The translations under genes were made by a program, and so were the position numbers. The notes under the pieces are model-generated. The model was given only the letters and a program-made list of their open reading frames with translations. It was not told the origin of the DNA and searched no databases. Below, piece by piece: positions 1 to 58,111 of a DNA stretch of 58,111 bases. Location: the NCBI GenBank assembly GCA_000708835.1, contig DF237509.1:1-58111 (forward strand). Direction: 5' to 3'. This DNA is from Klebsormidium nitens (lineage: Eukaryota > Plantae > Klebsormidiophyceae). Position 1 is the stretch's first letter; each line of letters starts with the position of its first letter.

Positions 1-2463
1 ACGGTCTCAGCTGAGCCTACTAGGCTAGAGTGTAGACCTAAAGATAGGCCGTGACTCGGAACACTCCATATACATTGTGTGAACTTGATTGATTGAATAT
101 CACTTCCAACAACGCTGTGTTTCAACACAATCTACTGCAAAGCCTCAAATTTCGCCGGCCTCGAGACTCGTGCGACAAGCCCGTAGATTTCAATTGATAC
201 AAATACTTTGCCAAATTTCTGCGCCGCAGCCTGGTAAATCGCCCGCCCGCGATTTGCACCGTAGCGGTCCCGTGATGCAAAGAACGGGCTTTGAGCAATG
301 TCACCTAGATGTACGAGTCTTTTGAAGTACGGTTGAATAATCCGATTGATCCAACGGTAGACGATCAACTCGACGCAATTGGATTTAGAACATTTAAGAT
401 AAGAATCCGATATAGTCAATGTCGGCCGGCGGCCCGGCACTTTCGATTTCTAGTGATTACGCCACTCGCTTCATTTAGTAATCCAAACCGCAAACCCAAT
501 GCATCAAAATGGTTACAAACTACTGTACAACTTATCCGAATTGAATAAGATATATTAATTATATAATATATGAATTGAATGAATAAGTCGAAGACGGCAT
601 CCAATCAATAAATCCAACACTTTATGATGACCAGAGCCGAGTCTTCCCGGCCCTTCTCTATATTCGAATAGCTTCCCTGTCACCTTTCATGACGTTGTAC
701 CCAACACTGTTGCTTGAACCACAATCAAGAGTTTTGAGTGAACATTCCAGGCTTTGTGCTAAGAATGAGCCTTTGGGCCTCAGAGTCTTAGAATTTGCTT
801 TTCTTGCGTTTGCTTTGGGTGGATTGCATGCTATGCCAAGTAGCTCGGACCTTCTATCTTCAACTCCTTCGCAAGATTGACCGGTTATTCTTATTAGTAA
901 ACCCAGCAAGGCATGCACCGCTACTCTTGCCATCATCAAGTTGGGCCATTTTCACAACTGCCACCGGCCGGCAGGATCTAACTTTGGCTCTTAAACCTCT
1001 CAAAGTCCTTGCATGCCACAACAATGGCTTTGGGCCCTTGGTGGCAAGCTTAACTTCCACTCAGGCTGTCAGATTCTTTTTAGGCCACTGCGTCATGCAT
1101 TCAACATGCTGTTTCTTTTAATGATGGTCCTCAACTTCCGATTTTGCCTACTTGGGATGCACTAACGCGGCCATGCCAGTAGCCCAAATGTTATTGCGGA
1201 TAGAAACTGCACTTCGTCGCGAAGTTTCAAAGATACCAGACCGCCAATGATAAGTTGGAGGTCCGAGCATAAGTTCAAAGGGCCGCCCGAAGTTGAGTCC
1301 TGAGCACAATCTAGCCACCTCTATGACGTGCCTGGGCGTATCGTCCATCAGTGAGATATCGAACAAAAGCCTCAGAGCCGCTGAAGTGGCAGCCGGGTGC
1401 CGCACAAATCGGCTTCTTGTGTGACGAAAGATTTAAGTTTATCCGCAGTGAAGCAAGGTGACGCCGTGTACTCAGCACCGTGGCCGCCTAGAATATGTCG
1501 ACGTGTCCGACCGTAACTTAAACTTCAGTCCGACCCTAGATCTTTGCCGTCACAAGGCCCCGGGCCAAGTCTTGAGTAGAACACTCAGCGGTCATTGTAT
1601 GGCAAGTTAAACTTAGTATGCATGCATGAACTTAGATGTTTTCTGCCATGAATCTAGTGACTCAGCAACCGTGCGTTCTCGGAATTGGGCGCAGTACATA
1701 GCGCTTCGTTTGATTGGCGATCGTCCCGCATGGCCCACCCGCCATGCTTTCTGGCCACACTCTAGCCATTGGCCCCATGCCATACCGTTATGGTGCTAAA
1801 CATTGGCCCAAGTCAAGTTTGGCATTCGGATGCATATATAATATGGGTGATGATCTAGCAAGTCTGCCGGTGAACTTCGGACTCTAGTGACACGTACTAG
1901 CCGCTGCGGCCGCGCCGGGGCCGACTCGATCATGTGTACCAATCAATTGAGCGGAGACCCCAATTCGGATCATCGTGACACTGTGAAAAAGGTGACACTG
2001 ATCAAGTAGGCTTTAAAATGTCACAGGCTGATACGATAATCAGCGTAATTCACAATAATTACGATGTACTAAAGCCTGCTTGAAAGCGGTTGGTGACTAA
2101 CTTTGTCAATCCCGCATGTAAATAGACAAACTTGATCGGTGTAAGTTAAGAAGACTCAGTCTTGGCATCCTTGCATCATCAGAGGCTTGCCATGTGTGCC
2201 TTGACGAAGCTCGAGTCCGTAACCTTCGGGAGGAAAGTATCACGCCAAGCAAGGGGGCTTCAATCGGCTTATGCATACGGGGAGTCGGAATCACGGCATT
2301 GTCGGAAACACACGGCGTGCCGTAGTGATATTGAATGAGCATCGTCATGCCGCAGTTTCCGGCTTCATCCTCTTGATCAAACATTTTTTCTTCCGAAGAA
2401 GTATTTTGAAGTGCGGGCTTAGCCGGGATGGCACCACAGAGTTCCTGCCAACCACTGTTCTTG

Positions 2464-2549
2464 TGTGGCGGCCGCATATATTCAGCCGGCCAACCCACGT
2501 GGCACGCGTGCCACGTGGGTTGGCCGGCTGAATATATGCGGCCGCCACA
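2464..2549. repeat. Perfect 86-bp palindrome (two 43-bp arms, no spacer)
   Basis: Checked base by base: positions i and j pair when i+j=5013, from 2464 to 2549, centred on CACGCGTG. The arms contain GCGGCCGC, GCCGGC and CCACGTGG. Confidence 0.97.
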
Positions 2550-2571
2550 AAAATGGAACGCGTTCCATTTT
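2550..2571. repeat. Perfect 22-bp palindrome abutting the 86-bp palindrome
   Basis: AAAATGGAACGCGTTCCATTTT, also centred on ACGCGT. Confidence 0.95.
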
Positions 2572-3467
2572 CCGAAAGCCCGTGACATGTGTTTTTGACA
2601 TGGGCGACACTATCATATTTTGACACTGTAAGCCCTCGGAAGGACGAGTTCGACATATGCACCATCGTGTGCCACCGGCAAGGGTTGAAGGCTGAATGTA
2701 CGCATGAACCTAGATATCAACCCCGTCGCGTAATATGGCAGTGCATGCATCGTGTTCAGCTACGTGGATAGTATAAGCATGTTCAATCGGTCACCGGGTA
2801 CCGCCAATTGGTGCCAGAGCTATGCCCGCGCGAACGATTTAAATTATAACCCAATTTTATGCTTGACTAGCTTGCTTTCACCACAGTGCGAGACTCAGTC
2901 AGTCATGAGATGATGCTGTTGCGATTTACTTGTCAATCATGTGCCGCAAAAGGGGCTGATCAATCTACATCGTACAAGAATATTTTCGCAAGATTCTCCA
3001 ACCTTCCTATATTCAACGCGTGTGGATGCATAAGTTATAGAACCGATACATCAAGCGATGCAACAATGCATAGGTCAAGCCGTGGCACCAACACGCAAAG
3101 AGATCGTGCTACTTAGATTTGCATTTCGATTGGATGCGAGTGCACTTGAGGTTGCATGCCATCAAGCATTTGACTTCGGGCCGTGAATGAATGTTCAGAC
3201 ACGGACCCCATTTTGATGCAAGGTCAAGGATTTGCACCTTAGTATACCTAGTCCGAAACAATCCTCACTTTTCGACCCTGCATATGGTCTAGGTTTAAGG
3301 CCAACTCAAAACAAGGTGGTCTCAAGTCTGACGGGCAAAGAAGCTGAAAACCGTTATCCTCTGATTGGTCACAAGTTGTGTACACTCTTAGGATACCTTA
3401 TCTCATTTCTAACCACCGGCTGGTGGTGGCAATCCCAATTCTTGGGAGCGTGTCGAATGCAGCTCTT

Positions 3468-6400
3468 CTAATCGGAGCTAGAACACGTGTCGTCAATAGG
3501 GGACTCCGGACAAGGTGGCAGAAGAGCAACACAGTACAGCTTGCTGCTGCTATACTTTTTCACCACCGCAGTCAAGCTGGCCGTTGCAGACTTCCGGTGT
3601 ATTGACGACATTAGGAACGAACAAGACCTGAACAACGATGTTCATGAGTTGTCAAACTCGAAATGGAGGACACCGTAGAACAAGGGCTTCGAGGACAGAT
3701 TCACACATCGGCAAAGGTCGTGAACTTGGAGAGCATCCTCACAGCGCGCGTTCGCCGGCATGCAAAAGCTGTGACCATTTCCCCTAACCCGAACGGTGAA
3801 TACTGTTCCGTGTCCTTTGCACTCTTCTCGATCCATGTGTGCATCTCATGGAGAGAGGCCCCGCATGCAGCCCAAGCAGAGATGACATTGCCGTGCTGCC
3901 GCTCACCTGAGTGCCGTTTCCGAGTACCCTGAGTGTTTGTGGAGCGCTGGCGACCATGGCGTGCGGTTGAGCGTCTTGAGGGCCGTGTGCACAGCCGCGG
4001 CGGCCAGCAGGGAGGGCGTGAAGCGCAAGAAGGCGTACTCGACCAGGCACAGCTCCACCAGGAAGAAGGCCGTCGTCTCCAGCTGCAGCACAGGAGCAGC
4101 AGCGGTCACACACAGCCTCCCCGCGGGGATGCTCCAGCCTGAGCTGACGGTTTGGAAGTCCGTTTCAGGACGGGCTGAATCACGCAAAACGTTCAATACA
4201 AGAGACTTGGCTTCGGATCCACTCCACGTCTGTTTAATAGAGAAGCAAGCCTTGGGGTTGCCAAAGGGATGTCAAATGATACAGCAGGCTCTTTTACTCA
4301 TCGAGCCCAACGAGTTGGACAAGGTCGATACATTTCCACTGATCACATCCTCAGTAGGATTGCAGACAGGATCTTGGGCAACATAACGGGGTCCAGGTTG
4401 TACCTGACCATTGGGGACATGCTACGCTGAGCGCAGACATACAAGTCCGGCCATCCCTTGCACAAGCTAGACACACAGGCACACAAGAGAGTGGGCTGCC
4501 CCTCCTCGTAGCGGCCAGCGTCGTGGGTGCCGGCCGCGCTGGCGGCTGGGCCTCACCTGCTTGTCTGCTGCGGCAGCCTTGAGGTAGCGGCACATGAACA
4601 CGTACGGGGTGGGCACTGTCAGGTTGAACTTGAGCGTGTTGAGCATCAGCTTCTCCTGCAGGACACAAAAGGACCCAATGAGCGAGGCCGCGAGAGCAGG
4701 TGGGTGCGGAGCGACAGCTTGGAGATTGGAGCAGGCGCAACGCAGACAGCGACCCAGCATGAGCCAGCTCGGACAAGGCAGAACAGGTGGCGGTCACTGA
4801 GCGGGGCGCGCTACTGACCATGGCGAGGATCTGGTCCTTGTCGTACGCATTGTCGGAGATGTAGACGAAGTCCTTGACCTCGGGCGCCCAGATCTCCTCG
4901 TACTTGGACGCGATGAGCATGGCGGTGACGCCCACGAGCTGGAGGTGCTTGCGCGTGACGGGGTGCAGCGCCAGGAAGCGGTCGATGAGGTTGGTGGTCA
5001 GGAAGAGCGTCTCGGGGGTGAGCTTGAACTTGAGGTGCACCTCCACGAGCCAGTCCACCAGGATCGCGCGCATCTTGTCGTTGATGTCCGCCTGCCGCCC
5101 CATGTACTGCGGGCTCACGCAGCTCTGCCCCTGCACACGCACCCGCACGCGTCAGCTACGGTCAGCAGGGGCAAAGGTGACAGCACAAAGGGACAGGCAA
5201 AGGCAGGAGGGCGCGCAGGGCGGAACAGTGTGCTGCGCCCAAGGTGCTGAGGGCAGAGAGGCGTACCTCTGTCCGTTTGTAAAAGGCGTAGATGTCCTCG
5301 ACGTACTGCGTGACACACAGCGGGTCCCTCTGGTCTGCGGAGTCAATGTCTGGGAGGGCCTCGTCCGCCTGCACACACAGCGCGCCTGTCAGGGCAGCCT
5401 GAGGAGACACCGGGCTCGTCAGGCAGGGACTCTAGCAGGCAGCTTGCGACGCAGGCTCAGGTTCGAGGATTTGCCAACTCTGTGTGTCAATCTGGAACAG
5501 CTTGCTTTGGTCAGGCCTGCTGCTCACATCCTCCATCTCGGCATCCGCGTTGCCGCTGACGGCCGCACTCTGCGCCAGCAGCTTGCTCGTGGTGCTCTGC
5601 TCATGAGTGCCCAGCTTCTTCTTGCGCAGCACACGCGCCTCCACCTGCTTGGCCATGCGCGCAGCAGCGGCCCCTGGATGCAGCGAGTTGCTATTGATGC
5701 TGGCCAGCGGGTCACGCTCCGACACCCCGCTGCTGCGGCCTGTCCCGCTGGGCGCACCGCCCTCTGGAGCCAGGTCATTGCGGGGCTTGGTGATGAGGTC
5801 GCGACGGCGGTGGGCGCCCCAGTTGCTTGGGAGGGGGGGAGCAGCTGCAGCAGCGGCAGGGGCATCGGAGGCAGCGGCGGCGGCCTGCACACAGACAGGG
5901 AGCATGAGGGACTCCTTGGGTGCTGAGGCTGGAGAAGGAGGAACAGCAAACAAAGCTTCCACGAAAAGATGCAGCTTCCACTTGCAGCGCTAGAGTTTGG
6001 CCTGCCACTGTGTGCTGTATTAAGGGCATGGTGTAGGGAAGGCCCAACTTACAGATTTGGCTGCTAGCCTGGTGGTTGGCTTGTCGTTGACAGCTCCCAG
6101 CCCACGTCTGCACACCCAGAAGGCACAGGGTTAGGTGCGGCGGCACACCAGCAACAGACAAGTTGGTAGGGTTAATGGTAGATGTACAAGTGCACTTTTC
6201 AGACCAACAACTCCAGAGATTGAGGATGAGAAGAGAGCGCTCACTTGTAGGCAGCTCTTTCCGCCAAGGCTCCCTGCTTCTGACTTCCTCCTCCAGCATT
6301 GCTGCAAGCCAAGGTTGAAATAATGAGGTTGCATACCTTGCTCTGACATCCTCTCTTTTTTCTTGGAGAAATCCCTGACAAATAATGTCTAGCGCGAGCA

Positions 6401-7078
6401 TGTGCAAGCATGCTACCTGACTGCATCACACATGTTCTCCGCTCCAGCCAGCTTGCCAGATATACCATCCGCATGCATGGGGTTTTCCTCTCGGAGGTGT
6501 GCTGAGCCAGATACATGCAAGCGAATGCCAAAATGCAACCTGCTGGCGCAGTCCCCAAAACCCTCAGTACCCGCTCCCCGGGCACAAGAGTGGCAGCTAC
6601 ACGGTCTCACCTGGGCATGGCCCCCACAAGGTTGCCAATGTCTCCAAGAGCCCGCCTTCCATTGTTGCCTACCGCCGCACCCAAAGGCACCCGAGTTGCC
6701 CCTGTAAAGATCAAAGACAATGTTAAAGGAGACCCTCTGAATGGGTGAATGTCAGATGACACACAAGCATTCACGCAGCCAAGCCTGGAGGCATGTAGCC
6801 AGTGAGATGCAATGGATTGTCCAAGCAGCAACCAGCAAAATGCATTGAATGGAGAACACCCACCCTTGCCCACTGCACCCTTGCCTTCAACTCTCTTGTT
6901 TTCATCGCCATAAGCTGCTGCTTGCTGCAAAACATCTCCTGCTGCGTCAGCTGACATACTACAAAGGACATAACGGCAACACCAAGTGCAGGAGACAAAC
7001 ACACCAACCACGTATGAGCATGCTTCTGGGTATCTGGTGTGCTTTCAACAAGTGGAGACTTACCCTTCCAAATGCCAT
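3468..7078 (-). CDS. CYCB1: B1-type mitotic cyclin (multi-exon)
   Basis: D-box RRALGDIGN (exon 6701-6611). Cyclin box [18 protein letters not shown]...[10 protein letters not shown] (5130-4819). Further exons 5368-5267, 4655-4557, 4082-3907, and last exon 3627-3468 ([13 protein letters not shown]...stop). Start inferred as MAFGR (7078-7064) spliced to [10 protein letters not shown] (6924-6864). Exons between 6611 and 5884 are partly uncertain. Confidence 0.93.
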
Positions 7079-7847
7079 TGCAAAACCAGGGAAAGCAATC
7101 TACTCCCTAGCGCTACGAACAGAGACCCCAGAATGGGGCTCTGTCAGTCTGCTTCTTTGATCACTCTCAGATGCAGGTGCACTCAGGGTTGGAATTAGAT
7201 GCAGCGTTGACGTCGTAAAAGCATGGATATCTGAGTCTGTCAAATCATTGCAGCGGCCTGTCCTTCGCATGTTGCTTAAGTTCCCAAGCTTCAGTATGCT
7301 TGCAGAATATGCTCCCCTCGAGATTGTTGACTATGTTGATTTGAACAGCAGGCTTGTTCTGCGTCCAACGGTATCGCTTTGGCAGGTTCGGCTACAAGAA
7401 GGCTTGGAAACCGGAGAGTTTCCCTGTCTCCTGGCTAGTTTGTTCTTTTGTATTGCAAACCCTGCGCCGACTACGTACTTCTGGTGGGCTATTGTCCACT
7501 GCTATGGTCCACAATCAGCGGCAAACTGCTCAAGACTAATCTGATCAGACAACTAGCTCAACCTAGCCTGATGTTGACGACCCTGAATTTGTGCACGAAA
7601 GACAACTTTGTTGACGGAAGCGTCAAGACTCAAGAGAGTCCACAGCCCTCAAGGCTCAAGTCTCATGCGGCCTGCCTCCATAGACGGTGTGTGTGGTTGT
7701 TGATGCAGAAGGGAGACTGTCTCTCTGATCCGAATCACACCCAGCTCGTGAGTCGTCAGGCCTTTCGAATTGTGCGGCACATAAGAGAGGGCCTTGGTGA
7801 AAGCACCTGGACCGCTGAGGCGGGCTGTCGCAACCCAGCACACTGCA

Positions 7848-7959
7848 CCGACGGTCCCAACGAGGCCTCCGCGGGCAAGCGGTAACCGACTTCAACGGCT
7901 CCATTGAATTCAATGCCGCATTGAACTGGCCGTTGCAATTAGAATCGCATCCGACGGCC
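7848..7959. promoter_or_regulatory. Candidate MSA (AACGG, 3R-MYB) element cluster upstream of CYCB1
   Basis: TCAACGGCT at 7892-7900 and GCAACGGCC on the minus strand at 7928-7936. GACGG variants at 7848-7855 and 7950-7959. An isolated TCCAACGGT at 7364-7372. Confidence 0.4.
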
Positions 7960-7964
7960 GAACG

Positions 7965-7976
7965 TGGGCCTGGGCC
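7965..7976. promoter_or_regulatory. Tandem site II-like motifs (TGGGCC x2) in the CYCB1/U1-70K divergent promoter
   Basis: TGGGCCTGGGCC; motif match only. Confidence 0.3.
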
Positions 7977-8410
7977 CTGGCTGGTTGACCCCTTACACAA
8001 GCTGCACTGCATTGGCGGCCCAACCTAGTTTGTAGGGGCCGCGTTTCTGGCCGCGGGTAGAGACTCACAAATTAATGATTCGCGCACGAGATGGATCCTC
8101 GGACCGGGACAGAGGGGGGACAAGGAACTAGGTATTCTCAGCTTGTCCGCCCTCGCCAGGCCTCGGACAGTCTCGGAGTCAGCGAACTTCGAAGAGAACT
8201 TCAAGAAGCACTCTCCAATCGAGCTGCGGCAGAGTCAAGAGCTGCAGCAGAGCCGCCTTGAGCTCCATTTTGGAGTTTGGCTCTTCCGGTAGTTCAGTTA
8301 GGACTAGTATAATCAACCGCTCTGTGCTTGAAAGAGGGCAAGGAATTTCCATCAGCATAAACGCTGATGTCAGCAGAAGGATCTGTTTTGTATGCTTTTG
8401 TTGGGGCAGC

Positions 8411-11400
8411 ATGGGGGACTACATGCGCAGGGACATGGGTGGACGCCCTAGCAGCCGGGCAAATGTCCAACAGCTGAAACTGGTATGTAGTCCTTCTGGT
8501 CATTGATGCGAGATTGTTAGTGGATGCAGGGCGGTCTTCCCCTTCTGCTCATGATGTTTGCGCAGTTGGAGACCTCTGCAGCATCTACAGCTCTGACCCT
8601 GCTCAACTCTAATGATGTCACCCATTCTTCTCATAGATCGGGCAGAGTCATCCTACGGGCCTCACTCCATCCCTGCTGCGCCTTTTCGAGCCGCGCTCTC
8701 CCGTCGATTATAAGCCGCCGGTGGAAAAGAGGAAGCTGCCCCCACTTTCAGGTCAGGAATAGTCCCGTGTTTGCAGACCGAAGATAAGTGATGCTTTGAT
8801 TACACCATTACCACTTTTCCAGGCACATGTTCTGTTCTGCGTCTCTTAAAAGCTGGTTGCTTCTTGCATTTGCGGATCAGAGGTGCAGGGCCGGAGAGTT
8901 GTTGTGTTCAGCGGACGCTTTTCAATTGGAATTGCAGGAGTTGCCCAGTTTGTGGGTCAATTTGCTGAGCCAGGGGATCCAGAGTACGAGCCGCCTGTAA
9001 CAAAAGGAGAAACAAAGGTAAGAGCATCTTCTAAATTCTATTAAGTGCGCCCCTGCGCATTCAATGCCTTTTGTGCCATCATATGCTGTCTCCATGGTGC
9101 TTGTTGCGAATTCGCTGCGCGACGATACATGCTCTGTCGAGTGCAGTTTGTTGTTCATCCCATGTAGCCCGCGCGGTGCTCCTCAGCTTGCTTGATGTGC
9201 TGCTTGGTTGACCAAGTATCTCCGCCTCCAGATTCAAAAAAAGGAGCGAATTCGCGCAGCCAAGTTGGAGGTTGGGGCTGCGAAGTTGGAGGAGGCGCTG
9301 ACACTGTGTAGGTTTTCTGTGCTCCTACCCGGTGGTTTGTATGGGAGCTCCTCTGTCTGTTGGCCACTGCGGCAGCATGCCCTGCCACTGCCTGAGCGCT
9401 GTGCTGCGGGAAGATGTTTGACGGTGATGGGGCTGCTGCTGACCGGAACTATTGTGCGTGCAGATGATCCAGCAAAAGATCCAAAGGTTGACGGGGACCC
9501 CTACAAGACACTTTTTGTGTCCAGAATTGTGAGCCCGTCGTTCCCGTCATTCAATGTTACTTTGTTTTAACATGATTGGCACTGGGCAAGAGTTTGATGT
9601 TATTTTGATGTCCTTCCTTCAAAAACTTCTTCGTCTTGTCCTTTTGTAGCTTGTGGAATGATTATGAGCTCGGTGATTACCCGTCCTGTGTGGTGTTCTT
9701 CATGCAGAGTTATGAGACTACCGAGCATCGAATCAGGCGTGAATTTGAGGCATATGGCCCTATAAAGAAGGTAAGAATCAGTAAGTACATGCTCGATGTA
9801 GTACGGCAAAGCCTTCAGGCACTTGATTGCAATCGTCAATCCTTTTGGAAAGGGCGTTGCTTTGCTGACCTGCTGTCGTCATGGTTCGTCAGGATTTCCC
9901 CTTCAACTAGACTAAGGCCGGGCCAGTGACGGGTTTTTGCTGTAGTTGGATTGCTGGTTGTGTGATTTCGCTGCTGCCACTGTTGCTCTGTGCACCGTCT
10001 CTGGGGTCACCGTCTTTGGTAAACTGGTTTTGCCCTGGGTAAGTGGTAAGGGGCAGAGTATAGGCTCGAGTACGGCGCTACAGGGCTGGGCTCTCGTGAT
10101 CTCTTGGCGCTTTGCGCGGCCAGTTGTGGGTGCCTCTGGACGGCTGCGCTGATTTGTCCAGGTGAGCACGGCGCTTGCCGTGCCCATTGCTCCGCGGTCC
10201 CCTCACCCTCGTGGTTGCCAACATGACTTCCGCGTGTCTCCTCCGGCGCACGTCCTGCCCCTGGCGCTCCGTTTGCGCCTGCTCATTGTCTGTGGCCTTC
10301 AGCCTCGCTTGCTACTGTTTCTCTGTGGATTGACACTCAGGCGCTTGCTGCAGATTCGGCTCGTCAATGAGGAAGGAACGGGGAAGCCACGTGGATATGC
10401 TTTTGTTGAGTTCCAGCACACTCGGGATATGAAGGGTGAGTTCTCCAATGTGTTTCTTGGTCTCCTCGGTTGCGCTCCCCTTGCTCTTAGCAGGAAGTCT
10501 TGTCGTTTCAATTGCTGCCATGGCGGTGCCTGGATCTCAGCAGCCACCCTCCCTCTTGGGTTGAGCAGTGGCATGCCTTGTGTGTGCAGCTGCGTACAAG
10601 CAGGCGGACGGTCGCAAGGTAGACGGCCGCCGCATAGTGGTGGACGTGGAGCGCGGCCGCACTGTGCCGGGCTGGCGCCCGCGCCGCCTGGGGGGTGGCC
10701 TCGGTTCCACCAGGATTGGGGCCGACCAGGTGAACCAGGTGAGGAGCCACGCGCAAGCACACACTTGCTGGGCAGCGCCTTGCTTGAGGTGGCCCTCCTG
10801 ATGGACTCCCCGCCCCAGCGACTGCTGCCAGAGGGGAGTAAGGGCAAGGACGCGCACTGAATATCTGCGGTACGCTGAGGGCTTGCTTGGGCCCTGTTTG
10901 TGCGTGCAGCGTCACAGCGGGCGGGACCCTGCGGGTGGAGGGGCTTCTGCCATGGAGGAGGAGGCTCCGCGTGTCAGGGACCGTGACCGTGATCGGGACA
11001 GGGAGCGCGAGCGGGAGCGGGAGCGGCCAGAGCGAACAGACAGGTAACAGCTAGCTGGGGATCAGTGAGGGTTGACAGGCTTCCTGCGTGGTGCTTCGAA
11101 ATCATGCTCGTTCCTCGCAACCTGGCAGGCCTTTCATTTATTAATTGATCAGAACTTAGTTTCGGGTGGTCGGGGCCCCCTAAAGAAGATTGACAAGCAT
11201 TGCCCTTCAAACTTGGAAAAACGCAGGCCAGGAACGTCTTTTCACTTTGATTCCGCTGTTGGAATGATCATCACCTGTATTCAAGACGATTATTGCAAAT
11301 TCTTCTCAGCTTTTCCGGGCAGGGTGGCAAAGCCCTTCTCGTTTTAGGACATAGTCACTGCTGCCACACACTTCACATCTTCTAGTGTTGTCCTTATGAT

Positions 11401-11786
11401 CTACAACCACTTTTGTCTACATACCCATATCCTGTGCAGAGAGCTGACCTAGATGTTAACTTCTACTTTTTTGACTGTGAGAACTTCTAATCTGCTTTAC
11501 CCTTTTGAACAAGTTTCTCTTGCGAGGACATTCTGATACCAGCTTGCACTGGTTATGTTGTTGCAGGGACAAAGACCGGGTGCGGGAAAGGGATCGCGAT
11601 CGAGATCGTGGAGGAGAACGGTCCGTGGAGCGAAGCGGAGAGCGGTTTCGGGACCGTGAACGACCTCGAGAGCGTGAACGTGAGAGGGGGGGCCGAGAGC
11701 GCGAGCGAGAAAGGGAGCGAGAGCGCGACACGGATGTCAAGTTTGATGATCATGGTAGGTCTCGGGATAGAGAGCGTGATAGATGA
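8411..11786 (+). CDS. SNRNP70: U1 snRNP 70 kDa protein
   Basis: Exons 8411-8482 (MGD...RANVQQLKL), 8637-8751 ([20 protein letters not shown]), 8938-9017, 9232-9307, 9464-9528 ([12 protein letters not shown]), 9708-9770, 10354-10435 (RNP1 [10 protein letters not shown]), 10590-10738 ([22 protein letters not shown]), 10909-11043 and 11567-11786 (RD/RE-rich tail). Phases are consistent. Confidence 0.95.
9946..10045 (+). other. Candidate alternative (poison-type) exon inside U1-70K intron 6
   Basis: Acceptor TTTTTGCTGTAG ends at 9945. Donor-like sites G|GTAAAC (10019), GG|GTAAGT (10039) and TG|GTAAGG (10046). Confidence 0.5.
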
Positions 11787-12984
11787 TTGCATAGCAACAG
11801 TGGGCACATTGTCTGGGCTAATCATGCGACAAGTTGGCAGCTACAAGAGACCACTAGGTTACTAGCATCATTGATCAAAGGATACCTAGGCTCCACTTGT
11901 CCACAAGTACTCCGTCAATGGATGACCATACATTCGTTTTGCTCATTGCACATATATCTGTGAGTAGTATTGGATGGTGGTTGGAAGCACTTTTGCTTGA
12001 ACGTTTGAGTTGGAATGCGGTCTTTCATTTGTCTTGTTCGCCCCTTGGTTTTAATTCTGCATTTAAATGGTTGTAATTGGTGAGAAGTCATATAAGTACT
12101 TTGAAAAGTGGCAACGATTTGTCGCCTATATGTTTGTTTACCCCGATAAGGATGTGAAGCCAAGTTAGCTAACTTGACCCTTTAGGACTTGATTCATTGC
12201 AAGGATATAATGTGTTCTTCGTACGTACTTTGTGCAATTGCAAGCATGCTACTACGCGTATAGGGCGCATGCGGAGGAGCCAAAGGAATGGGCCACCAAA
12301 GCTGCCAGCCAAAGGTTCCTGTGGCGCGGTAGGAAAGTCTTGAGCCAGGCTATTGTCGCGAGGAAGGAGGCCCCTAAGAGTCTACCTATATGTCCAGTAG
12401 CTCAAGCAGCGTTTTCTGCCAGGGCTACCACTTCTTTTCCCATTTTCGCACCTGCATCGAATTACTTGAATCTTATATACTTTCTGCACGCCTTGACATT
12501 GATGATTGGACAATAGGTACGATATATTCATAGGGATATCCTGACTGACATAACCCGAGAACGATACTGGCCACTTGTGGCGGCTGGGCCCCTGGGAATG
12601 ACATCAGACTACCAATGTACCATACGGTAGTAGGCAATGCAATGGGCATGATTGCGAGATCGATAGCATGGGCTATTTTAGTATTAGGGTTAGGTCCCAG
12701 GGGATGACTGAGGCGGCCTACCTGAGGTCATTAGGGTATATTAGGCACCGCGCACCGGGTCTACTACAGGGCGGTACCCGAGGTCCTGCAATTCGTCCGT
12801 CGATTTGCAATTCGACGGCTGACATCTCTGACCAGGCGACGTCATTCAACCGCTATTAATAGTTTGAAACTCATCTTGACGCACACCTCAACAACTTTGA
12901 ATTATGACGATCGATCATCGCGGGAAGCAAGAGTGGGCCTGATGCAAACCGTCGATCTTTTGTTCCGCAATAATCGGGCACGTT

Positions 12985-12994
12985 CTAAATTTAG
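12985..12994. promoter_or_regulatory. MEF2/N10-type CArG box CTA(A/T)4TAG upstream of the MADS gene
   Basis: CTAAATTTAG inside the 14-bp palindrome TTCTAAATTTAGAA, about 620 bp upstream of the MADS ATG. Confidence 0.35.
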
Positions 12995-13607
12995 AATGGG
13001 GCGCTTTGGGTACCTCTCAATAAGCTGCTCCCCGTCCAGGGTTTTGGTGGAGGGGGCCTTCCTTGCACATCTTAATACCCTGTCAACCACAAAGAAAGGA
13101 AAGGCGTTACGGTGACAACGGGGTTGTCGCATGCAAGCACCCCAAAACATCCTCAACACCAAGCAGCTGCGGGCTTCTCCAGGAGCTTGCCTTCGGTCCT
13201 GCTTCTGTCCAAGTCTTTTTACCTTGGAGGGAGCTTGGAAGGACCGCTGATTGCTGCATGGTCGCTCTGCATGGTAGCTGCGCTTGAACTTGTTGCCTGC
13301 GACAGCCTGTTCTCCTGGGATGCCGTACTTCTTGTACCTGGCATGGAGTTGTTGATCGTCACATTCAAGTAGTGGGTCGTGCACATTTCGACTGCGTCGG
13401 GAAGTAAATTGCTTCTTGGCAACTTGGGCGAGACCGTGGGCTGCATTGTTGAGGGTAAACAACATTGCAAGGGCTACAGTGGAGTGCGTCAGGGGTCGCC
13501 TTTGCAGTGGCATGTACTGCAAACAGAAGGAGCTGAAGAGGAGCATGTAAACGAGCGTATACAGAAAGGGAAGTCGAGGCGCCTGCAGCTTGTTTTATAC
13601 TGGCAAC

Positions 13608-16600
13608 ATGGGGCGCGCCAAGATTGAAATAAAGAGGATCGACAATGCCACAAATCGGCAGGTCACTTTTTCCAAACGGCGAAATGGTCTTCTCAAGAAA
13701 GCTTACGAGCTCAGTGTTCTTTGTGATGCTGATGTGGCCGTCATCATGTTTTCGCCAACGGGAAAGCTTTTTGAGTATGCAAACTCAAGGTGAGCAACAG
13801 CGAGCAACAGCTGGTGCAATGTTGATCTCCCGGTCTTTGATGATGTGCTACAGCGAGCCTGTCATATTCCATCATTCTTATTTCGCGTTGGCTTGTGTAA
13901 GCTGCTCCCTGATCTCCCGCCAAATGCTGTACTCTGCATATGTATAATACCCGATAACACGCAGTATTTCTTGTCTTGGTAAAGCTAGCCGCTTCCCGTC
14001 CAAAGTTAGCCCTTTCTTGCAGTATGAAAGAGATCCTCGACCGGTACCACAACGCTCCTCAAGAGCAGCGGGAAAAGGTGGGTATCCCAAGTCTGTAGAC
14101 ACCTGCTGCTTGAAATTCCCATTTTCGGTCCGTGTGCCTGCCCGTCACCAACGAAGATCAGCACTCCCTTCATACTGTTCACATGATGCACTTGTCAGTC
14201 ATGGCACTCGCATACATTTGCAAAGGTAGGGCGTAGAATCCTGCAGACAGCTTTTGCTGCTAGCCACAGGACCTGTGACCTCCTTGATTTCGAGGTTGAC
14301 CATATTAAAAAGTGCTTGTTTGTCTGCAGAGGAAGTTTGACAACAATGATGTAAGGAGACATCTTTCTACCTTAGTGAAAGCTGTCGAAGAGTGGCAGTC
14401 TTTGTGTTGCATGTTTGAAAGCATTCTAGGCTGCTGGGTTGCCCATGCCTGCACGTCACCTGACAATTTGCTGTATGCGGGTCTTGTCTGTTGCTGATTT
14501 GCCATGCTCGCCAAATGGAAGTGGACGGCTTCTCACGTCCTTCTCATTGTGGTTTCAGTATGTTGCTCAGCAAGCTAAGAGATTCCGTCATGAAGCAGAA
14601 ACGTACAAGAGAGAGTTGAGGTAGGTGCCAACTTCTACCAGGCAATTGCATTGGCATCCACAAGTCTACCCAGCTGTTACTCCTTCTGGACATGTTGAGC
14701 AATAGTGCAAAATGCCGGCATCAAGCTTGTCCTTATCTTTGAAAGGGTTCAAGTGAGCAGGAAGTATCGTGGTATGTGTTCTATTCGCTTTTGCAGGAAG
14801 GACCTCTAAGGAATGCTTAAGATGTCAAAAGAATCTTAGGGTTTTTGAATCCTGTGGATTTTCTGTTATCCAGGCACTATCAGGGGGAGGATCTTGGGCC
14901 CTTGCAAGTGCCCGACTTAGATCAGCTAGAAAAGAAGCTCGACGACGGGCTGCAGAAGGTGCGAGCGAGACAGGTATGCTGGCTTCACCCCAGTGTCTCA
15001 CCTCTGCATTTTCGCTCCGCCAGTATCCCTGCGCATCCCTGCATCACTGTACTGCAGCTGTTGACCAGCTGCCGCCATGTGTTTCTGAGGTTTGACCTAT
15101 GATTGAGCGGACTGCGTCTCTGTGCAGAAAGAGTTGCTGACACAGGAAGTGATGAAACTTAGACAGCAGGTGAGTGGGTTTCTCCTGCATTCTGGGGCGC
15201 CCACAGCCATTTTCTGTAACATTGTCCAGACTTTGTCCACGCGAGCTTGTCAGAGTCGTGTATGCGCTAGGAAGGCTGGATGCTGTCCAACATCCTATTT
15301 GCAATGGTACTGCTTTGTCGAGCCAGCTCAGTCATTCAAAGGTGTGACAAGAGACCACTCTCTGGCTGCCACAATCAGACTGCACACCTTGACGATCCTG
15401 ATATGCTGCTTTGTGTGGTTGTTCAAGCCACGGTCTTGCATTACGTTTTCGAAAAGGGTGTCTTGTGTCTGCAGCTGGAACAGTCAGAAGCCCAGGCGGT
15501 GGCTAGTGCGCAGCAATCAAACCCCTATGCTTCGCACTTTTCGGAGCTGTTGGGCCGCTCCAGCCTCGCCACCCCCCCCGGCCCCTCTCTCTCCAACCTC
15601 CCGTGAGCACGGCTGCTTCTGACGCTTGTGACTGTTGCGAAGGATGGCGTCAAGCTTCCCTGGTCTCATGCTCTGCTGCTTGCCGCTCTGCACGTAGTAG
15701 CTGCGCGGCTGACTCTCTCCCCGAGGGCCAGGCCTGCCGCTGCCCGCCCCCCCCGCTTGCTTGAGCCTTACGTGCGTGCCTGGCGGTGTGCAGGGCCCTG
15801 CCCTACTTCCCCTCCCTCACCGCCGGCTTTGGGCCCAGCTCCTCGTCGCTGGGGGCCATGGGGCAGCCCTCCCCCTCGGGCCAGCAAGGAGGTGAGGCGC
15901 CAGCCCCCCCGGGGCCCCCGTCCCCTGACCACTCGTGGGGCGCAGGAGCAGATTTCAACTTGAAAGTACTGGTGCTGCAGCCGTAGTGGTCGCACCACCG
16001 CGCTGTGCGGAGGCAGAAGGGGCGGTTGCAGTTTGGCATGGCCGCGCTTGCCCCGGCTGTCCCCCTTCACTGCTGTGCACTTGCAGCCTCTGCCTGGCGG
16101 GCCTGCCTGCGCTCCCCCTGCGCTGGGCTGTGTTTTGGCGCCTGCTTGCTGGCTGACTGGGCCTGCCCGCTGGCGCGCTGTGGTGTGCAGTGCTGAGCCC
16201 GAGCCAGCTGATGGACCTGGGCATGCCCGGCCCACAGAAGCTGCCGATGCGGATAGGGGGCCTCGCCAGGCCGCAGAACGATCCCCCCGGCACGCCAGGG
16301 GGAGTGGGGTTGGGGGGCGGCCTGGGGGGCTTAGAACAGCAGTGGGGCCAGGTGAGGCATCAAGGGGGCGCGCAACGACACGGGGAGCTGCAACTCTACC
16401 CAGCTCACATCCAATGACGGCCCAAACTCGCTCAGGCCTTGATGGCTTGATGGAATCGTTTTGCGCTACTCGTTCTGACGAACTCATGGCACTTGACATG
16501 TTCCCATTGGACCAATTGTGTATGTCAAAGACACTGACGTGTCCTCAAGGGACGGTGTATCCACCTCGCCTCTCCTTTTGCTTCCCTCTTTCAATTGGGC

Positions 16601-17026
16601 ACACAAAGTGTTTTGGCAGAATGGAAAGTTCTTCTGCATTCTCGAGTCCCTATCGTCAGTGCTGCTCGTGAGGCCTCAGAGAGCGTTTGCCAAAGAGCAC
16701 CAGTTGTCGGGGCTGGGCACACGCGATCATGGCCCGACTTGCCGCCGCTCGCTTGCATCGTCGCTGGTGTGGCGACTCCCGGGCTGACGGCGCGTGCTGT
16801 TGGTGTCCAGGGCCCGTCGTCGCTGGAGATGCTGTTGTTAGAGCGGCAACAGCAGCAGGACCAGCAGGAGCAGCAGCAACAGCAGCAGCAGCAACGGAGA
16901 TACGGGGTGAGCCACAGCGCGAGGCGCAGGAATGGTGGACGAGGAGTAGCTGCCTCTTATTGTCTGCAATTGCTGCCTCCGAGTCTATTTCAGATGAGGA
17001 GCCTGAGTGTGGGGTCGTCGTGCTAG
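13608..17026 (+). CDS. MIKC-type (type II) MADS-domain transcription factor
   Basis: MADS exon 13608-13789 ([41 protein letters not shown]). I-region exons 14023-14077 and 14330-14350. K exons 14559-14620 (62 nt), 14874-14973 (100 nt) and 15128-15169 (42 nt). C-terminal exons 15475-15602, 15794-15891, 16191-16351, 16811-16906 and 16994-17026 are phase-consistent but less certain. Confidence 0.92.
16847..16894 (+). repeat. CAG/CAA poly-Gln tract in the predicted MADS C-terminal exon
   Basis: Encodes [16 protein letters not shown]. Confidence 0.75.
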
Positions 17027-18613
17027 CGCAGTCGCCATCCTGCCAGCCCGGCCAGCTGACGGGGTCATTCGTGTGCTGTCGCAGGGCTTGGTGCTGCCCA
17101 GCCTGCCGCACCCGAGCGGAGGGCAAGGGCCCGGGACGGGGCCGTCCACACCCGGGGGCCAAGGCCTTCCCCCGGGACAGGGTAGCTGACACGGGGGGGG
17201 GGGGGCGCCAGGCACCGGCTAACTTTTTAACGAACGGGGGCTGTATGTTGGTCGTCTATTAACGTCACCAGCTGAGAAACGAGGGAATGCATTCTTTATG
17301 CACGTTTGCCCTTGATGCACAAGTGGCATCCATGCATGGGGAATGCTCACATCTAACTTAACTTCACTGCTTCCGGTCTTAACTATACCTACTCAAGGCT
17401 AGGCAACCTTTAAGAGGAAAGCGTTCAAACACCCCCTGCTCTTGATGCCGCTCAAGTTGGCACCACACGCAAGCCGCGGTCTTCAGATGCTGGCACTAAC
17501 CTCCAAAGCGGGATGCTTGTAAGTTGTCAGTCACGGTCCGAATTGTTGCCAAGCTGAAGCACATGGAAGCAGCATAGGGAGGATGGCGACTTGAAACAGC
17601 AGTTGGTGACACAAGGTGTAAGGTCATGAATGAATGGCTTCATCCATTTACTGTCATTCATTTGTGTACTTCCAAGTGTCTTGCATAAGATTGTTGGTCG
17701 AGGACTTGTGACCCATCCCAATGTCTGCTTCATGGTATGACTGACCACCCACCGCAGTGAGAAACTCTATTGCTGCACATGATACACTTCTTTGAATCAG
17801 CTGTGACACAATAATGATGGCAATTAAATTGGACAAGGCTCCGGACCAGGAGACATTATGTGGCCAAGATTATGTTGGCCAAGGTGTTTCGTGCTCGGCT
17901 CCATGTTGCATGAAGGGTGATGATTATTGGCAGAAAAAGATATCCCGTACATCATGGGGAGTAATGGGTGATGATTACTGTGCAGCATGCACCTTTCTCG
18001 ATCGTGACATAAATGTTGAGCTGATTGGATGTCTGCGCGCAAGCTTCATTGATAATTCGAGCGCGCAGATATGCATGCATATACATCTAGTATACGATTC
18101 GAGAAACGTGTATATAACGAAAGCAATGGGTTGAGTAATCCATGCACAACATTACGACATATTTTCAATGTCAGTGCATCATCATGCATACGCGCCAGAC
18201 CTGACGCAGCGATGTTGAGCTCGATAATGCGTGACATGTGATGGCCGGCATGACTGAGCTTGCCAACAATAAAGGCACTATCTATGCACCGTCGTCGTTG
18301 TCCTTGATACGAGTTGGAACTTCAATGCAGTAAGACCATGACAACATTCACCTGCCGGTGATTCACCCAAGTATGCCGGGTACTTGGGGGCTGCCCGAAA
18401 TGTCGGACCATGTGCACAGAGCGAAAGTTCAGGGTTGCAGCCGGGAATGTATCAGCTGATCTTGGACTCTGCAAGATCTGGCATGCCAAGCGAATATACT
18501 CGCAAGCTGCAACAGTCGTACGGCACATCTAAATTACGAACTGTGCCCCAACAACTCGACCTTGTGGACACGCTAACCAGTCAACCAACAGGAGGTAAAG
18601 ATCATCGTCAGGG

Positions 18614-21600
18614 TCACAAGAGCTGGTCCACTGCCAGCTGCAACTCGGGCCGGGCTTTGGCCGCTGCCTCCACGTCAGCAGCTGAGGCCACCGTCACGAT
18701 GTGCGCGCCCTCTCCGCGCACCGCCTCCAGAACGTCCGCAAAGTTCGCAAAGTCCTTCTCGCTGCACCCAACGTAAGGACCACCGTCAAAATTTGGTGAT
18801 GCTTGCGACATCATCTGAGTATTGAACCGAAGGAGTCAGCAGGGCGATCGCAACGAGTTCAAGCCCAATGCATTCACCAGCTGCGCTCTTCTCTCCAAAG
18901 GAGCGGTGGGAGGCCCTTCTTCTTGACTTAGCGCACCAGTAGAAACACCGACGCTCGAGGGTGCTCGAGACCTCGCACCACCGGGTGAGCTCTACCTGCG
19001 AGCTCCCGGGCGTGATTAAGGCGGCGCGCGCGTGGCAGCTGCGGGTCTTACCTGGTGGCGAGCACCTCTTCGCGGCGCTGCTGGCGCTCCTCGTCGGAGA
19101 CGCGCAGCAGGTGGCGCATGAGCGCGGTGTAGCCCTTGGCGTCCGGCAGCTGGTACGCGTCGATGTCGCCGATGGTCCCAATGATGGCCTTGCTCAGCGC
19201 GTCGCCCTCCAGGCGCAGGCTGCGCAGGAACGCGGGCGTGCCGTCGTATGTGTCCAGCGTCTTCACCAGGTTGGGGTCGCGGTACGACAAATACGTGAAC
19301 ATGCCTGCACGCCACGCCACTCAGAGCCGCTCAGCATGCTGCCCGCTCGCCTGCCCGCAGGAGACCGATCGAAACAGCAGCCTGCCACAGCCGGTGGGAA
19401 AGGCGGCGAAGCGACGGGCGAGGCAGCGGGCTTGCGCAGAGTGGGGAGAAGACCACGGCCAGGAAGCGGACCAGGGCGATGCTCACCGCTGTGCGAGTCA
19501 AAGTCGCAGAAGCCCCCATAGGCGCCGCCGCTCACGCGGACGCGGTCCCAGAGCCACGTGTTGCCGATGTGCTTGGAGATGACGTAGGCGCTCCCGCTCA
19601 GCTGGTAGCCGGCCGCGTACAGGTTGGCGCCCTTGCCCACATAGTTCACCTGCGCGGCACCGCACCCTCGCGGCGTCACTGCCAGTGCTCACTGCGACTA
19701 CTGCGACTGGCGCCACCCGGCTGTCTCTATGCCGGCATCCACGAGGAGATCCCGCAAGCATCGGTCGAACTGGGTGCCTAGCACGTTACTCTGAACGGAG
19801 GCCCGATGCAGATCACGTCAGAGCGCTAAAAAGGGTTCAAACAAGGGTCACACTAAGATTTCAATAAGGAGAGAGTACGAAGCCGACCTTGGAAACCCGT
19901 TATTGCCGCCGTGCAATGGCCGGATGCTGTTAGTGACTCCCTTTTTACGCACGGAATTTTGCGCGGATTCAGAAGTTTTCTTCCTGGCTTCAGTGGTCTT
20001 CGCATGCTCAGAATCTGGGGTTTGCCAGCTTGAACGACGTGGCAAACGCTGGTATCTTCATTGCTGCAAGACGACAGATCTTGCTACAAGATGTGTCGTC
20101 TTGAGCGGCGGCCCTGTCCGCCTGCTGTCCGCCCTGCTCTTTGTGGGTGCGCGCTCACCTGTGTGGGCACCACCAGCGCCTCGTTCCCCGCGCTCAGCCG
20201 CTCCGTCCACTCATGGCGCGGCCCCCCCTGCTGCGGCAGCGCGGCGAGGAAGTCGGCGACGGGCCCGTCTGCCGCGTGCAGCGTCTTGTCGTCGGCGGTC
20301 AAGTTCAGGATGGCCCCCTCCTGCGACAGCAGGCTCCGCCGGATGTCCTCCAGCTGGCCGCGCACCGCGTCCCACTCGCTGTCCACGCGCGCCTCCAGGT
20401 CCCGCAGGAAGCGCAGGTACGACGCGCCGCCCATCACCTCCGCGACCCAGCCCGCGGCGCTGTCCTTGGCGTCGATGCGCGTCGCCGCCAGGCTGTGGCC
20501 GCCGCCCACCACGCGCGCCTCCATGCGCGCCTTGGCCTGGCTCACGAACTGCTTGAAGCGCGCGCGATCGTCGAAGACCACGTCGTGCAGCAGCGTGCGC
20601 ATGAGCCCCAGCAGGTCGCCCGCCTGCCCCGCCATGCCCTTGCCCTTCACCACGAACGCGCTCACCGGCTCGCCGCTGCCGCGCCGGCTGCTGGTGAACG
20701 GGTACGCGCTGATGCCGCCCGTCTTGCGCCCGATCAGCTGGTTCAGCTGTACGAAGTCCATGTCGGCCGTGCCCCCCTCCAGCAGCGCCTGGCTGAAGAG
20801 CGGCACCAGCGGCAGCAGCCCCGCCGGCACGCGCCGCAGGTCCAGCACCGCCTCCGCGTACAGCACCTCGTTCGTGAACAGCTCGTGCCGCAGCACCGTG
20901 GCGCCGCCGCGCGCCTCCACCGCGCTGGGGATGGTGGCGGCGGTGCGCGGGATATCGGCCAGGTCCAGCGCGGGGATGGTGGCCAGCGCGGCCGGCAGGT
21001 CGGGCGTCTCCTGCCGCTCGCGCAGAGCTTGCGTGGCCTCGATAAGAGCGGTCACGTCGTCCTCGCGCAGCGCCGCCTTGGCCGCCGCCAGCCGTTCACG
21101 CTCCGCCGCCTCAGTGGCCTCCCCGAGGGCAGGGTCCGGCTGCAAGGGCGGAAGGTACGGGATCAGCCCTTGCGCATGCGGCCATAAGCAGTCGACAGAT
21201 TAGCAGATCTCCAGGTCGATCGGACATGCATCGGATCATACACAGACCGCCGAAGCGGGGGTCGTCGAACAAAAGTGCTTAAGTTGCATGAAGGCGAGGC
21301 GCAGGGCCTGCCCCGCCTGCGGCCGTCTCTCCGTGATGCCTGACCTGGAGCTCGAGGGTGACGCGGTGCGGGTTGTCGAGGAGGTAGCGCCGGATGAGCG
21401 GGCCGAAGAGCGCCTTGCTGCCCTGCTGCTGCAAGCGCGCCTTGAAGTGCTCCAGCGGGGCCGCAAAGCGCAGCGGCTCGAAGGGGCTGCGGTCGTAGAG
21501 CCACTTGCCGACGCTGCGCAGCATGAGCGCGAGGCCGCGCGGGAAGCTGCCCGTGTTGTTCTCGCGCAGGCTGAACTCGATCGTGTTGATGCTCGCCTCC

Positions 21601-24245
21601 ACCGCCTCCGCGCTGAACCCGCTCTCGGCCAGGCTCTCCAGCGTGGACAGCACCAGGCCCTCCACCGCGCCCGCGTTCTCCGCAGCCACGCCCTGCAAGC
21701 GCACCGCAAGTCGGGCGTCACACGGCGACCCACAAGCCGCCCTTTCAACAGCTTCATTCACTTGATTAGATCACGCATGAATTAGCCTACGGCATTGGAT
21801 GAGCTGCCCACAGGAGGCAGCGTTGCTGAGCGTGATGCCAGCTGGCGCGTGCGTTACCTTGAGGCCGATGCTGAAGGCGGGCTGGCGCAGGTCGTCGTCG
21901 ATGCCCCCCCCAATGATGGCCTCGCCCAGGCCGCTCTCCATGAGCGCCTTGCGCAGCGGCGCGGCGGGCGTGCCCAGCATCAAATGGTCCAAAAAGCCCA
22001 GCGCCAGCTCCGTCTCCACGTCCAGCACGTCCTCTGCACCAAAACAGGCGCGCCACCCTCAGCGACGGCAGCCACGATGACACGCACCGGGCAGGATCAC
22101 TCTCGCACCATTTCCAAGGCACCTGGCTCCAGCCGGCAGCCGTAAAGACTCTTCCCACAAACAACCTCTGAGGTGCCGACTTCTGGGACAGCAGCCGAAA
22201 GCCAACGGCACAACGGCAGTGCACCAGTTAAGCAGAGTGTTATGCCACTATGGAGCAGCTGAAAGCGGCCACAAGTCCACACATGCTGGAGCAGGCCTGG
22301 ATGCGATGCCTGACCTGCAAGGAGCCAGTTGACGGCGACCATGTTCTTGGCCTGCGACGCGTCTCCCCCGGCCGCGTACTTGTGCACTGCCTTCTTGGGC
22401 TCGGAGAAGAGCGGCTGGATGGCCACCTCCGACTCGTGCACTGCCTCGTTGCGCTCAAACTCGCTCAAATACTCTGGCAGCCGCAATACAGACAGCCAGT
22501 CAATCCGCGGCGAAATTCGGCAAGAAAGATCAATAGACAAACAGGCGCACGGAATGTTGGCGTACTTCTCAAAGCTGGTCTCAAGAAGTCTGCCTACAGC
22601 CTGTCGTTGTGGGGTCTCAGCAAGAAACACACAGCTTGTGTTCGGCCTGGGGAATACTCACTGTCCAGGATCTCGAGGCGCTTATCAAGCGGATCGTCGC
22701 CATAGAACCAGATGCGCGCGTTGCTAGGGTGATAGAACTTGCGGTGGAAGTCCTGGAACTCGGCGAAGGTGAGGTCCGGGATGACGGACGGGTCGCCGCC
22801 ACTGTCCACGCCGTACGTGTTGTCCGGGAAAAGGTTCTGCTGCGTGTAGCGCGCGAGCATGCTGTCTGGCTGGCTGTACACGCCCTTCATCTCGTTGAAC
22901 ACCACACCTGGCCACACGGCGACACGCGCAAAGAGTCAGCCGCAGACTCCAATTGGTGGGTACAACATGATGCAGGGACTGGAACCAAGTCTTGAGAGGC
23001 AAACTTCCAAGAAGCAAGAAACAAAGTTTGCCAGGAATCTGTCTCGAGATCCTCGCCAGAGCTCGAAGCGATGAATCGCCTTCCTTTGCAGGTGCCCAAT
23101 CAACAACTCAAGGAACAGCAAACTGAATGATGACAATGTTCAAGAGATGGAATGAATCAAAGTGCCATGGCAGACATTGAAGAACGCATTCTGGGTGTGT
23201 GCGGTGTACCCTTGAAGGTGATGTCATCGTCGGGCTTGTCCAGCTCATAGTGCCAGCCCTCCTGCTGGAAGGTCTGCTCGTCGCGCACGCAGTTGGGGAA
23301 CAGCACCGCGTCCAGGTACACGTCCACCAGGTTGTAAAAGTCCTGCGCGCACACAGGACCGCTCACACTGCTCAGCCAGTATACTCAGTTGACTGTCGTG
23401 TCTGGCAACACGAAATAACGGCTTCATGCGGGCCAGATCTAGGCGGTGGCACAAAAAGTGGCAAGGTTGAACAATGGGCGCCAAAAGTGTTGCTTGATGG
23501 CCGACTTCTTCTGGCAACTTCGTAGGGAGCGGAGGCTGACCTGGAGGTTGGTGGAGGCGACGGGGTAGCAGGTGCGGTCGGGGTAGGTGAACGCATTGAG
23601 GAAGGTGTTGAGGCTGCCCTTCATGAGCTCCACGAACGGCTCCTTGAGCGGGTACTTGCGGCTGCCGCACAGCACGCTGTGCTCCAAGATGTGCGGGATG
23701 CCTGTGCTGTTCTGCGGGGGTGTGCGCAGCACGATGCCAAACACCTTGTTCTCGTCATCGCTTGCCACCGACATCAACTCCGCTCCCGTCTTGTTGTGTT
23801 GGTACAGCACCGCATGCGCATTGTACTCAGCAATGTACTCCCCTTCCACTTCTGTAAAGCCGTACTTCTGCACTGCCTCCGAGGACGCCTTTCGCAGCGA
23901 CGGCCGCTCCGGGGCCGCCACCACAGCCCGTGCGGCGCCTGCCGCGCCGCTGAGGCGCCGCTGCGGGCCAGCATTGCCTGACAGCTGGCATGCAGCGGCA
24001 AAGCCGAGGCTGGGGTGCAACAGCGGGCGGGCGCCACTTGGGCGCAAGCCCGAGTACCCTGGCAGGCCCTGCCGCGGAGCACCCTGCCGCGCAGATGCTG
24101 CTGCGCTGCCTCGTGTGACGCCTCTCAAGGCGGCAACAGGTGTCGCGCTGCTAGCCCATCTCTGGCCCACTCGTGCCAGGAGGCGGCCAGCCCCGCTTGC
24201 GGGCGTCATGCAGGCAGGGCGGCACGCAGCCTGGACACCTGACAT
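18614..24245 (-). CDS. PREP: Presequence protease (M16C pitrilysin-family metallopeptidase) with N-terminal transit peptide
   Basis: Inverted zinc motif HILEH in NSTGIPHILEHSVLCGSRKYPLKEPF; also GVVFNEMKG and WLWDRVRVSGGAYGG. Ten exons: 24245-23541, 23342-23210, 22907-22662, 22473-22315, 22033-21858, 21692-21345, 21139-20159, 19649-19487, 19304-19052, 18761-18614. Confidence 0.96.
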
Positions 24246-24456
24246 GACAGCGGCACGCCACACGAATAGGCAGACGAATAAACGAATGGCCTTGCTCAAA
24301 AAATGATAGCTGTAAAGGAGACTGATGCAAACGCCTGCGCGCCCTACCTAACGCACGTGAAAGAGTTTTTGGAAGTGCAAAACGCTCCCTCGAAAACTCA
24401 CCAAGGCGCCTCAATCACCCTTGGGAATCAGGATACTCGAGTCCTAGAGCACAAGG

Positions 24457-24913
24457 GCCTATTCAGACCAAAATCGGGATGTGGGGTTTCTCAGGCAAAT
24501 CGCGCACCCGGGTCTCGAAATTGACATCCGACATCCGGTTTGAGCTATTCAGACCGACCGAGTCTCTGCTGACGTCGGGCACATCCCGGATGTCCAAAAT
24601 TTGCAAAAATCTGCACCTGGCCCTTTGGCAGAATGTCGATTGCGAAAAGGGGTTTCGCTGACGCACGGGGGGAACGATGAAGGCGGCAAGTTGCCGATCG
24701 AGCGGTCTTTTCACAATTTGTACACGCGGTGTACGCAAATCAGTACATATGAGTGAGGAAAGCTGACGTACAACATCCCACATCCGGAACCCGGGACCCG
24801 ATGCGGTCTGGATAGGGGTGCGGGGTTATTGAAACCCTGCAGTTTTCGGATTTGACAAACGTCACCAAAACCCCGTTCTGGACACCGAGACCCCGATTTT
24901 GGTCTGAATAGGC
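24457..24913. mobile_element. MITE-like non-autonomous element with 22-bp terminal inverted repeats
   Basis: GCCTATTCAGACCAAAATCGGG (24457-24478) and its perfect reverse complement (24892-24913). Internal partial TIR copies near 24545 and 24805 and several ACATCC repeats. No clear TSD. Confidence 0.6.
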
Positions 24914-25042
24914 TATTGAACTACAAACTGAAGTCGTACGGTATGCACGTCATGCGCATCATGCTTGCTGCCATTGCTTGCGCCTGGTGGGGTCGTCACC
25001 AATCCGGCTTCTCAATGAGCCACGTCACTACTTGAACTTGTA

Positions 25043-25307
25043 CCGTAGTGGCACGACCCATGCGCACCAAGAATAATTCGTAAGGCCTTGGTGCGAAATA
25101 TTCCGGAAATTATTATCACCTTGGTGCGAAAGAGCGGAAAGGAAATGAACCCAAATGAAGCCTGAATTCGCGTAGAAATGGGCTAAAATACTGTAAATTT
25201 GCCCTTGTGCGAAAAGAAAATATCCCCCCGAACCTTGGTGCGAAATCAGAAAAGCGAAAAAAACAATTTTCGTAAGAGCTTGGTGCGAATGGGTCGTGCC
25301 ACTACGG
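25043..25307. mobile_element. Tc1/mariner(pogo)-type MITE, 265 bp, with TA target duplication
   Basis: 29-bp TIRs CCGTAGTGGCACGACCCAT(G/T)CGCACCAAG with 1 mismatch. TA on both sides (25041-42, 25308-09). Internal TTGGTGCGAA repeats at 25088, 25121, 25235 and 25280, with a variant at 25205. Confidence 0.87.
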
Positions 25308-25547
25308 TACTTGGTTGAACCTTTAACGCTTCAGTAAGAGGTCTACCTTTACCGTGCAAGCGTCCGTCCCCGCAGCTCTAGATCTAGATCCTTGAGTTCC
25401 TGGCTCAGATGATTGCCCATTCTTCCCAGCTAGACTCCGCAGAGGCGTGTTGCTGTGCTGCACAGGTACACTGCATTGATTTGAATTGAACGTTCACTTG
25501 CCCCCGTACGTGCGGAGCTGCTTGTCTGGCTGGGCGCCACAGTCAGC

Positions 25548-28500
25548 ATGGTGGTGCTGGACCGAGCAGCGGTGGAGGCAGCAGATGTTGACGGCCAGCC
25601 ATGGGGTGGTGCGCTGAAGCTGGCGCTGCCGAACCGTGGCCTGTCAGACGTGGGCGTGCTGGGGCAGTGCCACCTGCTGCAGCGCCTCGACCTGGCGCAC
25701 AACAGCATCGCCAGCGTGCAGGTGCCACCGCACAAGGGCACCGCGGGCATCGCAAGAATGAAGCGCAGCATCTGGGAACATTATAATGTAGCTGAATTGG
25801 CCCAACATTGTAATGTGGTGCCACCACTTGGGAAGCACAACTTCATTGGTCGCTGTGCATTTGCGACTTGATGCCTTGATTGCAGGCCTGCTGCACACCA
25901 TACTGTGGAGTTTTAGGCCGCTGCTGATCAGGCCCACTTGTGTGCAGGCGTTAAGCAGCTGTGCAGCCCTACGCTGGCTCAACCTGACCCACAACTCACT
26001 GACCAGCCTTGATGGTCTGCAGAGCCTGACCTCCTTGAATGTAAGCCCTGCTCCTTCATATCCCTTGCCTCATAATGTTTCCTCCCAGTCTGACAGCTGT
26101 GATGGATGTCCAGCTGGCTGCTATTTCAATGGTCGCTGATCTTGCCAGCGTGGGCGTGCAGGTGCTGAACGTGAGCCACAACACCCTCTCCAGCCTCGAC
26201 GCTGTCACCAGCCTCCACTCCTTGAACGCCCTCATCGCCAGCGGTGAGCCCCAGTAGGCCTGACAGAGAGGCCGGTGATAAGCAGGCTGCTGCTGTATGA
26301 TGAGAGGCCAGCATTGAGAGGACCTGTGAGGTGGGAACTGATTGAGGACGGTGTCCTTCCCAAAACATAGTGGGGTGCTAAGGTTGAAGACCTTGCTCCA
26401 GCAGTGGGTTTAGGACTTCCCCTCTTTGGTTGAACCCACATCGGAACAGGCGTTCCAGACAGGAGGTGACCTTCTGGCACTGGCCCACAAGATTTGTCTT
26501 TATCCGCTCATCGTGGTGACACACCTTTCCTTTTTGGCGCAGACAATGAGCTCAGCAGCCTGCCGTCGCTGGCCCACCTCAGCCGCCTCAATACGTTAGG
26601 TGAGCCCCACACCACGCCCCAAAGCTGATTATAGTCTAGTCGCAACTGTTTTCGGGCTCCCGCCGGGGAAGCTCGCAAGAGGGGCTCTCAGGGCGGCAAG
26701 GAGGGGCTTCGAATGGGGGAAGGTACGGTAGACGGGGTTGGCCAGTGCCGCTCATCTCTATTTTGATTGGCGATGAGGATGGCTAGTGGCATTGGGCGCC
26801 GTTTTCCCCCCTGCTGCTGACATTGGGTGGCGCTGTCTGGCTGCAGTGGTGTCGTCCAACCTGCTGCCGTCGTTGGGCACCGCGCTTGCCGCATGCTCGT
26901 CCCTGCTCAAGCTGTCCCTCTCCCACAATGACGTCACCTCTCTCAAGGGCGCACTCCGCGGCTGCCCCGCCCTGCAGGAACTCCGCTTCGCACACAACTC
27001 CGCCAAGGTCAGCAACTCTGACGTCGGCGGTTGCCTCTCCCCTGACGTCTTGAGATGCTTTCAGCTGCTTGGCTGGCCCCCCGCAGCTCCTGCTAAGCAG
27101 CTCCCCTCGTTTCCCGGCCTGTGGTCGCCGGTGCCTAGGCACGGGCCTGCTCCGCTTGCCTGTGCTGGCTTGACCACGATCCGATGGCATACGAAACCCG
27201 TGAAGTTTCTGCTGACGCCCTCTGTCAGTTCGTTACTTAGAGGGCCTTGAAATTGGTTCATTCCGGCCCCAAAAACTGCTCATTCTTTCTCTAGGATGCT
27301 TTCCTTTCATTGTTTGTTCTTCCGCATCCTGGGATCCCTTAGCTCGCGGCCTGTCCACTGTTGCATCGCCGACAACTGGAAACATGCGCTCTGACCTCGC
27401 CTTCGTCCTTGTGTTATTCATCTTAGTCTGATGCCTTTGTTGGCGCTACCTGGCAGACACGCAAGGCTGAGCGACCCTCTTCGCTTGCTGCTCGCAGGCG
27501 CTCCCCTCCGACCTGGCTGCGCTGAGCTCCCTGCGCATCGTGGACGCGGGCCACAACGCGGTCAGCAAGTGGCGCGGAGTGGCGCTGCTGGCGGAGCTGC
27601 CCCGGCTGCGCCAGCTCAACCTGATGGGCAACCCGCTCACCGCGCACCCAGACTACCGCACCAAGGTCAGCCCGCCCCGCCGCCACCGCCTCTAAACATG
27701 CACTGCTCCGGCCCTGGTCGCGGCCGGCGTGCATGGTGCAGAGTGACTGGAGGAACGCCCCGCTGGCGGACATGCCCTGTCGAGTGCTCGAGGTGGCGCA
27801 CAATCTTATGTAGCAGTTACCTTGTGCAGGACCGCCATTCGAGGATTGTCTTCACTGCGATGAACGCACCCTACTCTTCACTAATCCTTGCTATACGCTT
27901 ACAGTCTGGACGTGGGTGCAGGTCCTGGAGTTGGCCCCCGGTGTGAGCGTGCTCGATGGCCGCAGGGTGGACCGCGATTACGTGCAGCCGCAGGGTGAGG
28001 CGCAGCCAGACACTGGGGCGGGCGGAATGGGGGACGGGGGAGAAGACGAGCGGACGGAACATAAGGGGCGGCCTGCGGGCGGACAGGGAGATGGGACACC
28101 GCAAGAGCGTACAGCCGAAAGAAGAAGAGGTTATGAAGAAAGCGGCAAGGGCAGCGAAGCAAGTGGCGGGGGTGCGGGGACGGCGAGCAACCACGAGCGA
28201 GACACCGGCCTACGAGAGGGCCGAAGCGCAAAGGAAGCGGGGGGGGCGCGGCCAAATGGAAAACGGAAACGAGGGCCTCGCGGAGACGAGGTAGAGCCAG
28301 TGCGGTTGGCAGACGGCGACCCCACGCCGGTGAGCGGTGAAAAGGCAGGGGCGGCAGACAAGGGCGGGGCAAAGGGAGGGCCGGCGAGGCAGGGCGGGGA
28401 GGGCACGGAGAGGCGGCAGAAGAAGCGGAAAGCGGAAGGCAAGCTGTCCGCAAAGGAGACGGGCGTGGTGAAGGTCGTGCTGCACGCGGAGAAGAGCGTC

Positions 28501-28614
28501 GGGAAAGGACAGGGCAAGAAGCCGGCACGCGCGCCGCTCTTGCCTGCTGCACAGCCGCTAGGGGCGGCCCTCGACGTGGGGCTGGGCGGCGGGGGGCCGT
28601 CGTCATGGGGGTGA
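25548..28614 (+). CDS. SDS22-class leucine-rich repeat protein with LRRcap and a K/G/E-rich low-complexity tail
   Basis: LxxLxLxxNxL repeats across exons 25548-25721, 25948-26040, 26162-26243, 26543-26599, 26847-27007, 27498-27665 (LNLMGNPL...DYRTK) and 27922-28614 (ends GGGGPSSWG). From memory it resembles Arabidopsis At5g22320; not verified. Confidence 0.85.
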
Positions 28615-31600
28615 CGCGCGGCAGCCGGGGGCACGAGCAGGCCGTTATTAGCACAGGCGGCCGACTGCCGCGACGTGCCGGCAGTGGGCTGCGGAGGCCC
28701 TGCGTGGCCCGCCGCACGCATTTAATAGAGGAGCTGGGAGCCAGATGCAAGCACGCCTCGCTCCAAGCGTCGTTTGCGCATACCAGGGCCAGCTCAGAAG
28801 ACGGTGGCCAAGGAGTGCATTTTGGAAAAAAACGCGGCTCTCGCTTGAACAGTGGTCAATTCGGCTGTCAGGCGCTTGGGAGATGGATTGCCGGAGCAAG
28901 TGAGCCGACTCGTTGTTTCAGTCATACAAAAAACTGCTCCTCCAGATTTCAAGCGGTCTTCCTTTGCGAACGATGTGCCGTCATGCTGTGCTGCCAACTG
29001 CTGAAGAATTTCTGTTCGGTGTTGTCGATGGGCCGACATGCTGGTCTTGCGGATGAACCTTTGTTTGAAAGGTGTCACCATAATGGCAACCAGGTTCATC
29101 GGTCGTTGATGGGCATGCGAGGCGAGTCTCCTTCTGTGATCCGTCACATGCTTGATGGAACGGGTACTTGCGTAGACACGTGAATCTCAATATCTTTGCG
29201 CTGTTGCGTTATGGCTGCTTGCAGAGCCCTAGCTGTGTTTATTTCTAAGCGCTTAGGTTTCCGCACACTCGGTTTTGCCGCAAACCAGTATCTCGATTTC
29301 GAACACGTGGCAAGGCGATATTAAAACTGTTTCGAGTAAACCTGACGGCACGAGGTGCCCGAACGTATTAAGCAAAAGCGAATGATACCACTCAAGTTCG
29401 GCGACATTGCCAACGTCTCGTGCATCTGGCAAAATCTCGAGCTAGAAATTGGATACCCTAGCTTTCGCCTTTGAACGGATGTCAGCTCTTGTTCGACAAG
29501 AAATCATTGACATCGTGTTGCCCTCGTGATATGACGACTGATTGAATTCGGTGAAGAAAGGGTGAAAACTATAAAATACTCAAAGCTAGAGAGTTGACGA
29601 CATCGAACCTGCAAAGTGAATGAAAGTTACCAGGAAAAATGCTTGGATTTAAGCGCAATGGTTGGTTGCACAATCGATCCTGGTACGCGCATCTTTCAGT
29701 GTAAAGCGGCCGTCAATTTCAACGTAGCCAAGCCGAGTCAACGGACTGCACACGCGTATGCAGTTGATCTATAAATGCAGATATCGGCACCGTACGTATG
29801 CCTGCGTTTAATGCAACATACTGCATGCGGCCGCCCTCGAAGCTGTAGCAATTAGGGCGGCTTGGGCTTAATTAGACAATTACACTCAACATGCAATCAG
29901 TTTTGCATGTACGATAGAATTTTCCCTGCGCATGCAGTGATGTATTTCAATATCATTTGGCAAGTTTGACCTCGCTAGCTAGTTCGTCAAGGATCGAATC
30001 ATACAACGTACCTGTAGTAGATACAATTAAGCAGTTGTACGTGCCGTCATGCTGCCACTTGCAGCCCCTGATATATAAGGCTAGTGGAGCCAACAGTTTG
30101 AGTGGACGCAATTCGATCGATGATCTTTCGCCCGGCCATATGCGAGATTCTGATCAGAAGATCGAGATACAAGGCATACCAGTACAATACAAGGTATGCC
30201 TTGAATCAAAAGATCACAATGCAATTGGCATGCATTGACGAAAAATCATATGGTGGCTCAATTGCATCAAAGATCTGGTTGAGTCACTGCCGCTAATGAT
30301 CCAAGTGATCAAAGGGATTTAGCTTACTTACAAACATGTGGTTGGCAAGCTTAGGATTATACACGGTTGGTACGTGCGTACAAGCTCGAACCTGTCAGAC
30401 GGTGGCTCATGCATGCACCTAATCAGTCGTGTAATTGACAGCATCTGAAGAAGCTGCCAGCACCTAATTCATAAAGTGTTCAATAAGTAAGGGAGTTTCA
30501 CCGCCAAAGAGATCAATAGGATACCCACAACAGTAAGTGTGCCATTTTGGCGGCCTCGCACTCACTGTCACCATTTTCCCATCAAAATTTTGAATCTTTA
30601 AGACTTGTTTTTTATAAGTTTAACGTGGAGGGCTGAAAGGCTGGAAAAGGAAGCTGAGTGCAATTTTTGCAAAGCCTGACGGGGAGTCGGTCCACGAAAG
30701 CCTGGAGAGGAAAGGACTCACACACTGCGCTATGCGACCGTCGATAGCAATGTTCGATCGACGGTTGGATCTGTTTGGTTCAGAGCTGCTTGACAGCCGT
30801 CGATAATTGTAACCACCGTGTACTTCCAAATAATTCAAGCTGCGGGAAACCGTCGATGAAGTCGACGTCATTTTACGGCCTCCTTGTCCTATCTATAGCC
30901 TGCCAGGCCGGAACTCGGTGCCTGGGATCGAAGTTTGCGCCAAACCTCACCGAGACTCAGAGCACTTCATTGCGCCATTGGCATTGGGTCGATTGGCTCT
31001 CATCGATCATCATTATGTGCCAGTTGGACATTGATTCAGCGCCGGCGTGCGAGGCGGCGAGGACGGAGAAAGCCAGCCACGTGCAGCACTCGTGTCACAG
31101 GCCTTGTGAGGCGAACTCGACAATCTGATTGGCTAGACGACAGTGAGGACACGATGCCTTTCTTCCAAGGTTGACAGCCTTTACCTGGGACCTCTATGTA
31201 GTAGGTCCTAGTGCATGAACCTCTTGAAAAAGCGTGCCAAGCTTGGGCTGTGCCGCTTTGTTCAGATAAGTCATCAGTTGAGCGGCAGGTATCGCCTAGG
31301 TATGTGCGCAACGTGCCGGCAGCTGTGCAGGCATAATGATGCTGCTTGACTTATCGATGCGTTGACGAAGTCTAGCCAACCAATTGACAACCGTATCATC
31401 AAAGTGATTGTTGAATTCGCATTGCGGTACGGTCATCAGCTCGTTCCAGAAAGCGGGAAGGTAGAACCGATCATGAGAAATAAGAAGGTTTGTATCTTTG
31501 CTAGCTTTGCTGCTTCGATTGGCCGACCCAGCTGCCCGGCCTCTATCAGCCTGATGGTGGAGTCCGGCAGACTTCGTTCCGCTCGTGCCAGCCCCCAATC

Positions 31601-31839
31601 AGACAGTCAGATTGAACGTTTCTCTGGAGGACTTGCCGCCCAGTCTCTAGCGGCCTTGATGGTCGCTCATTGGATTCTGCATCGGTTATCTGGCAAAAAG
31701 AACGTGTTTCTGGAGGCGGCTGCGAGTAGAGTCAGCACCTTGAGTGCATGATGAGAGTGGTGCCAGGTGTGCTCGAAGGCTTGCGGTTACCTGTGGTTCT
31801 GTTGGTGCATTGTGAGGGAAGCACGCGCGGGCCGCAACC

Positions 31840-34800
31840 ATGAAGGGCGGAGAGCAGGTGGCCAGCGTGCTGCGCAAGAGGTGAGCGCTCCCGCAGGGGT
31901 GCCTAGCCCCGGCATGCCCCCGGATTGCCTTATAGCCCCTCCTCAACAAAGAGAACTACACTACAGGGTGTACTCCTTTAGCCTGACCCACACTTTGTGG
32001 CGTGCACTGATATCCAGCCAGCCACGTCACCTTGCTGGTATCACAGCAGAGCCATGGGGAGCTTTCCACTCATGAATAGCTCTTCGATCTTGAACAGCTT
32101 CTGGTAAACGGATCAGCGTCGTGCATAGGTTGCAACACAATGCAATGGGCCGTGCGTATCGATGCCCTGCCCAGCTGTGCTGTCTGTGCCCCTGGCTTGC
32201 CCGCCATGCCTGCTGTGTACGGTGCAGGCCCGAGTTGCGCAGCGCCAAGGAGGTGGCCCTGGTGCACGCGGCGCTGCAGCCGCTGTCCTTCTACCAGCGC
32301 CTGCACCCCGACCCCACCGCCTGCGGGCCCGCACAGGCGCACCTCTGCCGCGCAGCGCTGCTCAGGGAACTGGAGCAAGAGGACACACGTGAGGGCGTGC
32401 AGGCCCAGTGGGGCAAGCCTTTGGGCCATGGCAGTTTGACTACACCCGCTTCTATCCTGAGTCTTTGCAGATTCGATCAGAGAGGATCACAGGGCCAGGC
32501 GGATACGGTCTGTGTAGGCACTCTTTATGCTGGTAATCTGCATATTGGCCATGTTGCAGCTGGTCTAGATCGACGTGGCCGCAAGAACAATCCAGAGTTT
32601 GCAGTGGAAGGACCCCTTCAGGGCGGCCCTCAGCCAAGGCTGTATCCAGTTCTGACAGTAGTGAGAGCGCGTGATCTTCCGCCATGCTAGACTCGTCCTT
32701 ATTACCGGTCTCCCGCTGCGTGTGCGTGTTATCTGACTGGCTTCTGTGGCTGTGGTCAGTGCACGAGGAGGGTTCCCCCGGCGTAGGCTTCTGCCTGATC
32801 CTGTCTGGGTCCCTGTCCGAGTACAAGCGCCAGTATGCCGCGCAGACCGGGGCCGGCCGCTACCTGCACAAGCTGGGGCCAGGCAGGGGCTTTGGGGAGG
32901 AGGCGCTCACACAGGCCCAGCCCAGGTAAGGCGCAGCAATTCAATCAGAGCTGGCCGCCGCGCTCAAGATAGCCCATTCGAGCATTGAGGCATGGGTAAT
33001 ACCTCGAAGCTGGCACCCATTGCGTGCTTTGTCTGCCATGTCATGGCTGTGTCAGCAGCCTCCTGTGCGTTCCCCTTGCTGACGTCTTGAGCCCCGTGCG
33101 CTTCTCAGGCTGCGCTCATCCACGCTGGTGGCGGCGGAGCCGAGCGAGCTGCTGCTGCTGCGGCGCGAGGACTACGTGGCCATGACGGCCATGGCGCAGC
33201 AGGCCCTGGCCGTCAGGTCAGCGCCACACCCACGCCCGCCCCGCCAGCTGACGGCCCCAGCTGGTACTGCCTGCACGTTTGTTGCTACACTGCGTCAACG
33301 TCGATTTGCTCTTGAAGTCGAACAATTCAGGTATGCCCTCCTTAGATAGCTTGCGCTGACAATTCCCGACACTGCCTCAGCCGGCAGCCTATGTCCGCTT
33401 CTCGTCTACCCCGTCCTTTTTCTCACCATCCTCCCGTTGCTGTGCCCAGCCCCGCCCTGCGCAGTGAGGACGACCTGCTGTGCCTGTTTGCGCTGGCGGC
33501 CACGCTGCTCTTCTTCCGCCCCGTCCCCCCCCGACCCTCCTGCAGCTGGCCCGTGCCCTGGAGCCGGCTTCCGCTGCACCGGCCCAGGCCGTCGTGGTGC
33601 AAGGCCAGCCCGGGGGGGCATTGTACGTGGTGCTGCACGGCAGCGTGGCCCCCCACCAGAGGCGGCGGGAGAGCTTGGGGAGTGTAACGGAATGGAGGAT
33701 GCAGGCCGGGGAGGCGGGACCCCCGGTGGGCGATGTGCTGCAAGCGGGGGACGCATTTGGCGAGGAGGCGCTGCTGCACGCAGACGGGTGAGGGGGGCAG
33801 GTTGTGACTTTCGGCACACCTGGAGACCAGACGGGACTTGAGGACGATAGCAGCTCAGATCTCAAGTCTTGACAGCTGGCAGGCCCCATGTTCGATAGCA
33901 CAGCTTGAGGCAGTTGGCCGTGCTTGGAGGTTGAAACCATGCAGAGGCAGGGAGCGGTGCGGACCCGACCTTCTTCACGGGGCCTCATCTGCTTGAGTTG
34001 ACCGATTCGAACGCAACACTTTGTTCTGTCTTCAACCAGCTGCGGCGCTTGACCGCCCCTTCCCTTGTGCGCCCAGGTGTTATTCGAGCACGTACGTGGC
34101 CGTGGAGGCGTGCCAGCTGGTGGCCATTCCGCGCGCCGCCTTCGACCGCGTGCTGCGCGGCTTGGGCTGCCACCTCCAGTACCAGCCAGGGCAGGTGCGC
34201 CGCACGCTCGCGCAGGCCCCGCGCAGGAGGACCTCCGCCGCAGTGCAAGGCCTTGCCACGCAGGTCAGCGGAATAAAGCGGCCGGAATTTTCACCCGTCG
34301 CTATACAGTCACTCCTTTTCTATGGGACCAGCTCAGAAAGCACGGTATGTCACGAGACGGGGCTCTCTCAACTACTAGCATTTCACATCTACAGAGCAAT
34401 AGTCCATGCGCTGCTCCATTATCTGACTATTTCTCACGAATACAATTCTTAAGACACCCCAACCTAAGTGCACAATAACCAAACGGTGGCATCCCGTTGC
34501 GTTTCTCAGATGCACGGCCTGGCCTTCTTCTCGTCCTTCTCCCCCGAGAGCGTGCGCCACCTCGCTGCGGGCTGCACGCTCGCGCACACGTACGCTGGGG
34601 ACCGCGGTGAGAGGCACATCCCCCCCTGCAGGGCCACACATTGCGAGTGTGTATGCTTGCCGGATCACGTTAGGCAATTGACAAATAAATGGTGCAGCGC
34701 GTCCGTGTAAGCTGCCGCTCATTGCTTCGCCCCTCGTCGTGCGTTTCCGATGGGAGAAACTGTGTCCAGCTGATCGAAACGCGACATTGATCTTCTTAAG

Positions 34801-37800
34801 CACGACATTGATCCTCTTCGTGTCCTTGCACCTTCTGTCGCGACCTCCGGAAGGCCCCACTTACCCCTGCCACGTGGCGCTCCCTGCTGCAGTGTTCGAC
34901 CAGGGCTCCGTCTCGAGCGCCTTCTACGTGCTCCTTTCCGGCGCGTGCTCCATCTACGTGCGCGACCACGACCCCGCACACCCCACCTCCGCGCGCACTT
35001 CTGAGGCTCCGCCCGCCAATTCGCTGGCCCGCCCCGGCTACGTCAGCTCTCCCGGGCTGCCCGGAAGCCCCGCAGGCGCACCTCCCGAGCGGACGCTGTT
35101 CTCCGACTCCACTCGGCGAGGCACCCGCACCACGGGCTCGAGCGGCAGCGACCTCCCGGACATGCACGCCGCCAGCCAGGCCAGTTCGGCCGTGGGGCCT
35201 CTCCCCTCGGTGCCCCTCACCGTGCAGCTCGTGGAGCCCACAGAGCGCGGGCCACGCCGGGGGGGCGGCCGCTTCGTGACCAGCAATAACGCCAGCCTGC
35301 CGTCGCCGCGCGCGTCATCCCCCTCCCGCCGGTCCCGCTTCGCCACGCAGGCCTCCGCCGTAACGGTCAGCGCGAACCAGTTGCCGACCGAAGTGTTCGT
35401 CTCTTTCTGCGCCGACCCCACATCGCCGCGCGGGGGCCTGAACCGGGTGCTTTTGGACCCCCTGGAGCGGCCGGACCCTGGCAGCTGCCCCGTATCCCCG
35501 CGAGCTACCTTGTTGCCGCCGGCTCTCGACGACCTCTCTTCGCTGCCTCGCGACACGCCGCGCCGCCGGATGGTGGCCGCGCCGTTCGTGCCCCCGCCCT
35601 GGCCCGAGGAGCCCGCCTCCGGTCGCGGCGGGGGCGGCTCGACAACTGCGCTGTCGCGGAGTCCTACCGTGAAAGGGAGCCGCTCCCAGAGTGTCACCAC
35701 AGGCACGTGCCCCTCTCGCCCCACGTCCGCCAAGGGATCCCCCCGGGGCGGTGGGCCCCGCGGCCTGTCCGACGAGGACTTCGGCAAGCTGGTGAGCTCG
35801 TTCCGGGGGGGCGCCAAGGTCGCGCCGGACCCCAGCAAGGGCGCGGGGGGGAAGGAGGCGCTACCGGCGCTCCGTAGTCGGCCCCGCGAGCAGAAAGGGG
35901 GAAGCGGGCCGGCCGAGCACGCGGATGGCGCCAAGCTGGGCGCAGGCACCTCGGGGGCGAGGCCGTGGAGAGGCTTCCTGCTTAGCGGAGGGGATGCTGA
36001 CGTGGACCCAGCAGGAGAAGCGAAAAAGAAGTACGGTCGCCTGGTGCGCACGTGTGTGGAGGGGGACGCTTTCGGCGAGCTAGAACTGCTGGGACCAGAG
36101 CCGCAGCTCAGGTGAGCAGTGGTCCACGTGCTCGGAGTATGGTCCGCGCGAGGGAAAGCGAGTGTCGGCTGTCGTAATTGGAAGCAAACGTCTAGTTGGA
36201 AGTCTGAGGCGAATTGACCGGCTAGATGGCTCCGTCGACCATGCACTGAAGGTTGCTCTTGCCCTCTCGTGCCCATCATGCAGCTTCTGGAGTACTGCGC
36301 TTTCAATACCGAGCACCTCAACCAGGAGTATCAAGCCCATGCATTTCCTCGCCTTCTGAAGCCACAGAAAGTTTCGAAGAGAGAGGACATGAAGGGATCT
36401 CCAACTTTCTGGCTGACCTTGGGCGTGGCTGCCCCGTCGCGGTGCAGGGCTGCCACGGTGGTGGCGACGGCGGCCAGCGAGCTGCTGGTCATCCCGCTGG
36501 ACGACTACCGCCGCCACATCCAGGTCAGCCCGCGCGCAAAATCCGGGGCAAGGTCCCGCCGGATGACAAACTCTGACGTTGAGCTGTGGGGAGTTATCGA
36601 AGTGTCGTATCAAACGAACACTTTGCCGAATCCAATCGCCTTTGGTCCGTTAGATACGAAGCGGACAGATTGGTGGCTCCGGGCTAGCAGGCGTCTCGCG
36701 CTGTTAGGATCAAGGAGTAGCAACCAGAGAAATGTACTATTTGCATGATAGGTGGCAGAAGCAAGATTCTTCTTCAATTGCATTCATCTTCATGAGCTGG
36801 ACTGCAGGACAAAGGGGATTGATGGCATGTTCACTGACTGGTCTCCGGTATAGCGGCAGACTTCCCTTCACATACACTCGAATCGTTGGGCAGAAGTTAC
36901 AAGAAAGTTGAGCACGCATGGTCGTTCCATTTTTTTCCTCCTTCAGCACCGGTTCTTCGTTGTTCTCACGGGAAAACCCTTTTCTCTACATTCAAGGAAT
37001 TCGCCACTGTAAGACGTCGATCTTTTGCATCATCTGAAAGGGACGGGTATCCGACCTCTGTGCCCCGCCGAATGTCCCAGATTGGTCTCTATATGAAGTT
37101 TTATTAAGCTCAACTATGACAAGGACGGATGAAGTTACCAAGCGCATTGAGGGTGGGCACGGCTGCGGAGCAGGCAAAATTTTGCGTTCATGTAATTAGT
37201 ATTATCTCGAGTCATATTGTAGCTTAAGCTTGTTATAAGTTTCGTCCAGAGCGCTGACCCGTTCCTTCGCCTCTCCCCTCAGCCCGCCCACGCTCGCCAG
37301 CTGGCTGCCCACTGCGACTTCTTGTCGTGCGTGCCGCTGTTCCGCGGCCTGCCCCCCGCCGCCCTGCGCGGGCTGGTGTACCGCCTGCGGCCGCGCGAGG
37401 TGACGGCCAAAGGCGCGCCGCTGCTGGAGCAGGGCCGCCCCGCGGACGGGCTGTACGTCGTGCACCGCGGGGACTGCGTCATCCGCGTGACGCCGCCAAA
37501 AGAGGCAAGCACCCGCAGTTGACGTCTCCTGGTCGAGACAGTGTAACAAATTGCTTGCTATTAACTGAACAAGAATCTGATTGCACAAGAAGCAGCCTCC
37601 AAAAGGGGTTTGGCCGTGACCCTACGCACATCCGTTGCGCTTTGAGGTTTGGTGCGCTGACCGTTGTAAAAGGCGTTTGTTCTGTACTGTTCAGCAACAG
37701 GTGAAACTACTCCACCCGCACTGTAAGAAGTGACGTGAACTTATGTTTGCGCCCCATTGCACCGCCCTTCAACCTCTTGAGTACGAAGGCCCATAGCCGC

Positions 37801-38585
37801 TGTCACCTTGACGGCCTCAACGTCTTCTATCTCCGCAGTTCGCTGGCAGCGTGCCCAGCAGTCCCACTGCCGCGGGCCGCCCCGGCGGCGGTGCTCGCAT
37901 AGACCTGGCGGTGCTGGGCCCCGGGGCCGTGTTTGGCGAGGCGTGCCTCTCGGGGGCGCCCCTCGAGTACTCTGTCGCGGCCGCGTCTGTGCGCGTGGAG
38001 CTGCTGGTGCTGCACCCCGCGGACGTGCGCGCGCTGGGCGGCTCCCTCGTGGGCGCCGTCGCCGCGCTCGCGGATGCCAAGGCCGCCTTCCGCGCGGCGC
38101 ACCACGGGCTCGCGGTCGCGGCCGGCCAGCGCAACGGCGACGAGGCGGGGCGGCAGCTGCCGGCGTGGCTGCAGAAGCTGCCGGCGCACCTGCTGGCCAC
38201 GGCCCAGGGAGGGGGGGCCCCCGACACGCTGCTCTCACCCCGGCTGGCCCCCCTCACCGATGCAGCCGCCAGCTTTCCGGGGCCGTCGTCTCCGGGCGCG
38301 CAGACCCCTCGCCGAAAGCCGCGGTTGGATCTCGACATCCCGCCTGCAAGCGACCCGCAGTTGGGCGGCTTTCCATCGCCGGCTCCGCGGGCGAACTTGA
38401 ACGAAGCTGGGAGTCCGTCCGCGGGGCGAGCGAAGCTGGGGTTCTCCCTCTCTTGGCCACCGCGGCCGAACAGCCCCCCGGGGTCGCCCAGCCGCGCAAT
38501 CGCGCCGTCGCCGGCGGACTCGTCCCTGGAGGCACACATGGCGCAGGTCATGGGCGCCTCGTGGGGCCTGCGCTCGAGCGCGTGA
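31840..38585 (+). CDS. Protein with four cyclic-nucleotide-binding-like (CNBD/CAP_ED) domains; apparent 1-nt frameshift at 33525-33532
   Basis: Four FGE motifs: GFGEEAL, AFGEEAL, AFGELEL, VFGEACL. Approximate exons 31840-31880, 32228-32388, 32761-32925, 33109-33216, 33450-33789, 34077-34263, 34511-34607, 34891-36110, 36448-36522, 37283-37504 and 37839-38585. Could be a recent pseudogene if the indel is real. Confidence 0.8.
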
Positions 38586-39559
38586 GCGGGTGCGGGCACG
38601 GGCAGGAGACTCGGGGAAGGAGCGGGACCTAAACAATGAGCCCAAGTCCATACCCCTTAAAACGGGTCAACTCGGGGCTTGGTCAATAAGGTCGATCCAC
38701 ATTCGTAAAAGCGATTCTGGCACTTGTGGACAGCCCCCGCGTGCCTGCGATGGCCCGGCAGCAGCAAAAAAGAGACTCGGCATACCCCGTCACACGAGGA
38801 GGCGTCCTCAAGTTGCGGATCAATCAATCAGGGCACTGGGTAGAAATTACTCAGCGGCCACAAAGCTTCGTGTGTCACCTGTATATCTAGCTAGGGGGGC
38901 TGCATTCTTGCATCACTGAATCATCTAGTGTACAATCATATGGGTGAAAGGGGCACGATCGAAAGTAGCTGCTTTGTCACATCTCAACGGCAGCCATAGA
39001 GCTCGCGCTCCCGGTTTAGAGCTACGCATTTTCCTTTGTGCTTAGGTGAGTTGGGCAAGCATTCAAGCATTGATTATCGTGATGATAATAATCAGGATCA
39101 GGTATGTACAGTAAATTGGCTGAAACGGACCGTCTGGTAATTGACAGCATTGCATTGATTGAAAACATTGAGAATCTCGATGGCATCGATCGAATGGATT
39201 ATCCTTCATTGCCAATCATGCACACGTTGTTGACCGGCCTAAAATTTGATCATGCATGCAGCTAGTGACCAGAAAGTGCTAGCTAATTGTAAAGCGTGAA
39301 TTTCTGCCCTTGAATTCTAATCCAATGTTTTTCAGTGCACGTGGCTGAGCGGACGTATGAGTCTCAATCAATCAGCTTGTAATTAGATTAAATAATACGA
39401 AGCTTTGACAAGGCTTCGCTTAGCGGTGCCCCGACCGGGCGCCCTCTTGTGACGGTACCGATTCGATCAATATAGATCTTCTTGATTGGATCCCATGATT
39501 TGTGGGCACGGAGGCACTACCGTCAGGATCGGCATATGACTCGATTCGTGCATGGTACT

Positions 39560-40075
39560 TAATTATAGATTAGATGATTAAACGTCGGTTCGGACCCGTG
39601 GCCGGCTAAGTCAACGACTGAAACCATCCACCGTTCTGCACTAATCTTGTCCTTACTTCAAAGGCTAGGTGCAAAAACCTCCCCACTTCATGTTGATCCT
39701 GCAAATTGAGGAAGAGCTTCAAGCTCTTTACTCTGTTCTCAAAGAGGATAAATGGAACAAATTCCGTTAATAGCATCGTATGCTGGACAATCATATACGA
39801 AAAGGCTTCGTCCTCTACCTCATGCCCGTCGCACACAATGCACAATACCGCTGATTGGCTCGAGGCTTTCCCTGCCATGCATAAGTCGCTTTAGACAACT
39901 TATGAGCCCCAGGTCTAAATCTGGCCAACGTATATAGAAACGGAGCATGCTCAATCTGATCCAAATATATATGGCTCGTACGCATATCCTTGCTTTACGT
40001 GCTCGAAGTACGTACAGCTTTGAGCCCATGCTCCTCCCCGACTCGGAGATCTTGCATGTACGCAAATTCTAAGAA
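39560..40075 (-). mobile_element. Degenerate 5'-truncated non-LTR retrotransposon (LINE) ORF2 3' end
   Basis: Across frameshifts the minus strand reads YFEHVKQGYAYEPYI / LARFRPGAHKLSKATYAWQGKPR / CxxC-DGHEVEDEA / DCPAYDAI / SLKLFLNLQDQHEVGRFLHLAFEVR. This matches the RFRxGxHxL...CxxC...EDExHF..CxxY C-terminal knuckle of LINE ORF2. A short AATC/ATCT-like tail lies near 39560-39580. Confidence 0.75.
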
Positions 40076-40887
40076 ACCTCGGAGAGACCTCGGAGAGACC
40101 GGACGTTGAACTCGGCAGCCCCAAATTGGTCGGCACTAGAAACGAGTTCTTGGCTTTCTCAACAACGTCTGCGACCCACCCTCCCTCGCCCGTCGCGCAA
40201 TATCCCCCGACTCCTCTAGAGCTGATCGGGCCAACCTGTCCTCCGAGAGGCTATAGAGGTTCGATTCACAAACTTAAAACTTGCTCCCATAGTCGGACGA
40301 CTCGGACCATGCGGGAAAACGGCCGAACTCGCCAAGAACCGCCTTTGACAAATATATGGACAAACATGTGCGAATTATCGTTGTGCCATGCATGTTGTGA
40401 AATCAAATAACCACCTGGTGCACGAGGAAGAGTAGGCCCTTAACATGTTGACTCGGCATGAACATGCCCGACCGAGTTCTTGCATGGCATGTATAATTCC
40501 GCCAGGGTGCATGCACATCATGTGTTGCTGCATGTCAGAGATCCTTGATGCAGCTAGATAGCTTGGCGACAATTCCAGCCTTGCAAGTCACTTAATTGGA
40601 TGGTAGCATGAATCTACAGATTCGTGGGGCGCGACTTCCACGAACGCGAGGTACTACTTGTCAAAGCATACGTGACCATCATGCCATGCCATGTCTTCAC
40701 ACCGATCATGGTCCCAAGAAGCGTGTCGAGTCATCAGTTGAAGCTCGGAGGGACCTATTCTGCATCGCTCCGACAGGACAGAGGGTTCAGCCACTACGCA
40801 AATCCTTGGAGTCCAACACTGCGGGCGCTTAATCCGTCAGAACAACTGGAGGGGGACTTCATTGCAACCTGAGAGTGCATCCACAGC

Positions 40888-43800
40888 TCAGTCGTCGTGC
40901 GTCTTGACCTTCCGTGCTCGTTTATGTTGCGGTTGCAACGTGGGTGATGGTTCTTCGCCGGACTTGTGAGGCCCTTTCCGCTTAACACCCGCACCCGTCG
41001 GAGTACCGCGCGTGGACACCGACCGCTGTACCCACTTCAAACACGAGAAGAAGACACGTCAGACAACAACTGGAGTGCGCCAGGTAGCCATATAAGCTCT
41101 CTGAACCTCGTGCAAGACCGGCAAGACTGCGCAGCCATAACTGAACGACAATCTCGCAAATTGCCCCGGGTAACCTCCGGGCTCAAGTCGGGATTCAAGG
41201 GACTCCATGTAATCAACACCTGCTTGCCCACTCTGTTTCCACAAAGCGAGCATCCGAGTGCATGTGCGGCTGACCTTTCCGTCTGCGAGGCGCACGTCGG
41301 TGCCCGGGTTGTCGCGCAGCGCGGCCGCCTCGGCCTCCTTCTGCTGCACCTTCTTCTGCAGCATGTACAGCACCGCAATCGCCTTGCGCAGCCGCTCGTA
41401 CTCCAGGCACACCGCGCGCGTCGGCACCCGCGGGGCAGGCGCCAGCTGGACACACGCACCACCCACGGACCACCGCGCGTCAGACACCAAGGACACACCC
41501 TTAGGCTCCGAATGCGTTGTCTCTCAGCAGAGTATCGAAGCCCGATCAGGCTTCATTTCAGCAGATTGCACGTACATCAAGGTCAAATCGCTAATGAGCT
41601 CAGCCACCCGCTTTCATTTGAATTCCACTGCTCAAACCCGAACGTGAAGTATACTGGCCCGAGCTTCAAAAGGGAAGGCTATCCGTCAAGTCCGAACAAC
41701 TGAAGAGACCCCCGCAACCATGTAAGGTTGACCGCTCGGAGAAACCCATCGCTGGCCCCTCGGTTTAAGCCTATCCTCCCTGCTAGAGCCTGACAAGCCT
41801 TGCAACTCGCCAGTCGTTCGCATGGCCCGGCCGCGCATGGTGCGGGCCGTGTGTGCTCACCCCGAGCTCCTCCAGCGTCTTCTCGAGGCGCTTGGCGGTC
41901 CTGCTGCCCTGCGGCCCTTGCGCGGCCTGCGCGGCAGCTGCGGCGAGGCGCACGCCCCGGACGTACATTCGCGGCTGCAGCACAACAAAAGAAGAGAACG
42001 ATGTTCACATCCCGCACGCAATTGCATCAGCAACAGCTAGCTTCTCAAAACGAGGGCAATGAATGCATGGTCAAACTTGAACGAGGTCCCATTATGCCGG
42101 CAACTGGGCAAGGGGGTCTCCCCCGGTGAATCATGCGTGCCAACGCGAGGGATGAGGTAGCGGACAAGGCATGCAAATGCACACTAATCGGCCTCAGCAA
42201 GTGGCCCCCTTCCCGGGGCTTGTTCGTACCGGGGCCTTGCCCGTGCTGGGAGCGGCTCCGGTGGCTGTGGGGGGCTGCACCGCGGTGGCCGCCTTGAGGA
42301 GCGCCTTGGGCGTGCCTGCGGGGGTGGCCTCTGGCCCAGACGGCTTGCGCAGCAGGGCCGCAGCCGCCTTGCGAGCCTCCGCTATCCGGCGGGCCTCGGC
42401 CATGACCTGCCGGCACGCACAAGGAGCAGCCAGAGATCAGGGCGGGCACCCAGAAAAACGGCTGAAGGAGACAGGTAAGGACTTCGTACATCAAGAATAG
42501 GCGCACACAAACTCAGGCAGGTCAATCTCTATCTATACAGCAAAGAGTTTCAGTGACACTGGCTCTGTTGCCTGCTGATCAGACGGACGAAGCTGGACCA
42601 ACAAGATGGTCCGGAGGCAACGATGTGGCCCATGTTTGGACAGGGTTTGGAGTATACACATCTGTCAACGAATAAAGAGACCTTTACAGAGGGAATCAGT
42701 CTAATGTACCGTCCCAACTCATGAGTTTCCGATCCAACTCGGACGCACACAAGTTTTCAGAACAAATAGGAAGTGCGCTCGTCTCTCTCCGACAAAGCGA
42801 GCGATCGAAACCCGGTCGAGGCAACATTTCTCCTTTTTCCGCACGCCGCGCAGACCGTACTCACACCGGTTCCCAAAATCGACGTCACGCGGGCAAAATC
42901 GCCGTTCGATCAAAGTTTACCGTACGCGGCTGACGTCAGGCGTTCCGGATCCCAGGACGCCCTTTTTTAAGGTAGTCTTCATCGAAGAGTTTGATGGCAA
43001 ACTGGGCGGGTGGCCGTGGCTGTGCGCTGCGCTGCCTCACCTCGTGCTCTTCCTGCTCCTGCTCCTTGGACTGGCTCAGCAGCAGAGTGAGCGCCTTCTT
43101 GCGGGTCACCTCGTGCACCACGTTGAACGGCTCCTGCACGATCCAACGGCAAGGCCAGCATCAGGGCGCAAGGCAACAGACAAGCCAGACTACATTGACA
43201 ATTTTACCGGATCCCTAGTCAGCTGGTGATCCCAAGTGTTTGACGGGACCCAAAGAGGTCAGGACGTGGACCCCAGGCCCGCTTGATCATAAAGAAAGTG
43301 CGCGCGTCGGCGGCCGCAGTCAACAATCGGCGGTGGTCATCTACCACAGAGAAACAGGCTGCCAGTACGGATCAAGTCATCCTCAGCAACTTCGGCCGGT
43401 CATGGCCCTGCCGAGTCTTCTACATGTACCGACAGGAGGTACTCGAACTGTCTCCCCACAGGCCAATCGGGTCACCGATATTTGCAGAGTAGTGGAGGTA
43501 TCCCCGAAGTCACTCTGATCGCAGGGCGCTGCCGCGGCGGCTGACCTTGACCAGCGGGTGGTCCGCCACGTCATCCTCGTCGTGCGCGCGCGCCAGCAGC
43601 AGTTGCCGCGCCACGCCGTAGTAGCGCTCCTTCATCTCCTCCACGCTGCGCGGGCGGTCCAGCCCCCAGCGGTCCGCCATGATGATGAAGCGCAGGTCGT
43701 ACTGGCGCGCCAGCGTGAGCAGCTGGTCCGTCTCCTCGCGGCTCCAGCGCGGGTCCTGCAGGCACCGCGCGTACTCCTCGTCGCTGTACTCGGGCACCTC

Positions 43801-44879
43801 CAGCGCGCGTCTGAACTTGTCAAACTGGTACGGGGCCGCTGGGGCGCCGGGCGTCAGCGGGACCTGCGCAAGTGAGCGTCCCGAATCAGGTCAAGCTTTG
43901 TGTCTATACGGCCTCTCTGTTAGGATTATACAAGAGGTTTATGGGCCAGTCAGAGACTTCTCTGACTCTCTCTATGCTGAGGAAGCGTGAGTATGGGGCT
44001 CTCTCACCATCCATTGGCTGCCGTGAAGTAATCAAGTAATCTGAAACAAGCCGCTTAAGGCCCGCGCCCCTCAACCAACTTCACTACTTGAAGGGGCTCC
44101 CCTTATTCAGGCTTGTCCATCAGCGGTGCCTGTGTGGCCCCAGCCTCCGCCGCTGGATGTGCAGCACCACCATTAAGGCCCGACTTGCAGTGGTGGGATG
44201 GGGCTCACCCAGTGGTGCAGCTGTAGGGCGTCCTTCCTGGCGGCGGGCGTGAAGGGCAGCCAGCCCCAGCGCACCGCCTTGCCCGCCTTCTTCTTGCCCT
44301 TGCCCACCTCCACCGCAGGCATGATGGCGTGCGGCAAGCCCCCCGTCAGGGCATACACCTGCACCAGAGCGACCGGTCCAGTTACGGTTCCCACAAAAGG
44401 CATGCTGGGCTGTGGGGGCTCAGATCGGTTGCAACGCTTTTCAAAACTCAAGTAGTCTAGACTTTATTGACAAAAGGGCAATGCCTAGGAAACTCAGAAT
44501 CAGCAAGGATTACGAAAAGCACCAGCTTGTGCCTGGAACCAATGCTGACAGGCAAGCGCATGTTCAGAAAACACCTGGCCGACGCCAACATTCATTTCAG
44601 ATGAGCAATTTGAAAGCTTAGTACATATTCAGCTATTCAATCAAGTTTTGCCAATCTCAGCCTTCACAGATATAGTCTGATCCTGCACTTAATTGGGCAG
44701 CGATAGCGTGAACGAGGCACAATGCATGAGCTGGAACTGCTGGTGGCATGATGAACTGCTGCCCCCACCTCGCGGCTGACCCCGTCTGGTTTGCGCTGCG
44801 CCGGCTCCTTGCTGACTTTGGCCTTGCCTTTGGGCAGCCCATCTTGCCGCAGCCCCAGGATGTCCTTCGCATCCGCCAT
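40888..44879 (-). CDS. SWC4: SWR1/NuA4 subunit SWC4 / DNA methyltransferase 1-associated protein 1
   Basis: MADAKDILGL (44879-44769); WGWLPFTPAARKDALQLHHW (44358-44209); SANT domain WSREETDQLLTLARQYDLRFIIMADRW...RSVEEMKERYY (43863-43546); later exons including VPTRAVCLEYERLR; last exon ends KRARKVKTHDD-stop. Confidence 0.93.
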
Positions 44880-45122
44880 TGGACGGCGTCCGGGGGCAGA
44901 ACTAGGATGCTGGCCAGCGCGTTGAGCGGTTGAAAAATGATCAATCAGACGGACGCAGTTTTTGTGCAAAATGAAGACAAGCAGATGAGAAGCTAGTCAC
45001 TCTTGCCTTCTATTCCACCATTTGCTGCTGCACGTACTATGAGAATGAGAACAAGAAATGCATTCGAGATACCTACCTATAGAGATGAAAGAAAAAGATC
45101 AAAGATGAAGGGAAGTAACAAA

Positions 45123-45131
45123 CTAGGGTTT
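45123..45131 (-). promoter_or_regulatory. Telo-box-like motif AAACCCTAG in the SWC4/RNL divergent promoter
   Basis: CTAGGGTTT on the plus strand, about 245 bp upstream of the SWC4 ATG; motif match only. Confidence 0.3.
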
Positions 45132-45453
45132 TGGCAGGTCACTCGTTGAAGTCGGCCGGAAGCAGTGGCAAAGCTGGGCAGATGCACGCGGGCGGGCGAT
45201 CGTCAAACCCTGAACCTTGGTCTGTGGGAACGAACTTTGTAGCCGCGACGCAACCAGGTGAGCGCAACCGCACTGCGGCACAACCGTCTCGTTGCAACTT
45301 GCCAGTCAGGTTCAATCAGTGCACACTCACAAATGACTTGCGTGTGCCCTCACCGTGACGCAACAGGTGGAACGATGTGGTCCTGCCCAGGCAGCAGGGT
45401 GGAGGCATTCTCCCTCTGCCGAGTTTCGGTGGTCCACCATACTGCATTAGGAA

Positions 45454-48400
45454 ATGCAATCGCAGGCTCGTCTTGTCAATGCCAATGGCCAACTCTGGCG
45501 GTGGTTTGACAGATTGAACCCTTCAAAACTCAGAGGTGGCCGCTGGTCTCTCTCATCGCCCCCATTTGCAGGACCAGTTGCAACACTTACAAGGACTCCT
45601 TTGAAAGCAACCACCTTGAAGACAAGCATCACCACAAGGCAGCTTCCTCGCTTCACGCACCTTTCCGGGTTCACTTCAACACCCCCACATTTGGTATGAT
45701 TTCTCGCTGGGCTTGCTTGCTTGCATACTCTCTTCCTTTGCCTGTTTCATGTTCCGGGTGACGCAGTTCTGGAATGCTCAAGTCTTATGATTTGCTACAG
45801 ACTACTGTACTCATTGGCCAAGTTCTAGCTTCCCTTTGTTTTGAGTGTTGACTTTAGGGTGGTGCATTTCTGCCAGGCCAGGATGGCTCCCCGCCGAAGC
45901 GGCAAGCAGGGCGGCGCCAAGGCGGGCAAGTCGCAGCAGGTGAGCGTGGCGGTGGAGGGGGAGGAGCAGCTGCAGGAGGAGCTGGCGGGCATGCGCCTGG
46001 AGGACAAGGCGCCAAAGCGTACCACCCCCCATGAGGCACCCAAGAGCAGTGCCAGCAGCTCCAAAGGCCCCCATGGCGGCCTAGTGGGAAAGGCCAGGCT
46101 GCAGGCGGCCTTCTACCCCAAGTTTGAGAATGAGTCATCAGACCAGGCGGTAGGCTCTCAAAACATTGCATGGGATGTAATGGTGCTCTCGTTCTCATCA
46201 GCCTGCTTTAAGTTACTGCATCTGGGTCACTCAGAGCTGGAAAGGGTTGATCATGAAGGGGAAGCCCCTGAAGCTCTGGATGCTCTCAGATAGTAGAGAC
46301 TGTGCTAGACAAGCAGGAGTAACCTTAGATGGTATCACGGTAGCGTCAATGCTGTGGGCTTTGACATCAATTCCGTTGATGGCTGCTACAGCTGCATACC
46401 CTGCTGTCTCAATCCCCTGAGTACACTACCTTCTCTCAGACTGTTCCCTGCTCCTTTGACCTTCCCCCTCTCATCTGCGCTCACAGCGCTGCGTTTCCCT
46501 CCAGGTGCGTGACCGCATGCTGGCCATTGTGGCTGCTGGGAAGGGCGTGCTGGAGGTGTCCCAGAAGCACTCGGGGAGCCTGTTCATGTGGTCGGGGGGC
46601 AGCCGCGGCTTCGCCAAGAACAGCTGGGGCAACGAGTACACCGCAGTGGGCCTGTTTGTGGTGGCGCGCACGCTGCGGGACGCGTGGGGCGCCCAGGCAG
46701 ACACCAAGATGCAGGAGCTCAACCAGCTGCTGCAGGTGACGCGCACATGAAGTCGAAGTTATTATTATTCTTCATCTCCTACCATACAAATCATAGGGGC
46801 ATTGCAACTCCAACCGGTTTTCACTTGCTATCATCTGGTCATTGTGGCATCTGCAACTCCAACGTCTTACAACAGCAGCTCCAGGACAAGCCAAGTCCTG
46901 AGTCCTGGTTTAGAAACATCACCCAGCAGGAGGCCCCAAAAAGTTCCGCCTCAGGCTGAGTGGTGGGCGGTGCTCGGTGCAGGCGCGCAACCTGTGTGTT
47001 GCCATGGAGCTGGTGACGGCGGTGCTGGGGGACCACGGGCAGCGGCCCAAGCAGGACTACGTGGTCATCACCGCCATCTCCGAGCTGGGAGGGGGTGTGC
47101 AACCCCGCTTCTGGGCCACCCCCCAGATCGTGGAGTTTTGCCGGCAGTGGCGGCTGCCGACCAACCAGTACTGGCTGTTTGCCAGCACGCAGTCCGCCGG
47201 CACGTACTTTGAGATCTTTGACATGATCGGGGAGGAGGGCACCGCCAGCGAGGTCACGGAGAGCATGGACAAGATTGCCGACGTTGCAGTGCCACGTGAG
47301 AGACCCGCCACCCCCAGCAATTGCTCATCCTTTTAACCAATTCTGTTGGCAACTCCTCTACTCCAACCCTGCCATGCAGTGTTTCGTCAGAGTCAGAGTC
47401 CATGACTCCTGCCAAAATGTTGAGGGTTTCGCCATCCTTGGATTCTGATGGAGGCGGTCGATGAATTGTAGGGAAGCTTGACAAGGCTGAGAATGGAAAG
47501 CTCCAAAGTACAAAACTCTGAACAGTGAGCCTGCTTAAGGGTTATTGTGTAGCCCATGGTGGTTATCTGGGTCCAGACCGCAGTCAGACAAGAGACCCTT
47601 TACAATATCTGCTGTATCTCATTCCGCCTGCGTGGTGCTTGCAGCTACTGTGGACCACCGCGTGGTGCAGGGCGAGATCCTGGAGGGGCTGGTGGTGCGC
47701 CTAGTAAGCCCGCGCAGTGTGGACCAGCTGCGCCGCGTCATCCACGACCACCCGCTGCCCGACGCCCCCCCGGCGGCGGGGAAGGGCAGGAGCCTGCGGG
47801 ACATCTACGGGGACGCCAGCTTGAAGGAGAAGCAGGTGGGGCGAGCATAAGGCTGAAGAAATCTGGCCAGCCAGGCTGTATAGGGAAGTACATAGGGAGG
47901 TACATGCGAGGGCTGTGAAAGCGAACCCGGACTTGCCTTATCTGCATCTGCCATGGATTCTCTATCCGCAACAAGGTCAAACCCGGCAAGGACGCAATCA
48001 CGATACTGCTGTAATTCAGACTCTTGAAATAGTTGCGGGTCCAACCAGATTGCTGAATATCTCTCAATTTGTTCTTGAGCTGCGCATGCGTGCTGATTCC
48101 GTCTCTGTGCACGGTGCAGCGGTTGGAGGCCCTGCTGGCGGCGTGTGGGCCGCACATGGTGCCCAGCCCGCACGACTGGGACGACTCCTCTTACGACCAC
48201 ACCACCGACGCGCGCGCGACGGTGCCTGAGACCAACGCTTTCAAGACCTTCCTTTCGGCCCGCCCCGCTGACTACACAACCACAAAACTCCAGGTGAGAG
48301 AAGCTAGCCACCCTGCCAAACGCCCCACCTTATTCAGGATAAAACGAAACACCACCTTGCTTGACGTGCGGCAAGCAGTATATTGCCGGAGGCGAAATGC

Positions 48401-51400
48401 CAGCCAAATGCATATTCGCTTGTTTTGTATTGCAAACAGGCTTGGTCGATGTGAACTCATTTTCAGCATATTGTCAGTCAACAGGTCGCACTTGTGGGCC
48501 GCATACACAGCTCGCAGTGTTGTAAGCGAAGTTTTTCTCAGCGAGTTCGTTATGTCTTTCGTCGTCCGTTTGAGCCTTCTCCATGGTCGCAAATCAATGG
48601 TTGAGACGGTCACGAAAGGTCGGGAGCACGGTGTAGTCGACATACTGTTTGAGGACTGAGAAGCGCTGGCACTGAGCCACATGGTCCCTGCTAGTTGCCT
48701 CCCTTGCCACGAAGTGGCAAACACTGAAACCATTCGTTCACGGTGTCCATTCGTACCCTTCGTGATTCAGAAGGCTCCAGTTTCGTCCTGCATATGGGCC
48801 GTCGAACGCATTCAGACGCGCCCTTTCCCTCCAAGGTGCACTGCTGGCCGCCCCCGGGGGTTTGACGGGTTGCTGGTGTAATGTGTGTGCAGGAAGTGTT
48901 CCAAGTGGTGCAGGGCCGCCGAATGCGCGTGCGCTTCAAGGCGAAGACCCGCCCGCTGGAGGAGGACGTCCCGGGCACCCCGGCCGGCAGCTTCGTGCTC
49001 ACAGTGCACGTGCTGCAGGACAGCGTCTTCACCAAGTATCAGTCCGAAATGAGGTGGGCGCGCCGCTGAGGGAAGGGGCAGTGGGAGAAACCAAGATGCT
49101 GTCATATGTTCTCTTCAGTGCCATACCTAGAGGTTTAAAGTTCGAGACGTCGGCTTTAGCAGGAAGGCGTCGTTGCTTCGTGAGAAACTTCGGCAGCACG
49201 AACCGGACCTCGCATGATCCGTGCCCACAGCTCTCAATGGGATTCTCGTGCGTTACCTCTTCAGCTGTGCAACAGCACATGAGCTTTTCGACGGAAGGGC
49301 TGGCTCCTTGAGCCGTCATGCTCGGCGGCGTCCTTCCGCCTTTGCCCTGCCCCCTGTCGCGCCGCCCTGACGCGCTTGCTGTGCTGTGCAGGAAGCACGC
49401 GGACCTGTGGCCGCTGTACCGGGGCTTCTTTGTGGACATCACGCTCTGGGAGCCGCAACATACACCGCCCACTTTCAGCACGGCCAGCGGACCGCCAACC
49501 GACGAGGTGTGGGGCAAGCCCCGCCCAGGCCTGAGCGGTCTGTTTGATGCTTCCAAGCAGTCGCTTCAGAGATCACTAGCAGATGTCTTCTAAGATCCTT
49601 GAGTAGGCCTTATTAACGTCTGAGACGATTTCGATTGGGGCCATCGACGTAAATATTGTTTTCCAGCCGTCCACTTTCTATCATCACCGTGTAATACTCT
49701 TGCTCGCGCTGACGGCCGTCGATTGTTGCCACCGTTGACTGGCCGTGTCGTTATGGCGCAGGCCGGCACGTCCGGCGCTGGCGGCGCGGGGGTGGCGGAG
49801 GACGCAGTGGAGCCACTGATGCTGAAGATGAAGTTTTTACCGTACAAGCTGCGCACGTTCATGATCCGCAACGGCATCTCGAACCTCTTCAACAAGGGCA
49901 AGGCCGACTACAAGGCCTACATCCAAAGGTGAGCCCGCAGAAAATCTGGGAGAGCTTCAGAAGGAGCGAGCGCACCCGGAAAACCTGGACGGGTTACGAA
50001 TCATTGTGGACAGAGGGTAGCGCACGATGTGCAGCTTCATTCGCCTTTCGATGAGGCACCTGGATTTCGTAAACAAGCAAACATATGTGGAACGTGTCAA
50101 AAGGAGATGGGGCATTATCAATTCTTCGCTTGTTGCAGTTATCCGTGTGAGCAGAACGATCGCTGGGTAAGCGATTTGGAGCCGGGCAATGTGTGGCTAT
50201 GCTGGATTCTTCGAATCTTGATCCGCCTCACGTGCGCGTCCAGCGCAGCCGCCGGCAGCCCACTTTGGCAGCTGTATTCAGTCACATCTACTTCATTAGT
50301 TCGTCCATGACCTGCCCATTGGCTCGGCAAACTCTACGCCCGCTTCGTCAATACCTTTTGCAGGCAGATCCGCAATTGGGGCCACACCCCCGAGAAGGCC
50401 CGAGAGATTCAGGCGTTTGCGGCGGCGTGGGCGGACTACATTTTGAAGAAGCGCGGCGCGGCAAACAAGCTGCCCGACTCATCGTACCTCACCGAGGCGG
50501 AGCCCTTCCTGGCGGCGTACATGCAGAGAGGGGAGGCTGAGCGCAGGCTGGTCGGCGCCGCTGACGTCAGCACCGTGGGGGTGACGTACGGGCACGTGCC
50601 CAGCGCGCTGGCGGAAGAACTGGAGGACCACAAGGACGAAGTGGTGCGCGCGGGGACGGCCGTGGAGGCGGGTGAGGGCGAACGGTTTCCATTAAAATGA
50701 TCGACGTGCAAGCGGATTTGCACCGAGTCCCGACTCAAACCGTGTGTGGATCGTTCTTAGCCGCAGGTACTTGTGATACCTGCTTTCTTAAAGGGATTGT
50801 AGGGCGACTTTCTTGGCGACTTAATGCATCATGCATTGGTTTGCTACTCGATTCTGTCCTTGATCATGTCGCTGATCTGACTGGCCGCTCACACGTTTGC
50901 TGTGCTTGCAGGCGACGACGAGGCGTCGACGTCAGGGTCCGTAGCCGTCCCCCCCCGCGAGGTGATCATCTTCTTCCCCGGCATGCCCGGCTGTGCCAAG
51001 AGCGCGCTCTGCAAGCACCTCCTCGGGACGGACCTCGAACGGCCCAAGGTAAGCAACCAATTGCGCTTCCCGGGTCACGCTACCACTGGCTTAAACCGCG
51101 GCGACTCACCGTTTCGTAATTTTGTTCGTTATTTGTTCGTTTGGCAAGAGTTTCCTGCAGCAGTATACTGTACGCCGCACGAATCGAAGACGTCTTGCTA
51201 CGCTCGTTTGGAAGAAGCCCTATGGATTGTAATAATGATTGAAGTTGCACATTGACTTTCTTTCGCCCGCCTTGCATATATGAGGGGCAGCCCGGATCCA
51301 TGCAGAGCGCACCTGCCGTTCCCCATGCGTGCTCGATCGTAATCCCGCCCGCCCTCTCTGGCTGCAGCTGAGCGTGCCTGCGCGTGCCTGGAGCAGCGGC

Positions 51401-53426
51401 AAGCGCGTGGCCAGCATGATGGGCGACCTGACGCAGGGCAAGTACTGGAAGCTGTTCGCCACGGAGAAGAACAAGGCGCCGGGCGTGGTGGCGGTGGCGG
51501 ACAAGAACGCGCCCAACCGCGAGGTGTGGGACGCCGTGGAGGACCTGTGCACGCAGAGCGGCGCGCTCGCGGTGCCCGTCGTGCCCGACTCGGACGGTAC
51601 GGACACCAACCCGTACGCGCTGGACACGCTCGCCGTGTTCGCGCAGCGCGTGCTCGCGCGGGAGGGCCACCCAGGGAAGCTCGACAAGAACTCGCCCAAC
51701 GCGGGGTGAGCCTAGGACCGAGAGGATGTTGGGCACGGGCATGCAATCAACATGTACGTCATGTGCTGTGTGCATGGCGAAAGGCCCAGGTCCCTGCGCA
51801 AAGGAGGCCACTCGAAATGTTCAAAGCCAAGGTTTCCCTGCCGTTTGCTTCGCTTCCTCCGGCGGGAGGCCTTTTGCCCTAGAGCTTCTCACAGAGTGCA
51901 TATTCATGGGGATGCTTGCTGCAGCCTTCAGTGAATGATGTGTTATGAAGGAACTGCCGAATCGCAACTCTTTCTGGGCCGTATTCCGCCCAGGTACGTG
52001 ATGCTGCTGTTCTACAACTTGTACGAGGGCAACAGCCGCGCCGAGTTCGAATCGGAGCTGCTCTCGCGCTTCGGCACGCTGGTCCGCATGCCCGTACTGC
52101 GCCCGGGGCGGCCCCCCCTGCCGCCCGCGCTGGAGGCGGTGCTAGAGGAGGGCCTCGAGCACTATGCGGCGCACGCGGCCAAGTTCGGCAAGTGGAAGAG
52201 CAGCACCGACGTCAAGGGCGAGCCGCGCGCCAAGTGGGATGCCTGGGAGGCCAAGCTGCGCGCCGCGCTCGAGGAACACGCCGACTACCTGCAACAGATC
52301 CAGGTCAGCGGCGCGGGAAGGCTCTCTCAGCCCGCACGTTGAGCCATCTTAGACGGTCACTTCCGGCGCATGATCGCAAAGTGCTGTTGTGCGAATGATA
52401 AGGTTGCCAACAGAGTGTGCCTTGTGGCTCATCTTCCGTTCTTTGCGCCTGCAGGTTCCGTTTGCGGAGGCAGTGTCGGCAGTGGAGTCGCAGCTGACGT
52501 CCGTCCTCGCCGGCCACTACACCCCCCCGGAGCCCACCGGGCGGTCCGAGCGGGTGACTGCCAGCAACAAGACGCGGGCCGTCACATTTGCAGCGGTCAA
52601 GGTGCCGCGGGAACAAATCGTTGAGGCGACCGAAAAGGTGGGCACCAGCAGTTCTAGGGATTTACCCAGGGATCGAATGAAAGATGGAAATGGTGTTCAG
52701 CTTGGGGGGGGCAGCGCTCTCAAGATTTGCAACGCTCTGAAAAGATTTGCGTGCCTTTCCTTTGTGCAGAGTTATAGATCGGGGCTACGTGTGTGATCCT
52801 CACCTCTGACTGCCTCCCTACTTGTTTTTGCGACGCGCAGCTGGCCCAGGAGCAGCCTGCGGTGGCGTCCTTCTTAGCGGGCAAGACCCTGGAGAACCGC
52901 CCCGCTCACGTGACCCTGGCGCACAAGGCGACTCACGGCAGCGCCGCAGTGGCGGGCTTCGGGCGGCTAGTCGGGACGAAGGTGGACGTGCGGCTCACGG
53001 CGTTCTACTTCAGCGACAAGCTGGCGGCTTGGGAGGCGGACTGGGAGCAGGAGCTCAAGGAGCGAGGGGTAGCCAGCCAAAATGCGTTCTGGCACATCAC
53101 GGTGAGGCACCGGCCATGACTCAGCAAGCCTGTGTTCACTTGACACTCTCGCGAAGGCGTTCGGCTGCTGTCTGTGGGGACAAGGCAGACCGTAGCTGGG
53201 TGCGTTCCCTTTGAGGCACCTGACGCAGAATTGAGGGTGGCGCCTTGCTTGACTCGACCGGGAACGGGATCTGATCAGTGCACTTGTACCAATGCAGACC
53301 TTCACGGGACACGGGATGAAGGCCAAGGACGCGAATCAGTTGCACTGTCTTGCATCGGAAGGACAAGCGACAAAAGTGGAGTTGGGCACGCCCATATCCG
53401 TCGAGGGGACGGTCTGTTTAATGTGA
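45454..53426 (+). CDS. RNL: Plant-type trifunctional tRNA ligase (ligase, kinase, cyclic phosphodiesterase) with an upstream putative transit-peptide exon
   Basis: AFYPKFENE; motif I QKHSGSLF; SMELVTAVLGDHG-like AMELVTAVLGDHGQRP; VQGEILEGLV; P-loop GMPGCAKS; CPD motifs HVTLAH and HIT. Last exon 53298-53426 (TFTGHGMKAKDANQL...). Second ATG at 45883; upstream exon 45454-45693 is inferred. Confidence 0.95.
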
Positions 53427-54501
53427 ACCACAACCGAACCGTTAAAGAGTTGGGCACTAAGTAAGAGAAGGCTTTCCAACCTCACAAGGTGGAGCTTCAT
53501 ACAGTTTATGTCCCTGTTTTCGTTATTTCAGGACTTTCAAGAGTCGTGTTCTTCTTCGTACGATGTCTTGCTGGGTAGAGGCGACTTGACCGTCTTGTAT
53601 ACCTCAAGGCGCTGCTCGATGGTGGGCAGGGACCCTTCTTGCTCATGCACGAGCTGTGCAACCGTACGACATGGATTACCCAGCTTTCCATGCTCTTTAT
53701 ATACAAAGCATGTGAGATGGTCTTGAGGTGTAAATATCCGAATGAACAGCATGTTCCACACATGTTTACTGCAATAACACGGGTCCAAGAATCATTAGTG
53801 TTTGGCCTGCCGATTCCAGGAAACCGTTGAGTTCATTGAGACCTGTTGGATTCTTTTGATAAATCCGCATGGCGTTTCATGTAAAGAATTGCCGCACTAG
53901 CATCGTATGTCCATTTACTCGCACGCTCTGGCCCTCACCCGGCATGACCTGAGCAAACAATGCGAAGCCTCAGGCTGCACTCCACCATGTGGCGTCCCGG
54001 GTAAAACTGAGGCTGACTCGTGATTAACGATCCTCAGAAATGACGCGCACGTCTGGCCCTAGAATGGGAGCGGCCTAGGCCTTACTGGGTACCGTACGGC
54101 CAACAGAACATTTTTGGTCATTCGAGCCATTGGGAGTTTAGCACTTAGAGGGACTCAAGGTGTGTCTGCCGATCTCACTCTTTCGATCATGTCCCAATCG
54201 ATTCTCTGAGAGGTTCAATTGTTCTAATGCTGCGGGTTTGGACTAAAGTTGGGCCGGACCTGCAAGGGGTGCATGAATACTCTCTTGGTACTTTCTTTCC
54301 GACGATCTGCTGATGAGTTCTCAAGACAGTGGCAATCTGCCTCGACGCGAAAGCGCCGCAGGCTCCGGCTCGACGTTGAGCCTGACGGGTAACGGATTCG
54401 GAATGGAATGTCTTGTTTCTCTTCATGTCAAACTGAATGCACATGTCGAGTATGTCGGTGATGGTCTCTTTTCAAATACCATACGCCATAGCCAGATAGG
54501 C

Positions 54502-54546
54502 CATTTGTGTGCCATGTTCTTATGGCACAAGGATGGCACACAAATG
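54502..54546. repeat. Hairpin: 14-bp perfect inverted repeat with a 17-nt loop
   Basis: CATTTGTGTGCCAT (54502-54515) and ATGGCACACAAATG (54533-54546). Confidence 0.85.
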
Positions 54547-55139
54547 ATGTTGATTGAGTTCGTGAATCTATGCCAGCCAGCTAGTATATTATACATTATA
54601 AGCACTACCCTGGCCTTGGAGCCGGACCCGAGCCGGACCTGGAGCCCACCTGGAGCCCAGTGGTGATGCGCATGGCCGGCCTGCTCAGGATGCCCGCGGT
54701 CGGCCCGGCGGCCGCCACTCTGTTCCGCACGCGCGCTGACGCCCGCTTGAAGAAACACAGATCGAATACGGTAGGTCCGCGTACTGAGTCTTGCTTGAAG
54801 GTGCGAGGGGGTTTTCGAGGGGGTTGCTGCAAGTGGATCAAGCTCAACAATGCACGGTCACGATCTGTTCCTGCCTCCACCTGGGATTCTTTCGTGGAAG
54901 GACCCTTGCGATTGGCTCCCTGACTCCACCCATATCCAAAAACTGGGCCTAATGGGGGGTTCGCTTGAAATATTGTTTTTGCCCCCCTCACCAAGATTTC
55001 CCCTTGCTTGGCGAGGAAGACGACGTTCCGTTCTCTTTGCTGCATTGCGCGTTGGAAGCACGGATTGAGCTTGCATTGCTGCAAAACAAGGAATTGTATC
55101 ACCTGCAAGAGCGATTTCAGGGAAGATTCTACAGGCGCC

Positions 55140-57534
55140 ATGGCTCAATCTGCTGCTGTCGCTTCTCGGGCTACCGTGCAGTTGTCCGTGGCTGCGGCCC
55201 GGTCCGGCGCAGCGAGCAGCAGCTTCAAGGGAACCGCTCTCCCAGCGATCCCGCAGCTTGGATCATGCGCAAGGAAGAGCGTAGTGGTTAGGGCCACGGC
55301 GGACAAGCCTGCCAAGGTGGGAACTCAGTGCAAGGGCTCTAAATCAAGCCTTTATCGGTCTGCAATAGCGCGTCTGTGCACATTGATACTGGGCATTGGG
55401 GTCTGGTTCAGCAGCATTGCCGGTCTACAATGGGGCATGCTGGTGCTCAGCAAACAGACAATGAGCGTGGAAGGCAGCAGAATCAGGCGATGGGGCCAAC
55501 TCATGGGGCAGCGGCCAGGCAGGATGAACCTAAGCAAATACTCTTGTCAAAGCAAAGAGCAATGGTATGAAAAGGCATGATGCAAAGATGTCCTCTGGTC
55601 CACGCCGACAGGACAGTTTCTCACTTTGCCTGTCTGTGTGGCAGGTTGAGAGGGACACCAAGGGCCTCTTCTTCCCCTCCAAGCAGTCTCTGGCTTACCT
55701 TGACGGGACTCTTCCCGGTGACAAAGGTACGCTGTAAGCTTTGCCAGCTGCCATTGCTTCTTGTCCCAACTCCTAATGTCAATGTGCCTGCCTTGAATAA
55801 GCTCAATTCATGGTATCTGCTCTGATGCTAATGAGAACTCTCTGTTGCTTCAGGATTTGACCCTCTGGGCCTCCTTGACCCTGAGGGCGACGGCGGTTTC
55901 CTCAACTCTGAATGGCTTCCCTATGCCGGTGAGAAGCAGGGCCACTCTCATCAGATCGATCTGCATTCTTACATATGTTCAACATGGTATCCCACACCGC
56001 CTTTGATCGGCTTGGTGTAGACATTTGCCCCTCACAGTTGACGCCGAAAGCTCTTTATGTGGAGAAGATGCTCGAGGAAGACAGAGACAATGTTGCTGTG
56101 GTTGGAAAGAACCGGCATCTGAGCCCTAGAATAGTTTGTCTTCTGCTGAGAATGAAGACCTTTTAGGGACTAGTGCAGCCTTCATGGCAGTACGCCAGTT
56201 GTACAGGAACTGATCTCCTTGGCTTTTTGTGTTGCAGAGATCATCAACGGCAGGTAAGGGATCCAGTAAAGTGCGGGATGATGGATGCTTCCATCAGCAA
56301 TGGTGCGAGGATACTGTGGTGTGCAGATTTAATAAAACTTTTTGTGGAAGGGTTTATTTGTTCTATAACGGGCATCCAAGTTTTATGTGCCGGATGCCAA
56401 GAGTGCCTTTTTGCAGCACCTGTCAAGGAGTTGCTGAGCAGCGGTGTTCGCCCTTATCTGACAAGTGATGATACAGGTTTGCCATGCTCGGCGCCGCTGG
56501 CATGATCGCACCGGAGGTTTTGGGCAAGATGGGCCTAATCCCGGCCAAGACTGCTCTCCCGTGGTTCAAGTCGGTAAGTCTGTTCTTCGAGACAGTGAAA
56601 ACTGTGAAGTACACATATATTCAATGACATAGTACTTAGGAGGTGGAGCTGAATTTCTGCACAAATTAAGTCCTTGAGGTCGCGAGGCTTGGCTGCTGGA
56701 CCCTGACATGGTCCAATGTCTGTTTGTATCCAGGGTGTCTTCCCCCCTGCTGGTGACTACAGCTACTGGGCAGACTCGTACACCCTGTTCGGTCTTGAGT
56801 TGGTCCTTATGGCCTTCGCTGAGCACAAGAGGTGAGATACGAGGAAAACATGGTGCTTTTTGCGTCTTTGCAATGCGATATGTAGATGACCTGGAGTATC
56901 CGACACTCTCCAGGCTCTATTTCTCAATCACCCTCCACCTCCTGTTTGCTGTAATGTACCAGGTCTGGGCATTCTTAGCTCCCATTGACTCGTTTCGCGG
57001 TCCCTCCCAGGCTGGCTGACTACAGGAAGCCCGGCAGCCAGGGCAAGGTCTTCTTCCTGGGTATGGAGAAGTTTCTTGGCGGCTCCGGCGAGCCTGCCTA
57101 CCCCGGAGGCCCTTTCTTCAACTTTGCTGGGTTTGGAAAGGATGAGAAGTCAAAGAAGGATCTGAGGGACAAGGAGCTGGAGAACGGCAGGCTGGCGTAA
57201 GTCAACTGATAGTTTTGGCAGTTCGCTTATCTCACATGCTTTGTGCTCGCTCATGTTAGCAATCGTTCGCTTTTGTGGTGGACCTGCGCACCGACTGCGC
57301 ACAGTGACCTGCGCACTGACTGCAGATTGTCACGGACAAATCTCTGGTGGGAAGAGTTTGGGAGGTTTCAACTGAAGCAATTGAACTTGCATCTGCAGGA
57401 TGCTCGCTGTGCTTGGGTACTTCGTTCAGGGCATCTCCACCGGAAAGGGGCCTTTCGAAAACCTGCTAGATCACTTGAGCTCACCAACCGCAAACAACAT
57501 CCTCACCACGTGGGGAACTCCCCCCGGTCTATAG
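55140..57534 (+). CDS. LHCA3: Photosystem I light-harvesting chlorophyll a/b protein, Lhca3 type
   Basis: Transit peptide exon 55140-55316, then 55645-55726, 55855-55928 ([11 protein letters not shown]), 56238-56253 (EIINGR), 56478-56573 ([11 protein letters not shown]), 56734-56830 (YWADSYTLF...FAEHKR), 57011-57197 ([14 protein letters not shown]...AYPGGPFFN...KELENGRLA) and 57399-57534. Confidence 0.94.
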
Positions 57535-58111
57535 ATAGTGAGAGCCGTGCAAGCGTATGAACAACTGTGTTGAAAGCTGCAGCCCATTGTAAAGTCATTC
57601 GGCTGCTTGCCCATCCAACTGTACAATTTGACTGACTTAAACGGCACCGGTCCGCCGTGCGCATACAAGATGTCTCTTTGGACGCTCGGCAGTTTGTGTT
57701 TGAGCTAGAGGTTTCCATTTCTCGGAGTTGCATGTTGGGCAACAATAATTGAAGGCATAGCTGAGCCGTTAGTTTCAACACCTGCCAGCTCGTCGCGCGT
57801 GAATCAAAGCTGCTGCTGATACGTGCACAGTGTTCGGTCAGTCAAATACGAACAGGGCTTGAATGCATGTGACCCGGGCCTAGGCTTGCAAAGGGCAGTT
57901 CCACGGATTACCAAGTCTTCAGGCTCATTCGGAGTCCCAGATTATATGTTATGCTCATCTGAGTTTCAATTGGATGTTAAACTTGTTTGGTCTGGCCTCG
58001 ATGCTAAGGAAATAGAGCCCCTCTTGTTCGTACATTCGCAAGTAAAACCATGATGTCCTCTTCTCACAAGCCCGTACCCATCAAAGGCATGGGGCTGCCC
58101 TGTCGTAGGGA

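Follow-up and report, generated by a model that had tools for sequence, protein, structure and literature searches.

Unproductive splicing is already known to control U1-70K dosage in Arabidopsis and in vertebrates, and it is natural to ask whether a streptophyte alga regulates the same gene in this way and, if so, with which sequences. In the literature that we searched, no paper names the sensing sequences for plants, and there is no specific report of U1-70K alternative splicing in algae. An initial annotation of the window, the whole 58,111-nt stretch of DNA analysed here, proposed that the intron interrupting the RNA recognition motif (RRM) of U1-70K contains a U1-sensing switch with vertebrate architecture, consisting of an internal acceptor followed by three clustered donors. 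We examined this intron using assembled RNA contigs, related algal and land-plant loci, and predicted local structure.

The U1-70K gene and its sixth intron

The gene was read as ten exons, of which the inner exon ends are supported by contig joints and the outer exons come from sequence only (Table 1). Protein searches were run with each exon separately rather than with a joined full-length protein. Translated exons 6 and 7 matched Pfam RRM_1 as well as residues 111-131 and 133-158 of human U1-70K, and exon 8 retrieved plant U1-70K proteins. The gene is a U1-70K orthologue and intron 6 splits its RRM, an assignment that the initial annotation had already made and with which the exon matches agree.

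Table 1. Features of the U1-70K locus, in window positions; a slash within a motif marks the splice boundary.
Feature	Position	Strand	Remarks
U1-70K (SNRNP70 orthologue) coding region	8411-11787	+	Ten exons as read
Exon 1	8411-8482	+	Outer exon, from sequence only
Exon 2	8637-8751	+	Outer exon, from sequence only
Exon 3	8938-9017	+	Outer exon, from sequence only
Exon 4	9232-9307	+	3' end: contig joint 9307>9464
Exon 5	9464-9528	+	Contig joints 9307>9464 and 9528>9708
Exon 6	9708-9770	+	Contig joints 9528>9708 and 9770>10354
Intron 6	9771-10353	+	583 nt, phase 0; 9770>10354 is the constitutive joint in four of four runs
Second GTAAGT	9781-9786	+	10 nt past the true donor; kept in L001, GGAAGG in L002
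First in-frame stop (TGA)	9927-9929	+	After 52 intron codons if the intron or its 5' part is retained (translation)
Cryptic acceptor AG of the initial annotation	9944-9945	+	Present; unused in contigs, not conserved
Three-donor cluster of the initial annotation	10019-10051	+	GT at 10019, 10039 and 10046; the middle one (E1 core) alone conserved
Element E1	10032-10054	+	GCCCU-GGGUAAGUGGUAA-GGGGC; short CCC(U)/GGGG hairpin whose loop shows the 5' splice-site-like GGUAAG (GT at 10039)
Block between E1 and E2	10086-10157	+	Conserved within the Klebsormidium-like group only
Element E2	10159-10183	+	CAG/GUGAGC, alternative 5' splice site, GT at 10162
Sub-intron removed with E2 as donor	10162-10353	+	192 nt, ordinary intron size for the U1-70K gene
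Exon 7	10354-10435	+	Contig joints 9770>10354 and 10435>10590
Exon 8	10590-10738	+	Contig joints 10435>10590 and 10738>10910
Exon 9	10910-11043	+	5' end: contig joint 10738>10910
Exon 10	11567-11787	+	Outer exon, from sequence only

Intron 6 is the longest intron of the gene, about three times as long as the others (154-214 nt). It is flanked by the codons for ...YGPIKK and IRLV..., begins at the true donor AAG/GTAAGA at 9771, and ends with the acceptor at 10353. The splice-site motifs listed by the initial annotation lie where it placed them, namely an AG before 9946, GT at 10019, 10039 and 10046, and a further GTAAGT at 9781. The three clustered motifs read TTG/GTAAAC, TGG/GTAAGT, and GTG/GTAAGG, respectively. 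At the window-wide rate, 0.26 GTAAG would be expected in an intron of 583 nt, and there are four (P about 1.6e-4, post hoc). Only 0.8% of 583-nt windows hold three or more sites that match CAG/GTAAGT at 7 or more of its 9 positions (also post hoc). Two of the 12 GTAAGT motifs in the whole 58-kb window fall in this intron. Motifs resembling 5' splice sites are thus modestly enriched in intron 6 beyond chance.

An Rfam scan of positions 9650-10450 on both strands at a permissive threshold returned only a chance match (E = 1.8), and a scan for bacterial-type promoters and terminators, which is not relevant to intron 6, found nothing. Since the predicted fold of the whole intron was not more stable than that of shuffled sequence (z = +1.56), only local hairpins were considered. 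A check for duplicated exon borders turned up no repeat connecting E1 or E2 (Table 1) with the border of exon 6; the GTAAGT at 9781 alone might be a copy of this kind.

Intron 6 is selectively retained and alternatively spliced

RNA evidence was taken from the assembled contigs of four RNA-type runs, each belonging to a different study; in such contigs isoform shares are rough and minor junctions may be missed. Contig assembly loses rare variants, and a missing joint therefore denotes a lack of support, not absence. Only two intron 6 junctions were present in the contigs of the four runs: the constitutive joint and 10161>10354 (GT..AG), which was assembled in two of them (X2 and X7). Contigs also stop exactly at 10161 in X2, X7, and X11, and all four runs contain genome-colinear contigs spanning 9741-10161 or 9741-10381. 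In the same runs, no contig carries intron 4, 5, 7, or 8, leaving intron 6 as the sole persister among the five fully covered introns and excluding DNA contamination as the source of its contigs. Intron 6 is selectively retained in RNA-type contigs.

The unproductive forms are not rare. As a rough measure, the contig depth of 10161>10354 was 97 and 115 in X2 and X7, compared with 368 and 360 for the constitutive joint, and the 5' part of intron 6 reached a similarly rough depth of 60-275 compared with 100-423. RNA spliced from 10162, the donor of the element that we call E2, retains 391 nt of intron 6. Both this form and intron-retaining RNA carry the in-frame stop at 9927, ahead of most of the RRM, and neither can encode functional U1-70K. 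In relatives the stop lies 4 to 99 codons into the intron; given this variation, the intron-coded peptide is not conserved. Intron 6 is a site of unproductive alternative splicing, and the abundance of the unproductive RNAs suggests nuclear retention rather than quick destruction by nonsense-mediated decay (NMD).

Two intronic elements are shared by algae and land plants

Comparison with two related algal contigs (L001 and L002) separated the conserved parts of the intron from the remainder. Sequence identity among the three algae is 71-90% over E1, E2, and the intervening block and 78-86% over the exons, compared with 27-44% over the rest of the intron. E1 is kept in both relatives, including the donor-like motif at 10039; only one of them has an equivalent of the motif at 10019, and neither has the AG at 9944-9945 or the motif at 10046. 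The block at 10086-10157 (71-85% identity among the three) is not alignable with land plants. We considered this block as a box C/D snoRNA and rejected it, the box-like strings being absent from L001.

The land-plant loci, mostly metagenome contigs together with Prunus dulcis (AP019303.1, L083), place their intron 6 at the equal codon boundary, GPIK[KR]/[IV]... It follows GPIKR in phase 0 in L004, L008, L009, L015, and Prunus, with GPIKQ in L007 and GPIKK in the alga. These introns are 909-1479 nt long, and neighboring introns in the metagenome loci measure 78-250 nt. In L012, an RNA-type contig, intron 6 alone is retained. The E1 core and the E2 12-mer GGTGAGCACGGC recur in the land-plant intron, Prunus included, with their order unchanged and their spacing similar. 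E2 sits 108-126 nt 3' of E1 across loci and 165-319 nt from the 3' splice site in all of them. In place of the second GTAAGT, the land-plant loci have GGTAAGA at +34 to +50, and they show no conserved AG upstream of E1. The alga's intron 6 corresponds to the sixth intron that land plants regulate in U1-70K. Neither E1 and E2 nor any other conserved non-coding intron element of U1-70K appears in the papers that we searched or in Rfam.

In land plants E1 reads CCCTGGTAAGGGG, exactly so in L004, L006, L007, L008, L009, L012, L015, and Prunus. Predicted folds keep its CCC/GGG stem around a loop of 13 nt in algae versus 5 nt in land plants, with G-C, C-G, U-A, and A-U as variants of the closing pair. 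No junction in the contigs of the four runs uses the E1 donor at 10039.

The 12-mer of E2 is exact in ten loci, Prunus among them. Positions +5 to +11 of E2 (10166-10172) are predicted to form the 5' arm of a 7-bp hairpin with 10177-10183 (arms GCACGGC/GCCGUGC), with folding energies of -13 to -21 kcal/mol. Across the alignment, 97% of cells are paired; GC has changed to GU three times and, by a double change, to UA once. The double change is the only compensatory one and comes from a single lineage; as the stem is almost invariant, support for pairing comes mostly from conservation. We left the inner hairpin of land-plant E2 uncounted, two alternative registers being possible. A covariance model of E2 was specific, matching only its source sites plus L009 and yielding no new members. 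The Arabidopsis-like locus L015, whose translation we take to resemble Arabidopsis U1-70K, has lost E2 and keeps E1 exactly. As retention occurs there according to the literature, E2 is not essential for retention.

A proposed U1-responsive switch and its alternatives

We think it probable that intron 6 carries an unproductive splicing switch controlled by E1 and E2, the counterpart of the land-plant sixth-intron event, in which both elements serve as low-affinity U1 snRNP sites; that U1 binds them, which way the feedback runs, and what becomes of the unproductive RNAs are inferences here. E1 is a 5' splice-site look-alike presented in a hairpin loop, and E2 is a genuine 5' splice site that a GC-rich hairpin partly hides. 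The two would set the balance between the productive RNA (9770>10354) on one side and the E2-spliced RNA (10161>10354) and the RNA retaining the whole intron on the other. With U1 snRNP plentiful, the low-affinity sites would be occupied, and either E2, the donor nearest the acceptor, would win or the intron would stay unspliced, lowering U1-70K. With U1 snRNP scarce, only the open, strong authentic donor would be bound, and productive splicing would prevail. With two short sequences held invariant between alga and almond, one being a donor in use, the vague notion of a "retained intron" becomes a hypothesis that can be tested by mutation.

The same elements could instead be protein-binding hairpins rather than sites of U1 snRNA pairing, with free U1-70K or an SR-type factor blocking intron removal. 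The loop of U1 stem-loop I reads AUCACGAAG, and the E2 stem contains AGCACGG, which resembles AUCACGAAG; U1A, which autoregulates through a mimic of its snRNA site, provides a precedent. Both elements fold as conserved hairpins whose stems are kept while the loops vary in size, and their 12 to 13 invariant bases far exceed the requirements of a 5' splice site. The CACG stretch, however, lies in the predicted stem of E2 and not in a loop, both elements have their GU in a favorable 5' splice-site context, and splicing does occur at E2. In plants, moreover, it is knock-down of U1-C, not of U1-70K alone, that alters the isoform (PMC11489095), and we regard protein-binding hairpins as unlikely. Another reading is that intron 6 is merely slow to splice, being long and having competing sites, with the retained forms as by-products that play no part in feedback and the elements serving another purpose, such as a DNA-level role or an unrecognized small RNA. 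The length of the intron and its unexceptional overall fold are compatible with slow splicing. Against it, the order, spacing, and acceptor distance of the elements are kept from alga to angiosperm, E2 is a used donor, and plant genetics shows an isoform ratio that responds to snRNP supply (PMC11489095; bioRxiv 10.1101/2022.06.14.496170). A small RNA is further disfavored by the lack of an Rfam match on either strand and by the failure of the box C/D reading in L001. Slow splicing with incidental elements seems to us quite unlikely.

The cassette of the initial annotation could also be real and rare, running from 9946 to 10018, 10038, or 10045, with frameshifted forms lost to NMD and escaping assembly. 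Its motifs exist, and its frame arithmetic is correct: the 73- and 100-nt exons shift the frame and meet a stop soon after in exon 7, leaving the 93-nt exon with 31 open codons. Assembly would lose such rare variants, and human exon 7a is visible only when NMD is blocked (PMC3798272). Yet none of the predicted joints (9770>9946 and 10018/10038/10045>10354) occurs in the contigs of the four runs, and the genome-colinear contigs pass uninterrupted through 9946 and 10019-10046. The internal acceptor is absent from both related algae, as is the donor at 10046, and the land-plant loci offer no conserved AG in its stead. With the stop at 9927 upstream of 9946, the observed forms are unproductive without any cassette, and we consider the cassette very unlikely. 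What survives of the annotated donor cluster is its middle member, kept in L001, L002, and land plants, while the donor actually used, CAG/GTGAGC at 10162, lies 123 nt beyond 10039 and had been overlooked. Likewise, the broader idea of a U1-sensing switch fits the unproductive splicing and the conserved 5' splice-site-like elements, whereas vertebrate cassette architecture was not seen.

Comparison with known systems

The closest known system is that of land plants. U1-70K intron 6 is retained in Arabidopsis, rice, and maize (PMC545797; PMC2277414); these two papers and PMC11489095 cite Golovkin and Reddy (1996) for the event. The intron-6-retaining isoform falls after U1-C knock-down (PMC11489095), and mutants in snRNP assembly have more of the functional isoform (bioRxiv 10.1101/2022.06.14.496170); this response to U1 snRNP/U1-C supply is known only for Arabidopsis (same sources). 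The algal and land-plant events share the gene, the sixth intron, its GPIK[KR]/ boundary, its unusual length and partial retention, an in-frame stop truncating the protein inside the RRM, and both elements. They differ in that the algal intron is 583 nt and the land-plant introns 0.9-1.7 kb, and in that the alga uses the defined downstream donor E2 beyond full retention. The plant U1-70K event is hereby extended to streptophyte algae.

A switch of the kind proposed here also has a parallel in the U11 snRNP-binding splicing enhancer (USSE), reportedly described by Verbeeren et al. in 2010 in the U11-48K and U11/U12-65K genes; PMC3798272 alludes to it. In the USSE, conserved tandem 5' splice-site-like elements of an snRNP-protein gene bind that gene's own snRNP and divert splicing to an unproductive form. 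The USSE is conserved between animals and plants. It consists of U12-type sites a few bases apart that activate an upstream 3' splice site, whereas E1 and E2 are U1-type, lie about 110-125 nt apart, and each have a hairpin. E1, conserved yet unused, further recalls the ultraconserved pseudo-5' splice site of ENOX1/Enox, an intronic 5' splice-site copy that is not spliced itself; bound by U1 snRNP, it reduces productive splicing of the neighboring exon (PMC13100119). That site differs in belonging to another gene and kingdom and in being a single 9-nt motif with no hairpin.

In human SNRNP70, U1 binding to cryptic 5' splice sites underlies self-control of U1-70K (Rösel-Hillgärtner et al. 2013, PMC3798272). 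The vertebrate exon 7a switch resembles the algal one in producing an unproductive U1-70K form, in lying within the RRM-coding part, and in depending on 5' splice-site-like intronic sequences; sensing of intact U1 snRNP has been proposed as its role (PMC3798272), as we propose for the alga. In contrast to exon 7a, the algal contigs show an alternative 5' splice site and retention, with neither a cassette exon nor a second 3' splice site, and the alga has two spaced, hairpin-borne elements versus three adjacent sites.

The initial annotation equated the algal intron with the vertebrate switch intron, an identity that our comparison with human protein residues and the metazoan-like locus L040 does not support. 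The algal intron falls between residues 131 and 132 of human U1-70K. At this point L040 has a plain intron of 72 nt, and its next intron, after ...DMH, is long and holds a cluster of three GTAAGT spanning 31 nt (+745 to +776). Human intron 7 has an alternative site at +642 (PMC3798272), and the match of the L040 cluster to it makes convergence a more likely source of the vertebrate resemblance than inheritance. By this analogy, the intron with the vertebrate cassette is probably the one that follows the position of the algal intron. Plants and animals may thus have put decoy-splice-site sensors of a similar kind into different introns of one domain, which would make the self-control of the splicing machinery a clear example of convergent design. 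Somewhat more tentatively, and with the odds in our view just short of even, E1 and E2 may together constitute an ancient two-hairpin U1 sensor that predates the split between Klebsormidium-like algae and land plants and forms the cis core of U1 snRNP homeostasis in all streptophytes, with animals having evolved an analogue independently in the neighboring RRM intron.

Results

All protein comparisons were made exon by exon, with exons kept unjoined. Translated singly, exon 6 (9708–9770) and exon 7 (10354–10435) match Pfam RRM_1 and, among PDB chains, residues 111–131 and 133–158 of human U1-70K, and plant U1-70K proteins were retrieved with exon 8 as query. Intron 6, which separates YGPIKK from IRLV, is far longer than the remaining U1-70K introns in the window (583 nt vs 154–214 nt). 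Intron 7 (10436–10589), at a position apparently regulated in animals, is an ordinary 154-nt intron, with neither contig coverage nor decoy motifs. At 20001–22000 and 34001–36000, G+C content is 67–69%, compared with about 55% elsewhere in the window, and long ORFs overlap on both strands, as is typical for GC-rich sequence.

Coordinates of the U1-70K gene, its sixth intron and the metazoan-like intron compared with it
Feature	Position	Strand	Description
U1-70K coding region	about 8411–11787	+	exon-wise matches to RRM_1 and human U1-70K
Intron 6	9771–10353	+	phase 0; sixth intron; 583 nt
E1	10032–10054	+	5′ splice-site look-alike GGUAAG in hairpin loop
E2	10159–10183	+	alternative donor overlapped by hairpin
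L040 intron after ...EKERDMH	L040:2394–3997 (WLWD01001985.1)		1604 nt

RNA evidence was drawn from Logan contigs labelled "RNA?" in four runs from four studies (X1, X2, X7 and X11), compared over window positions 9150–10950. The runs behave as RNA, as GT..AG joints occur at every intron and no contig lies over introns 4, 5, 7 or 8. The constitutive joint of intron 6, 9770>10354, is present in all four. A second, 10161>10354, occurs in X2 and X7 and uses the donor CAG|GTGAGC at 10162, which was missing from the donors listed in the initial annotation; the contigs of the four runs hold no other intron 6 joint. Genome-colinear contigs in X2, X7 and X11 run from exon 6 through 10161, stopping exactly at the alternative donor, and an X1 contig spans the whole intron. 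Contig depth, a poor measure of abundance, is 60–275 in the retained 5′ part and 100–423 at the constitutive joint, a ratio that we take only as "a sizeable minority." RNA retaining 9771–9929 reaches a TGA after 52 intron codons. In a second organism, an RNA-type metagenome contig encoding a plant U1-70K (L012) has all covered introns removed except intron 6 (L012:626–2359; 1734 nt), with exons 5–6 and 7–8 already joined, which is independent evidence of selective intron 6 retention. The related locus L014 is genomic, with intron 7 still present.

The initial annotation had likened intron 6 to vertebrate SNRNP70, proposing a cassette with an acceptor at 9946 and donors at 10019, 10039 and 10046. 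Its motifs lie where claimed (AG at 9944–45; GT at 10019, 10039 (GTAAGT) and 10046; a second GTAAGT at 9781), and the frame consequences of the proposed exons are as it gave them. By post hoc tests, 5′ splice-site-like motifs are denser here than chance would give: intron 6 has 4 GTAAG where 0.26 would be expected (P about 1.6e-4), only 0.8% of windows of its size hold three sites matching at 7/9 positions or more, and 2 of the window's 12 GTAAGT fall inside intron 6. The motifs exist and are enriched; their function, however, does not appear to be the one described. No joint at 9946, 10019, 10039 or 10046 was present in the contigs of the four RNA-type runs; as rare variants can drop out of contigs, this leaves use of the cassette sites unsupported, short of proof of absence. 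The AG at 9944–45 and the GT at 10046, claimed as acceptor and donor, are missing from both algal relatives, L001 and L002, and the GTAAGT at 9781 is missing from L002.

These close relatives are represented by genomic Logan contigs bearing the short ORFs P0002 and P0003, found via the exon 8 search. Their exons are 78–86% identical to those of the window and most of intron 6 is 27–44% identical, with three intronic stretches conserved like exons: 10032–10054 (83–87%), which contains the proposed donor 10039; 10086–10157 (71–85%); and 10158–10186 (83–90%), which contains the used donor 10162.

The first and last of these stretches hold the elements E1 and E2. In E1, CCC(U)/GGGG pairing closes a loop (13 nt in algae, 5 nt in land plants) that displays GGUAA(G), and the pair outside the stem varies by locus as G-C, C-G, U-A or A-U. 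In E2, GCACGGC at positions +5 to +11 of the donor forms a stem with GCCGUGC around a loop of 4 nt in algae and about 25 nt, with its own inner hairpin, in land plants. Over 11 loci, 97% of cells in the E2 hairpin are paired and six pairs are invariant; one pair changes from GC to GU three times and one from GC to UA in L012 and L014, a pattern consistent with a hairpin, though thin as covariation. No Rfam family covers the E1/E2 region, and the matches of a model built on E2 in 351 kb were only these E2 sites.

Scanning metagenomes with exon 8 gave 80 loci. In the land-plant loci L004, L007, L008, L009 and L015, exons 5 to 8 are divided as in the window, with an intron of 909–1341 nt at the same codon boundary and flanking introns of 78–250 nt. 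Intron 6 of these loci and of L012 contains CCCTGGTAAGGGG, followed 108–124 nt 3′, L015 excepted, by GGTGAGCACGGC (variant GGTTAGCACGGC in L012 and L014), roughly 180–320 nt upstream of the acceptor. In the 1479-nt intron 6 of Prunus dulcis (AP019303.1; L083), E1 occurs three times and E2 is exact. E1 and E2 are 109 nt apart in Prunus and 123 nt apart in the window, and E2 lies 193 and 192 nt, respectively, ahead of the acceptor. Such exact recurrence of a 12-mer, with intron, order and spacing all shared, rules out chance.

In the land-plant loci L007, L008, L009 and L083, intron 6 has a single E2, preceded by 2–3 instances of CCCTGGTAAGG, the E1 motif, spread across several hundred bases. 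GGTAAGA also lies 34 nt past the true donor in these four loci, GGTGAGA at +50 in L004 and GGTAAGG at +49 in L012. The exon translations of L015 equal exactly what we take to be Arabidopsis U1-70K; in its 909-nt intron 6 (L015:2666–3574), E1 is intact; the degenerate E2 reads TTGGACACAAC and lacks a GT, which could explain why full retention only is reported in Arabidopsis. The almond protein BBH07913.1 (P0011; L083:3001–6568), deposited as "U1 small nuclear ribonucleoprotein-70K," begins with intron-6-derived residues and enters the true frame at VRLV; this start is probably an annotation artefact from retained-intron transcripts.

Discussion

In plants, a non-functional U1-70K isoform keeps intron 6 (PMC545797, PMC2277414). 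The intron-6-retaining isoform falls upon U1-C knock-down in Arabidopsis (PMC11489095), and the picln and gemin2 mutants, defective in snRNP assembly, have more of the functional isoform (bioRxiv 10.1101/2022.06.14.496170). In human cells, U1 snRNP occupying cryptic 5′ splice sites of intron 7 gives rise to an unproductive form (PMC3798272). In the alga, E1 and E2 may act as weak or partly masked U1 sites, filled only when U1 snRNP is abundant. Their occupancy would either favor the acceptor-proximal donor E2 or stall removal of intron 6, and either outcome would lower U1-70K output and so complete a negative feedback. The unproductive RNAs are plentiful, which points to holding in the nucleus more than to fast NMD.

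Window intron 6 maps between human residues 131 and 132. At the corresponding GPIKR| boundary, L040, metazoan-like and not vertebrate given that two compared peptides are 86% and 94% identical to their human counterparts, has a plain 72-nt intron. In the next L040 intron, GTAAGT occurs three times within 31 nt (+745, +766 and +776), and GTAAGG and GTAAGT form a doublet further on (+1340, +1345). In L029, L056 and L075 too, the intron at this second, post-DMH position is long or retained. In the RNA-type U1-70K contigs L056:425–1128 and L075:507–1478, from other eukaryotes, the counterparts of exons 7 and 8 are separated by a retained AT-rich intron of 700–970 nt, which bears five or six strong motifs resembling 5′ splice sites. 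The L040 triplet is close to the alternative acceptor reported at +642 of human intron 7 (PMC3798272), and its arrangement resembles vertebrate exon 7a, in the intron adjoining the plant one. From the intron pattern of these four loci, with the animal side read from metazoan-like, non-vertebrate DNA, we therefore consider it reasonably likely that the animal switch lies one intron downstream of the plant one and that their likeness is convergent. What stands of the initial interpretation is a regulated, streptophyte-conserved and probably U1-sensing intron. A vertebrate-like cassette is not supported, and identity with the vertebrate intron is improbable.
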